This document shows positions 1 to 57,553 of a DNA stretch of 57,553 bases, one piece after another. The stretch comes from a plasmid. Position 1 is the first letter of the stretch. Each line of letters begins with the position of its first letter. The stretch is from sequence record NZ_CP045973.1, one strand, 5' to 3'. Both the position numbers and the translations under genes were made by a program. The notes under the pieces are model-generated. The model saw only the letters and a list, made by a program, of their open reading frames with translations. It was not told the origin of the DNA and did no database searches.

Positions 1-132
1 GTGCATGTGAAAAAGTTTCCTTTTCCTGCGCGAGATTTTTGTTTAAAAGGACAAGATTTCTCTGCAGGGAGGGATCTTGTCCTTTTTTGTTTGCTAAAAG
101 TGAGAATCAACGAAGAGAGGAGAGAGGATCAG

Positions 133-1767
133 ATGTTTGACAACGAAGCGATGTATCAATATAGCAGCGTGATCGATGCGGTCGTGCATGAAGGAATCAC
201 TGCTTTTCGGAAAAAGGGAAGTAAAGGCGTTTTGGCTATTCGAGATCACTATGCAGCTGTCGAAGCAGCAAGCGAAAATCGTAAAGGCGTGCAATTTGTC
301 GTTCGCGATAAAGGTCATCTGCAGATGGAGCATGGCGTCAAAGGGTTTATTGTTACGAGCCAAGAAGCGCTGCTGACAGAAGCAGATAAAATCACGCATT
401 GGACACCAAACGTTTTTAGATGGGGAACATATACGGACGATAAACGGCAATACATAAAAGGTTTTGACGAACAAAACTTGCAACAAATCAATACATTCGT
501 GGTCGATGTCGATACACAACAAGTCGATGTTGCGAAGATGCTGACGGCATCGATGAAAGTGCTGGATCAAACGCCGACTTTTATTTTACATACTACAGCT
601 GGTTTTCAACTGTACTTTGTCCTAGATGCACCAACGTTTATCAGCAATGCCAACCAGTTTAAAGGGTTACGCGTGGCGAAACGTATTGCTAAAAACATCA
701 AACATGCGTTTGCGAACGAACTGCCAAACGTCGATTGCGGATGCAATGATTTTGGTTTCTTCCGAGCTCCAAATACTAAAAATGTTGCCTTCTTAAATCT
801 GGAGAGTAAATTTCAATTTCAGGAATTGATGAACTGGTCTAAGGAATATACGGCTAAAAATAATCGCCCAGGTCTGCAACTTGTGTCGAAGCAAGCAGCA
901 ACTTTTGATGCGACGCAGCAACCTTGGTTCGATAAAATCGTGCATTTGACGAATGTCCAGGGGCGCAAAGGGCAACTTGGCCGGAACAATGTTATGTTTA
1001 CACTGGCACTTGCTTGTTATAGCTCCGGCAGATCCAAACAAGAGGCTTTAGATCTGCTTGATCAATTTAATAGTCGCCTGCAGGCTGAACTGAAAAATTA
1101 TAAAGAGATCGAAAAAGTCGTACATAGCGCTTATTCCAAAAGATATAAAGGTGCGAATCTGGAGTATATTGAATCGATCTTGGAAACGTACGATTCAGGA
1201 AGCGAAATGGAGCATTCTACGCCATTTATCTTTGCGAAGCCAGGGAATAGTGTGTTTCGGAAGCATAAAAAAGCGCGAGAAGTGCGAGAATATTCACATT
1301 TTGCAGAGTGGGAAAGTGATTTGGAAAGCTACCTAGAAAAACAGATCACAGCTGGAAAACTTTACTTAGAAAAGTCGCAGCGCGAGTTGGCTGAAGAAAC
1401 AAAAATACCATACGCATCCTTGAAAAAAGTCCTGAAGCAATCGAGCAAAATTATTAGCAAAGTACAAGGCAAAGGTCGATACGCGAAAACGTTGCTGACC
1501 ACGATCGCGATTGTGACCGAACAAGCGATCCGTCATGCACTCGATCAAAAAAAAGTGAAGCAAGAAAAATACCGTGCATTTGTTGAAACGTTTGCGTCAG
1601 CAGTGGAATATGTGAAGGGAAAAGTCTACTCAACCAGCAACGCAGAGAGCCTTTTTGTGCGTTCCAACGTCAGAGGGGATAGAACTGCCCAATTAGTGTT
1701 AGAACAAATCAATAAAGTGTACCAGACAAGTCCTAGCAACGATTTAGAGCGATCGCGAAGTAGTTAA
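133..1767 (+). CDS. plasmid replication initiation protein (primase-like N-domain, PriCT_1-like C-domain); frame is open from window edge, first ATG with RBS at 133
   Basis: Long ORF open at position 1; GAGG-type RBS 5-8 nt before ATG 133; 'FVVDVD' acidic motif and 'NNVMFTLALACYSSGRSKQEALDLL' region resemble primase-C-terminal (PriCT_1) domains of Gram-positive theta-replicon Rep proteins. Confidence 0.5.
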   Translation: MFDNEAMYQYSSVIDAVVHEGITAFRKKGSKGVLAIRDHYAAVEAASENRKGVQFVVRDKGHLQMEHGVKGFIVTSQEALLTEADKITHWTPNVFRWGTYTDDKRQYIKGFDEQNLQQINTFVVDVDTQQVDVAKMLTASMKVLDQTPTFILHTTAGFQLYFVLDAPTFISNANQFKGLRVAKRIAKNIKHAFANELPNVDCGCNDFGFFRAPNTKNVAFLNLESKFQFQELMNWSKEYTAKNNRPGLQLVSKQAATFDATQQPWFDKIVHLTNVQGRKGQLGRNNVMFTLALACYSSGRSKQEALDLLDQFNSRLQAELKNYKEIEKVVHSAYSKRYKGANLEYIESILETYDSGSEMEHSTPFIFAKPGNSVFRKHKKAREVREYSHFAEWESDLESYLEKQITAGKLYLEKSQRELAEETKIPYASLKKVLKQSSKIISKVQGKGRYAKTLLTTIAIVTEQAIRHALDQKKVKQEKYRAFVETFASAVEYVKGKVYSTSNAESLFVRSNVRGDRTAQLVLEQINKVYQTSPSNDLERSRSS

Positions 1768-1867
1768 CTTTTAATGAGCTCAATTGCCAAGTACTTATTT
1801 CTAGTTACTAGTTTGCTCTCGACCCCCTGGTTAAATTAATTTACTGATGTGAGGATGGTTTTTAAAC

Positions 1868-2032
1868 ATGAATCGAGCAGAGAAAAAGCAAAAACAACAG
1901 CTGTTACTCCAGCTGTCAGATTGTTATGAAAAGCATGATGCGTTACATGTGAAACATGAGGCTGGTACTTATTTACAATGTGCTACGTGTATGAGAATTA
2001 TAGAGGTGACAGCTGCGATCAAACGGTTATAA
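1868..2032 (+). CDS. small hypothetical protein (54 aa) downstream of rep; not in ORF track (<60 aa)
   Basis: ATG preceded by GAGGATGG; open 54 codons to TAA; Cys-containing (CxxC-like 'QCATCM'). Confidence 0.2.
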   Translation: MNRAEKKQKQQLLLQLSDCYEKHDALHVKHEAGTYLQCATCMRIIEVTAAIKRL

Positions 2033-2041
2033 GAACCACCA

Positions 2042-2797
2042 GTGGTAAAAAAAACGGAGAAAAAACAGCTAAAGGGTAGTCATCAGGCCGAACCGGATGC
2101 GGTGAAGTTTGAACGTATGGAAGATTGGTTTCAAGGTTTTACGGTGGATCAGTACGTGCATTTAAAAGATTCGGGAATGAAAGATAGCGATCTTGTAGAT
2201 TTGTTAGATATTCCAGTTGCTATTTTAAGACATTGGAAGATGTTACATGGTTTAGCGAGTTATCCAGCAAGTATTTTTGAGGTAACGACTAAAGAGCAAG
2301 GGAAGTATTATTATAAGGCGCTCAAGCAGAGGGATTTGCGGCATCTTTTAAGACAAGCAGGAATCCAAGCACGTTCGATCACTGAAATTCCTGGCGATGA
2401 ATGGGAATCATTTTATGTGTCACTGGATGGAGCTGATAGCTATACAACGCTGGGGTTATTGGAGCAGGAAGTAGTCCTTGGGTTATTAGCGCATTTAGAA
2501 CCGGTTTTAGAAACACAAGCTGCGGAAGTTTGTGTCCCAGTTGGGACATATAAGGTTATTCGGTATGGTGGCAATAATGGGGGACAGATCGTGAATTTTG
2601 TTCAGCCTCATCGAGCTCAAAAAGTGAAGAAAGGCAAACCTGTGCAATTATTGGTCAAGGGGCGTGTACAAACAGCGATCAAGCCAGGTATGTATGTTGT
2701 CAAAAATAGCTTGAAAGAAGTGATGTGTTATACATCTAAGGAATTTTTTATGCTGTTTGACTTGTTGCAGGATACGAAGTACCGCCCGAATGGATAG
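2042..2797 (+). CDS. hypothetical protein
   Basis: 251-codon ORF (GTG start in track; alternative ATG at 2117); no recognisable motif. Confidence 0.35.
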   Translation: MVKKTEKKQLKGSHQAEPDAVKFERMEDWFQGFTVDQYVHLKDSGMKDSDLVDLLDIPVAILRHWKMLHGLASYPASIFEVTTKEQGKYYYKALKQRDLRHLLRQAGIQARSITEIPGDEWESFYVSLDGADSYTTLGLLEQEVVLGLLAHLEPVLETQAAEVCVPVGTYKVIRYGGNNGGQIVNFVQPHRAQKVKKGKPVQLLVKGRVQTAIKPGMYVVKNSLKEVMCYTSKEFFMLFDLLQDTKYRPNG

Positions 2798-2830
2798 ATG
2801 TCAATAAAGTAGACAGAAAAAAGGAATATT

Positions 2831-3433
2831 TTATGAAGAATCATTTAGAAAAGCAAGTTCTTTTAAATTAGGTGATAAGAAGTTGTTTGCAGAATGTGGT
2901 CTTTTTGAATTATAGAATCCTTCAATATACTCAAAACAAGCTAATTTTACTTCTTCCAAAGAGGAAAAATTTCGACGATTAAGTTCTTCTTTCTTCATGT
3001 ATTTAAAGAAAGATTCTGTGACGGCATTATCCCACGGGTAAGCAAGTTTAGAATAGGAAGGGATAAGGTTGTATTTTTCTTGGACCTGCCGTAATTCTTG
3101 AGACAAATATTGGGAACCACGATCAGAGTGAAAAATAACCGACTGCACAGGATTTCTAGAATGAACGGCTCGCTCTACCGTATCACAAACTAATTTTGCA
3201 GTCATAGAGGCATAGACATTCCAAGCAATCACTTTTCGAGAGAAGATGTCAAGAATTACACAAAGATAAACAAATCCTTTTTTTACAGGAATATACGAAA
3301 TGTCGCTGACCCAAATACGATTGGGTTGCTTGGAATGAAATTGCTGTTTCAACAGATTTGGACAAGTAGAAGAAACCGTCGGTTTTTGATAACGGAATCT
3401 TGGTTTTACGGTAGACATTTTAGGAAGATCCAT
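2831..3433 (-). pseudogene. IS3-family transposase OrfB (DDE/rve) fragment, N-terminally truncated by the adjacent IS21-like insertion
   Basis: Contains 'WVSDISYIP...HSDRGSQY...YPWDNAVTESFF' DDE integrase core; lacks OrfA and the first ~90 aa of OrfB; abuts IS21 end at 3441. Confidence 0.7.
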
Positions 3434-3509
3434 GGTTTTCTGTCAAGGGCCATATTAAAATGTTGGTTTTAGGCCACTGAAAATGTAGGTGAAAATCGTT
3501 TAAACGTTT

Positions 3510-4313
3510 TTACGATTTCACCTCTTTGTTTTCGCTATAACTCTTCATTCTATAAGAGGGCCCCGTAATTTGGATCAATTTAGAGTGATGGACCAACCGG
3601 TCCAGTAGCGCGTTGGTAAGCTTCTTGTTTCCAAATATTTCGGACCACTGGGATAGTGGGATATTGGTTGTAACAATCGTAGATTTTCTTTCATACCGCA
3701 TATTAATCAGCTGAAAAAGTAAGTTGGAACCTTCTTTGGAGAAAGGTAAATAGCCGACTTCGTCGATAATCAACACCGAATAACCCGAATATTTTTTTAG
3801 CATCGTTTCGCTAGTTCCGCGCTTGTGAGCGCGGATCAAACGATTCACTAATTCAGTGCTCGTAATGAACAAACAACTTAAACCACGATCGATACATTCT
3901 AATCCAATTGAAACGGCTAAATGGGTCTTTCCAACACCACTATTTCCAATAAAGAGAATATTGTCATATGTGTCTAAAAAGCGTAATGTTAATAAATCCT
4001 GCATTTCCTTCTTTTTTATCCTTGGTTGAAAATCAAAATTGAAATCATGGAGTCGTTTGTGGTAGGGGAACATTGCACGCTTTAATACCTTTTTTTGACT
4101 TTCTTTTTTACGATAACTAATTTCTTGTTGGGTGAGCTCGAATAAAGAGTCTACAAGCGATTTATCACTTTTGGCAACCTCATCTAAATGGGCAGGTAGA
4201 TTTTCTTTCATGCAAGATAAATTCAATTCGTTTAGTTGATTTAACAATTGATGGTAATGGGACATCATTTCCTCCTTATAGATCGTCATATGCATGTAAA
4301 TTATCATCGACAA
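3510..4313 (-). CDS. istB: IS21-family helper ATPase IstB
   Basis: 267 aa; Walker A 'GNSGVGKTHLA', Walker B 'LLIIDEVGY'; 3'-overlaps istA as in IS21. Confidence 0.85.
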   Translation of the reverse strand: MSMIIYMHMTIYKEEMMSHYHQLLNQLNELNLSCMKENLPAHLDEVAKSDKSLVDSLFELTQQEISYRKKESQKKVLKRAMFPYHKRLHDFNFDFQPRIKKKEMQDLLTLRFLDTYDNILFIGNSGVGKTHLAVSIGLECIDRGLSCLFITSTELVNRLIRAHKRGTSETMLKKYSGYSVLIIDEVGYLPFSKEGSNLLFQLINMRYERKSTIVTTNIPLSQWSEIFGNKKLTNALLDRLVHHSKLIQITGPSYRMKSYSENKEVKS

Positions 4314-5502
4314 ATCGCTCTAATTCTTCATCTTCTAAATATTTAAATACATCGGAACGCAAAATTTCAAGCGAGTCTTCGCGTTGATAATTAAGCGCTT
4401 TTTCACTTATAGGATGGGTTCGAATACATTTATCCCCATACCAAACAAATAGATTGTCCCTACGAATATCTAACGTCACTTCTTTCCCAATATATTTAAC
4501 AGGAACAGAATATTTAGCATTTTGATATTGAACCATGGACTCCATCGATACCTTTCTCAGTAGACGTTTATTTCTAGAAACATAGCTGAGCAATTCTAAA
4601 CGATGGATGGGAGCTAGTATGGGAAGCTCTTCCTTTAGTAAAACCGTCGGTTTGTTGTGGATGGCTTGTGAGACGGAGCCATTCAGATCTTGCATCAATT
4701 CATATATGATCTGTTTTAACTCTTGTACATCTGTAAATTCATAATTAAAGACCATTAAACGCTCAACTGTTCGGGCTAATGCTTCCACTTTCCCTTTTGT
4801 TTGGGGTCTAAAAGGACGACAAGCAATCGGATGGAATCCAGCATCTTTCGCAAATTGCCGGAATTTTTCATTGAAAACAGTTTGTGTGAATTGACTCTTA
4901 CTACGGTCGACAACGGTTTTCATATTGTCAAACCAAATTTCTTGAGGAATACCGTTTCCGCAATATTCAAAGGCATTGACTAAACACTGAAAAACCGTCG
5001 GTTGTGTTCGATCAAAAGTGAGCTCTAAGTACTTCATTCTTGAGTAACCAAGAATATAGAGAAAAATATTGAAATAAAACACTTCACCGTCTCGGCTAAC
5101 CATTTTAACGTTTTCTTTCCAATCTACTTGAGCAGAAAGACCGGGTGTGGTCTCAATACGAATCGTTGCTTTTTGTACTTTTTCTTCCCGGTATTTACGA
5201 CAATAACGTTTAATCGTTGTATAACTCCCTTTATAACCTTTTTTACCTAAGAAATAAAAGATAGAAGCTGCCGAACAATTTAATTCTAATTTATCACGAA
5301 TAATTTCTTCAAAACCATGAAGCAAAGGAGGGACCGAAGGTTTTCTCTCTCTAAGCTTATCTAAATCCCCCTTCAATCCAGCTTCATAATAGCGTTTAAC
5401 CGTTCGATAATCACAATTATATTGTTTGGCAAGGGCTGCGAAATTAGGATGAATTTCATTCATAATGTGTAGTAACACTCCTTCTAAGACATCTTTTCTC
5501 AT
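4276..5502 (-). CDS. istA: IS21-family transposase IstA
   Basis: 408 aa; N-terminal HTH, DDE region; organisation and size typical of IstA. Confidence 0.85.
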   Translation of the reverse strand: MRKDVLEGVLLHIMNEIHPNFAALAKQYNCDYRTVKRYYEAGLKGDLDKLRERKPSVPPLLHGFEEIIRDKLELNCSAASIFYFLGKKGYKGSYTTIKRYCRKYREEKVQKATIRIETTPGLSAQVDWKENVKMVSRDGEVFYFNIFLYILGYSRMKYLELTFDRTQPTVFQCLVNAFEYCGNGIPQEIWFDNMKTVVDRSKSQFTQTVFNEKFRQFAKDAGFHPIACRPFRPQTKGKVEALARTVERLMVFNYEFTDVQELKQIIYELMQDLNGSVSQAIHNKPTVLLKEELPILAPIHRLELLSYVSRNKRLLRKVSMESMVQYQNAKYSVPVKYIGKEVTLDIRRDNLFVWYGDKCIRTHPISEKALNYQREDSLEILRSDVFKYLEDEELERFVDDNLHAYDDL

Positions 5503-5611
5503 GATTCACTCTCCTTGGATAGTTTCATGAAAAAGAATATCAGATTTGTCATGTACCTACATTTTCGATGGCCCTTTTCCTACATTTTAATATGGCCCTT
5601 TACAATATGAT

Positions 5612-5829
5612 CATACAAAACGGGTTGAAGAAAGTGAATTACGTCCAGGAGATCTTGTCTTTTACACAAAGACCTATAATGCAGGAAGGCCAGTAACACA
5701 TGTTGCTTTTTACTTGGGAGATGGCAATGTTTTTCAAGCAAGTGGAAACAAAATTAATTACAGTTCGATAAATAATAGCTACTGGAGAGCGCATTTATAT
5801 GGGTTTGGTAGAGTGGCAGAATTTAATTG
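5612..5829 (+). pseudogene. 3' remnant of an NlpC/P60 (CHAP-like) cell-wall hydrolase gene, 5' part removed at the IS21 boundary
   Basis: Frame opens directly after IS21 IR; translation '...LRPGDLVFYTKTYNAGRPVTHVAFYLGDGNVFQASGNKINYSSINNSYWRAHLYGFG' matches the conserved C-terminal His/'GDLVFF...HVGIYIG' block of NlpC/P60 peptidases. Confidence 0.45.
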
Positions 5830-5845
5830 AAAAGGAGTTTATTAA

Positions 5846-6082
5846 ATGACAACAAGTAAGAGAATGTTAACCATATTTATCTTAACTATTTTACTTTTAT
5901 CGATTATTTCATTTTGTTTTTTGTACGTGCAAGCTAATAGTAAGGTCGTTACTCAGAGAGAGATAATTAAAAAAATGAATATAAATTTACGAAATAGAAA
6001 CGAAGAAAATATCACTTTAAAAGAAAGAAGTTTACAAAATAGTGATGATTCCGATCAAAAAAATCCATCTTTTTTTAGATAA
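5846..6082 (+). CDS. small membrane protein (one TM helix)
   Basis: AAGGAG RBS; hydrophobic N-terminus 'LTIFILTILLLSIISFCFLYV'. Confidence 0.4.
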   Translation: MTTSKRMLTIFILTILLLSIISFCFLYVQANSKVVTQREIIKKMNINLRNRNEENITLKERSLQNSDDSDQKNPSFFR

Positions 6083-6434
6083 ATTTTTTGGTGAAATACA
6101 AAATTATACGGAAAAAGATTATGGAAAAAGATTTGATGGAATAGAAAATATGGCAAATGAATCTATTCTTCAAGAAATGAAAGGTGCTGGATCTGAAGTC
6201 GAAACGGCTTCCCACAATATTGAATTTGAAAATAAACTAACAGGTCTGACGGTTTATCAAGACCGTGAAAAGCCACTCCACTTTTTTATCAAAATGGAGC
6301 TAGAATATCATACAAAAACATTTGAAAACAAGTCCTATTTTTTAGCGGAAGTAACGTTACAAAAACAAAAAGAGGATTACTTCATGACGAATTACACCGC
6401 TTTAGGATCGATTCAACAAACAACGGAGGCCTAG
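6042..6434 (+). CDS. hypothetical protein; may be joined to upstream ORF by frameshift at A7/T7 tracts
   Basis: ORF overlaps 3' end of the previous gene in another frame; homopolymer runs at 6056-6078. Confidence 0.3.
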   Translation: MMIPIKKIHLFLDKFFGEIQNYTEKDYGKRFDGIENMANESILQEMKGAGSEVETASHNIEFENKLTGLTVYQDREKPLHFFIKMELEYHTKTFENKSYFLAEVTLQKQKEDYFMTNYTALGSIQQTTEA

Positions 6435-6436
6435 TT

Positions 6437-7354
6437 ATGGAAGAAGGAAGTTGGATAGAAAAAATTCAAAATTTGAATAAGAAAGATAAAAAAATATTTC
6501 AAACAAACAAAATTCTTCGGTTTAAAATCGGGATTATCTTATCGGCTTGTTTAGCTGTATTTTTCTTATCATCTAATTATTGGTGGGGAGATTATTCCCC
6601 GATTCAGCAAAGTCAGATTGGAGAGAAAGTGGACATTAACGGCACAAAATTTATTCTGCAAGATTGGAAATACAATCCAAATAAAAAGTCCATGCGCATC
6701 AAAATGTTTATTGATCCGAACGCAACTGACACTTATACCAACCTGTATAAAGTAAGTTTTGTGATGCGTGATTTAGAAAAAGAGGACTATGAAAATACAC
6801 AAATTCACAGCAAAATATTGTATCAAGATGATCGATATTTGGTAGTAGAAGTCAGCGACTTACCGGAGAATTTTCAAAAAATGGTTGTCTATGTGGATGA
6901 TGCTAATGAAGAAAATAACGAAGTTGCGCTTCAAACATTTTCAATCAGCAAGAGTGATGATAATGAAAAAATGGGTGGCTTCTCCGGAGATTATCGTAAG
7001 TTGAAAAAAGTGAAAAACTGGACCAGTGAAACAACGTTTGCCTACAAAAAAGAAGGACTCCGTTTTCAAATAATGTTCTTAGAAAACAACATAGCGAAGA
7101 AAGATATGCAAATCAAAAAGCTGGAAGAAAAAAAACAGATTATTCATGAAAAGCAACAAGATTTGGAGGCGAGCAAAACTCACAAAACACCGGAAGAACA
7201 GACTAATATCACTTATGAAATCCATAGCTTGGATGACACTATCAATGATAATAAATCTTCGATATCGAGTAAAGAAGCGAATATCGCTGCTTTGGAAGAA
7301 CAAATAAAAGCGATGAAGAACCAGATCCAATCACTTATCGAGATAGGTAAATAA
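6437..7354 (+). CDS. membrane-anchored coiled-coil protein (hypothetical)
   Basis: GGAGG RBS; one TM segment then Lys/Glu-rich heptad region at C-terminus. Confidence 0.5.
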   Translation: MEEGSWIEKIQNLNKKDKKIFQTNKILRFKIGIILSACLAVFFLSSNYWWGDYSPIQQSQIGEKVDINGTKFILQDWKYNPNKKSMRIKMFIDPNATDTYTNLYKVSFVMRDLEKEDYENTQIHSKILYQDDRYLVVEVSDLPENFQKMVVYVDDANEENNEVALQTFSISKSDDNEKMGGFSGDYRKLKKVKNWTSETTFAYKKEGLRFQIMFLENNIAKKDMQIKKLEEKKQIIHEKQQDLEASKTHKTPEEQTNITYEIHSLDDTINDNKSSISSKEANIAALEEQIKAMKNQIQSLIEIGK

Positions 7355-7357
7355 AGC

Positions 7358-7475
7358 TACGGTAAAACCACCGGGAGCATGTCTTAGGATATACGGTAAA
7401 ACCACCGGTTGTAGGCTAAAGATATACGGTGGAACCACCGTAAGTAAGGAAATAAGACCTACGGTAAAACCACCG
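7358..7475. repeat. four direct copies of 16-bp motif TACGGT(A/G)(A/G)AACCACCG with 33-35 bp phasing
   Basis: Copies at 7358, 7392, 7425, 7460 read directly from sequence. Confidence 0.8.
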
Positions 7476-7479
7476 TAAA

Positions 7480-7560
7480 AAGCTTACAGCATGACCCCAC
7501 CGTTTCCTCGCCTCTGGCGAGCCTCCAAACACTGTTTGGGGGCAAAAACACATTATGCTC
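7480..7560 (+). promoter_or_regulatory. candidate oriT region (small hairpins) upstream of mobilisation genes
   Basis: 'ctcgcc tct ggcgag' and 'caaaca ctg tttg' inverted repeats between the repeat array and the RHH/relaxase genes. Confidence 0.25.
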
Positions 7561-7751
7561 TTATCCATTTACTTCGTAAATTTGGATAACCCTTTTTAGA
7601 CAGTGGATAATCATAATTGATTATTCATTGTTTAAAAGGCTCATAGCTCTTGTTTTTTAAAAATAAAAGAAACCGGGGATCCGGGTTCTTCCGGGTACGA
7701 TTTCGCTGTAGGCGATGTCGTACGGTCTTCAAATGAAAGGGGTGGAATTAT

Positions 7752-7991
7752 TTGGCAGAAGTAAAAATTCGTGATCTAGATGCAGCTGTCGTTAAGCAAT
7801 TAGATCAATTAGCTCGTGAAAAAAAGATGTCGCGCGAAAGTTTTCTGCGGCAATTTCTGACGAGCATTGCTGCATTGGAGGAAAGCAATCATCTTATTGG
7901 AAAACAAGAAGAGGCGTTCCAAAAAATGACAATAGGAATCATCGAATTAACGAAAGATGTTCGACAATTATTAACAGAAATTCGTGAATAG
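7752..7991 (+). CDS. ribbon-helix-helix relaxosome accessory protein (MobC-like)
   Basis: 79 aa, TTG start with GGGGTGG RBS; N-terminal 'AEVKIRDLDAAVVKQLDQLAREKKMSRESFLRQFL' RHH pattern; precedes relaxase. Confidence 0.5.
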   Translation: MAEVKIRDLDAAVVKQLDQLAREKKMSRESFLRQFLTSIAALEESNHLIGKQEEAFQKMTIGIIELTKDVRQLLTEIRE

Positions 7992-8002
7992 GGGGATATA
8001 AC

Positions 8003-8443
8003 ATGGCGAGAAAAGAATTTCACATCACCGATCAAAATGCAACTTATATCAAAGAGATTAAGAAAGAACTAGGATTTAAAAGTGAAGGGAAAACAATCAA
8101 TTATATTATTCAAACATTCGCCGAAAAACAACGTGATTTTTCGCTTGCTAAATTTATGGAAGACCACTATGAAGAAAATAGAAAATTAACTACACACATA
8201 CGATTAGGTGTCAACTCCGCAGAAAAAACAACACAAGAAATCAAGGAAATGTTAAATAACTATTTCCTATTCAATCGAGAACCAGAGGAAGCATTTTTCC
8301 CAATTGAAAAAGACAAACACTTCATCACACAAAAAGCAGAAGAAGAAGTGCAACGACGATTTAAAATTATGCGTGATAAAACGAAAGAAGCTAGCAGGAA
8401 AAAACAAAAAGACCCTGTAATTCCGGAGCCGGTTCATGAGTAA
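8003..8443 (+). CDS. hypothetical protein (mob-module)
   Basis: 146 aa ORF with RBS, overlaps start of relaxase gene. Confidence 0.45.
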   Translation: MARKEFHITDQNATYIKEIKKELGFKSEGKTINYIIQTFAEKQRDFSLAKFMEDHYEENRKLTTHIRLGVNSAEKTTQEIKEMLNNYFLFNREPEEAFFPIEKDKHFITQKAEEEVQRRFKIMRDKTKEASRKKQKDPVIPEPVHE

Positions 8444-9776
8444 AATAACAGCAGGTATTGTATTAAAGACAAAATTTATTGTTCCGAATAGTCCATTAAA
8501 CAAGTCGAAACAATATTGGCCAAATTATATCAAATATATTGATCGTGATGAAGCCGTTCGTAATGCGCATTATAAAGAATTTAGTTTGATTGGTAATGAA
8601 GAAGAACGTGCAGAAGAAGATAAGGAACGGAATAAAAAATATATTGATTATATGGGCAATCCGCAAAAAACATCTGGCTTATTTACAGAGGGAAAAACCA
8701 GACTGACAGCAGCTGAAAAGAAAAAATATAAATCGGCTTTTCAAACTGCCCAAGATAATAATAGTGTTATGTTTCAACATGTTATCAGTTTTGATAATGA
8801 TTGGTTAGCGAAACAAGGTATTTATGATCCGAGCATTGGCATGCTTGACGAAAAAAGATTGCAACAAGTAACCAGCGCTGCGATGAAAAGCTTTTTGCGT
8901 AAAGAAGAAATGGACGGGAGTGCCATTTGGTTAGCAGCAATCCATAAAAACACTAAACACTTTCATGTCCATATTTCTGTGACGGAACCAAACCCAACTC
9001 GTAAATTCTATTCCAATAAAAAGCGACCAGAGTTGGAAAAAGGAACTGATGGAAATCCAGTAAGAGATGGACGTATGGCACCGGCAACAAGGAGAGCTGT
9101 ACGGAGTACGGTTTATAGTGAAATTGCGCAGCGTGGTGCTTTTTACCAGCGAATTGATGACTATGCGAAAGCACAACTTCTTACGCCACTTCGTGAATCA
9201 AAAGAAGCCCTTCGATCAGAAGAAAACGTTGCTTTATTTCTTGAACTACACCAAATGTATAAGGCACATTCAGGCCAATGGAATTATGGAAACTTAAATA
9301 GGCATCCAGCAAAAAAGGTGGTTGATCAAATCACAACGAATTATTTAATGCAGCATCATCCAGAAGAGATGCAAGTATTTCGTAAAGCGTGGGAACATGA
9401 AGGGAAATTGCAGCAAGAAGCTTATGGAGAGAAAACAGAATTTAATATACACACCTATTTAGAGAGTAAGGATGAAAAATTATATAAGCAATTAGGGAAT
9501 CAAGTTCTTCAGGAAGTAAAAAAATATGATCGCTCGAATGGCGAGTCTAAAGCTAGTGGCCATTATTTAGATCAGCAGGGGAACTTAAAAGTGACCGGAA
9601 GATTAACACCAAAAGATAAACTTGAGAGATATCGACGTCGCCGGGGATCTGTGATTTATCAATTGAAAAAGATGGATTATGAGTTAGATAATTCCTATAA
9701 AAAGTGGAAGAATGACCGGGCCTTTGAAGAACTTGAACAAGAAATGGAAAGGGAAAAATCAGTTCATAGAGGATAG
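8436..9776 (+). CDS. conjugative/mobilisation relaxase (MobA/MobL-type three-histidine motif)
   Basis: 446 aa; 'AIHKNTKHFHVHISV' H-x-N/D...H-x-H metal motif typical of MOB relaxases. Confidence 0.6.
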   Translation: MSKITAGIVLKTKFIVPNSPLNKSKQYWPNYIKYIDRDEAVRNAHYKEFSLIGNEEERAEEDKERNKKYIDYMGNPQKTSGLFTEGKTRLTAAEKKKYKSAFQTAQDNNSVMFQHVISFDNDWLAKQGIYDPSIGMLDEKRLQQVTSAAMKSFLRKEEMDGSAIWLAAIHKNTKHFHVHISVTEPNPTRKFYSNKKRPELEKGTDGNPVRDGRMAPATRRAVRSTVYSEIAQRGAFYQRIDDYAKAQLLTPLRESKEALRSEENVALFLELHQMYKAHSGQWNYGNLNRHPAKKVVDQITTNYLMQHHPEEMQVFRKAWEHEGKLQQEAYGEKTEFNIHTYLESKDEKLYKQLGNQVLQEVKKYDRSNGESKASGHYLDQQGNLKVTGRLTPKDKLERYRRRRGSVIYQLKKMDYELDNSYKKWKNDRAFEELEQEMEREKSVHRG

Positions 9777-9786
9777 GAGCTAAAGG

Positions 9787-10158
9787 ATGCAAAAAAGAAA
9801 TAGAACAAGAAAGAAAATACGGCCAAAACGGAAAACATGTTTGATAGAACCAGATGATATTTGTGTAACCACGGTCATGTATCAAGAAGAGACGAACAGG
9901 AAAGTGAGACCAGTAGTAGTTCTTGAGATTGATAAAGAAAAAGAAATTGCCTGGTGTCATAAAATGACGACAAAACCAAAAGGGATTCCTTTAAGGAGGT
10001 GGATCGAAGAAGGCCTTTTCAAGCCAACGTTCGTGGATATTCGTATGATTATTCCAGTAAAAATGAACGCTATGGTACGGATAGGGGTACTGCATCCCGA
10101 AGATAAAAGCAGCCTATCTAGTAAGAAATCGTGTACATCACTAGGGATTACGCTATAA
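9787..10158 (+). CDS. PemK/MazF-like fold protein (putative toxin) with basic N-terminal extension
   Basis: 'PDDICVTTVMYQEETNRKVRPVVVLE' resembles GDI...RP-vVV core of MazF/PemK. Confidence 0.3.
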   Translation: MQKRNRTRKKIRPKRKTCLIEPDDICVTTVMYQEETNRKVRPVVVLEIDKEKEIAWCHKMTTKPKGIPLRRWIEEGLFKPTFVDIRMIIPVKMNAMVRIGVLHPEDKSSLSSKKSCTSLGITL

Positions 10159-10177
10159 TGGAAAGGAGGTGAGAATA

Positions 10178-10942
10178 ATGAATACGAACCCACGTTTTCC
10201 TAAAGAATATTTGCAAGATGTACTGGTAAGGTTAGCTCACCATTCCAGTGCGATTGAAGGGAACACGATATCGCTCGCCGATACGGTGTCTATTATCTTG
10301 CATAATAAAGTGACGGGGAAAGAAAGTTACGATCTTCGGGAAATTTATGAAGTGAAAAACCATGAACAAGCCTTTGCTTATGTGATGGAAGAGATAGAAG
10401 CATTACGACCGATCAGTGTTCCAACAATCAAACAGATCCATGCGTATTTAACGGATCGACTGCAGTATGATCATGGCGAGTTCAAAGCGAGTGCCAATGC
10501 GATACTTGGTGCAGATTTCCAGACGGCGAGTCCACAAGAGACCCCCTTACTCGTGCAACAATGGGTAGATAATGTCAATTACCGTTTAGGAACGCATGAA
10601 GAAAGTTTGGAGAAAGAACCATCGAAAGATGATAAGTTAGAAACTATTCTGGAAAGCCATATTGACTTTGAACGTATCCATCCATTCAGTGATGGAAACG
10701 GACGAACAGGACGTATGGTGATGAATTATTTATTGATGGAAAATGATTTTCCACCATTGATTATCAAGGCAGAAGAAAAGGCGGTCTACATGACGTATCT
10801 AGCCAATCAAGATGTTTCGGGCTTCCATACATTTGCGCAACAGAAGCTGGCTCAAGAAAAAGAACGGGTAGATCAGTTTAGATCTACGGAAAAAGAACAA
10901 ATCCAGTTGCCAAAAAAGCAAAAGGATGATTTAGAACGATAA
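10178..10942 (+). CDS. Fic/Doc family protein
   Basis: Canonical Fic motif 'HPFSDGNGRTGR'; AGGAGG RBS before ATG 10178. Confidence 0.8.
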   Translation: MNTNPRFPKEYLQDVLVRLAHHSSAIEGNTISLADTVSIILHNKVTGKESYDLREIYEVKNHEQAFAYVMEEIEALRPISVPTIKQIHAYLTDRLQYDHGEFKASANAILGADFQTASPQETPLLVQQWVDNVNYRLGTHEESLEKEPSKDDKLETILESHIDFERIHPFSDGNGRTGRMVMNYLLMENDFPPLIIKAEEKAVYMTYLANQDVSGFHTFAQQKLAQEKERVDQFRSTEKEQIQLPKKQKDDLER

Positions 10943-10946
10943 AAGG

Positions 10947-11024
10947 TTCCTTACGTCAGTGAGGAGTTTTTTTCAAAAATAATTAGATAGCTAGGAACTT
11001 CCTAAAAAGGAAGTTCTTTTTTTT
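10947..11024 (+). terminator. tandem rho-independent terminators downstream of fic
   Basis: 'tcctta cgtcag tgagga'+T7 and 'ggaacttcc taaaaa ggaagttc'+T8. Confidence 0.5.
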
Positions 11025-11055
11025 GTGCCAAATTATAAAAGGAGTGGTAAATACA

Positions 11056-11586
11056 ATGAAATATGAAGAAGAAAAACATCCATTATTTAACCAAGAAGCA
11101 TTAGATCAATATGTGGAAGATACTTCCCAATATTATACCGAAAACATGAAAAATGCGATGCACTTATGGCCCAATGGTAAAATGACAAGTTCCACCTATG
11201 AGGGAGTGAGGGGGGACGACCATCAAGTGATTTCCAATTACTTTGATAATATCGACATGCCAGAACTGACAAAACTAAAACGAAGTGAGGTAATGAAAGT
11301 TGCGGCTGAAGGTGTGGGAGTTTTGATTGTAGTTCCAGAGACAGAAAAAATATTGAAAGCGAAAAATCAAGTCCTTACAGATAAACAAATTCAAGTTGTG
11401 TGTAAAAATAACTTCGAGTTGGACTACTTCAGTGAAGGTATCGTGCTTACAAAAGAAAAAATGGAGGCTTATGGTGTGACGGAAGCACAGATACAAAACC
11501 TTGCAGCTAAAAATCAAGCAGCTAAGGAGAATAAAGCCTTGCAATTAGGAGAGGTAGAAAAAAGTATAGAGGATCTAGAAAGATAA
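11056..11586 (+). CDS. hypothetical protein
   Basis: AAAGGAG RBS, 176 aa, acidic. Confidence 0.45.
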   Translation: MKYEEEKHPLFNQEALDQYVEDTSQYYTENMKNAMHLWPNGKMTSSTYEGVRGDDHQVISNYFDNIDMPELTKLKRSEVMKVAAEGVGVLIVVPETEKILKAKNQVLTDKQIQVVCKNNFELDYFSEGIVLTKEKMEAYGVTEAQIQNLAAKNQAAKENKALQLGEVEKSIEDLER

Positions 11587-11591
11587 GAAAA

Positions 11592-11624
11592 AGAACCTCC
11601 CTGGTATCGGGGGGGTTCTTTTTT
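11592..11624. terminator. bidirectional terminator between convergent genes
   Basis: 'agaacctccc tggtatc gggggggttct ttttt'. Confidence 0.5.
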
Positions 11625-11958
11625 AATTTGGATACAAAGTTTCAACGGTATCAACCAATATTTTAATTTTCGCGATTTCTTCTTCGCTTCTCAAATTTAG
11701 GGATAGTAACCATTGCTTTAGGGACAAATCGTTCCATACTTTGTCTTCCTGAACATAACCGACTAATTCATCTATCGATAGATGGAAGTAAGTGGCAAGA
11801 CGGATCAGCTTTTCAATATCTGGTTTTGTTTCACCACTCATGTAGTAAGCGACGGTTCGTGTTTGAACGTTTAATAATTCAGCAATTTGATGATTTTTGA
11901 GACCATGTTCTTTTTTTAATCTCGAAAGATTTTCAGCAAATTGGTGTTGAATAGTCAT
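11623..11958 (-). CDS. XRE-family helix-turn-helix transcriptional regulator
   Basis: 'NHQIAELLNVQTRTVAYYMSGETKPDIEKLIRLATYFHLSIDEL' Cro/CI-type HTH. Confidence 0.65.
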   Translation of the reverse strand: MTIQHQFAENLSRLKKEHGLKNHQIAELLNVQTRTVAYYMSGETKPDIEKLIRLATYFHLSIDELVGYVQEDKVWNDLSLKQWLLSLNLRSEEEIAKIKILVDTVETLYPN

Positions 11959-12131
11959 GGTGCTCCCTCCTTTATTTAACGTTTTAAGTATAACAAAAAT
12001 TTCTAAAAAGAAAAGATATTTCCTTATTCTATAAAAAAGAATGTAATTATCACTTGAAAATGAAATTAAATAAGTATATTATGGATTTAAGAAATATAAT
12101 TTCCTTTTTATAGGAAAAGGAGTGAAGACAA

Positions 12132-12530
12132 ATGTCTATCATACAAGGATTTTTAGATATATGTGATCGGATCGCTTACTTCTTTGGAGAATTAGTTAGT
12201 ATCATTGTTACAAGCATTTTACTTGTGATTGAAAACGTATTTACTGCTTTATATCATGCGTATCAAGCAAGCGGTCAGATGAAATGGGCATGGTGGACGG
12301 TTATGACTATATTAGCTTGTATGATTGTCGTATTTATCATTCGCTATTTTATTATTGTCGCAGTAGCTACGCTGTTTTTGGTCCCTTTAATTGCTTTTTT
12401 TGTCAAAGCCTTTTTGACAATCGTTGTAGCTACCTTTCTACTTACGATTGTTTTTATTATCATTTATAAAGGCAAAACGAGCATTTCAAAATGGATGAGA
12501 GCAAGAAGAAGTCAGCAAGAAGGAGCATAA
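12132..12530 (+). CDS. integral membrane protein (3-4 TM)
   Basis: Strongly hydrophobic 132 aa ORF with RBS. Confidence 0.45.
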   Translation: MSIIQGFLDICDRIAYFFGELVSIIVTSILLVIENVFTALYHAYQASGQMKWAWWTVMTILACMIVVFIIRYFIIVAVATLFLVPLIAFFVKAFLTIVVATFLLTIVFIIIYKGKTSISKWMRARRSQQEGA

Positions 12531-12533
12531 GAC

Positions 12534-14036
12534 ATGAACGAAGATACGAGAAAAAAGAAAAAAAGACCTTCACTTACCACGCTTTACGAAGGAACGATGA
12601 AGGAGATTACAAGCAATGAGAACCGTTACATCGAATTTTTGAATTTCGCCAGCAGGGTGCATAAATATAGCTTTGATGAACAGCTGCTTTTATATGCACA
12701 AAAACAAGATGTCCACATGGTAGCGACATTTGATATTTGGAAAAAGCTTGGTCGGTTTGTGAAACGCGGATCTACTGCAGCGCTTCTATTTGATTACACG
12801 ACACAACAAAGAAAGTATGTCTTTGATATATCCGAAACAGGCGGAGAACCCCTTCAGGTATTTGATTGGCAGTTACTTGATAATGACAAAAATGATTTAC
12901 TTCGATATTGGAACACATATGAAAAACAGAGTGGTACGCTTGTCAATTGGGAAGATGGCATTCACGCAAAAATAGCTTCCTATCAAAAACCAATAGGTGA
13001 TCAGATTCATCCATTTTTTGTAAAAGATATTGAAGTGGTTGCAGCGTATATCATCTATCAACGAACAAATACACTAATACCAGAGGATTTACTACTAGAT
13101 GTACAGAGCGTTTTACAGATTGGGAAAAGAGATAATACGTTACTGGAGATACAACATTTTGCCAATTTAACCACAAAGGAATTTTTACAAGATGTGGAAC
13201 GCATTTTAAATAATGAACTGAAAAAAGAGAGGGTGCTTTACCATGACAGAATCAAATTTGAAGATGAGTTATCGCGAAGAGAATGGCAACCTGCTTCCAG
13301 AGATAGAAACGTCAGAAGAAATGATGCCGATTGGAAAGATCGGGAAGCTGATCCAATTGAAATGGGAGAAAGAAAAATCGCTTCAAGTGATGAAATGGAA
13401 GTTAAACGGAAATTATCTTCAGGAAGTGAAACGAATGGAAATTCAAGTGCAAGACAAGATCAACCAGTATTACGAGAAACTCGTGACGAAAGAAAGCTTA
13501 CCGACCGAGATGGAACCATTAGCGAGAGCGAAGCGTCTGAAATCGCTTCGGATGCAAGCAGAGGAGATCATTCTGAACCAACTATAGTAGAAGAAGTAAA
13601 AGAATCTGAGCGATCAGGTTCTTTTTTTATGCCTGTCAGTGAGCGAGGAGAACAAGTCGATTTATTTGCAGAAGAAACAAACTACATGGAAGATCCAGGA
13701 ATTTCTTATTTAGATGATAATGAGGAAGAATCGGTAGAGAACTTTCGCTTTGCGGATACATTCACCTTTCCAAGCGGTCCAAAAGCTAAATTTCAAGCGA
13801 ATATTGCAGCCATTCGCTTGCTGCATCGATTAGAAACGGAGAATCGGTTCGCTAATAGCGAAGAACGCAATATATTAGCGCAATACTCAGGGTGGGGTGG
13901 TCTTGCGGATGCTTTTGATGAAAACAAGCTAGCGTTTCAAAAAGAATATCTCGAACTGAAGGAGTTACTAACACCTGAAGAATATCAAGCAGCATTTGAA
14001 GGAACTTTAACGACCTACTGTAAAGGGCCATATTAA
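12534..14036 (+). CDS. hypothetical plasmid protein, C-terminus replaced by IS21-like end sequence (disrupted)
   Basis: AAGGAG RBS; last codons '...CKGPY*' lie inside the IS21 terminal repeat at 14019-14041. Confidence 0.5.
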   Translation: MNEDTRKKKKRPSLTTLYEGTMKEITSNENRYIEFLNFASRVHKYSFDEQLLLYAQKQDVHMVATFDIWKKLGRFVKRGSTAALLFDYTTQQRKYVFDISETGGEPLQVFDWQLLDNDKNDLLRYWNTYEKQSGTLVNWEDGIHAKIASYQKPIGDQIHPFFVKDIEVVAAYIIYQRTNTLIPEDLLLDVQSVLQIGKRDNTLLEIQHFANLTTKEFLQDVERILNNELKKERVLYHDRIKFEDELSRREWQPASRDRNVRRNDADWKDREADPIEMGERKIASSDEMEVKRKLSSGSETNGNSSARQDQPVLRETRDERKLTDRDGTISESEASEIASDASRGDHSEPTIVEEVKESERSGSFFMPVSERGEQVDLFAEETNYMEDPGISYLDDNEEESVENFRFADTFTFPSGPKAKFQANIAAIRLLHRLETENRFANSEERNILAQYSGWGGLADAFDENKLAFQKEYLELKELLTPEEYQAAFEGTLTTYCKGPY

Positions 14037-14547
14037 AATGTAGGAAAAGGGCCATCGAAAATGTAGGTACATGACAAATCTGATATTCTTTTTCGTGAAA
14101 CTATCCAAGGAGAGTGAATCATGAGAAAAGATGTCTTAGAAGGAGTGTTACTACACATTATGAATGAAATTCATCCTAATTTCGCAGCCCTTGCCAAACA
14201 ATATAATTGTGATTATCGAACGGTTAAACGCTATTATGAAGCTGGATTGACGGGGGATTTAGATAAGCTTAGAGAGAGAAAACCTTCGGTCCCTCCTTTG
14301 CTTCATGGTTTTGAAGAAATTATTCGTGATAAATTAGAATTAAATTGTTCGGCAGCTTCTATCTTTTATTTCTTAGGTAAAAAAGGTTATAAAGGGAGTT
14401 ATACAACGATTAAACGTTATTGTCGTAAATACCGGGAAGAAAAAGTACAAAAAGCAACGATTCGCATTGAGACCACACCCGGTCTTTCTGCTCAAGTAGA
14501 TTGGAAAGAAAACGTTAAAATGGTTAGCCGAGACGGTGAAGTGTTTT
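14019..14547. mobile_element. partial IS21-family copy (inverted relative to the 3441-5604 copy), truncated by IS6 insertion
   Basis: IR 'tgtaaagggccatattaaaatgt' and 80-bp leader identical (1 mismatch) to reverse complement of 5503-5604; ends at IS6 IR 14548. Confidence 0.75.
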
Positions 14548-14573
14548 GGTTCTGTTGCAAAGTTCCAAAATGA
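14121..14573 (+). pseudogene. istA: istA N-terminal fragment (first ~142 aa), truncated by IS1216-like insertion
   Basis: Translation identical to IstA 4276..5502 except K44T; reads into IS6 IR 'GGTTCTGTTGCAAAGTT'. Confidence 0.75.
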
Positions 14574-15359
14574 ACAATACTAGTCTAACACTAGCTATAG
14601 TTTATGCAGGTATTCCTAATAATATCTTCATTTCCGTGCAGACTGAAAACCCGAAGAGAGTGCCTTCTTTTCGGTTCTTCTTATATAATCCTCGAATGGC
14701 TTCCATGCCTTTAATCGTGGTTGAGGCTGTTCGTAAGCTTCGATAAAATTTGTTTCGTCTCTTGATGGGACGATGATCTTGTTCAATGAGGTTATTTAGA
14801 TATTTCACCGTGCGATGTTCTGTTCGCTGGTAAAACCCGTGTGCCTGTAATTTTTTGAAGGCACTGGCAATAGAGGGAGCTTTATCGGTCACCAGAACCC
14901 TTGGTTCATCGAACTGTTTAACTAATCTCTTGAGAAAGGCGTAAGCTGCTTGTGTATCTCGCTTTTTCCGTAACCATATATCCAGAGTGAGACCATCTGC
15001 ATCAATGGCGCGATAAAGATAATGCCATTTTCCTTTGATTTTAATATAGGTCTCGTCCATTTTCCACGAATAAATGGACTGTTTGTTTTTCCTCTTCCAA
15101 ATGTTGTAAAGTAGTTTCCCATATTCCTGTACCCAACGATAGACAGTGGTGTGAGACACGTTAATACCACGGTTGTACAGAATTTCTTGGACGTCACGAT
15201 AACTCAGGTTGTACCGAAGATAGTAGCCTACAGCGACAATAATCACATCTTTCTGAAATTGTTTGCCTTTAAAATGGTTCATCTTCGTTACTCCTCCTAG
15301 TTCCTATTAAACTCAGTTTACCCTATAATGGATCTGAGGGGAAACTTTGCAACAGAACC
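14548..15359. mobile_element. IS6-family (IS1216/IS257-like) element, complete
   Basis: IRs 'ggttctgttgcaaagtt' (14548-14564) and 'aaactttgcaacagaacc' (15342-15359); 812 bp. Confidence 0.85.
14602..15282 (-). CDS. IS6-family transposase (226 aa)
   Basis: 'MNHFKGKQF...YRAIDADGLTLDIWL...DKAPSIASAF' DDE transposase; AGGAGGAG RBS. Confidence 0.9.
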   Translation of the reverse strand: MNHFKGKQFQKDVIIVAVGYYLRYNLSYRDVQEILYNRGINVSHTTVYRWVQEYGKLLYNIWKRKNKQSIYSWKMDETYIKIKGKWHYLYRAIDADGLTLDIWLRKKRDTQAAYAFLKRLVKQFDEPRVLVTDKAPSIASAFKKLQAHGFYQRTEHRTVKYLNNLIEQDHRPIKRRNKFYRSLRTASTTIKGMEAIRGLYKKNRKEGTLFGFSVCTEMKILLGIPA

Positions 15360-15720
15360 GTTTTAAGAAAGCATAGGCTGCTTGCGTATCCCGTTTCTTT
15401 CGTAACCAGATATCTAAGGTTAAGCCGTCCGCATCAATTGCACGATAAAGATAATGCCAACGTCCCTTAATTTTGATATAGGTTTCGTCCATTTTCCATG
15501 AATAGAAGGATTGTCTATTTTTCTTTTTCCAAATTTGATAGAGTAGTTTGCCATATTCTTGCACCCAACGATAAATCGTCGTATGAGAAACGTTAATGCC
15601 ACGATCATATAAGATTTCTTGAACTTCACGATAGCTAAGGTTATAACGAAGATAGTAGCCCACGGCTACAATAATCACATCCTGCTGAAATTGCTTTCCT
15701 TTAAAATGATTCATCGTCAT
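15360..15720 (-). pseudogene. IS6 transposase N-terminal fragment (~120 aa)
   Basis: 'MTMNHFKGKQFQQDVIIVAVGYYLRYNLSYREVQEILYDRG...' then interrupted at 15359. Confidence 0.7.
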
Positions 15721-15788
15721 TCCTCCTGCTATCTTTTTCTATTATTCTATCTTATTTGACAGTAGATTTAAAAATTTGCAACAGAACC
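15360..15788. mobile_element. truncated second IS6 copy (5' part only), target of the adjacent IS1216-like insertion
   Basis: IR 'aaaatttgcaacagaacc' at 15771-15788; sequence 15360-15440 identical to 22810-22890 of IS6 copy 3. Confidence 0.7.
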
Positions 15789-15832
15789 AAATCTTTTATA
15801 AAACTGTGTTGCACTTAATTTGATAATTTAAG
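15789..15832 (+). repeat. 44-bp direct repeat copy A
   Basis: aaatcttttataaaactgtgttgcacttaatttgataatttaag; 1 mismatch to 18430-18473. Confidence 0.8.
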
Positions 15833-15905
15833 ACAAAGAAGTGTATACTTAGTTGGGTAAATAAATTCTATTTACGATAAACATTGACCTTTGGAGGTAA
15901 TACGA

Positions 15906-17270
15906 ATGAAATACGTTATAGTAGGAACTTCGCATGCTGGTTTTGAAGCTGTGCAAACTCTATTGAAAAAAGACTCAGATGCAGAAATCGTTGTATTTGA
16001 AGCTGGATCAACCGCTTCTTTCTTATCATGTGGTATTCAGTCCTATCTAGAAGACATTTCAAAATCTTTGGATGAATTACACTACGCAAATGAAGCATCA
16101 TATAAAGAACAAGGCGTTGATATCCGCATGAACACAAGTGTGATTGCCATCAACCCAGAGACAAAAGAAATTACAACACGCACTACTGACGGTGTGGAAG
16201 CTACAGAAAGTTACGACAAACTATTGCTTTCTCCAGGTGGTGTACCAGGTACAATCCCGAATGTAGATGACCAACACGAAAACATCTTCTACTTACGTGG
16301 TAGAAACTGGGCAGATAAAGTGAAAAATCGTATGTCTTCAGCTAAAAAAGCTGTAGTTGTTGGTGCTGGTTACATCGGTATCGAAGCAGCAATTGCTTAC
16401 GCACAAGCTGGCATCGACGTAACAGTAGTCGACTTTGTTGATTCAATCTTACCAACTTACCTTGACAGTGAATTCACTAGTCTTCTAACAAAACATATGG
16501 AAGAAAAAGGTATGAAGATTAAAACTGGCGAAGGTGTGAAAGAATTTAAAGTCAACGAAAACAACGAAGTAACTGCTGTTGTCACTGACAAAGGCACTTA
16601 CGAAGCAGATACAGTTATTATCAGTGTTGGGGTTCGTCCAAACACACAATGGTTGAAAGACACTTTAACCCTTGATGGTCGCGGCTTTGTTGAAGTCAAC
16701 GAACACATGGAAACTTCAGTTAAAGATGTTTACGCTGCAGGTGATGCAACTGCTATTCCTTTTGCACCTACAAACGACAAAGCTTACATTGCTTTAGCAA
16801 CTAACGCTCGTCGCCAAGGTGTCATCATGGCTCGTCACGCAAGTGGTGATGCAGACGCTAAAATTGGTCGCGTAAACGGTACATCAGGTCTTGCTGTATT
16901 TGACTACAAATTCGCTACTACTGGTATCAAGGATGCTAACGCAAACTCTTACCAAGGAAATGTGAAATCTGTTTACAAAGAAGACTTAATCCGTCCTTCA
17001 TTTATGCATGACGAAGAAAAAGTTTTAATGAAGCTTCATTACGATGCAGATAACGGTCGTATATTAGGTGCTCAATTAATGTCAACTTATGACATTCTTC
17101 AAGCTATTAATGCTGTATCTGTTGCGATTGAAGCTGAATGGACTGTAGACCAATTAGCGCAAGCTGATTTCTTCTTCCAACCAGAATTCAGCCGTCCTTG
17201 GAACTTCTTAAATGTCTTAGCGCAAGAAGCTCAAGGTCAACCATACGGCGCAGACACAATGCTTTTCTAA
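15906..17270 (+). CDS. nox: FAD-dependent NADH oxidase (pyridine nucleotide-disulfide oxidoreductase family)
   Basis: 'MKYVIVGTSHAGFEAV' FAD-binding N-terminus with redox Cys ('FLSCGIQSY'), second Rossmann 'VVVGAGYIGIE'; GGAGGT RBS. Confidence 0.8.
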   Translation: MKYVIVGTSHAGFEAVQTLLKKDSDAEIVVFEAGSTASFLSCGIQSYLEDISKSLDELHYANEASYKEQGVDIRMNTSVIAINPETKEITTRTTDGVEATESYDKLLLSPGGVPGTIPNVDDQHENIFYLRGRNWADKVKNRMSSAKKAVVVGAGYIGIEAAIAYAQAGIDVTVVDFVDSILPTYLDSEFTSLLTKHMEEKGMKIKTGEGVKEFKVNENNEVTAVVTDKGTYEADTVIISVGVRPNTQWLKDTLTLDGRGFVEVNEHMETSVKDVYAAGDATAIPFAPTNDKAYIALATNARRQGVIMARHASGDADAKIGRVNGTSGLAVFDYKFATTGIKDANANSYQGNVKSVYKEDLIRPSFMHDEEKVLMKLHYDADNGRILGAQLMSTYDILQAINAVSVAIEAEWTVDQLAQADFFFQPEFSRPWNFLNVLAQEAQGQPYGADTMLF

Positions 17271-17327
17271 TCCAAACGAAAGCCACTTTTTCACTACAGA
17301 TATATAACATTCTTTATAACAAATAAA

Positions 17328-17373
17328 AGACAGGCGGTAGACTCTCATTTAATCTACTCGCCTGTCTTTTTCT
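17328..17373 (+). terminator. rho-independent terminator of nox
   Basis: 'agacaggcg...cgcctgtct'+TTTTT. Confidence 0.6.
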
Positions 17374-17515
17374 TCTATTATGTAGCTCACGATATCCGGT
17401 TCCAAAGGTCAAACTCTTCCAACACTTCCCAAAATACGCCAATTACTTAGCAGTACTTGTTCGGCTTTTGCTCCAGCGCGCCGAGTCTTAGCGACTTTTG
17501 TCACACCTCTAATTT

Positions 17516-18385
17516 TTACTCTAACCAACCATCAACTGTTTCACGATTGGCTTCAATCCAATTATCTGCTGCTTCTTCTGGTTCTACATCTGTCGCTAAT
17601 TCTTCCATAACAGAAGACATATCTTCAACTTCCCAGTAGAAGTTATCAATAATCTTATAGGCTTCTGGATTATCTTCCTTTAGCCCTTCTCTTGCGTATG
17701 AATGAATTTCCTCGTAGCCACCAAAGACATTTTCTGGATCGTCAAGCATCTTAAGATCATAATCCATGAACATCCAATGCGGCTTCCAACCAACCACAAC
17801 TATATCCTCTTCATTATTGATAGCCTGATCTAATTCAGCAATCATAGCACCTGTTGAACTCACAGAAACCTCCCAATCGGATAGATTGTCATACTCCTTA
17901 ACAGCATTTTGGGCACTGTTGGTAACACCTGCCCCTGGTTCAATTGCTGTAATAGTTGAATCATTTTCATCCGTGAGGTCGGTAATCGAATTGATATCTT
18001 CCATATATGTTGGAACAGTTAATGCTGAAATAGCACCTTCTAGGTTAGCCCCTAAATCAACCATCGAGTCACCATATTTCTCTGCATAGGCCTGGTGCGT
18101 TGTAGGCACCCAACCGCCGACCATAGCATCCAACTGCCCTTCTGCAACCGAACTAAACATGATGGCCGGGTCTACTGTTGTAATTTGTACGTTGAACCCT
18201 GCTTCTTTTAGCACCTGTGCCAGGACATTTGTTGAAGCTATTTCAGACTCCCAATTCACAGTTGCTAGAGTCACTGTTTGGCCACCAGAATCAGCACCTA
18301 CAGTCGTTTTATACGAATCTTCACTGCCAAAGGTAAATAATAGCCCTATAACTGTTGCTACTAATAAACTCATTTTCTTAAACAT
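17516..18385 (-). CDS. glycine betaine/choline ABC transporter substrate-binding protein (OpuAC/ProX-like), orphan
   Basis: Signal peptide then 'TVTLATVNWESEIASTNVLAQVLKEAGFNVQ...LDAMVGGWVPTTHQ' typical OpuAC fold; no permease/ATPase genes nearby. Confidence 0.7.
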   Translation of the reverse strand: MFKKMSLLVATVIGLLFTFGSEDSYKTTVGADSGGQTVTLATVNWESEIASTNVLAQVLKEAGFNVQITTVDPAIMFSSVAEGQLDAMVGGWVPTTHQAYAEKYGDSMVDLGANLEGAISALTVPTYMEDINSITDLTDENDSTITAIEPGAGVTNSAQNAVKEYDNLSDWEVSVSSTGAMIAELDQAINNEEDIVVVGWKPHWMFMDYDLKMLDDPENVFGGYEEIHSYAREGLKEDNPEAYKIIDNFYWEVEDMSSVMEELATDVEPEEAADNWIEANRETVDGWLE

Positions 18386-18429
18386 TTTTACACGTCCCAA
18401 AAAATGTTTGAATTGGAAAACACCTTATG

Positions 18430-18473
18430 AAATCTTTTATAAAACTGTGTTGCACTTAATTTGACAATTTAAG
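18430..18473 (+). repeat. 44-bp direct repeat copy B
   Basis: aaatcttttataaaactgtgttgcacttaatttgacaatttaag. Confidence 0.8.
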
Positions 18474-18690
18474 CCATAAAAAATCGTATCCATAAGTTAA
18501 AACATTTGAATACTGTTGAAGCCTCTCAAGAGACTATTTGGTTTACACTTATAAATACAGTGCATCAAGATTTCCTATTCTACAGATTAATTTCCGAAAT
18601 TGAAATAAAAAAGATTAAAAGTATAAAGAGTGGTACGCTGTTCACACAAGGAGAACCGAGATCATTAATCGTTCATATTTTATCTCGTCT

Positions 18691-19065
18691 GTGGTGGTTA
18701 GATATTATACAACGGATGATAGTCGCGAAAATCCTTATGAGTTAATGGAGTTTTTTGGGAAAAAAGATATATCTGGGAAGATGATTAGTTTCTTTTCTAG
18801 CGTAATGACAAACAATAAAAACATTCGGCTTGGAATTATTTCTGGAATAAAGAAACTATATGATGCTGATTTAATTCCTTACCATAGAGAGCAATTTCGA
18901 ACTTCAATAATGTATTTTAATTTAATGGGAGGTGTCAGAATCTTAGAAATACTTTCTTTTGAAGAGGTTGAAGAGATTACAATTGAGTTGTTAAAGGAAA
19001 AAATAGTGTCACTGACCAAGATATCCAAGTTCTTCAAAAAGCATAATAAATACCCTCTAAAATGA
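18691..19065 (+). CDS. hypothetical protein
   Basis: 124-codon ORF in AT-rich DNA followed by hairpin 'ccctctaaaatga aa tcattttagaggg'. Confidence 0.25.
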   Translation: MVVRYYTTDDSRENPYELMEFFGKKDISGKMISFFSSVMTNNKNIRLGIISGIKKLYDADLIPYHREQFRTSIMYFNLMGGVRILEILSFEEVEEITIELLKEKIVSLTKISKFFKKHNKYPLK

Positions 19066-19255
19066 AATCATTTTAGAGGGTATTCTATTAATCTGATTAT
19101 ATATTAGGCTGGAAATAATTATCCTGAATAATTATCCTGAATAATTCATACCTCTATAATTTAAGCTATGAATTATTCAGGTCTAACATATTGTAATTTA
19201 TATGTACTTGTTATTTTAATCTCCGGTTATTCATAGAATCGTTATACATGAAGGC

Positions 19256-20020
19256 GTGAATAGGGAGAAAAAGCGGCATACACTGATTAACCCTATGGTT
19301 TTTTCCAGTGTAGAATCTAGTCAGGATGCCTTTAAGCAAGCCGCGCATTATTTAAATCAGGTATACAATTTAAAAGATACCATTGTGGTTACGAACAGTG
19401 ATGGCGGCAGTGGCTATGAAGCAGATAAATTTGAATCCATGGATGGTTATAGTAAGCAGCACGAGCATTTTAGAGACTTATTTCATGTGCACAAAAAGAT
19501 AAAAGAACGTTTATCCTTTGATAAGCCAATGGCCAAGCAGGTGGAGAAAGCTATCTATCAATATGATTGGGATAGAATTGAAACACTTTGTGCCACCATT
19601 GAAAGTCGTCTGATTGATCTTCCCGAAGTCATTATAGAAGATCGATTGGAACAGATTAGAAAGCTCAAAAATTACTTATCTCGGAACTGGGTTTATATCA
19701 AACCGTTTAAGAAGCGTGAATTATCGATTGATAGAGGCACAGGGGCTGGAGAGACGGGTCATCGTCTGTATACATATCGCATGAAGAGACAAGGCCGAAG
19801 CTGGACAAAAAAAGGAGCTAGCCACGTTGTGGCAATTCTCACTGCAGAGAAAAATGGGCTTTTACAGACAGCTTTAACAGCTGAAATAACAGATAAAGTC
19901 GAATCACTAGGTGAAGAGATTAAAGGAGCTGTCCGTCAAGCGTTAAAGAAAATAGATTCTACGGCCAAACAATCCAAACGGGTTCTATCGTCAATTATGG
20001 TCCGAAAAGCAGCTTTATAG
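19256..20020 (+). pseudogene. C-terminal fragment of an ISLre2/UPF0236-family transposase (tentative)
   Basis: '...HRLYTYRMKRQGRSWTKKGASHVVAILTAEKNG' resembles conserved C-terminus of UPF0236 transposases; no canonical start, N-terminal ~200 aa missing. Confidence 0.3.
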
Positions 20021-20139
20021 GCCAACTAGCCCTTTCATTTAGTTAAATGAATAGAAACAAAAAACCGCATTTATTTTAAGGGTCATTTAGAATAAAGGTT
20101 ACCGAGGAAAACTTGATGCATACAAATGTAAGTAAAGGC

Positions 20140-20168
20140 TTGACCGATTAAATTTGATGTGCTATTAT
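20140..20168 (+). promoter_or_regulatory. sigma-A promoter (TTGACC -17- TGcTATTAT) driving a long leader
   Basis: -35 at 20140-20145, extended -10 at 20160-20168. Confidence 0.5.
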
Positions 20169-20177
20169 GAAACTAAC

Positions 20178-20384
20178 TTTACAAGACAAGTTGATAAAAG
20201 ACGACAACTTAATATGAAAGCTTTGATTAGGGGCGTTTGAGCTAATCATTGTGATCTGAACAGGCGGTGAACGTAACACGAGGTTCATGCAGCTGGGCTG
20301 CAATTATTTGCGGCAGCAGACTATGTATTCTAAGGGCATATCTGTGGGACAGTTAATTCTGTTCTACGGGTATGCCCTTTTTTA
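20178..20384 (+). ncRNA. structured ~200-nt 5' leader; candidate metal-sensing riboswitch (NiCo/czcD-class suspected) ending in intrinsic terminator
   Basis: Multiple helices ('ggugaacg...cgagguucaug', 'gcagc ugg gcugc', 'gaacag...cuguuc'), G-rich junctions 'ggcggug','gcggcagcag'; upstream of Co/Zn/Cd P1B-4 ATPase. Confidence 0.35.
20333..20384 (+). terminator. leader terminator (expression platform)
   Basis: 'agggcaua ...uaugcccu'+UUUUUU. Confidence 0.5.
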
Positions 20385-20482
20385 ATACAGAAAAATAAGT
20401 GGAAAAGGAGGGAGACCGCTCTTTAAGCCAGTTGTCTGTGATATGTGATAGAATAAAAATAATGATGAAAGAAGGGAATAAC

Positions 20483-22366
20483 ATGATCAGTTATTTAATA
20501 AAGAGTAGGCAGGGCCAGTTTTTAGCTATCGGTATTTTGTTTGCCGCAGCTGGCTTTATATTTGGAACGATGAATAGTGAGTACAGTCGCTGGCTTTTCT
20601 ATGCTGCTATATTTTTCTTAGGCTTTTATGCGTCCAAAAATGCGATCGTAGAAACAGTGCGCTACAAGTCGCCCAACGTGGATCTACTTATTATCCTCGC
20701 TGCACTTGGTGCTGTGATCTTTGATTTTGAATCAGAAGGAGCAGCCTTACTACTAATTTTTGCCGCAGCTGAAGTACTAGAAGATTATGCGAACAACAAA
20801 TCGACCTCAGCGATCTCGGAATTGATGGCTCAGGTACCTGAAACAGCTCAAGTCTTGAAAGAAAATGGTGAAGTGGTAACCGTTCCTACTGAAGACCTGA
20901 ATGTAGGGGAAAGGGTCGTCGTTTCTAAAGGGGAACAGATCCCGATCGACGGAATCATTGACCGCAAATCGATCGTCAATGAATCAGCTCTCACTGGCGA
21001 ATCGGTTCCTGTCGTGAAAGAGGCCGAAGATGAAGTGTTCGCAGGAACGATCAATGAAGGCGACGTTTTTTATATCGATGTAACCAAATCCAGCGATGAA
21101 ACAGTCTTCTCCAATATCATTCGGATGGTCGAAGAAGCGCAGAGCCGTCCTTCACGCATCTCTAAATTCATTGACCGGATAGAGAGCAAGTATGTTATTT
21201 CTGTACTAGTTATCGTGCCGATTTTCATCGTTGTGATGTATGCATTGATGGATCTGCCATTCGAAGAAGCCTTTTATCGCGGTATGGTCTTTCTAACAGT
21301 CGCCAGTCCCTGTGCCTTAGTCGCTTCGGCCACGCCAGCAACGTTGAGTGCGATCAGTAATGGAGCAAAAAACGGGATTTTATTCAAAGGGGGGGCTGCA
21401 ATGGAAGCTTTGAGCACGATGGATATCTTATACACAGACAAGACAGGCACGCTGACTTATGGTGAATTCAAGGTCGATGAATACAGTGCTCCCGATGATG
21501 TATTGAAAGAAGTGATCTATATGGAACAGCAGTCGAGTCATCCGATCGCTCGAGCTATCGTGACGGCGTTTAAAGAGACGGATCTGAGTTCAGTCGATCA
21601 TAATGAACCTGTTAGTGAAATAGCCGGTTCCGGTATCAAGAAAGGCACAGTAAGGGTGGGAAAACCTTCAGCCTTCAGTACATTCAAAAACTACGATCGC
21701 TTCAAGCAGTACTTCCAAAAAGGCAACACGATCATTCTCGCAGCAAAAGAAGAGGAGGTCGTTGGTTACTTTTCACTCAGTGACCAGATTCGCAGACAGT
21801 CGGCAGATGCCGTGGCTAACTTCCAGAAAGAAGGCATTAAAGTCACGTTATTAACGGGTGATAACGAAGAAGTGACAGAGACGGTAGCAGAGGTCGTCGG
21901 TGTCGATGACTATAAAGCGTCCATGTTGCCGGAAGACAAGATCGCCTATGTCAGGGAGAGTCAGGATAAGGAAGAAGTGGTCGGCATGATCGGTGACGGG
22001 ATCAATGATGCGCCAGCTCTGGCAAATGCAGATATCGGGATCGCGATGGGCAGCGGTTCCTCTGTGGCGATGGAATCATCCGATGTCGTTGTCGTTAAAA
22101 ATGACTTGTCGAAACTGTTCTACAGTTACAAGTTGAGTAAGAAACTGAACAAAATCATTTTGCAGAATGTGATTTTCTCGATCAGCGTGATCGTGACCTT
22201 GATCGTCTTGAACCTCTTTGGCGTATTAGGACTTCCACTAGCGGTATTATTCCATGAAGGGTCAACAATACTCGTTATTCTTAATGGTCTCCGTCTACTT
22301 GGATCTAAAGGTCCGAAGCAAGAAGAGAGAGTCTCGGATCCATCTTTAAAGTCTGTAAAGGTTTAA
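20483..22366 (+). CDS. P1B-4-type heavy-metal (Co/Zn/Cd) P-type ATPase
   Basis: 'SPC' TM metal motif ('VASPCALV'), 'DKTGTLT', '[10 protein letters not shown]'; no N-terminal CxxC metal-binding domain; start uncertain (20399/20462/20483). Confidence 0.85.
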   Translation: MISYLIKSRQGQFLAIGILFAAAGFIFGTMNSEYSRWLFYAAIFFLGFYASKNAIVETVRYKSPNVDLLIILAALGAVIFDFESEGAALLLIFAAAEVLEDYANNKSTSAISELMAQVPETAQVLKENGEVVTVPTEDLNVGERVVVSKGEQIPIDGIIDRKSIVNESALTGESVPVVKEAEDEVFAGTINEGDVFYIDVTKSSDETVFSNIIRMVEEAQSRPSRISKFIDRIESKYVISVLVIVPIFIVVMYALMDLPFEEAFYRGMVFLTVASPCALVASATPATLSAISNGAKNGILFKGGAAMEALSTMDILYTDKTGTLTYGEFKVDEYSAPDDVLKEVIYMEQQSSHPIARAIVTAFKETDLSSVDHNEPVSEIAGSGIKKGTVRVGKPSAFSTFKNYDRFKQYFQKGNTIILAAKEEEVVGYFSLSDQIRRQSADAVANFQKEGIKVTLLTGDNEEVTETVAEVVGVDDYKASMLPEDKIAYVRESQDKEEVVGMIGDGINDAPALANADIGIAMGSGSSVAMESSDVVVVKNDLSKLFYSYKLSKKLNKIILQNVIFSISVIVTLIVLNLFGVLGLPLAVLFHEGSTILVILNGLRLLGSKGPKQEERVSDPSLKSVKV

Positions 22367-22431
22367 ACTGAACATTTTATGAAAGAAAGCCCCTGAGACT
22401 GATCAAACAGACTTGGGGGCTTTCTAGTGTT

Positions 22432-23235
22432 GGTTCTGTTGCGAAGTTTGAAAATCAAACGCGCCCTCTCTGAACTCCAAATATCTTAGGCTGTTATTCC
22501 CATTAATACCTTGATTTCAGTAGACACCGAAAAGCCGAAGAGCGTTCCATTTCTTCGGTTCTTTTTATATATTCCTCGAATGGTCTCCATGCCCTTAATC
22601 GTGGAAGAGGCTGTACGGAGACTTTGATAAAATTTATTTCGTCGTTTAATAGGTCGATGGTCTTGTTCTATTAAATTGTTAAGATACTTCACAGTTCGGT
22701 GCTCTGTCTTAGTATATAAACCCACACTCTGTAACTTTCTAAAGGCGGAGCCAAGAGAAGGTGCTTTATCGGTCACAATTGCTTTCGGCTCACCAAACTG
22801 TTTATGGAGTCGTTTTAAGAAAGCATAGGCTGCTTGCGTATCCCGTTTCTTTCGTAACCAGATATCTAAGGTTAAGCCGTCCGCATCAATTGCACGATAA
22901 AGATAATGCCAACGTCCCTTAATTTTGATATAGGTTTCGTCCATTTTCCATGAATAGAAGGATTGTCTATTTTTCTTCTTCCAAAGATAATAGAGGACTT
23001 TGCTGTACTCTTGCACCCAACGATAAATCGTAGTATGACAAACATTTATTCCACGATCATATAACAATTCCTGAACTTCACGATAGCTTAGATTGTAACG
23101 CAGGTAGTAACCAACAGCGACAATAATGACGTCTTTTTTGAATTGTTTGCCTTTAAAATGATTACTCTGTCCTCTCTGTCTTTTTTCTCAATTTTACACT
23201 AAAATAGATTTTTTGGAAAACTTTGCAACAGAACC
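22432..23235. mobile_element. IS6-family element, copy 3
   Basis: IRs 'ggttctgttgcgaagttt' (22432-22449) and 'ggaaaactttgcaacagaacc' (23215-23235). Confidence 0.85.
22486..23067 (-). CDS. IS6-family transposase; canonical ATG start appears lost (N-terminal 'NHFKGKQFKK...' is in frame but no start codon)
   Basis: In-frame N-terminal residues continue to 23163 but preceded by TGA without ATG/GTG/TTG; rest identical in style to copies 1/2. Confidence 0.7.
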   Translation of the reverse strand: MLYDRGINVCHTTIYRWVQEYSKVLYYLWKKKNRQSFYSWKMDETYIKIKGRWHYLYRAIDADGLTLDIWLRKKRDTQAAYAFLKRLHKQFGEPKAIVTDKAPSLGSAFRKLQSVGLYTKTEHRTVKYLNNLIEQDHRPIKRRNKFYQSLRTASSTIKGMETIRGIYKKNRRNGTLFGFSVSTEIKVLMGITA

Positions 23236-23238
23236 AAA

Positions 23239-23394
23239 AAAGTAGTTCAAATTATCCCTAAAATAAAAAGCATTTCTAAAGACGGCGAAAAATATTTATA
23301 TGAATTTAAACCAGATCATATTTATCAAAAACTAAGTACATTAAATGAAAGAGAGCTTGAATCTCTAGAACATGTATTAGGTTTAGAATTTTAA
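23239..23394 (+). pseudogene. 3' remnant (~51 codons) of an unknown gene truncated by IS6 copy 3
   Basis: Frame opens immediately after IS6 IR: '...KVVQIIPKIKSISKDGEKYLYEFKPDHIYQKLSTLNERELESLEHVLGLEF*'. Confidence 0.3.
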
Positions 23395-23396
23395 TT

Positions 23397-23606
23397 TGCT
23401 TATTTTTAATGGCCAATAGAGTATGCCTTAACGCCCAATTGTCTAATAAAAGTTTCAGCCAAATAGAAAATGGACGAATAAGTTGCGCATATAATAATTG
23501 TTTTATAGTGGGCAAAAAATACGGGTTGTATGATGCTACCAATAAGATACTTATTCTCATTTTTGTTGAGATACCGATAAATATCTGTTCCCTGTTTTGT
23601 AATAAG
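23397..23606 (-). pseudogene. remnant carrying a serine-recombinase (resolvase) C-terminal HTH segment
   Basis: Minus-strand translation '...TDIYRYLNKNENKYLIG' and ~45 bp of DNA (23543-23600) ~85% identical to 3' end of resolvase 26920..27498 (26911-26968). Confidence 0.35.
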
Positions 23607-23611
23607 ATTAT

Positions 23612-25465
23612 TTAATTATTTTTTTCTATATACCATTTTTTTGATATCTTAGCACTATTACCATCTGTATTAGGTATTGCCTCACCAAATGAAGTTAACA
23701 TGGGAATTCGTATTGCTGAGCCGAAAACGAGAGCATGCCCTGTTTGTAAATAAGTCAAACGATCAATTGTGTCTCTATCAATATATGGAACCATTCGAGA
23801 TATATAATTTAAATCATCAGGATTTTGAATTCTATGAACGATAAAATTACTACATTGAGAAACTACCGTTTTTGATAAATCACTAGGTCTTTGTGTAGAA
23901 ACACACATCAAAAATCCATATTTTCTACCTTCTTTTGAAATTCTTTGAAATATATCAAAATCATATGTCCCATGTGAAAGAGTATTATCTTTTATATACC
24001 TATGTGCTTCTTCAATAAATAAGTTTATAGGTTTATCTGCTTTTTTTTGATGCCCTTTTTGATAATCTAAAATTATTTTAGCTAGCACTCTTATAAGAAC
24101 CTCCGCCATTGAATCATTCATAGCACTTATATCTATGTTTACAATATTACTATTGTCCAAAAACTTCTCAAAAAAAGATTCTTTATTTTTAAATTGAGTT
24201 ACATTGAAAATCCTACTAAAAGATGACTCTACTAAACTTTGCATTCTAGAAACTAATGGCGCGGTGTATTCTTGTACTCTTTGACTATTCAAGCTTCCTT
24301 CATATAAAATGGCAAATTTCATAGCAGTTAAAAAATTATTAGGTGAAAAACGTACTAATTGGTCAAATTTAAATTCTTCCATTTGAGTAAAATTTACATA
24401 TGATTGTAAAAAAGAGATGATTTTTTCAATATCGTCCATTTTTCCATAGGCCACATTTATACTATTTCTTAAAGTTTTTTCATCATTGATTTTTGTGTCT
24501 AGATTAATGCTCTGAGTTTGGAAGTTTGATAATAATGAACTTACTTTATCTGCTTTAGATGGGGATGATTCAGAGCTATTTAACATAGCTATGATAGTAG
24601 AAGCTAGTATATGGTTCTTAGCATCTTCAGAATTACTATTATCCGAAAAGAAAATTTGAACTACTTCCATTGTTTTCCTTAAAACTGGAATTTGGGTTTT
24701 TTCTGATGCATTTAGCAAAATAGCCCAATCATCTACTGATAACAGCCAAATTGGAACTTCAAAATTATCCTCGTCTGAAAGTGGTTTAATGAATTGGCAC
24801 TTAATATCATTATTATTTTCTTCTATTTTAGAAAAAGATTTTTGATATTCACCATTGGAATCAATCAGGATTAATCTAGATCCAAGTGCTGAATAATTTG
24901 ACTTTAAATATATATTTTGAATTATTCTTGCAATGGAGTTAGACTTACCTGCTCCAGTATTTCCAAATATAGCCGAATGGTAGCCAAAAAACTTATCTAA
25001 ATCTACTTTCACATCGTATTCTGAGAATAAAACTGATTTTCCTAATGAAAATGTTGCAACTCTAGTATTACCATCAGAAACGTTAATTTCAGAATTCTTT
25101 ACATCTAACATGATATCTAATTCTTCGTTTGTAACAATGTGAACTTCAGAATAAAGTAGAGGCATTTTAGATACCCCAAAAAAGAACTCATTATTAGTAA
25201 TCTCACCTATCAATCTTAAAGAAATAACTCTACTAGCATTAGGTTTAGCTAACGGAGCACTGGAAATATGTCGAGAACTTTCGGCAGATAATACTTCGGC
25301 TATCAGAGTTCGACCTAATTCGTAAATTGATACATATGTTCCAATCTCTCCAACAAACCTAGTTTCATCCAATGTATTTATATAATTATCTATATTATTA
25401 AATACTTCTGCTAATACTATGGAATTTTTAATAAGGATTAGCCTTCCAATAGAACGATTATTCAT
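23612..25465 (-). CDS. herA: HerA-like (FtsK/HerA superfamily) ATPase, partner of SIR2 protein
   Basis: 617 aa; Walker A 'GNTGAGKSNS', Walker B 'INLFIEEAHRY'; start overlaps stop of upstream SIR2 gene by 8 nt. Confidence 0.75.
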   Translation of the reverse strand: MNNRSIGRLILIKNSIVLAEVFNNIDNYINTLDETRFVGEIGTYVSIYELGRTLIAEVLSAESSRHISSAPLAKPNASRVISLRLIGEITNNEFFFGVSKMPLLYSEVHIVTNEELDIMLDVKNSEINVSDGNTRVATFSLGKSVLFSEYDVKVDLDKFFGYHSAIFGNTGAGKSNSIARIIQNIYLKSNYSALGSRLILIDSNGEYQKSFSKIEENNNDIKCQFIKPLSDEDNFEVPIWLLSVDDWAILLNASEKTQIPVLRKTMEVVQIFFSDNSNSEDAKNHILASTIIAMLNSSESSPSKADKVSSLLSNFQTQSINLDTKINDEKTLRNSINVAYGKMDDIEKIISFLQSYVNFTQMEEFKFDQLVRFSPNNFLTAMKFAILYEGSLNSQRVQEYTAPLVSRMQSLVESSFSRIFNVTQFKNKESFFEKFLDNSNIVNIDISAMNDSMAEVLIRVLAKIILDYQKGHQKKADKPINLFIEEAHRYIKDNTLSHGTYDFDIFQRISKEGRKYGFLMCVSTQRPSDLSKTVVSQCSNFIVHRIQNPDDLNYISRMVPYIDRDTIDRLTYLQTGHALVFGSAIRIPMLTSFGEAIPNTDGNSAKISKKWYIEKNN

Positions 25466-26669
25466 TTATATTTCCTCCGTTTTCCCTTATTTCTGAGAAA
25501 ACTTTGTTTATTTGTTCAGAAATTTTTTGTTTTTCCTGTTCTTCGCTTGGGATAGCCGGCATTAACTTCTCAACAAAATTATTAAAATAATGAATTTTAT
25601 TTTTTGAATTAATGATAGTAATTCTACTATCATCCATATTTTTAATTTTCCCTATATTGGTCTCTATTTTCTCATCAGCATTATTTTCGTATTCAGTATC
25701 GCCTAAGATGATTAGCCTAAAAGAAGGAATTGATAAATTATTTAGTATTATTCGATTGATGTGATCGTCGCCAAAGCTGTAACCTAGTGTAATTAATACA
25801 CTATTCTTTTGGGTTAAATTATCTTGAAACGATCGCATTAAATCTGTATAGGGTACCATTAAGGTACTTCTATCTTTTAAAGGTGTTGGATATATCATCA
25901 CATTCTCAAGAGAACTTTTATCTATTTCTTTCATGGATATTTCATATATCTTATCTTCGCTTTTTTTCCATGAAATAGATCCGTGAATTTTATACAAATT
26001 ATAAAAATGATCAACTCTGTTCCATACATCCTTATTTAAATTCATATTGTCCACATACATATATCTATACATATTTGGGTTGAATGTTCTCATATATGAA
26101 CCAGTAAATCCGCTATTATAAATAAAATTCAATTCATCCAATGCACGCTCATTATACATATCATAATTTGTAGTTACTATATTAATTGGACTTTTTCTAC
26201 TTGAAGAAATTGTTTTTAAATAAAGCTTTTTGTATATTTCAGATAGCTCCTTGCAATCCATGCCTTGAGTAATTTTATCTGTAATGAATTTTTTAACAAT
26301 ATTAATCTTTTTATCAATTTCTTTATCAATTTCCTTAATATGATTTACTTGTCTGAGCGCATTCATGAAATCCATCAGTTCTTCAAGATTTCGGTTAACT
26401 TTATCTTCTATACCAACACCCAATATTTCGAAATCTGGGTTTGATTTTATGAAGTCTTTAAAAAGACCAGCCATTGTAGATATAGCTGCTTCTTCATTAT
26501 CGATATAAAAGCTAGAGCAACCTGCACCCATTAATATAGAAAGATTTTCCATTTGTAATGCTTGAGCAATGGTTTTTTGTACATCACTTAGAGATTTTTT
26601 TACTTTATTAGCTCCTTGGTAGTAATTAATTTCTTCATCAATTTGATTCAAACCTAATCCCTCCAACAA
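25458..26669 (-). CDS. SIR2-like (sirtuin-fold, NAD+-binding) protein of SIR2-HerA defence pair
   Basis: 'LMGAGCSSF' GAGxS Rossmann motif, 'VTTNYDMYNE' and 'KIHGSISW' (N/D and His of sirtuin catalytic core); likely start TTG 26654 after GGAGGGA RBS. Confidence 0.7.
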   Translation of the reverse strand: MLEGLGLNQIDEEINYYQGANKVKKSLSDVQKTIAQALQMENLSILMGAGCSSFYIDNEEAAISTMAGLFKDFIKSNPDFEILGVGIEDKVNRNLEELMDFMNALRQVNHIKEIDKEIDKKINIVKKFITDKITQGMDCKELSEIYKKLYLKTISSSRKSPINIVTTNYDMYNERALDELNFIYNSGFTGSYMRTFNPNMYRYMYVDNMNLNKDVWNRVDHFYNLYKIHGSISWKKSEDKIYEISMKEIDKSSLENVMIYPTPLKDRSTLMVPYTDLMRSFQDNLTQKNSVLITLGYSFGDDHINRIILNNLSIPSFRLIILGDTEYENNADEKIETNIGKIKNMDDSRITIINSKNKIHYFNNFVEKLMPAIPSEEQEKQKISEQINKVFSEIRENGGNINE

Positions 26670-26919
26670 CTATAAATACTTTATAACAATTATATCATTA
26701 TTAAATACATTTTTTCCTATAGTTCTTTTTTTAGTCAGGCGAATAAGTTATGTATTAGAATAGAAGGAAGTAGAAATCTATGCTCTAATTTAGTGAAAAA
26801 TTTGTGGACCCTGCTATAATGATACTCGATTAACATAGGTAGATAAACGTGAATCGAGTATTTTTTACTTGAAACGGCAAGACAAATTTGGCTTAAGCAC
26901 AACGCGGCTAATAAGATAT

Positions 26920-27498
26920 TTATTCGCTCTGATTTTTGTTGAGATATCGATAAATCGTTGTTCGCGAAACATTCCAGCGTGCAGCAATTGTTTTAATGGG
27001 AGTTCCATTATCAATGAGGGTTCGCATTAAAGCCAGATCTTCTGCTGTTAGTTTTTCCGGCCGGCCACCAAAACGACCTCTTGCCCGAGCAGCTTCTCTT
27101 CCTGCTGCAGAACGTTCTAAAATCAAATTCCGTTCAAATTCTGCGAAAGCAGCGAACAAATGAAAGATAAGCTGGCCGGTGGAACTGGATTTATTCATCG
27201 TAATATTTTCTTGGAGACTATGAAAACTGATCCCATTATCATTTAGTTGATTGACAACACGAATAAGATCTTCCATATTCCTACCTAATCGATCTAAACG
27301 CCAAACCACAATCGTATCTCCAGAACGACAAAAATCAATCGCAGCGTCCAATCCAGGGCGTTTACTTTTTGCGCCACTGATATGATCCTGGAAAATTTTC
27401 TCACAACCATCTTTTTCTAAACTATCGATTTGTAAATCTAAATTTTGTAAGCCAGTTGAAACTCGTGCATACCCAATTTTCAATTTCGTCACATCCAT
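26920..27498 (-). CDS. serine recombinase (resolvase/invertase family)
   Basis: 'IGYARVSTGLQNLDLQ' catalytic Ser region; C-terminal HTH. Confidence 0.85.
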   Translation of the reverse strand: MDVTKLKIGYARVSTGLQNLDLQIDSLEKDGCEKIFQDHISGAKSKRPGLDAAIDFCRSGDTIVVWRLDRLGRNMEDLIRVVNQLNDNGISFHSLQENITMNKSSSTGQLIFHLFAAFAEFERNLILERSAAGREAARARGRFGGRPEKLTAEDLALMRTLIDNGTPIKTIAARWNVSRTTIYRYLNKNQSE

Positions 27499-27760
27499 AA
27501 ATTTATTTTTCTGTTCTTAGTGTAACATATCTTTATTTCGATAGATATAATGGACATAGATTTATTGATGGCTTATTGAACATACAAATGGATCAAAATG
27601 AGTGTAAAAAAGATATATTAACTAGGTGTACAGAAAATGGTTATTTTCTGTACACTACAAAATAAAAAAGTCAAATGGTATATACCCCTATACTGTATAT
27701 GTTATACTCAAATTGTCTTATTACTATCTTTAAAAATATAAAATTAGGAGGTTTAATTTT

Positions 27761-29855
27761 GTCGAATAACAAAAAACACCAAAATCATGAGCATCATAGT
27801 CATCAAGAACATGAAAATCACACTAGTCATGGTAATCATGAGCATCATAGTCATCAAGAACATGAAAATCACACTAGTCATGGTAATCATGAACATCACC
27901 ATCATGGAAATTTTAAAAGTAAATTCTTTATTTCTTTGATTTTTGCGATACCGATTATTATTTTATCGCCCATGATGGGAGTTAAATTACCGTTTCAAAT
28001 TTCATTTACAGGGTCAGATTGGATTGTATTAATTCTTGCTACAATTTTATTCTTTTACGGAGGAAAGCCATTTTTATCAGGGGCTAAAGATGAAATTTCA
28101 ACTAAAAAACCTGGAATGATGACGCTTGTTGCTCTAGGTATTTCAGTAGCTTATATTTATAGTTTATACGCCTTTTATATGAATAACTTCAGTGGTTCAT
28201 CCACACATACAATGGACTTTTTCTGGGAATTAGCGACTTTAATTTTAATCATGTTATTAGGTCATTGGATTGAAATGAACGCAGTAGGTAATGCAGGCAA
28301 TGCACTGAAGAAAATGGCAGAACTTTTACCTAATACTGCAGTGAAGCTGATTGATAACAATCAACGAGAAGAAGTTAAAATATCAGATATTCATATTGAC
28401 GATATTGTGGAAGTCAGAGCAGGCGAAAGTATACCCACAGACGGAATCATTGTTCAAGGAGAAACATCAATTGACGAATCATTAGTTACTGGCGAATCAA
28501 AAAAAGTTCATAAAACTCATAATGATGATGTTATTGGAGGTTCAATTAATGGTTCAGGTACAGTACAAGTTAAAGTGACTGCTACGGGTGAAAATGGCTA
28601 CCTATCTCAAGTTATGGGTCTTGTTAACCAAGCTCAAAACGATAAGTCAAAAGCTGAACTCCTCTCTGATAAAGTCGCAGGTTATTTGTTTTACTTTGCA
28701 GTAAGTATTGGCCTGATTTCATTTATTGTATGGATGCTTATTCAAAACAACGTCGATTTCGCACTTGAACGGCTAGTAACCGTATTAGTCATTGCTTGTC
28801 CACATGCATTAGGCTTGGCAATACCTTTAGTTACAGCACGTTCTACCTCTATAGGCGCACATAATGGTTTAATCATTAAAAACAGAGAATCTGTAGAAAT
28901 CGCACAACACATTGATTACATCATGATGGATAAAACTGGGACACTAACTGAAGGTAACTTTTCAGTGAATCACTATGAAAGTTTTACAGACGAGTTAAAT
29001 AATGAAGAAATATTGAGTCTATTTGCTTCATTAGAAAGTAATTCTAATCATCCACTTGCCACTGGTATTGTTGATTTTGCTAAAGGCAAAAATATTTCAT
29101 ATGCTACTCCTCAAGAAGTTAATAATATTCCAGGTGTAGGCTTAGAAGGCACAGTTGATAATAAAAAACTCAAAATAGTGAATGTTTCTTATCTCGATAA
29201 AAGCAATTTTGATTATAATAAAGAACAATTTACGAATCTCGCTCAACAAGGGAATTCTATTAGTTATCTAATTCATGACCGACAAGTTATTGGTATTATC
29301 GCACAAGGCGATAAAATTAAAGAAAGTTCAAAACAAATGGTTTCGGATTTATTATCGAGAAACATTACGCCAGTCATGCTTACAGGCGATAATAAAGAAG
29401 TGGCACAAACAGTGGCTGAAGAATTAGGTATTAGTGATGTCCACGCGCAATTGATGCCCGAAGATAAAGAAAGTATTATCCAAGATTATCAAAGCAATGG
29501 TAGCAAAATCATGATGGTTGGTGATGGTATCAATGATGCGCCAAGCCTTATTAGAGCAGATATTGGTATGGCAATTGGCGCAGGGACAGATGTAGCTATT
29601 GAATCGGGGGATGTCATACTCGTTAAAAGTAATCCTTCTGATATTATCAATTTTTTGTCCCTTTCAAAAAATACGATGAAAAAAATGGTTCAAAATTTAT
29701 GGTGGGGCGCAGGATATAACGTGATTGCAGTTCCTCTTGCAGCTGGTATATTAGCTTCTATTGGTTTAATATTATCACCTGCTGTGGGTGCAATACTTAT
29801 GTCTTTAAGTACGATCATCGTAGCAATTAATGCATTTACATTAAAATTAAAATAA
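27761..29855 (+). CDS. copB: copper-exporting P1B-3-type ATPase with His-rich N-terminus (CopB-like)
   Basis: 'CPH' motif ('VIACPHALG'), 'DKTGTLT', '[10 protein letters not shown]'; TTG start after TAGGAGGT RBS (track gives 27675); ~33% GC staphylococcal-like. Confidence 0.85.
27786..27905 (+). repeat. 2.3 x 51-bp tandem repeat encoding [17 protein letters not shown]
   Basis: Exact duplicate units 27786-27836 and 27837-27887. Confidence 0.7.
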
Positions 29856-29869
29856 AAGAGGTAAATATA

Positions 29870-31030
29870 ATGTATAAAAAAATGTTCACAATTTTAATTA
29901 CGTTATTTTCTATAATGTTTATGGTTCCTAATGATACTTTTGCAGAAGGTAAGCACAACATGATGGACATGAAAGAAAATGATCAAAAGCGAAATGATAT
30001 GATGGATATGAAAAGTCATGACGAAAGAAAAAATTTGAATTCTTCACAAGGAAAAAATGAAATAACATTTCCCAAAGTTTTAGATCCTAAAAAAGATAAC
30101 AATGGTTATAAAAGTTATACATTAAAAGCGCAGAAAGGAAAGACAGAATTTTACAAAGGTAATTTCTCTAACACTTTAGGATACAATGGAAATTTACTTG
30201 GGCCAACTTTAAAATTAAAAAAAGGAGATAAGGTTAAAATTAAGTTAGTCAACAACTTAGATGAAAATACAACATTTCATTGGCATGGGTTAGAAATAGA
30301 TGGAAAAGTGGATGGAGGCCCTTCTCAAGTTATAAAACCAGGAAAAGAAAAAACAATAAAATTTGAGGTTAAACAAGAGGCTGCTACATTATGGTATCAT
30401 CCCCACCCCTCCCCAAATACAGCTAAACAAGTTTATAATGGTTTATCAGGGTTATTATATATAGAGGATGACAAAAAGAATAATTATCCTAGCAATTATG
30501 GGAAAAATGATTTGCCTATAATAATCCAAGATAAAACATTTGTATCTAAAAAATTAAATTATACAAAAACGAAAGATGAAGATGGTACTCAAGGTGATAC
30601 AGTCCTTGTGAATGGGAAAGTAGATCCTAAATTAACAACAAAAGAAGGAAAAATACGTTTGAGACTTTTAAATGGCTCCAATGCTCGGGATTTAAATCTT
30701 AAGCTAAGTAATAATCAAAGTTTTGAATATATTGCTTCAGAAGGCGGCCATTTAGAAAAGACTAAAAAGTTAAAAGAAATTAATTTAGCTCCTTCAGCAA
30801 GAAAAGAAATAGTAATAGATTTATCTAAAATGAAAGAAGAAAAAGTCAATCTTGTTGATAATGATGAAACAGTAATTTTACCAATTATTAACAAAGAAAA
30901 AAGTACTAACAAAGACACTACTCCAAAAGTAGATAAAAAAATCAAATTAGAAGGTATGGACGGGGTCCCAAGCGCCTACGGGAAATTTGTATCGATAAGG
31001 ATTACAAATTCCCGTAATATCAACGTTTGA
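29870..31030 (+). pseudogene. mco: multicopper oxidase (mco), 3'-truncated by insertion of Tn3-family IR
   Basis: Copper motifs 'HWHG' and 'WYHPH' present; C-terminal HxH/HCH motifs absent; last 23 codons are encoded by transposon IR beginning 30962. Confidence 0.65.
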
Positions 31031-31037
31031 CGACTCT

Positions 31038-33953
31038 CTATTTTTCTATGTTTAATTTTCTCAACCTCTTGGGAATAGATAACAAATCAAATTTGTATTC
31101 ACCAAGAAACGTAATATGCTCCCAATTAATAGGAGAAATATGGTTCATATAGTTGGTTACTTCTGGATCTATTTTCACTAGATAATCATAGGCTTCTTGT
31201 AAATAGACGGCGTTCCATATACTAATAGCATTTATTAAAACATTTAGTGCACTTGCACTTTGAAGTTGCCGACGAATATCACGTTCCATGAATTTACCTC
31301 GGCGACCAAAAAATAGTTCTCTTGCCAAAGCATTTACGGCTTCCGTTTTATTCAAACCATGGGTAATCTTACGTCTTAAGCTATCATCTGTCACATAATC
31401 TATCATGAAAATACTCTTCTCAATCCGTCCCAATTCTCTTAAAGCGGTAGCTACCTTATTTTTTCGTGCGTAAGAACCTAGCTTTCCTAAAATTAGCGAA
31501 CTTGAGACTTTACCAGTTTGAATGGAATAAGCGATTCGTTTAATTTCTTCGTAACTTTCATCAATGGTTTTTATATTGATCCTACCACTGATGAGCCCTA
31601 ATAAATCAGGGTATTCTGAAGTTGGCTTTATAGAAAATAATTGAGACTTTTTTATATTCCTAATACGGGGTTCAAAATGAAACCCTAGTAAAGCCGTCAT
31701 ACCAAACACTTGATCTGTATAACCATTTGTGTCAGTGAAGTGTTCTTCAATATCTAAATCTGTTTCGTGGTAAAGCAAGCCATCTAATGTATGAGTCGCT
31801 TCTCTCGTGTTGGTCGAAACAACTTCAACATGATGTGAGGTATTTCTGTCATTGATTGACCGAATCATTGTGGCGCCTTTCTCTAAGCTTTTATAATGTG
31901 GATTCACGTCAGCCTTAATGGCGGATACACCTACTGGTACACGCATTCCATCGGAAGCACTCGTTTTACCTTCTCCCCAAAAATCAGCTATAGGAATTCC
32001 TAATTGAAAATTAACCAAAATAGATTGGGCACAGGTTAAGGCTTCTTTATAAAACCGCCATTGTTTAGTATTCGCCAATTGAGGATAAGTAATTCCGGGG
32101 GTGGATTGGGCCATTTTCTCAAGCCCAATATTCATTCCTAATCCTAATAAAGTGGCAAAAACAATTTTCTTTTCTCGTTCATTTGGCGGATTTCCAGTTG
32201 AATCATGGATAAATTCTTGCGAAAATTGAGTCCAGCTATCCACTTCTATTAATAGGTCACTTAATCTTATTTTGGGAATCATTGAATAAAGTTTTTTTCT
32301 ATATTCCTCTGCTTCATCTGGTGTAACTTTCTCCAATTTTTTTAGCACCATTTTGGCTGAACTTTTGCCAGAATTCGAATAATATTGTAGTTGTGAGTCC
32401 AATATTGCGCCCCTAGAAGTCAAATAATCATCAAATGTATCTGGAATAGTGAGTGAGTTAACGCAAGCATCGGAACTGATTAAGTAATCATCAATGTTTC
32501 GATGGGCTAAGCTTCCTTCTACCGAAATATTTCCTGATCTAATATTATTTTTTAACTCTGTGAACGCTACCAACTCGTAGAAGGATCGGTCTATTTTTCC
32601 TTCTTCAGGTTGAACAAGACGTTCCCATTTTTTACTCACAAATTCAATGGATGTGTTTGCTGGTATTTTCCGTTTACCATCGTTTTTTAACTCATTTATT
32701 TGAGTAAGCGCTGTAAGAATTGGTTGTGCAGATGAGGTTGCTTTAAACGAGAGTATTTTTAAAAGCATTGGGGTATATCTTCTAAGGTAAGTGGCTTTAT
32801 TTCTCACCATTTCTAAATATCCGTGATTTTTCTTACCAGTAATTCGTTTAGCGTCTTCTCCATCTTGGATTAAGTCATGCCAGGGGATAACTCGTTCTAT
32901 TTCGTCAAAAGGATTACTGTCGTTGTCTTTTGCAAAATGAAGTGCATCAATCAGAGACGCATAATGTTCTAATTTTTCAGTCGCCAACTTCCCTTTCTCT
33001 TTCAACAGTTCTTGCGAATCGTGCATCCCTTTTCGTTTAATCCCCGCTAAAATCCGGTCATTAATTTCAATGAGCAGATCGATCAGATACTGATGATGAT
33101 CCACTAAAAAAGCAATGAGTAAGGAATACTTTTTTTCGAATTCAAAACGAGAAAAATCATAGGCATCGTAATTATCACCTAATCGTGCTAACTGAAGAAA
33201 TCTATTTCGGTGAATATGCGACACATTGATTGTTCCTAGTTCAAGAACCGTAATCGTCTCAACTTTTTTGCAAATGGTCATAAAACTCTCTGGATTGGCT
33301 TTGCCAGGGATATCTTTTAACCAGGCGAGTTTAGTCATCTTCGTTTCTTTATATACTAGAAACAACTCATCTAATTTCTCGATTTGTGTTTCTGTTAGTG
33401 AATCCAGAAGAATTGAAAACAGTGTGCTTTCAGCCTTATCACGACAATGGCTGATAATGTCTTCTAGTGTCGCTATCGATGGAAAAATAATTCGATTTTG
33501 GGTGAGGAAGCCTAATGTTTTTTTCATGAGATAGGTAGAGTCATCATTTTCTAATGCCAGCTTAATAAGAAATGCTATTAATTGATTGCGTGTGTCGACA
33601 CTTCCAAAACGCTGATACCTAAATGTTTCTAATATCTCATTAAAGTGATTGGCACGTGTGTTCCTATGGGCGTATAAGGCCAGTTCAATTGAGTCAAGAT
33701 GTAACTGGCGCCTTACATAAGAGATTAAACGGTCTGATTGGATGGACCAGTTACTCAACGAACACCCAGGGTATCGTGCCAAGCAGAGCTGAATGGCAAA
33801 CCCTAACTTATTGATATCCCCTCTGTGTTGGTTGATGATATCTAAATCAGAGTCAGAGAAACTGAAATAAGCTTGAAAATCCTCTTCAGATAAGTGATCG
33901 ACAGAAAGAAGTTGCTCCCGCTGTGCTGCTGTTAAAATTTTCTTTAATGCCAT
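31038..33953 (-). CDS. tnpA: Tn3-family transposase TnpA
   Basis: 971 aa, ends 40 bp inside IR as in Tn3-family elements. Confidence 0.9.
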   Translation of the reverse strand: MALKKILTAAQREQLLSVDHLSEEDFQAYFSFSDSDLDIINQHRGDINKLGFAIQLCLARYPGCSLSNWSIQSDRLISYVRRQLHLDSIELALYAHRNTRANHFNEILETFRYQRFGSVDTRNQLIAFLIKLALENDDSTYLMKKTLGFLTQNRIIFPSIATLEDIISHCRDKAESTLFSILLDSLTETQIEKLDELFLVYKETKMTKLAWLKDIPGKANPESFMTICKKVETITVLELGTINVSHIHRNRFLQLARLGDNYDAYDFSRFEFEKKYSLLIAFLVDHHQYLIDLLIEINDRILAGIKRKGMHDSQELLKEKGKLATEKLEHYASLIDALHFAKDNDSNPFDEIERVIPWHDLIQDGEDAKRITGKKNHGYLEMVRNKATYLRRYTPMLLKILSFKATSSAQPILTALTQINELKNDGKRKIPANTSIEFVSKKWERLVQPEEGKIDRSFYELVAFTELKNNIRSGNISVEGSLAHRNIDDYLISSDACVNSLTIPDTFDDYLTSRGAILDSQLQYYSNSGKSSAKMVLKKLEKVTPDEAEEYRKKLYSMIPKIRLSDLLIEVDSWTQFSQEFIHDSTGNPPNEREKKIVFATLLGLGMNIGLEKMAQSTPGITYPQLANTKQWRFYKEALTCAQSILVNFQLGIPIADFWGEGKTSASDGMRVPVGVSAIKADVNPHYKSLEKGATMIRSINDRNTSHHVEVVSTNTREATHTLDGLLYHETDLDIEEHFTDTNGYTDQVFGMTALLGFHFEPRIRNIKKSQLFSIKPTSEYPDLLGLISGRINIKTIDESYEEIKRIAYSIQTGKVSSSLILGKLGSYARKNKVATALRELGRIEKSIFMIDYVTDDSLRRKITHGLNKTEAVNALARELFFGRRGKFMERDIRRQLQSASALNVLINAISIWNAVYLQEAYDYLVKIDPEVTNYMNHISPINWEHITFLGEYKFDLLSIPKRLRKLNIEK

Positions 33954-33956
33954 AAG

Positions 33957-34508
33957 TTAGTTTTTCCTTCCATTAAGATAGCGGTATAGGGTTGTTTTGC
34001 TTAGTTTAGAGGCATCAAGAATCTGATTAATTGAATATTCCTTACTATCGTACATTTTCAAAGCCAACTCAATTGATTGACTGGCTTTACTTGGTCGCCC
34101 CCCTTTTTTTCCACGTGCTCTTGCTGCTTCAAGACCTGATTTGGTTCTTTCAATTGTAATATCACGTTCCAACTCTGCTAAACTAGCCATGACTCGGAAA
34201 AAGAATCTTCCCATAGAAGTAGAGGTATCAACGTTATCTTGAATAGAGATAAAATTAACCCCAAGCTCTTCAAACGTTTCTGAAAGCTCAATCAAATGTT
34301 TAGTTGAACGTGAAATTCGATCAAGTTTATAAATAACCACTGAGTCACCTTCACGTAACCCCTTTATCATGTCTTCCAATTGTGGACGGTCTCGTTTTGA
34401 ACCCGTCACCTTTTCTTGGAATAGTTTATCGATACCGTGTTGGGTGAGTGCATCAATTTGCAAATTCAAATTTTGATCCTCTGTACTCACTCGAGCATAG
34501 CCAAAAAT
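33957..34508 (-). CDS. tnpR: Tn3-family resolvase TnpR (serine recombinase)
   Basis: 'MIFGYARVSTEDQNLNLQ'; C-terminal HTH; res region 34560-34700. Confidence 0.85.
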   Translation of the reverse strand: MFGYARVSTEDQNLNLQIDALTQHGIDKLFQEKVTGSKRDRPQLEDMIKGLREGDSVVIYKLDRISRSTKHLIELSETFEELGVNFISIQDNVDTSTSMGRFFFRVMASLAELERDITIERTKSGLEAARARGKKGGRPSKASQSIELALKMYDSKEYSINQILDASKLSKTTLYRYLNGRKN

Positions 34509-34708
34509 CATAAAAAGCCTCCTTACTATTAATGACTTAAATGTACCATAACTCATCAATAATTACCATATAGGCACTTTGAAAAAAGAACGAGTTTTGG
34601 TACCTGGTTTAGGGCTCAAACGGATGAAAAACAGATGAATTCAAAAAGTGCCATAAACGACCATTTAAGGTACTGGTTATAATAGTCAATTGTTATTCAA
34701 ACGAACAC

Positions 34709-34737
34709 TTGACTATCAGATTGGAACAGAGTATAAT
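34709..34737 (+). promoter_or_regulatory. cad promoter (TTGACT-17-TATAAT) with overlapping imperfect IR (CadC operator candidate)
   Basis: -35 34709-34714, -10 34732-34737; 'aacattcaagtg...ttgagtgtt' IR just downstream. Confidence 0.5.
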
Positions 34738-34790
34738 CACCCCTATAAACATTCAAGTGTCTCTTTGAGTGTTGGAAGGAGAAACTGAAT

Positions 34791-35150
34791 ATGACTGTAG
34801 ATATTTGCGAAATTACTTGTATTGATGAAGAAAAAGTAAAACGGGTGAAGACTGGACTGGAAACCGTAGAAGTTACAACTATCAGTCAAATATTTAAAAT
34901 TCTGTCTGATGAAACAAGGGTTAAAATTGTGTATGCATTACTGACAGAAAATGAACTTTGTGTATGCGATCTAGCTAATATTGTCGAAGCAACAGTTGCC
35001 GCTACGTCCCACCATTTACGCTTTTTAAAGAAGCAAGGGATTGCGAACTATCGAAAAGATGGAAAGCTTGTTTATTATTCTCTTGCGAATGAAAGGGTTA
35101 GAGATCGGATAAAACTTATATTACTTAATTTTGAAGGAGTGGGAGTCTAA
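34791..35150 (+). CDS. cadC: ArsR/SmtB-family cadmium-responsive repressor CadC
   Basis: 119 aa; 'ELCVCDLA' metal-site; HTH. Confidence 0.85.
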
Positions 35151-37285
35151 TGGCAGAAAAGACTGTTTATAGAGTTGATGGATTAAGCTGTACAAATTGT
35201 GCGGCCAAATTTGAACGGAATGTAAAAGAAATTGAGGGTGTAACAGAAGCTATTGTAAACTTTGGCGCATCAAAAATCACGGTAACAGGTGAAGCAAGTA
35301 TTCAACAAGTTGAACAGGCTGGAGCATTTGAACACTTGAAAATCATTCCAGAGAAAGAATCTTTTACTGATCCAGAGCACTTTACTGACCATCAATCGTT
35401 TATTAGAAAAAATTGGCGATTATTGCTTTCTGGATTATTTATTGCAGTGGGGTATGCGTCACAGATCATGAATGGGGAGGACTTTTATCTTACTAATGCA
35501 CTATTTATTTTTGCAATTTTCATAGGAGGCTATTCTCTCTTTAAGGAAGGATTCAAAAATTTATTGAAGTTTGAATTTACAATGGAGACACTGATGACAA
35601 TAGCTATTATTGGAGCTGCTTTCATTGGTGAATGGGCAGAAGGATCCATTGTGGTGATTCTATTCGCAGTAAGCGAGGCGCTTGAGCGTTACTCGATGGA
35701 TAAGGCACGACAATCTATTCGTTCCCTAATGGATATTGCGCCAAAAGAAGCACTTGTGAGACGCTCGGGCACCGACAGAATGGTTCATGTAGATGACATT
35801 CAAATTGGCGACATTATGATTATAAAACCTGGTCAAAAAATTGCGATGGATGGTCACGTTGTGAAAGGTTATTCAGCCGTCAATCAAGCAGCGATTACTG
35901 GTGAATCTATTCCTGTTGAAAAAAACATCGATGATTCCGTTTTTGCTGGAACGTTAAATGAAGAAGGATTGCTTGAAGTTGCGGTCACAAAACGAGTAGA
36001 AGATACCACGATTTCAAAAATTATTCACTTAGTTGAGGAGGCACAAGGTGAACGTGCTCCAGCTCAAGCATTTGTTGATACATTTGCTAAATATTATACG
36101 CCAGCCATTATTGTGATCGCCGCACTGATTGCAACAGTACCGCCATTGCTGTTTGGTGGAAACTGGGAAACGTGGGTGTATCAAGGGTTATCTGTATTAG
36201 TGGTTGGGTGTCCTTGCGCCTTAGTTGTTTCAACTCCTGTTGCCATCGTCACCGCCATTGGAAATGCAGCTAAAAATGGCGTATTGGTAAAAGGTGGTGT
36301 GTATTTAGAAGAAATTGGTGGGCTAAAAGCCATTGCGTTCGATAAAACTGGTACCTTGACAAAAGGTGTGCCGGTGGTCACTGATTATATTGAACTAACA
36401 GAAGCCACAAACATTCAACATAATAAAAACTATATCATCATGGCAGCACTGGAACAATTATCTCAACACCCCCTTGCTTCAGCCATTATTAAGTATGGAG
36501 AAACGAGAGAAATGGATTTAACTAGTATTAATGTGAACGATTTTACATCCATCACAGGAAAAGGGATTAGAGGAACTGTAGATGGTAACACCTATTATGT
36601 TGGAAGTCCCGTTCTATTTAAGGAATTACTAGCATCGCAATTTACTGACTCCATTCATCGACAAGTGAGTGACTTACAACTTAAAGGGAAGACTGCTATG
36701 CTTTTTGGAACAAATCAGAAACTGATTTCTATAGTGGCAGTTGCTGACGAGGTTAGGTCATCCAGTCAACATGTTATTAAACGACTTCATGAGCTGGGGA
36801 TTGAAAAAACTATTATGTTGACTGGCGATAACCAAGCCACAGCGCAAGCAATTGGCCAACAGGTGGGTGTTTCTGAAATAGAAGGTGAGTTAATGCCCCA
36901 AGATAAACTAGATTACATTAAACAGTTGAAAATAAACTTTGGTAAAGTGGCCATGGTTGGAGACGGTATTAATGATGCGCCAGCCCTAGCAGCGGCCACG
37001 GTTGGAATTGCAATGGGCGGAGCTGGAACTGACACAGCCATTGAAACAGCTGATGTTGCCTTAATGGGAGACGACTTACAAAAATTACCTTTCACGGTAA
37101 AGTTGAGTAGAAAAACACTCCAAATTATTAAGCAAAATATCACATTTTCCTTGGTCATCAAACTGATTGCTCTTTTGCTAGTCATTCCAGGGTGGTTAAC
37201 ATTATGGATTGCAATTATGGCGGATATGGGTGCGACTCTTTTAGTCACGTTAAATGGCTTACGATTAATGAAAGTGAAAGATTAA
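35150..37285 (+). CDS. cadA: cadmium-exporting P1B-2 ATPase CadA
   Basis: N-terminal '[12 protein letters not shown]' CxxC MBD, 'CPC', 'DKTGTLT', '[10 protein letters not shown]'. Confidence 0.9.
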
Positions 37286-37449
37286 TTACCGCTATTGTCT
37301 AGTTGGTTTTTTGAATTATTCTGAAAGCATTCCTTATTGTACAAAATAACAGGTGAGATCAAAGGAAATCTCCTTATCGATACAAATTCCCCGTTGGCGC
37401 TCGGGACCCCGAAGAGGAGTCACTATCGGTATTAGCCAAAGCAGGAGAA

Positions 37450-37490
37450 TAAAACTAAAAGAGATCAACCAGCTTGTTTAGTTGGTTGAT
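37450..37490. terminator. 12-bp stem hairpin overlapping mazF stop (bidirectional terminator candidate)
   Basis: 'agagatcaacca gcttgtttag ttggttgatctct' + T-rich on both sides. Confidence 0.4.
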
Positions 37491-37819
37491 CTCTCGTTCT
37501 TTTGAAAAATAACTTTTACTGTATCTAATAGCTTTGTGAGCAATGGATCCGAAACAGTTTCCACGTATTGATGCTTACGAGCGTTGTAATCGATCGTAAC
37601 TAGTTGATCCAGCAATACTTTTCCGGTTGTGGTTGTCCCTGTCAAAGGCACATATAACGGATAGGTGCGCGGTGTATTACTGATTGGGGCAAAGATCGCG
37701 ATATTTGCATAATCACTTACCAGATGATGACTGAGGCAAATATAGGGCCGATAGCCTTGCTGCTCGTGTCCCTGTTTTGGATTTAGATTGATCTTGATAA
37801 TATCGCCTTGCTTTACCAT
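37478..37819 (-). CDS. mazF: MazF/PemK-family toxin endoribonuclease
   Basis: 'GDIIKINLNPKQGHEQQGYRPYICLS' hallmark. Confidence 0.75.
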   Translation of the reverse strand: MVKQGDIIKINLNPKQGHEQQGYRPYICLSHHLVSDYANIAIFAPISNTPRTYPLYVPLTGTTTTGKVLLDQLVTIDYNARKHQYVETVSDPLLTKLLDTVKVIFQKNERSTN

Positions 37820-38055
37820 TTTTCATCTCCGATTGGTTCGAATGTTTGCAGCTCAGTTTGGAAGGGTTCGCCCTGGTAATTGGCAAACAGATCCTCGATT
37901 CGGAGATCGATAGCTGTTTTGGTAAGGATCATCTGATTATTGATCACTTCCACTTTCAAATCATCGTTCTCTTTGATGTCTAAGGCATTTAATAGATTAT
38001 TGGGGAGACGAACAGCTTTGCTATTTCCCCACTTTTTAACGCTAACGGTGGTCAT
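37813..38055 (-). CDS. mazE: MazE/PemI antitoxin (AbrB/SpoVT-type)
   Basis: 'VSVKKWGNSKAVRLPNNLLNALDIKENDDL'; AGGAGGTAAGG RBS; overlaps toxin start. Confidence 0.7.
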   Translation of the reverse strand: MTTVSVKKWGNSKAVRLPNNLLNALDIKENDDLKVEVINNQMILTKTAIDLRIEDLFANYQGEPFQTELQTFEPIGDEKW

Positions 38056-38115
38056 AAGCCTTACCTCCTTTAATACCTTTATTATAACACGAAGTATATA
38101 CAATGTATATACTTT

Positions 38116-38352
38116 TTATTTTTTGCGTGCTGCTTGCCAGTCGGACATCTTTTCTTTATAGGCAATGACTTCATCTTGAAAATAAAGACGCAGTACCCGT
38201 GTATCAGATTCTTTTAACTCTAAAGCTGGTTTCAAATAACCATTTGTAACGGATTGATTAAACGCTGCTCTTGATTGGCCTGTGATATGTCTTGCTTGAT
38301 GAGAAGAAAGTAAATTTTCTCTAGCAAAATCAATAAACTCTTTTTTATTCAT
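38116..38352 (-). CDS. hypothetical protein
   Basis: 79 aa ORF with start MNKKEF. Confidence 0.35.
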   Translation of the reverse strand: MNKKEFIDFARENLLSSHQARHITGQSRAAFNQSVTNGYLKPALELKESDTRVLRLYFQDEVIAYKEKMSDWQAARKK

Positions 38353-38497
38353 AATAAAACACCTCACATTGACTATAGCATAAAAGTCTAAAACATATAC
38401 ATTATCATATGTAAATGTAATGAGTTTGTAATATCGCTGTTATAACATATACATATGTAAATGTTATAATTAATATATAAGTTAAGGAGGAGATCAT

Positions 38498-38824
38498 ATG
38501 AACGCTGCAAGACGAAAGAGAATTGATCAATCTATAGAATTTATAATTAAACAAACTGAAGAAGTTGAATCGATCATGGAAGAAGAGCAAGAAGCGATAG
38601 ACAATATACCTGAGAACCTTCAGGGATCCGCAAGATATGGAGAAATGGAAGAAGCTATTTCTCATTTAGAAGCTGTTATTAGGTCCTTAGATGATGCCCT
38701 TGATGTTCTCCAATACGAGTTATCGAGACGAGCGACGGTACCATCTGTAAAATCTACCAAAAAAACTCTGGGGGAGATAATCAAAGAGCAAGGATTGTTG
38801 ATTAAGATAGAGGAGGAATTTTGA
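38498..38824 (+). CDS. hypothetical acidic protein
   Basis: AAGGAGGAG RBS. Confidence 0.45.
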   Translation: MNAARRKRIDQSIEFIIKQTEEVESIMEEEQEAIDNIPENLQGSARYGEMEEAISHLEAVIRSLDDALDVLQYELSRRATVPSVKSTKKTLGEIIKEQGLLIKIEEEF

Positions 38825-39486
38825 TGGCTAATGACGATTTGCTTAGAAAGGTAAAAAAACTACTTGCATTAGCAGCGGATGCTTCCGATGAAGAATCGAG
38901 ATCCGCGCTTGCAAGGGCGCAAGCATTGATGACGGAGCATGCTATTTCGGAAGCAGACATATTTGACCACCGTAAGCAAAACTTATCAGAAGAAGTTATC
39001 CAGACTGCAGTCTACGATGGTAGACCACGCAGGTGGATGTATCGGTTAGCTTGGATTATTGCGAAAAACTTTCGCGTGGAAGATTTTTATATAACGAATG
39101 AATCTACGCAGCTTATATTTATGGGGCTACAGTCAGATGTCCAATTGGCAGAGATAACTTTTCAGTATGCAACTGGCAGTATCGGTTACTCGGCAAGAAA
39201 GTATATGCAGAGGCCGGAGATCAAACGAAAAAGAAAAAGAAAATGGCAAATGAAACAAGACTATATCGAAGGATATTTAAGCGCGCTCGAGTCTTTGTTT
39301 GATCAGCAAGTTGTGACGAATGGCTATGAATTAGCTTTACAGCTTCCGGATGTGGTTAAAGATGAAATTGCTAAAATAGAATTTGTTACAGGGAAAGATG
39401 TTTCTCATGAAGTGAAAGACTTTGAGGCTTATCATACTGGTTATCGTGAGGGAAAGAAATTTAAGCAACGTGATCAAATTAATTAA
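38821..39486 (+). CDS. DUF2786-like protein
   Basis: N-terminal 'LLRKVKKLLALAADASDEESRSALARAQALM' motif typical of DUF2786. Confidence 0.45.
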   Translation: MMANDDLLRKVKKLLALAADASDEESRSALARAQALMTEHAISEADIFDHRKQNLSEEVIQTAVYDGRPRRWMYRLAWIIAKNFRVEDFYITNESTQLIFMGLQSDVQLAEITFQYATGSIGYSARKYMQRPEIKRKRKRKWQMKQDYIEGYLSALESLFDQQVVTNGYELALQLPDVVKDEIAKIEFVTGKDVSHEVKDFEAYHTGYREGKKFKQRDQIN

Positions 39487-39504
39487 AGAAAATGGGGACT
39501 GAAG

Positions 39505-39882
39505 ATGGCACGTATACATGATTTAAAAATTTTACCGATTTATTTTGCAGAAGTCGTGGCTAAAAGAAAGACTTTTGAGATTCGAAAGAACGATCGTGTT
39601 TTTTGTGTGGGAGATATGGTTCGATTAAAAGAATGGGAAAAAGGCGATTATACAGGAAGGGAAGTAACGGCACGAATTACCTATCTAACCGATTTTCAAC
39701 AAAAACCAGGTTATCTCGTTTTTAGTTTTGACTTGCAGCGTTATCAACCATCGATGGAAAGCATAAAAGAGTTACATCAGCAAACAGATGTCGGTCTACT
39801 GACATGTAAGTTGGCGCTGATCGATGCTAATGGAAACCTGGAACTAGCGATTGAAAATATGCGCAACAAAGGGAATGCCTGA
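39505..39882 (+). CDS. ASCH/PUA-like (DUF3850-type) small protein
   Basis: 'IHDLKILPIYFAEVVAKRKTFEIRKNDRVFCVGDMVRLKEW' pattern. Confidence 0.45.
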   Translation: MARIHDLKILPIYFAEVVAKRKTFEIRKNDRVFCVGDMVRLKEWEKGDYTGREVTARITYLTDFQQKPGYLVFSFDLQRYQPSMESIKELHQQTDVGLLTCKLALIDANGNLELAIENMRNKGNA

Positions 39883-40040
39883 CTAGTAAAAGAAGAATTT
39901 CTTGTTTTTAAAATGGCTATTGTGGTATACTAACAATGAAAAGAGGGCTATGCGTCAACATAGCCCTCATACAAGCCCATTTAAGATGGTGACTAGCCGT
40001 TATAGTTAAAAAGATAACCACGAAACCGGTCAAAGTTTAT

Positions 40041-40529
40041 GTGTGGTTATTTTTTTTTGTCATTTTGACTACTTATGAGCAACACAAGGGTTGCAAAAGC
40101 GATTGCGAAAGACAATGCTTCATAAACGGTCATTGCATATCCTTTCCAGGAGAGCCTAACAAAAAAATCATAGGCATCACCTCTTTCTTTGAGAAGAGGC
40201 TAGCCACCACCATAAACTTGCTTGCAACGTTTATTATACCATACTTCAGTATGCGAAAAAAAGAGACAGGAGTGAGAGCAGTGGATGAAATTAGAGAGAG
40301 AATAAGAAAAAGATTTGGGGATATTTCTCCGGCAGAAATGGCAGAGATTTTAAAGATCGATGTAAAGAAAAACATACATATGGAAGGTGGATCCAAGCTA
40401 GCATTTATTGATGTATCACCGGTGATTTTAATTGGCTACCGGGTCAGTCTATTACAATACCCAAAATGTATTGCAAAAGAAATCAAACAGTATTTATCTG
40501 ATCATCCTTCTATCATGGAAAGTTGGTAA
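40041..40529 (+). CDS. uncertain ORF; only C-terminal ~82 codons (GTG 40282 after AGGAG) look genuine
   Basis: N-terminal half is low-complexity after T11 run. Confidence 0.2.
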   Translation: MWLFFFVILTTYEQHKGCKSDCERQCFINGHCISFPGEPNKKIIGITSFFEKRLATTINLLATFIIPYFSMRKKETGVRAVDEIRERIRKRFGDISPAEMAEILKIDVKKNIHMEGGSKLAFIDVSPVILIGYRVSLLQYPKCIAKEIKQYLSDHPSIMESW

Positions 40530-40671
40530 ATAAGAAACGAAGCTATTTTCGTTTCTTTTTTTGTGCAGAATAATAAGTAAAAATACAATATTCCTGTAGA
40601 CAACTATCGTTGTTTATGATGTGATATAAATATAGACAACGATAGTTGCCTTGAATAAAGGAGGAATCGGT

Positions 40672-40899
40672 ATGTTTTATAAAAATGTAGTATCAGGAGC
40701 TATTTTAACGGAAAAAGAATATGCGGAACTAGTGAAACGAGATGCGGAAAACCTTTGGGAACTATTGGATGAACAAGAAAAAGAAGATTTTGGAAGTATT
40801 GATAATTATGAAAAACATTTGAATGAGGCATCTACTCCTGACTCTGACTTTATATTAGTTAATGCGCAGGGAGAGAAATATATACATGGTGAATGGTAA
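40672..40899 (+). CDS. hypothetical small protein
   Basis: AAGGAGGAAT RBS. Confidence 0.4.
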   Translation: MFYKNVVSGAILTEKEYAELVKRDAENLWELLDEQEKEDFGSIDNYEKHLNEASTPDSDFILVNAQGEKYIHGEW

Positions 40900-41325
40900 A
40901 TGATAAAAGTTAAATTTGATCTTTTGCAAATGTATTTTGAAGATAACGATATTACTGTTTATGCCATTTCTAAAGTTACTGGAATAAGTGCACAAGCATT
41001 AAATAATTTCAAAGCTCGTTCTTTCACTGGTGGGGAACGTGTGACAAATCGAATCACAGGGTTACATGTACAAAAGATTGCAGAAGCCTTAGCAAAAAAT
41101 CCCGGTAAAGTATTCAACGACCTCATTTACTTAGAGAATGAGGTCATGCTTTCCTTAGAAGAACTAAAAGAGAACGCAAAAAATTGGCGAATGAATGGGG
41201 ATAGCCCAGAAGACGTTACTACCTCTATATATCCCATTATTGAAGAACAGTGGGAAAATAAAGTCATTCAATCCTTTTTGAAAGCGTATATGAAAGAGTT
41301 TATCAAAGATGAATGGAGGCTGTAA
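40900..41325 (+). CDS. hypothetical protein
   Basis: Start abuts previous stop. Confidence 0.4.
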   Translation: MIKVKFDLLQMYFEDNDITVYAISKVTGISAQALNNFKARSFTGGERVTNRITGLHVQKIAEALAKNPGKVFNDLIYLENEVMLSLEELKENAKNWRMNGDSPEDVTTSIYPIIEEQWENKVIQSFLKAYMKEFIKDEWRL

Positions 41326-42051
<726 letters not shown>

Positions 42052-42066
42052 AAGGGGGTTGATGAT

Positions 42067-42783
42067 TTGGCTCTTGAACCGGGTATTAAATGGAACAAAC
42101 TTACTGTCTTAAAAAAAGCTAGTGAGAGAAGTAAAAGCGGTGCAACTTTATATCTTTGTCAGTGTGATTGTGGCAACACCTGTAAGGTAAACGGTACAAA
42201 ACTAACGAGCGGACATACAAAGAGTTGCGGGTGTCTAATAAAAGATACAGCGGCAAAAAAATTTGAAAGGTTTATTGGAAAGAAATACGGGCAGCTAACG
42301 ATCATCAAAGATTCAAGGAAAAGGACATCTAGGGGTCAGCGTATTGTTCTTTGCCAGTGTGACTGTGGCAATTTTGCTGAAGTTATATTTTCAAAATTGA
42401 GTAGTGGCCATACAAAAACTTGTGGGTGTAAAGAAGTAGAACGCATTAAAAATTTATCTAAGTTGATCACAAATGAGGATCGCGTAAAAGCGGTCGATAC
42501 GCTAAAAAAACATCATATTCTTATTGAAAAAACAAAAATAAATATGATCAAACCCGATAAAAAAATATTAACGTCTAACAAAAGTGGCGTTACTGGTGTT
42601 TGTTATGATAAAAACAGGAAAAAATGGGTAAGTCAAATTACTTTTCAAGGGAAAAATATTAATTTAGGTAGGTTTATCCGTTTTGAGGATGCTGTGAAAG
42701 CTAGAAAAAATGCGGAAGAAATTTATTTTAAACCAATTTTAAAAAAATATGAAAATAGAGGCGGTAGAAAAAATGAAAAATAA
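42067..42783 (+). CDS. protein with two CxC-x-CxxC zinc-ribbon repeats and C-terminal AP2-like DNA-binding domain
   Basis: Duplicated 'LCQCDCGN...KL(T/S)SGHTK(S/T)CGC' and 'SGVTGVCYDKNRKKWVSQITFQGKNINLGRFIRFEDAVKARKNAEEIY' (AP2/HNH-associated). Confidence 0.5.
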   Translation: MALEPGIKWNKLTVLKKASERSKSGATLYLCQCDCGNTCKVNGTKLTSGHTKSCGCLIKDTAAKKFERFIGKKYGQLTIIKDSRKRTSRGQRIVLCQCDCGNFAEVIFSKLSSGHTKTCGCKEVERIKNLSKLITNEDRVKAVDTLKKHHILIEKTKINMIKPDKKILTSNKSGVTGVCYDKNRKKWVSQITFQGKNINLGRFIRFEDAVKARKNAEEIYFKPILKKYENRGGRKNEK

Positions 42784-42872
42784 ACATAAAATTATTGACG
42801 TTATTATTGGGGGATTACTAGGAGTGGATCAGAGTCAATAGTTGAAACAGTTTTTACGAGAGACTTTTAAGA

Positions 42873-43742
42873 TTAAGCAGCTGAAATTTTCTGTTCAAAC
42901 TTGTTTGGGGATAAATAAGCTAATGAGCTATGAATTCGGCGATTGTTATAGAAGCCTTGCACATAGCTGAAAACTTGAAGCTTTGCTTCTTCAAAATTGG
43001 AATAAGCAGATCGTTGGTAAACATGCTCTTTCTTTAGCAGCGCATGGAAAGACTCGATTCCAGCGTTATCATACGGACAGCCTTTTTGGCTGTATGAATG
43101 GCAGAGATTCATTGCTTTTAACTTTGTTTCATAGTCGATACTTGTATATTGCGAACCTAAATCGGTATGAAGGATCAGTCCTTTTTCTATCTTTCGTTTA
43201 GAAAATGCATCATCTAGGGCTTTAAGGACGATAGAAGTCTGCATTGTTCGATCAAAGTGATACCCAATAATTTTTCGGGAATGCAAATCCATGATGGTGG
43301 ATAAATAGCACCAGCCGTCTGCGAGAGTATAGATATAAGTAATATCAGCTACCCATTTTTGATTGAGTCCAGTCGTTGAAAAATCTTGATTCAATAGATT
43401 TTTATAAGTTTTCAAGATCCTTTTCGTCGGTCTTCCTGCTTTGAATTTCTTTACCGTGATAGACCGCAGGTTTTGTCTTCTCATTGATTTTTGGACACGT
43501 TTGATACTGATGTCCGGATATTCGTGGTACGAACTTGCTAACAAATAACGAAGTTTCCCAGCTCCATAGATTCCTTGATTTTCTTGATACAATCGTAAAA
43601 CACGTTGATCCAACAACTGATCGGCTCGCTTTCTTTTGGAAACAATCAGATTTAAATGCCTATAGTAGGAACTTCTGGAAACACCAAGACTCGTACACAT
43701 TTTTAAAATGCTATGGCGGCCTGCTTCTTGTTCTTGGTTCAT
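42873..43742 (-). CDS. IS3-family transposase OrfB (DDE integrase)
   Basis: 'WVADITYI...HTDLGSQYTS...YDNAGIESFH' DDE. Confidence 0.85.
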   Translation of the reverse strand: MNQEQEAGRHSILKMCTSLGVSRSSYYRHLNLIVSKRKRADQLLDQRVLRLYQENQGIYGAGKLRYLLASSYHEYPDISIKRVQKSMRRQNLRSITVKKFKAGRPTKRILKTYKNLLNQDFSTTGLNQKWVADITYIYTLADGWCYLSTIMDLHSRKIIGYHFDRTMQTSIVLKALDDAFSKRKIEKGLILHTDLGSQYTSIDYETKLKAMNLCHSYSQKGCPYDNAGIESFHALLKKEHVYQRSAYSNFEEAKLQVFSYVQGFYNNRRIHSSLAYLSPNKFEQKISAA

Positions 43743-43756
43743 CCATTCTAGGATGG

Positions 43757-44020
43757 CTATTTCTTTGCGAGCAGACCGAGTGCTTTTTTTAAGATGAGGA
43801 GTTCTTCATCCTTTTCTTTCAATTGTTTTTTTAATCGTTTGACTTCGTTAGAAGTAGGCCCTCCGGGACTGATAGGTGTATTCCCTTGAATCCACTTCAA
43901 AATGGTGGAGTAACCAACTTCGTAATCAGCAGCCAGTTGCCGGGGTGTTTGTCCTTGTTCATGAAGATCAAGTATCGTTTGTTTAAAATCTTCTGTATAG
44001 CGTTTGGGCATGTAAGACAC
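43757..44020 (-). CDS. IS3-family transposase OrfA (HTH, leucine zipper)
   Basis: 87 aa HTH protein ending at frameshift window. Confidence 0.8.
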   Translation of the reverse strand: MSYMPKRYTEDFKQTILDLHEQGQTPRQLAADYEVGYSTILKWIQGNTPISPGGPTSNEVKRLKKQLKEKDEELLILKKALGLLAKK

Positions 44021-44301
44021 CTTCCTTTGAGATTAATTTTACCCTCTCTTAAAAGTTGTCTCAACTTCTATCCTACATCCAGAGCTTTAAATATTATATT
44101 TACGATCTATATGATAAAAGATCTTACAACGGCAATTTTGAATCAGGAATACTTTGCCGCAGTGAACTCGATACTATCCATTGCAATCCTCGTGGTGATC
44201 ATGACCATTAGTTTACCAGTCTTTAAATTTCCTGCTAAGAAATAATATTATTATGAAGAGGCTGGACATAAAGTTGCTTTTTACCTAAAATAACGATAAA
44301 A

Positions 44302-44352
44302 AGGAATCGCATGAAATACTATTTTTAATAATGGATTTCATGCGATTCTTTC
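44302..44352. repeat. perfect 14-bp inverted repeat hairpin (gaatcgcatgaaat/atttcatgcgattc, 22-nt loop)
   Basis: Read directly; U-rich on minus-strand 3' side. Confidence 0.6.
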
Positions 44353-44534
44353 TCCATGTTGAATTATGAGCCAAACCCGTTTTTATTGGGATAAGAAGGC
44401 ATATATATTTTTATATATAGAAAGACTGTAAGGACTTAACAGATAATGAAACCGGCTATGTGATATTTTTATTTCGATAATTAGTATATAATTAAATGTA
44501 AGGGATACAGTAAAAATTAGGAGGGGAGAGTATC

Positions 44535-46301
44535 ATGGCTTTAGATTTTAATAATGAACAAATCGAACATTTTGCAGCAGCATGTTTAATAGAGTATTTT
44601 GCTTACGACAGTAAAACTCAACCTGAGTTTAAATTAGCAGATAAGTCGGCTGGATATGATGGTATGATCTATTTCTATAATATAGATCAGGGTGATAAAA
44701 GAAAAAAAGAGCAAGTTGAATGTGTTTTTTATGTACAAATCAAAGGGACTTTTGACAAAATTAAGGATAGAAAAACAGAGAATTTCAATATTGTGTTAGA
44801 TGATTTAAAATTTTATGATAAAACAAATGATCATTGTTTGTATTTTAAAGTAGCCCTGAAAGTTATTAATGGAAAAGTTATAAAGACACCTTACTATCAC
44901 TTTTTTTCAAAACTTGAATTAAACAGGCTAATGGAAGATATGAGGAATAATAACAATACAAACCGGAGGATACCGTTCACTAAAATGGGTGACACTAAAA
45001 GTTTTCAGGCAATATTACAAAATTTAAAAGGAGATTTACATCAGTTTGTTATCTCAAAAGAAAAACTTGCTGAAATGAAAGCTAATCCAGAAGGCGTACA
45101 TATTTCAAGAGAATTAGTTATTACAGACTATTCGTCCTTAGAAAGTCTGTATGGAGAAGAATTTACACTCTATGCAAAAGGTGAATTTGGTGAAAAAGGT
45201 GCTGTAGGAAGTGTTACGTTTGAGAAACAGTTATTTGATGAAAGTCTGGATTTTATCATTGAATTTGGTTACATAGATACAGTGTATGCTCAATCAACTT
45301 CTTCAATAGATCGTACTATGAAAGGTATAGAAATAACAAAATCAATTAAACTATATATTCGCGAACTTGCTGATAAAAGAGGAATAAATATTAGTTTTAA
45401 TTATTCATTAAATGAGGAAGAAACGATAGAAACGTTAGCGCGCAGTCATAAAATTATGGAATATTTGCGAACAAATGGTAAAATCAAAATCAATGGATAC
45501 GCAATGGAAATTAATTTAAACGTAGAATCGGACACATCAAACTTTGAAGAATTTTCAAAAGTTCATTTTCAAATACTGAACGCAATGAGACATTTTGAAA
45601 TGAATCTTGGTGAAAGTATCAAAAATATATCTGAAAAACAAGTAAAAGAACTGCTTTATATGTATGATATAGAGCAAGGTAAAACAATAAGCGAAAAAGA
45701 TAGGTTGGTCTACTTTGAGTTTGGATCAAGGGCTTATTATTTTATTTTTAGTAAAAACAACGTCTATAATATCCTGTCAGAAAACTTTGATAAACAGCTT
45801 TATTTGAGGGTTAAAATAGATGATAAATCATACGAACACATTCCCAACTTTATGTTGGTTACACAAAATATTCATAAAGTCTATAATTTCAATTTCGAAG
45901 CTGTACAAAACAAAATAAATGAAAGTGTTCTACAAAATAATCAGGAAATGCTTTTTAATAGGTATGAGTTACAACTGATAAGTGACTATGATAACAACAG
46001 AGATAAGAGAGTTTTAAGCTTAGCAGCCTCAATAAATGAGTTACTGCTAGAAAAAGAGCCTAATAACATGATTGAAAAAATCAATTATTGGCAGATAGTA
46101 GCTAGAAAAAAGGGGTTATCCTCTGACGATATTAAAGAACTAAAAGATATTGTTCAGGATAGTAATTATACAGAAGACGTGCATTTAGCAGCTAAAGTTT
46201 TAATTAATACTAGATTCAAAGGTGAATTTAGCTTAGAAAAAGATAGTTTGGACTCTATTAGGGAGTATCCAATTTATAACTTAGTAAATACTATAGATTA
46301 G
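44535..46301 (+). CDS. uncharacterised 588-aa protein with PD-(D/E)xK-like N-terminal motif (DUF4365-like, inference)
   Basis: GGAGGGGAG RBS; 'GYDGMIYF...ECVFYVQIKGT' D...(Q/E)xK pattern; no P-loop. Confidence 0.6.
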   Translation: MALDFNNEQIEHFAAACLIEYFAYDSKTQPEFKLADKSAGYDGMIYFYNIDQGDKRKKEQVECVFYVQIKGTFDKIKDRKTENFNIVLDDLKFYDKTNDHCLYFKVALKVINGKVIKTPYYHFFSKLELNRLMEDMRNNNNTNRRIPFTKMGDTKSFQAILQNLKGDLHQFVISKEKLAEMKANPEGVHISRELVITDYSSLESLYGEEFTLYAKGEFGEKGAVGSVTFEKQLFDESLDFIIEFGYIDTVYAQSTSSIDRTMKGIEITKSIKLYIRELADKRGINISFNYSLNEEETIETLARSHKIMEYLRTNGKIKINGYAMEINLNVESDTSNFEEFSKVHFQILNAMRHFEMNLGESIKNISEKQVKELLYMYDIEQGKTISEKDRLVYFEFGSRAYYFIFSKNNVYNILSENFDKQLYLRVKIDDKSYEHIPNFMLVTQNIHKVYNFNFEAVQNKINESVLQNNQEMLFNRYELQLISDYDNNRDKRVLSLAASINELLLEKEPNNMIEKINYWQIVARKKGLSSDDIKELKDIVQDSNYTEDVHLAAKVLINTRFKGEFSLEKDSLDSIREYPIYNLVNTID

Positions 46302-46312
46302 AGGAATGTATT

Positions 46313-47053
46313 ATGTTATTTGATTTATCTACGAATGATAAGGCTAAAGAAACTTTAGCAACGTTTTTAAGGCTGGACTTGGAAAAATTAGAAACTCTCC
46401 TTGAGGAATATTCAGACGATGAACCGACGGAATGCATTAAAAACTATATTCCAAAAGACGCCCAAGCAATTGCTGAACGATCCACGATTAAATTTTTCCA
46501 TATAACAACCACAATTGATGGTTTTGCTTCTGTCAAAGAAAATGGACTATTAGGTCTTGAAGAATTACTCAGTACAAATTCTTCATTTACTAATTTTCTG
46601 AAAAAGAATAATATAGACTACAATGAGAATAAACAAACACTATTAATTGAAGAAAAAGAGATCGATATAAACCAGGAAGATTGGAACAACGTGAAACAGC
46701 GTATTACTTTCGATTTTAATATAAATGGTTTTTATTTTATTGATGATAGTAATAAGAACTACAGTTCAGTAAATAAACGTCCTGAATTTTTCTTTGATTT
46801 AGATACGGTTTTAAATGGGAAATATAATTTAAGTGACAAATGGGAGAAGTTATCAAAATCCTATTTGCTAGAAATAGAAATATCGTGGAAAGATTGGGGC
46901 CCAAATGAGGTTATAGAAAATTTTAATGAAATGTTAGAAATATTAGTTGCTAGAGCCAAGAGTGCAAGCTGTGGCGTAAATGAAGTTTGTTATGTGAAAA
47001 GAAATAAAAATATTTTACCACAAGAAATCAAAACATATATAGAAATTGAATGA
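46313..47053 (+). CDS. uncharacterised 246-aa protein, operonic with 588-aa gene
   Basis: 11-bp gap, GAGGAAT RBS; no recognisable motif. Confidence 0.55.
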   Translation: MLFDLSTNDKAKETLATFLRLDLEKLETLLEEYSDDEPTECIKNYIPKDAQAIAERSTIKFFHITTTIDGFASVKENGLLGLEELLSTNSSFTNFLKKNNIDYNENKQTLLIEEKEIDINQEDWNNVKQRITFDFNINGFYFIDDSNKNYSSVNKRPEFFFDLDTVLNGKYNLSDKWEKLSKSYLLEIEISWKDWGPNEVIENFNEMLEILVARAKSASCGVNEVCYVKRNKNILPQEIKTYIEIE

Positions 47054-47340
47054 CTCATAGGATATAAAAATAGGACAATAGTTTCCAGTTATTTGCTCGA
47101 AAAGCAAACACTTGACCTAAAAATCATGATTTAAGTCTATTGTGCTGATTATAGAAAGACAATCGAACTAGTAAAAAGTATCTTAATAACAATAAGGTGA
47201 GTCTAGAAATTATAATTTCTAGACTTTTTTTGTGCCGACGAACGAATGCGGGTTTTAAGTACTTAAAAATGCTTGTTTTTGTCTACAAGATAGTCTATAA
47301 TTAAAGGTATAGAATATTGCATATTATAGACTGTTAGAAG

Positions 47341-47949
47341 GTGGAAAAGTTGAAATTAGGATATGCACGTGTGAGTACGGTCGGTCAAGATCTGCAGACA
47401 CAGATCGAAAAGCTCAAAAATGCTGGGATCACGGATGATTATCTATTTATTGAAAAAAAATCTGGGACGACCACAAGAAATCGACATGAGCTTGAAAATT
47501 TACTGAAGCAGGCAAGAAACGGTGATCATGTCTTTGTGACAAAGATTGATCGACTAGCAAGATCGATTATTGATTTAAATAACGTGATGAACCGATTTAA
47601 AGAAAAAGGCGTCAGCGTCACTTTTTTAGATAATAACATGACGTTTGAAGCAGATACCGAAAATAATGCGATGCAACGTCTGTTATTTAATGTGCTTGGA
47701 TCCTTTGCAGAATTTGAGCGAGATATGATCGTCAATCGGACTGGAGAAGGTCGACAACGTGCAAAGGCAGCTGGAAAGAAATTAGGTCGTACAGGTCAGC
47801 CAGAAGAAAAAATTCGGAGAGCAATCGCGATGTGGAAGAATAGAAAACAATTGGATGTATCTATTTCTGAAATTGTAGAAGATACTGGTGTCCCAAGAGC
47901 AACGCTTTATAAAAAAATAAAGGAGATGGAGAAAGAGAATGAAAAATAA
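47341..47949 (+). CDS. serine recombinase (resolvase family)
   Basis: 'KLGYARVSTVGQDLQTQ'; likely true start TTG 47350. Confidence 0.85.
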   Translation: MEKLKLGYARVSTVGQDLQTQIEKLKNAGITDDYLFIEKKSGTTTRNRHELENLLKQARNGDHVFVTKIDRLARSIIDLNNVMNRFKEKGVSVTFLDNNMTFEADTENNAMQRLLFNVLGSFAEFERDMIVNRTGEGRQRAKAAGKKLGRTGQPEEKIRRAIAMWKNRKQLDVSISEIVEDTGVPRATLYKKIKEMEKENEK

Positions 47950-48166
47950 TTTATTTGATGTAGTAGGAATGGTCTTAATGTTAGGTATCACGGTGTTAAT
48001 GGAAATTTACTTTTCAGCGCTATTCCGATTAAACGTTTTGATGGATAACTACATAGGGGTCACTATCTTTGGATGCATCTTGGTTTTGCTAACGGCGGCC
48101 GTATTTAGTCAAGTCAAGTATCTGCTTGGAAAATTTAGAAATGCGACTCATAAGCAGCAAGTGTAA
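47939..48166 (+). CDS. small membrane protein (2 TM)
   Basis: Hydrophobic 75 aa ORF overlapping resolvase stop. Confidence 0.3.
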   Translation: MKNNLFDVVGMVLMLGITVLMEIYFSALFRLNVLMDNYIGVTIFGCILVLLTAAVFSQVKYLLGKFRNATHKQQV

Positions 48167-48278
48167 AAAGTTAAATAAAATAGCTAAAGCGACGTGGAGC
48201 TACTAATTAAATTATGCTATTATTGGTGAGTATCCAGGTGCAAGATACTAGGTACGCTCTCATCTGTTAAGCCTATTC

Positions 48279-48336
48279 TGAATCCCTACCCGAAAACTGA
48301 ACACTCAAAAAAAAGAGTGTTGTTAGTTTTCGGGTT
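48279..48336. repeat. solo copy of IS3-family left end/palindromic element (identical family to 51488-51545)
   Basis: 'tgaatccctacccgaaaactgaacactcaaaaaaaagagtgttgttagttttcggg' vs 51488-51545, ~95% identity; internal long hairpin. Confidence 0.6.
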
Positions 48337-48570
48337 ATTTTTGTGCAAGTTTTCGTCTATCTCTTCTCTATATTCTTCAATATTTTCTTCAGCTAAAATA
48401 GGATCTCCACAAGCAATTTCTCCCAAAACAGGAATCTGTCTATATTTTTCAACAGGTATTAAATTTTTCGATATCTCGCCATACCGCGGATCAATCGTAG
48501 ACTTCAATACGCCAAAATAATCTGCTATGTCGTTAAAGGCAGCGCGCGTTAATGCTGGATTCACTAGCAA
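48286..48570 (-). pseudogene. LexA/CI-like S24 peptidase domain fragment, truncated by IS-end insertion
   Basis: 'IPVLGEIACGDPILAEENIEEY' autocleavage-site region; catalytic Ser/Lys portion absent; ORF tail is encoded by the IS-end copy. Confidence 0.35.
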
Positions 48571-48763
48571 AGAAGCCGCTAAAGCTGCTGATGTGCATTT
48601 TCAAACGTTGTCCAAATATGAAAAAGATAGTTCTGATATTCCATTTTCTCTTTTAAATGAGCTGTCTAATCTGTATCGAGTTCCTATTAACAATATTTTT
48701 TTGGGCAAAGAGTACGCTTTAATCCGTATCATAAATAATAAAAGAAATGAGGTAATGAATTGA
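48527..48763 (+). CDS. XRE-family HTH regulator
   Basis: 'LKAARVNAGFTSKEAAKAADVHFQTLSKYEKDSSDIPFSLLNELSNLYRV' HTH. Confidence 0.5.
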   Translation: MSLKAARVNAGFTSKEAAKAADVHFQTLSKYEKDSSDIPFSLLNELSNLYRVPINNIFLGKEYALIRIINNKRNEVMN

Positions 48764-49190
48764 ACGAAGTTTCAAAGGTCGTTCTGGCAATCGAAGCCCA
48801 CGAAAAAGCAAAGTCTTAGTCTGATACGCTTAACACTTCTTTACTATAGATTGCTCTAAGTGTAAACCGTCAGGATTTTTTACTGTCTAAATTTAACTAG
48901 CACCACGCGTATGAGTATTAGTCTCTTAAATTAAAATTGGTCTGGAAAGTAACTTGTTAATTCAAGTTCTTTATCAAGGGCTATTAAATAGGGAACCTTG
49001 TAGGGAAATCAATTCATTTTATGAAAGTGATTTCTCATTTGTTTAAACAAAATTATCCTAATTATTTCTAATTGATTCTATAGTCACTTTACTTAGCGAT
49101 ACATAAAAATTGTGATACAATTAAGTTATAACTTAAAGGATATTATGGTCACTAAGTTACACATATAAATTTTTATGGAGGTGTTGTAAT

Positions 49191-51305
49191 ATGGCAAATT
49201 TTTACGGAAATGATCCTTTTTTCAACAATGATATGGATGATGTTTTCAATCAATTATTTCGGCGCATGGATAATCAAAATTCGGAGCGTGCACGGTATTT
49301 AGTTAACGGACAATCGTTGACACCGGATGAGTTTACTCAATACCGAGCAACTGGTAAGCTACCCCAAAATAATAAAACAATAGAAGTATCTAAAGATGGT
49401 AAACAGGCTGTTAAAAAAGGAGGGATTTTAGAAAAGTTAGGGACTAATTTGACGGAACAGGCTCGTGATGGCTTACTAGATCCAGTGATTGGACGTGAGA
49501 ATGAGATTCAAGAAACTGCAGAAATTTTGAGTCGTAGAACGAAAAATAATGCAATCTTAGTTGGTGATGCCGGTGTAGGTAAAACTGCAGTCGTCGAAGG
49601 TCTGGCACAAGCAATTGTGGCTGGTAAAGTTCCAGAAACGATTCAAGATAAAGAAATCTATTCGATTGATTTATCGTCTTTGGAAGCGGGAACTCAATAT
49701 CGCGGTTCTTTTGAAGAAAATATTAAACAGCTGGTAGAGGAAGTTAAAGCAGCTGGTAATATTATTCTATTCTTCGATGAAATTCATCAGATTCTCGGCA
49801 CGGGTGCCACTGGTGGTGAAGATGGTGGCAAAGGATTGGCTGATATCATTAAACCTGCTTTGTCACGTGGCGAGCTGAGTGTAATCGGGGCTACGACTCA
49901 AGATGAATATCGCAATACTATTTTGAAAAATGCGGCTTTGGCACGGCGATTCAATGATGTTGTGATTAATGAACCGACGGCCGCTGACACTTTACGTATA
50001 TTACAAGGTGTTAAAGAGCTGTACGAAAAACATCATCATGTTGTATTACCAGATGATGTTTTGAAGGCGGCTGTGGATTATTCAATCCAATATATACCAC
50101 AACGCACTTTGCCAGATAAAGCTATCGATTTGATCGACATGACTGCGGCTCATTTAGCGGCTAAAAATTCGCAAACTGATGTTGAGACATTGGATCAACG
50201 CCTTAAAAAATTAGAGGCAGCTAAGGAGGCCGCCATTAAAGCGGAGGACTTTACAAAAGCCGCTGATATCAAGAAGTCGATCGAGGAAACCAAGCAAAAA
50301 ATTAAAGAAACGGATCAAAAAGAAAAAATCACTGCCACGATTGATGATGTGGCACAATCGGTTGAACGTTTAACTGGTATACCAGTTTCTGATATGGGCG
50401 CTAATGATATTGAGCGCTTGAAAAATCTTGATAAGCGTCTGAAAAGTAAGGTAATCGGTCAAGATGAAGCGGTTGAAATGGTAGCAAAAGCAATTCGGCG
50501 TAACCGTGCGGGCTTTTCAGAGGGTGATCAGCCGATTGGAAGTTTTCTGTTTGTGGGCCCAACTGGCGTAGGAAAGACTGAATTAGCTAAGCAATTAGCC
50601 TTAGATATGTTTGGAAATGAAAATGCGATTATTCGGCTAGATATGAGTGAATATGCTGATCGTACAGCTGTGTCGAAATTAATTGGTACCTCGGCTGGAT
50701 ACGTAGGCTATGAAGATAATGCTAATACTCTAACTGAACGGGTTCGGCGTAATCCATATTCCATTGTATTATTAGATGAAATTGAAAAGGCTGATCCACA
50801 AGTATTAACGTTACTGTTACAAGTGATGGATGATGGGCACTTAACGGATGGACAAGGCAATGTCATTAATTTCAAAAATACGATTATTATTGCTACTTCT
50901 AATGCTGGCTTTGGTAATGAATCATTAAGTGGTGACGAGCAACGAGATCAGTCATTAATGGATAAGTTAGCACCATTTTTCCGCCCAGAATTTCTGAACC
51001 GTTTTAATGGAATCGTGGAATTTTCACATCTGACTAAGCAAGACTTAAGTCAAATTGTCGATTTAATGTTGTCGGATGTACAAAAAACTTTAGCCAAAAA
51101 ATCCATCAAACTTGAGGTAACTAAAGCGGCCAAAGATTGGCTGATGGAACAAGGCTATGATGAAGCAATGGGTGCGCGGCCGTTACGGCGAGTAATTGAA
51201 CAACAAATTCGTGATAAGGTAACGGATTTTTACCTTGACCACTTAGATGTCAAAAACTTGAAGGCTGATTTAGTGGATGATGAGATTGTGATATCGGCAG
51301 CTTAG
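49191..51305 (+). CDS. clpL: ATP-dependent Clp protease ATP-binding subunit ClpL (two AAA+ modules)
   Basis: Walker A 'GDAGVGKT' and 'GPTGVGKT', sensor and 'GARPLRR' motifs; 704 aa; characteristic ClpL N-terminus. Confidence 0.9.
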
Positions 51306-51354
51306 CTTAAATCAGTGTTCATAAATAACTTTATATAAGAGGAGATTTATTGGG

Positions 51355-51386
51355 AAGGAGATTGCTTGATAGATCTCCTTTTTTCG
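51355..51386 (+). terminator. clpL terminator
   Basis: 'aaggagat ...atctcctt'+TTTTT. Confidence 0.6.
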
Positions 51387-51487
51387 TTGATTTTCACCAT
51401 TTGATATTAATCTATTGAGTAATATGGGTAGCGTCAAGGATAAAGTCCATATAATTGTGTAAAAGCAAGAAGGCCATATAAACGCCT

Positions 51488-52960
51488 TGAATCTCTACCC
51501 GAAAAATGAACACTCAAAAAAAAGAGTGTTGTTAGTTTTCGGTATACTTTATTTGAGTTATACAGAAGGGAGTGGGCATTTTGAGTAAAAAGATTTATAA
51601 CCAATCTGAAATTAAAAATTTGGAAAATAATCCGAATATCAAAAGTGTGACAGAGAGAAGCATCACCTATTCATCAGAATTCAAAACAAAGGCAATTAAA
51701 CAGAGCCTACAAGGCATGACGGCCACTCAGATATTTGAACTTGCAGGACTTCCTTTCCGTTTAATTGGAGAAGGAAAAGCGAACCAATCACTGTCTCGTT
51801 GGAAAAAATTATATAAAAGACATGGCGAAGATATATTGCTTCAAGAGACTTGTGGTACTGGTCAGAGTGGTCCATATGGATCAAGAGGACAACTATCGTT
51901 AGAAGAAGCTTTAGAAAAAGCTAATGCCCGTATAGCCTATTTGGAGGGTAATCTTGAACTAGTAAAAAAATTAGAATTGCACGAGAGGAGCGTGAAAAAC
52001 GACAGAAAAAACGACTTAACTAAACAGGAACGCTTTGAATTAATTAACCAAATTATTCGTGAAAATCAACTTGTTGGCATGGTTAATCATTTGTGTAATC
52101 TTGCGGGGGTAAGTAGAAGTGGCTATTATTACTGGCTAAGTAGTAGCTATAAACGAAATGAATGTGAGCGCAATGATTGGGAAGATTTCCAATTGTTATA
52201 TAGGGTATTTCTCGATAAGAAGAAATGTGGCATCGATGAAATAAAAATGGCGCTAGAAAATGAATACAGTATAATAATGAATCATAAAAAAATCAGAAGA
52301 ATTATGCGTAAAAATGCCATTATATCAACAATAAGAGCAGCTAAACCGTATCGTAAAATCATGAAGGCAACTCAAGAAAATGCTACGAAGAAAAATATTC
52401 TCAATCGCCAATTTAATCATAATATGCCATATAAAGTGTTTCTAACAGATATCACTTATCTTCCTTATGGAAGTGGACAATGGGCTTATCTTTCAGCTGT
52501 TAAAGATGGTTCTACTGGCGAGATTGTTGCACACCACTTCTCAACTAGCTTAAAAATGAACTTAGTTTATGAAACACTGGATAAATTGAATGATGTGATT
52601 AAAGATATGCCATTAATGGACAGATATATCCACTCAGATCAAGGTATTCATTATACATATCCTGTTTTCCAGGAAAAAGTAAAAGATATCGGGTTAATTC
52701 AATCCATGTCGAGGCGGGGGAACTGTTGGGATAATGCACCAATAGAATCATTTTTCGGACATATGAAGGATGTAGTATTATCCGAAAGAAGAGAAACACT
52801 ACAAGACCTTTGGTATGCTGTCGAAGAGTATATTGAATTTTACAACAATCATCGTTATCAGAAAAAATTAAAAAAGATGACCCCGACTGCTTATCGGGAT
52901 CATCTTCTGTGGGCAGTATAATGTTCTTTTTTATTTGTTCAGTTTATTGGTAGGGGTTCA
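51488..52960. mobile_element. IS3-family element with single fused transposase ORF
   Basis: IRL 'tgaatctctacccgaaaaatgaacac', imperfect IRR '...gttcagtttattggtaggggttca'. Confidence 0.6.
51572..52921 (+). CDS. IS3-family transposase (fused OrfAB, 449 aa)
   Basis: HTH N-terminus, leucine-zipper, 'HSDQGIHYT...RRGNCWDNAPIESFF' DDE. Confidence 0.85.
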   Translation: MGILSKKIYNQSEIKNLENNPNIKSVTERSITYSSEFKTKAIKQSLQGMTATQIFELAGLPFRLIGEGKANQSLSRWKKLYKRHGEDILLQETCGTGQSGPYGSRGQLSLEEALEKANARIAYLEGNLELVKKLELHERSVKNDRKNDLTKQERFELINQIIRENQLVGMVNHLCNLAGVSRSGYYYWLSSSYKRNECERNDWEDFQLLYRVFLDKKKCGIDEIKMALENEYSIIMNHKKIRRIMRKNAIISTIRAAKPYRKIMKATQENATKKNILNRQFNHNMPYKVFLTDITYLPYGSGQWAYLSAVKDGSTGEIVAHHFSTSLKMNLVYETLDKLNDVIKDMPLMDRYIHSDQGIHYTYPVFQEKVKDIGLIQSMSRRGNCWDNAPIESFFGHMKDVVLSERRETLQDLWYAVEEYIEFYNNHRYQKKLKKMTPTAYRDHLLWAV

Positions 52961-53065
52961 TAATTGGATTTCTTTCTTTTTTATTGCTCGAAAAAAATGG
53001 ATCGTTCTCTATAAGACTCAAAATAAATTGATTTAATACCCTATATAGGGTATAGTTGTGATGAG

Positions 53066-53830
53066 GTGAATGAATTGAGAAGAAAATATGATTTAATGGA
53101 CGAGGATTTAATGAGTGCGGCAGTTGCGAGTGAACGTTGGGGGTTTGATAGCAGTTATGTAAGGCAGTTATATAGAAAATATCCGAATCGATTTTTAGAC
53201 GGAACAATTAGACAATTTGGGAAGACATATGTCATTACGAAGGAAGGAATGGAATACTTGACGGGTCAAGGAGAATTAGAAGCAAAAAATTCAAGAAACA
53301 CCTTAAAAGGTACAAAGAAGATTATCAATATTCTATCTTTCAAAGGTGGCGTAGGTAAAACGACGACAGCAAAGATTATTAATGAAGCACTATATAAGTC
53401 TGGGAAAAATAGTCTATATGTCGATCTCGACTATGAGGCCTTCCCTGCTAAGATAGAGAGTGATTATGTTATATTAGACCAAAGTCCATATGTAAAACAA
53501 GATGAAAGCTTATACCTTGATAAGTCGGATTTCATTATCTTTCCATATGCTGAAAATATAAGTAATATAAAGATTCTAAGTCTAATGAAAGAAGTTATTC
53601 TTAGAGCAAAAGTGCACAATGAATCACTACAAGTTATTTTTGTGAAAACAGGATTGGAGAAAAATAACAACTTTGATAAAGAAGCAAAAAGTTTGAAGAA
53701 GCAAGTTCCCATTATTTTTGCGGATTTTAGCGTGGATAACAGTGAAGAATTGACTAATATAAATGATCAAATTAAAAACGAGAGGTCTGAAGAAATAGAA
53801 AAAATCATTAAGAATATATTGGGAACATAA
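53066..53830 (+). CDS. ParA/MinD-like P-loop ATPase with ~80-aa N-terminal extension
   Basis: Deviant Walker A 'SFKGGVGKTT'. Confidence 0.5.
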   Translation: MNELRRKYDLMDEDLMSAAVASERWGFDSSYVRQLYRKYPNRFLDGTIRQFGKTYVITKEGMEYLTGQGELEAKNSRNTLKGTKKIINILSFKGGVGKTTTAKIINEALYKSGKNSLYVDLDYEAFPAKIESDYVILDQSPYVKQDESLYLDKSDFIIFPYAENISNIKILSLMKEVILRAKVHNESLQVIFVKTGLEKNNNFDKEAKSLKKQVPIIFADFSVDNSEELTNINDQIKNERSEEIEKIIKNILGT

Positions 53831-54035
53831 TCTATAAGTTACTATTATACTCTGACTGAAAACACTCCACCTAATGGAGTGTTTTTTGTTTGCCTATCAC
53901 TAATAAGCAGACATGTTGAAGTAATTATTTTAAAAACACGCTTTTCTATATAATTCACTTGCCAAATAGAACGTTTGTTTGTATAATTTAATACATAAAT
54001 AGAACATTTGTTCTTGTTGGAGGAGGTCATTTCAA

Positions 54036-54379
54036 TGGCTTATCGAGATCGAGGCATGCAAAAGTGGCAAGGCATGATTCTATCTGAACATACAGAACAA
54101 CTAGAACAAGCAAAAAGAAAATTATCCTGGCTACCGCAGCAAACTGAAGAATGCCTGGTACAAATTCTAAGCTATGCGGTTACAAAGCAGCATGCTATAA
54201 CGATACAACGACTTACAGAAGATGAAAATGGTTATCCCCTACCCTTTGTGGTAGGTAGAATCGTTGGCGTGGAAGACGATCGTATTTATCTTAGAGATAT
54301 GGCTGGAGAGATCACTGTGTTGACATTTGACGATCTCAATCATATTTCAGAAGGGACAATCGAAAAATGGTACAGGTAG
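54036..54379 (+). CDS. YolD-like protein (UmuD-analogue partner of Y-family polymerase)
   Basis: GGAGGAGG RBS; sits immediately upstream and overlapping the polymerase gene as in yolD-uvrX pairs. Confidence 0.45.
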
Positions 54380-55647
54380 AAAATTACACCCATGTCCCTT
54401 CTCGCGATATTCTTTGTGTCGATGTGAAATCGTTTTTTGCCAGTGTGGAATGTGTTAAACGAGGATTGGATCCCCTTCAGGCTTTTTTAGTCGTCATGAG
54501 TAATGCAGATCGCGCCGGAGGATTGGTGCTTGCAGCAAGTCCACAAATGAAAAAGGTTTTCCGAATCAAGACAGGATCTAGAAAATTTGAAGTGCCAGAG
54601 GACGATCCTCGCATTGTTATTGCTCCCCCACGCATGAAGTTGTACTTACATGTAAATGAGCTCATCCAGAAAATCTTCCTTCGATATGTATCCAGGGAAG
54701 ATTTTCATGTCTATTCTATCGACGAAGCCTTTTTGGATGTGACACATAGTAAAAAACTATTTGGATCAGCGGAAGTCATCGCAAAAAAGATACAAGCAGA
54801 TATTTTAAAGGAGTTAAGGCTGTATGTCACGGTTGGTATTGGCGACAATCCCCTTCTTGCAAAATTAGCCCTGGATAATGCAGCTAAACATCAAAAATCA
54901 GGTATTGCGGAGTGGCGATATAAAGATGTACCGGAAACTGTATGGAAGATCCGTCCAGTAACTGATTTTTGGGGAATCGGAAAACGTACTGCTTTTCAGC
55001 TAGAGCGAATGGGTATCTATAGCATTTATGGTTTGAGCCAGATGCCTCCCTCCTATTTAAAAAAGCGTTTAGGTGTGATTGGAGAGCAGCTCTACTATCA
55101 TTCGCATGGCATTGATTATAGTCGTTTGTCAGAAAAATATAAGCCAATCGAGAGGTCTTATGGTAAAAGCCAAATCCTCGAAAAAGATTATCATGATCCG
55201 AATCAGATCGCAATTATCATTCAGGAAATGGTCGAAGAAGTAGCGATGCGTTTGCGCAATCATCACGTCGATACCAGCGTCATTCATCTAAGCGCCGGCT
55301 ACAGCCGATATTCCACTAGAAACGGTTTTAGCCACCAAAAAAAGATAATGGCCACCGACAGTAGCAAGGAGCTTGTCCCCTACTTTCTTGAAATGTTTTG
55401 GAAGTATCAGGAAAATGATGCCGTTAGATCAGTTGCGGTTAGCTGCGCAGGCATCAAAAGAAAAACATCGATGCAGCTGAGCGTATTTGAAGACTATACA
55501 AAAACGCTCCAGCAACAGCAGCTAGAGCGTACGATTGATAAGATTCGTGATCGATATGGATTTAATGCATTGATGCATGCTAATAGTTTGATTGATGGTG
55601 CTACCGGGTTGAAACGTTCTGATTTGGTCGGTGGGCATAAAGGATAA
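54367..55647 (+). CDS. Y-family translesion DNA polymerase (UmuC/ImpB/UvrX-like)
   Basis: 'CVDVKSFFASVE' and 'SIDEAFLDVT' catalytic Asp/Glu motifs. Confidence 0.85.
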   Translation: MVQVENYTHVPSRDILCVDVKSFFASVECVKRGLDPLQAFLVVMSNADRAGGLVLAASPQMKKVFRIKTGSRKFEVPEDDPRIVIAPPRMKLYLHVNELIQKIFLRYVSREDFHVYSIDEAFLDVTHSKKLFGSAEVIAKKIQADILKELRLYVTVGIGDNPLLAKLALDNAAKHQKSGIAEWRYKDVPETVWKIRPVTDFWGIGKRTAFQLERMGIYSIYGLSQMPPSYLKKRLGVIGEQLYYHSHGIDYSRLSEKYKPIERSYGKSQILEKDYHDPNQIAIIIQEMVEEVAMRLRNHHVDTSVIHLSAGYSRYSTRNGFSHQKKIMATDSSKELVPYFLEMFWKYQENDAVRSVAVSCAGIKRKTSMQLSVFEDYTKTLQQQQLERTIDKIRDRYGFNALMHANSLIDGATGLKRSDLVGGHKG

Positions 55648-55649
55648 AA

Positions 55650-55697
55650 AGATAATTAGATAAATTTATCTTTTTATCTAATTATCTTTAGATAAAA
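55650..55697. repeat. palindromic 'agataaatttatct' centred element (partition/iteron site)
   Basis: Near-perfect 36-bp palindrome; core repeated at 56990-57010. Confidence 0.55.
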
Positions 55698-55994
55698 CTA
55701 TCTGTTTTTCAATAAATCCTTAAGTATCTTTTGTTGTCTTGGTTCTAGCTTAGTATCCACCCAGTTTTCTAATAAGAGATTTACCAATTCATAATGTTTT
55801 AATTTTGTTTCAAAGAAATTATTAGCTATTGTATCAATTAATAACATATCGTCAGGGTTAACCTTAATATTTTTCCTGTCTTTTGCATTAACTTTTTTTT
55901 CGGAGTTGGACTTTGTATTAACTTTTCTCGATGTATCTGCTTGAGTTTTTACTTGTGCTTGTTCCTTGTCTTTACGATCTATTAATCGAGCCAT
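55698..55994 (-). CDS. small basic partition/adaptor protein (ParB/RepC-like, tentative)
   Basis: 98 aa after ParA, overlapping its stop. Confidence 0.4.
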   Translation of the reverse strand: MARLIDRKDKEQAQVKTQADTSRKVNTKSNSEKKVNAKDRKNIKVNPDDMLLIDTIANNFFETKLKHYELVNLLLENWVDTKLEPRQQKILKDLLKNR

Positions 55995-56945
55995 TAACAA
56001 CAATCTCCTTTCCCAAAGCAGTTACTTTACCAATTTTTGGATTGTAAAAAATTGGTTTATATTGATAGTTATCTAAATCACTGCCGTTTTCAATAAGCTG
56101 CATACGTTCAAGCATCTCTTGTACTATATCAGTATAGAGTGCAAACATTGTTCGATCCCAATGATCTTCAAATTGAACGCCAAATTTACCATATAACTCT
56201 AGTCTTGCGTGATTGTTTATTGTAGTTCCAAATATATTTTCTTTACCAAATTTTTCTTTTGTAGTTTCTAGTATTTTTTCATGCAATTTTCTTTTTTTCT
56301 GTAGTAAAACTGGTAAAATACCAATTATTTCTGTTTTGAAGCGACTGCCAAAATCATCTACTAAGGTATTAAGATAAGTTGAAATAAAGGTGTTTGAGCC
56401 TTCTAATGCAAATTGTTGAGTTTCTTGAACCACAACTAAGTAATCAGCAGCAACTACAGCATTATCTACTTTTAAATCTGTAGAAGGTGGAACATCAATA
56501 AAAATAAAATCATAGTCATCACGAATTTTGTCTATAAGTGAAGAGAGATAAAAAGTTTGTGCTTCTTCAGTTTTGAATTTACCAATTAAAAAATTAACCA
56601 TTTTTCTCATATCGTAACTACCAGGGATAATATCAATATTTTCGTCTAAATTAACAATCGCTTTTGTTAAGTCTCCTTCTTCAATTGCTTTCATTAGTGA
56701 CATGGGGAACTCTATAACATCATAAGTTTTACTCATGAAACTAGTTTCATTACCTTGCATATCTTCATCAATCAATAAAACTTTTTTATTAAAGACATGC
56801 GCAAGAATAATTGCCTCCATAGTGGTGTTGGTAGTTTTCCCTACTCCACCTTTTTGATTTGCATTAATAATAACTCTGCATCGATTATCACTTAGTACTT
56901 TCTGCACTTTTTTATATTCTTCTATATAAGCCGGACTATTAAACA
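55972..56945 (-). CDS. ParA-family plasmid partition ATPase (RepB/delta-like)
   Basis: 'NANQKGGVGKTT' deviant Walker A; AGGAGG RBS before ATG 56945. Confidence 0.8.
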
Positions 56946-56974
56946 TTCTCTCGCCTCCTGTAATATATTTGTAA

Positions 56975-57290
56975 TAAAGATAAAAGGATAAAAAGATAAA
57001 TTTATCTGATAAACACATAATAACATTCCTTGAATTTTATGTAAAGCGAAAAAAGATAAATATTCGGAGGTTATATAAATTATTTGTAGTATAAAGTAAC
57101 ATAGTAACTTATAAAATTAATTGTAAATTGCATAACAGCAATACTTTACAGGAGATAAAAAGATATATAGATAAAAAAATAAAAAGATAATGAGATATAT
57201 AGATAAAAAGATAAAGAGATAAAAAGATAAAAGTATATATAGATAAAAAGATAAAAAGATATTTATATCTTTTTATCAAATATTATATAG
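56975..57290. repeat. iteron array of GATAAAAAGATA-type 8-12-bp repeats incl. 29-bp perfect palindrome gataaaaagatat-tta-atatctttttatc (57223-57251)
   Basis: Read directly; pAD1/RepA_N-plasmid-like iterons next to partition genes. Confidence 0.6.
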
Positions 57291-57553
57291 GAGTAAGCTT
57301 ATTGTGAGAAAAATTGATAGTTTACAAAAAAAAAAACTTGTTGTATTGTGTAAACAACAAGTAAATAAAAAAGGAATCGCCCATGCATTGACCAAAATGC
57401 ACTTTAATGTGTTCGACCAAAAACACATTAAAAAGACGAAACCCTACAAGCTATTAATTTAAAATTGATAAAAAAATTATAGCATAAGTAGGCTTATTTG
57501 ACAATGCTTAAAAGCAAGTTTTCAAGCATTTTTATAAGGTTTTTGAACGTTTC

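What the first reader, a model, noticed from the sequence alone, without database searches (positions are those of the whole stretch)
44246..47053. Uncharacterised two-gene cassette (588 aa + 246 aa) between IS3 and a resolvase: candidate novel defence/accessory system
The two genes are co-oriented and 11 bp apart, with strong RBSs and about 28% GC against a higher-GC context. They are flanked by a complete IS3 element and a serine recombinase, the same genomic grammar as the SIR2-HerA island. The large protein starts with a restriction-endonuclease-like pattern (GYDGMIYF...ECVFYVQIKG, D...QxK, reminiscent of DUF4365) and has no P-loop. The small protein has no recognisable motif. A perfect 14-bp inverted-repeat hairpin lies upstream at 44302-44352.
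Basis: inference. Interest (0 to 1): 0.75.

Follow-up and report, generated by a model that had tools for sequence, protein, structure and literature searches.

The report
DUF4365-nuclease gene pair on Listeria plasmid
The large gene belongs to a widespread but unstudied family with a restriction-enzyme-like DNA-cutting domain that sits among anti-phage genes, while the small gene is an orphan found only in Listeria; together they are a credible but untested candidate immunity module.

Summary
Two co-oriented ORFs (588 aa at 44535-46301, 246 aa at 46313-47053) lie 11 bp apart, each with an RBS. GC is 29.4% against 36.0% for the window. They sit between an IS3 and a serine recombinase on a Listeria pLM-type plasmid.

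GeneB has no detectable homologue outside Listeria and no recognisable domain. No wider-family member has a geneB-like neighbour, so "two-gene system" applies to Listeria only.

Context favours defence. The slot just upstream holds Ppl, AbiJ, AbiQ or a solo Cas5b in different Listeria variants, and family members elsewhere sit in R-M operons or next to Shedu. Each gene also occurs without an intact partner, which argues against a strict toxin-antitoxin pair. Function is untested.

The parts
44535..46301 (+). geneA, 588 aa, a member of a roughly 590-aa DUF4365-N-terminal family (PHROG 9827)
   Evidence: The ORF was listed. The exhaustive profile search found 2132 representatives at E<=1e-3, nearly all full length. 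phrog_9827 matches residues 5-584 at E 8.7e-18. dN/dS is 0.27-0.39.
44535..45044 (+). N-terminal PD-(D/E)xK nuclease domain of DUF4365/DREN type (about aa 1-170), with putative catalytic residues E11, D36, D42, Q68 and K70
45045..45929 (+). Central beta-rich region of geneA (about aa 171-465), fold unknown
   Evidence: The AF2 model has pLDDT mostly below 50 here. There is no Pfam or PDB sequence match.
45930..46298 (+). C-terminal helical, TPR-like domain of geneA (about aa 466-588) with invariant D486, N517 and Q520
46313..47053 (+). geneB, 246 aa, acidic (pI 4.6), an orphan restricted to Listeria and always downstream of geneA or a geneA pseudogene
   Evidence: There are only 4 homologue clusters, all from Listeria. 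No relative turned up in the metagenome or viral scans or next to 60 wider-family genes. dN/dS is 0.24-0.54. The AF2 model is unusable (pLDDT 42.8).
44519..44528 (+). Shine-Dalgarno sequence of geneA (AGGAGGGGAG)
   Evidence: Read from the sequence.
46301..46305 (+). Shine-Dalgarno sequence of geneB (GAGGA), overlapping the geneA stop codon; the junction is conserved in all Listeria variants
44487..44492 (+). Putative -10 box (TATAAT) of the geneA-geneB operon, inferred from conservation
   Evidence: The column block ATAGTCTATAAT / TTAGTATATAAT is conserved in the alignment of upstream regions. There is no experimental support.
44301..44351 (+). Strong hairpin (17-bp stem with a 14-bp perfect core), probably the intrinsic terminator of the truncated gene stub that ends at 44245
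   Evidence: It occurs only in window-type plasmids. The stub ORF 43886-44245 ends in a hydrophobic tail.
47199..47226 (+). Perfect palindrome GAGTCTAGAAAT-TATA-ATTTCTAGACTT followed by a T-run: a terminator after geneB and/or a recombinase (res-like) site
   Evidence: The same palindrome lies upstream of geneA in every other Listeria variant.
47199..47340 (+). Portable leader (palindrome, promoter and 5' UTR) that here precedes the recombinase gene and elsewhere precedes geneA
   Evidence: Alignment A6.
47341..47949 (+). Serine recombinase (resolvase family), 202 aa
   Evidence: Pfam Resolvase is recorded on the identical gene in L014.
42873..44020 (-). IS3-family element ORFs (orfB 42873-43742, orfA 43757-44020)
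   Evidence: Terminal inverted repeats were not found.

Best explanation
GeneA encodes a self-contained, sensor-coupled nuclease. It has an N-terminal DUF4365/DREN-type PD-(D/E)xK nuclease domain with an intact active site (shown), followed by a beta-rich middle region and a TPR-like C-terminal domain. I infer that those two regions hold the nuclease inactive until they bind a phage- or plasmid-derived cue, after which the enzyme cuts DNA. That would either destroy the invader or, as in SPARDA, cut indiscriminately and abort the infection. The wider family behaves as a single-gene module that hops between defence islands, R-M operons, plasmids and phage-plasmids. In Listeria it has acquired a lineage-specific, translationally coupled downstream partner, geneB. 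GeneB most likely modulates the system, for example as an added sensor, adaptor or brake, and is not an essential subunit or obligatory antitoxin. On Listeria plasmids the pair sits on the constant side of a recombination-prone boundary marked by a conserved palindrome. Different known defence genes are swapped in on the other side of that boundary.

For: Family breadth and solitary habit: 2132 representatives, and no conserved partner in 60 loci.

Defence context in the wider family: neighbour tallies include type III MTase 8, ResIII 5, DUF4391 4, SNF2 3, dGTPase 3, GmrSD 2 and DUF4238 2. One member is embedded in an SNF2-DUF4391-[A]-MTase-YhcG operon. Others lie next to Shedu and an MTase, a SEFIR protein, or an integrase and a NERD protein.

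Defence context in Listeria: the adjacent slot carries Ppl (1.2e-41), AbiJ (1.1e-15), AbiQ (1.1e-54) or Cas5b (1.3e-38).

Selection and operon structure: both genes are under purifying selection, and the A-B junction with its RBS is conserved. The cassette has low GC, which fits horizontal acquisition.

GeneB not essential: pLI42 keeps an intact geneA with all catalytic residues, but only the last ~20 codons of geneB.
Against: There is no experimental evidence for defence, nuclease activity or an A-B interaction. No PADLOC model matches geneA or nine relatives. The defence association is guilt by association with no background control. The middle region and all of geneB are structurally unresolved. 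The window protein itself scores below the Pfam gathering threshold for DUF4365 (14.8 against 24.3 bits). GeneA is pseudogenised in L. grayi and frameshifted in one other lineage, so the module is dispensable. The role assigned to geneB is inference only.
Confidence: 0.5

Rival explanations
1. The pair is a plasmid addiction (toxin-antitoxin-like) module. GeneA is a toxic nuclease and the acidic geneB product (pI 4.6) is its inhibitor or DNA mimic, and together they stabilise the plasmid by post-segregational killing.
For: The pair is on a plasmid, the small acidic partner is tightly coupled to geneA, and the A-B junction is conserved. A MazEF pair lies nearby on the same backbone, which shows such modules occur here.
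Against: pLI42-type plasmids keep an intact, catalytically complete geneA after losing almost all of geneB. L. grayi keeps geneB with a nonsense-mutated geneA. None of 60 wider-family genes has a geneB-like neighbour, and many are solitary. The pair also sits in chromosomes. A 588-aa three-domain toxin is atypical for type II TA.
Confidence: 0.12
2. GeneA is a solitary sequence- or modification-dependent restriction endonuclease (type IV or type IIS-like) that cuts incoming DNA directly, with no abortive component. GeneB is an unrelated passenger gene.
For: It has a PD-(D/E)xK nuclease domain plus a large non-catalytic remainder, as in Mrr or MspJI-type enzymes. It is frequently adjacent to or embedded in R-M operons with methyltransferases. 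There is no cognate methyltransferase in the window, which is compatible with type IV.
Against: No known DNA-binding or modification-reading domain was detected. The C-terminus is TPR-like, which is more typical of protein or peptide sensing. The conserved 10-11-nt junction and purifying selection on geneB argue that geneB is not a mere passenger.
Confidence: 0.2
3. The pair serves the mobile element itself, for example as a recombination or transfer accessory nuclease working with the neighbouring serine recombinase and the conserved palindrome, and has no role in immunity.
For: Recombinase genes flank the pair in all Listeria plasmid variants. A palindrome that could be a res-like site marks the module boundary. 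Some relatives lie next to integrases. The fold resembles Holliday-junction resolvases.
Against: Most wider-family loci have no recombinase nearby (integrase in 3 of 140 neighbours). The orientation and identity of the recombinase differ between variants. The family is embedded in R-M operons and defence islands. Similarity to Hjc is generic to the PD-(D/E)xK fold.
Confidence: 0.08
4. The genes are decaying or selfish cargo with no current function in these plasmids.
For: There are independent inactivations: a geneA nonsense mutation in L. grayi, a geneA frameshift in L005, and a geneB deletion in pLI42.
Against: dN/dS is 0.24-0.54 across 50-78% identical copies. The sequence is 100% conserved in 22 or more plasmids. 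All invariant family residues are retained.
Confidence: 0.1

Closest known systems
SPARDA effector DREN-APAZ (the DUF4365-APAZ protein of short-Argonaute systems, e.g. TmuRE, NbaSPARDA, XauSPARDA)
   Same: Both have an N-terminal DUF4365/DREN PD-(D/E)xK nuclease with a QxK active-site signature. This is the best structural match (9qcc_M E 2.9e-4, 9vx6_P). Both place the nuclease at the N-terminus of a larger regulatory polypeptide, and both are defence-associated.
   Different: There is no short pAgo gene in the window, and none was noted in the annotated relative loci inspected or among the 25 commonest Pfam families of 140 neighbours. No APAZ domain was detected, and the Foldseek alignment covers only about 169 columns, which corresponds to the nuclease domain. 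The remainder is a beta-rich region plus a TPR-like domain. There is no evidence of a guide nucleic acid.
Shedu (SduA, DUF4263)
   Same: Both are single-protein defence modules that join a PD-(D/E)xK nuclease to a variable regulatory or sensor part. Both are found on plasmids and in defence islands, and a family member lies beside a Shedu gene.
   Different: The nuclease subfamily differs (DUF4365 against DUF4263) and the domain order is reversed: the nuclease is N-terminal here. There is no PADLOC Shedu match.
YhcG / DUF1016 nucleases (PADLOC candidate PDC-S02)
   Same: Both are PD-(D/E)xK nucleases inserted in R-M operons. One sits in the same operon as an A-family gene, and one relative (P0151) fuses DUF1016_N to a full A-family body.
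   Different: The nuclease domain family and architecture differ, and geneA itself has no DUF1016 signal.
Archaeal Holliday-junction resolvase Hjc and fusellovirus D212 nuclease
   Different: Those proteins are about 120-170 aa and single-domain. Sequence identity is only 9-10%. This is a resemblance of fold, not of function.
Divona (integron-cassette defence gene with DUF4365)
   Same: It is an experimentally identified anti-phage gene reported to carry an N-terminal DUF4365 domain (bioRxiv 10.1101/2024.07.02.601686).
   Different: Divona is described as DUF4365 plus a RecB/Mrr-like nuclease fused to a crr6 domain.

Membership tests
DUF4365 (PF14280) / DREN PD-(D/E)xK nuclease domain | Pfam PF14280 match above the gathering score (24.3 bits) | tested here: inconclusive
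   The window protein scores 14.8 bits, E 0.029, on aa 39-98, which is below the cut-off. Homologous family members do match: P0151 at 33.3 bits, and 19 of 40 at E<=0.1 with a best of 2.4e-7.
DUF4365 (PF14280) / DREN PD-(D/E)xK nuclease domain | Conserved catalytic signature (helix Glu, Asp, Q-x-K) | tested here: met
   E11, D42, Q68 and K70 are present. D42, Q68 and K70 are invariant in 102/102 sequences and E11 is present in 99/102. They correspond to TmuRE Q62/K64.
DUF4365 (PF14280) / DREN PD-(D/E)xK nuclease domain | PD-(D/E)xK alpha-beta fold | tested here: met
DUF4365 (PF14280) / DREN PD-(D/E)xK nuclease domain | Metal-dependent nuclease activity | not testable with these tools
   This needs biochemistry.
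SPARDA (short pAgo + DREN-APAZ) | Adjacent short Argonaute (MID-PIWI) gene | tested here: not met
   The neighbours in the window are IS3, geneB and a recombinase. No Argonaute family appears among the 25 commonest Pfam families of 140 neighbours of relatives.
SPARDA (short pAgo + DREN-APAZ) | APAZ domain C-terminal to the nuclease | tested here: inconclusive
   The structural alignment to the 401-aa SPARDA chain spans only 169 columns. The middle region of the model is too poor to judge.
PHROG family 9827 (unknown function) | Full-length HMM match | tested here: met
   E 8.7e-18, residues 5-584 against profile positions 3-579 of 584. Relatives score 1e-95 to 1e-97.
Known or candidate defence systems in PADLOC-DB 2.0 | HMM match to any system component | tested here: not met
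   There is no match for geneA or geneB at E<=1. Nine full-length relatives have none at E<=0.01.
Type II toxin-antitoxin pair | Obligatory co-occurrence of both partners (toxin never kept without antitoxin) | tested here: not met
   pLI42 has an intact geneA with geneB reduced to its last ~20 codons. L. grayi has an intact geneB with a nonsense-mutated geneA. The wider family has no geneB.
Type II restriction-modification | Cognate methyltransferase adjacent to the nuclease | tested here: not met
   There is no methyltransferase near the pair in the window or in the other Listeria variants. Methyltransferases are neighbours in only a minority of wider-family loci.
DarT-like ADP-ribosyltransferase (DUF4433), a lead for geneB recalled from memory | Profile match to DUF4433 or the DarT model | tested here: not met
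   There is no DUF4433 hit in any of the 4 geneB homologues at E<=10, no PADLOC hit, and no PDB sequence hit. The Foldseek run on the poor model was uninformative.

The most novel reading that the evidence does not exclude
The roughly 590-aa family (DUF4365/DREN nuclease, beta-rich middle, TPR-like C-terminus) is a widespread, so far unrecognised single-protein anti-phage or anti-plasmid immune sensor-nuclease. It is absent from PADLOC and DefenseFinder-type catalogues. In Listeria it has recruited a completely novel 246-aa partner with a new fold that changes what the system senses or how it is restrained. The conserved palindrome next to it is a serine-recombinase site that makes Listeria plasmids swap defence cassettes at this position.
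Probability: 0.35. Interest if true: 0.65.

Novelty: new variant of a known kind. Interest (0 to 1): 0.5.

Why it matters
If geneA is confirmed as a defence gene, that would add a new and very widespread single-gene nuclease family (more than 2000 clusters at 50% identity across Bacillota, Bacteroidota, Actinomycetota, Spirochaetota and Verrucomicrobiota, plus plasmids and phage-plasmids) to the prokaryotic immune catalogue. It would also show that the DREN/DUF4365 effector of SPARDA is used without Argonaute.

For Listeria monocytogenes it would matter in practice. These pLM-type plasmids are common in food-processing isolates. A plasmid-borne anti-phage module next to a hot spot that carries Ppl, AbiJ or AbiQ would affect phage-based biocontrol.

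The palindrome-bounded variable slot suggests how defence cargo could be exchanged on these plasmids.

Tried and rejected
1. The word-seeded homology search with the 102-sequence profile returned only the same six Listeria proteins, so that search was wasted.

This was solved by using the sub-alignment that shares DKTPSWDG.

3. Both AlphaFold jobs were run on shallow alignments before the large family was known. As a result the geneB model is unusable (pLDDT 42.8) and the geneA middle region is unresolved. The Foldseek run on geneB gave nothing.

4. The DarT/ADP-ribosyltransferase lead for geneB, based on the 'FHITTTIDxxAS[IV]KxxG[LI]L' block and recalled from memory, found no support in Pfam, PADLOC or PDB searches. 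It remains untested structurally.

5. GeneB is not a remote homologue of the other partners seen beside family members: hhalign probability is below 1% against both the DUF4391 proteins and the 197-aa protein beside P0006.

6. There are no geneB relatives in JGI metagenomes or IMG/VR.

7. Profile searches of the family against PDB sequences gave no hit.

8. The literature search by protein accession returned nothing, and the search on Listeria plasmid defence returned nothing relevant.

9. The hairpin as a regulator of the cassette was rejected in favour of a terminator for the truncated upstream stub gene. It is absent from all other Listeria variants of the pair, and it lies 56 nt after the stub's stop codon.

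10. No IS3-free version of the junction was found. The record that looked IS3-free also carries the IS3, and the stub search found only window-type plasmids plus a partial L. grayi match. The stub's parent gene was therefore not identified.
Full report
**1. Observation**

The window matches Listeria monocytogenes and L. innocua pLM-type plasmids. The 3.4-kb query (44000-47400) is fully covered in 22 PLSDB records at 99.9-100% identity, and all 78 matching records are Listeria. Both genes are annotated as hypothetical proteins, WP_003728513 and WP_003728512.

The ORFs are as described: geneA at 44535-46301 (588 aa) and geneB at 46313-47053 (246 aa), on the same strand with an 11-nt gap. GeneA is preceded by AGGAGGGGAG. 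GeneB is preceded by GAGGA, which overlaps the geneA stop codon.

The cassette is 29.4% GC against 36.0% for the window, in the lowest 2.2% of same-sized windows. The only comparably low region is the SIR2/DUF87 region. IS3 orfA and orfB lie upstream and a 202-aa serine recombinase lies downstream. I could not find the IS3 terminal inverted repeats.

The inverted repeat at 44301-44351 is real and strong: a 17-bp stem with a perfect 14-bp core, dG -27.4 kcal/mol, z -7.3. A second strong stem-loop followed by a T-run lies after geneB at 47199-47226. Neither protein has a Walker A motif.

**2. What geneA is**

Curated libraries say almost nothing about the window protein. There is a sub-threshold Pfam DUF4365 hit on aa 39-98 (E 0.029), and nothing in NCBIfam or PADLOC. 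The word-seeded search found only Listeria homologues and one 22%-identical full-length protein.

The exhaustive profile search changed the picture. It found 2132 cluster representatives at E<=1e-3 and 250 at E<=1e-30, nearly all 575-610 aa and aligned end to end. GeneA also matches PHROG 9827 (unknown function) over its full length. PGAP names several relatives 'DUF4365 domain-containing protein'.

In a 102-sequence alignment at about 18% identity to geneA, D42, G43, Q68, K70, D486, N517 and Q520 are invariant. E11 and D36 are nearly invariant. DUF4365 is the only recurrent Pfam family among members, in 19 of 40, with a best E of 2.4e-7. One relative passes the gathering score.

In the SPARDA protein TmuRE, Q62 and K64 of the DUF4365 domain were identified by sequence alignment as the potential active-site residues, and the Q62A/K64A mutant was made as the inactive control (PMC10810196). 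They correspond to Q68 and K70 here. The N-terminal domain is therefore a catalytically intact DUF4365/DREN-type PD-(D/E)xK nuclease. The remaining 420 residues have no known relative by sequence.

**3. What geneB is**

GeneB has four homologue clusters, all from Listeria. It has no match in Pfam, NCBIfam, PADLOC, PHROGs or PDB, and no relatives in the metagenome or viral scans. Its model is unusable. It is acidic, with pI 4.6.

A resemblance of its 'FHITTTID..AS[IV]K..G[LI]L' block to DarT-type ADP-ribosyltransferases is only a recollection. It found no support.

**4. Is it a two-gene system?**

Within Listeria the pair is conserved across considerable divergence (geneA 63-78% identity, geneB 50-60%), with the same 10-11-nt junction and RBS. 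It occurs on window-type plasmids, on pLIS32-type plasmids, on a large contig (104 kb) from another sample, and in the L. grayi chromosome. Both genes are under purifying selection: dN/dS is 0.27-0.39 for geneA and 0.24-0.54 for geneB.

Three results limit the two-gene reading.

- None of 60 wider-family loci from several phyla has a geneB-like neighbour (best E 0.26). No partner is universal, and many members are solitary.
- pLI42-type plasmids retain an intact geneA with all catalytic residues, but only the last ~20 codons of geneB.
- L. grayi has an in-frame stop in geneA with an intact geneB, and one other lineage has a frameshift in geneA.

GeneB is therefore a Listeria-specific add-on and not an obligatory antitoxin or core subunit.

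**5. Context**

In Listeria the pair sits immediately to the right of a variable slot. PADLOC identifies the occupants of that slot as Ppl, AbiJ, AbiQ/ToxN and, in this window, a solitary Cas5b next to an AP2-domain protein.

Elsewhere, neighbours of family members are rich in type III and type II methyltransferases, ResIII, SNF2, DUF4391, GmrSD, DUF4238, dGTPase, integrases and relaxases. One member sits inside an SNF2-DUF4391-[A]-MTase-YhcG operon. Others sit beside Shedu, a SEFIR protein, or an integrase and a NERD protein on plasmids and phage-plasmids. One relative fuses DUF1016_N to the family body.

This is the usual signature of defence-island cargo. I have no background control for the enrichment.

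**6. Flanking DNA**

The 44301-44351 hairpin occurs only in window-type plasmids. It lies 56 nt after the stop codon of a truncated hydrophobic ORF stub next to the IS3, so it is most simply that stub's terminator.

The perfect palindrome GTCTAGAAAT-TAT(A/G)-ATTTCTAGAC is more interesting. In this window it lies after geneB, 115 nt before the recombinase start codon. In every other Listeria variant it lies about 105-120 nt upstream of geneA.

The whole 150-nt leader, comprising the palindrome, a conserved spacer, a TATAAT box and the 5' UTR, is shared between 'upstream of the recombinase' here and 'upstream of geneA' elsewhere. Homology starts exactly at the palindrome, and the left flanks are unrelated.

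The palindrome may be a terminator or insulator, or it may be a res-like site for the serine recombinases. The second reading is inference from its position and from my recollection of Tn3/gamma-delta res site I. Either way, it marks the boundary at which defence cargo is exchanged.

**7. Mechanism and verdict**

The most likely reading (confidence about 0.5) is that geneA is a latent sensor-nuclease of a widespread, uncatalogued family that acts in defence against phages or plasmids, and that geneB is a Listeria-specific modulator.

The intact nuclease motif and fold, the family breadth, the solitary habit, the defence-rich context, the selection and the operon structure are shown. The trigger sensing by the middle and C-terminal regions, the DNA degradation on activation and the role of geneB are inferred.

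The rivals are a solitary type IV-like restriction enzyme (0.2), an addiction module (0.12), decaying cargo (0.1) and a mobile-element accessory nuclease (0.08).

It is not a SPARDA system, because no Argonaute is present and no APAZ domain was detected. It is not in PADLOC 2.0. I class it as a new variant of a known kind: a PD-(D/E)xK-effector defence candidate using the DREN nuclease in a new architecture. Interest is moderate at 0.5. The novelty lies mainly in the unstudied family and the orphan partner, and everything functional remains to be tested.

Noticed in passing
window 47199-47340; L002 7846-7867; L003 7834-7855; L005 9660-9681; L006-L009; L011-L016 9858-9879: A perfect palindrome GTCTAGAAAT-TAT(A/G)-ATTTCTAGAC plus a ~130-nt promoter leader is shared between 'upstream of the serine recombinase' in this window and 'upstream of geneA' in all other Listeria variants. 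Homology starts exactly at the palindrome and the left flanks are unrelated. It may be a res-like recombination or operator site that marks a defence-cassette exchange point, or simply a conserved terminator.
   Followed up: partly
window 40900-42783: A solitary Cas5b homologue (41329-42051; PADLOC Cas5b E 1.3e-38, no Pfam hit at E<=1e-3) sits with no other cas genes. It is flanked by a 141-aa unknown protein and an AP2-domain protein (42067-42783), and it occupies the slot that holds Ppl, AbiJ or AbiQ in other plasmids. An orphan Cas5 on a plasmid is unusual.
   Followed up: partly
window 43886-44245 (the + strand ORF, with its meaningful part at about 44100-44245): This is a C-terminal stub of a hydrophobic protein (...AILVVIMTISLPVFKFPAKK*), apparently truncated by the IS3 insertion. 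The strong hairpin at 44301-44351 is probably its terminator. The stub region is 92% identical to a stretch of L. grayi plasmid NC_014496.
   Followed up: partly
L003 (pLI42) 9749-9820; L006-L009 (L. grayi) about 8217-9990; L005 9799-10001: The pair shows independent decay. GeneB is deleted to its last ~20 codons in pLI42 while geneA stays intact. GeneA has an in-frame stop (SRT*VIPD) in several L. grayi genomes while geneB stays intact. GeneA is frameshifted near codon 55 in L005.
   Followed up: yes
L025 4095-12852; also L048, L062, L028, L030: A-family genes are inserted in an SNF2 helicase - DUF4391 - [A] - N6/N4 methyltransferase - YhcG/DUF1016 nuclease operon. One relative (P0151, 793 aa) fuses DUF1016_N to the A-family body. 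This suggests a functional link between the two nuclease families and this R-M-like system.
   Followed up: partly
L004 63-3760: The closest non-Listeria homologue (P0006) lies downstream of a DUF4238 protein (from memory, a single-gene defence family named Rst_DUF4238) and a 197-aa unknown protein, and is followed by an HTH_3 protein. PADLOC 2.0 gave no hit for the DUF4238 protein.
   Followed up: no
window about 23000-27000: This is a second low-GC block (29.4%). By GC profile and gene order it most likely corresponds to the SIR2-family + DUF87 (HerA-like) pair with an adjacent recombinase annotated in the related plasmid pCFSAN021143, although the coordinates were not mapped.
   Followed up: no
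L047, L052, L056-L058, L073 (Bacteroidota loci), gene at -1: In six Bacteroidota loci a divergently oriented 150-aa RadC-like JAB-domain gene lies about 340 nt upstream of the A-family gene.
   Followed up: no
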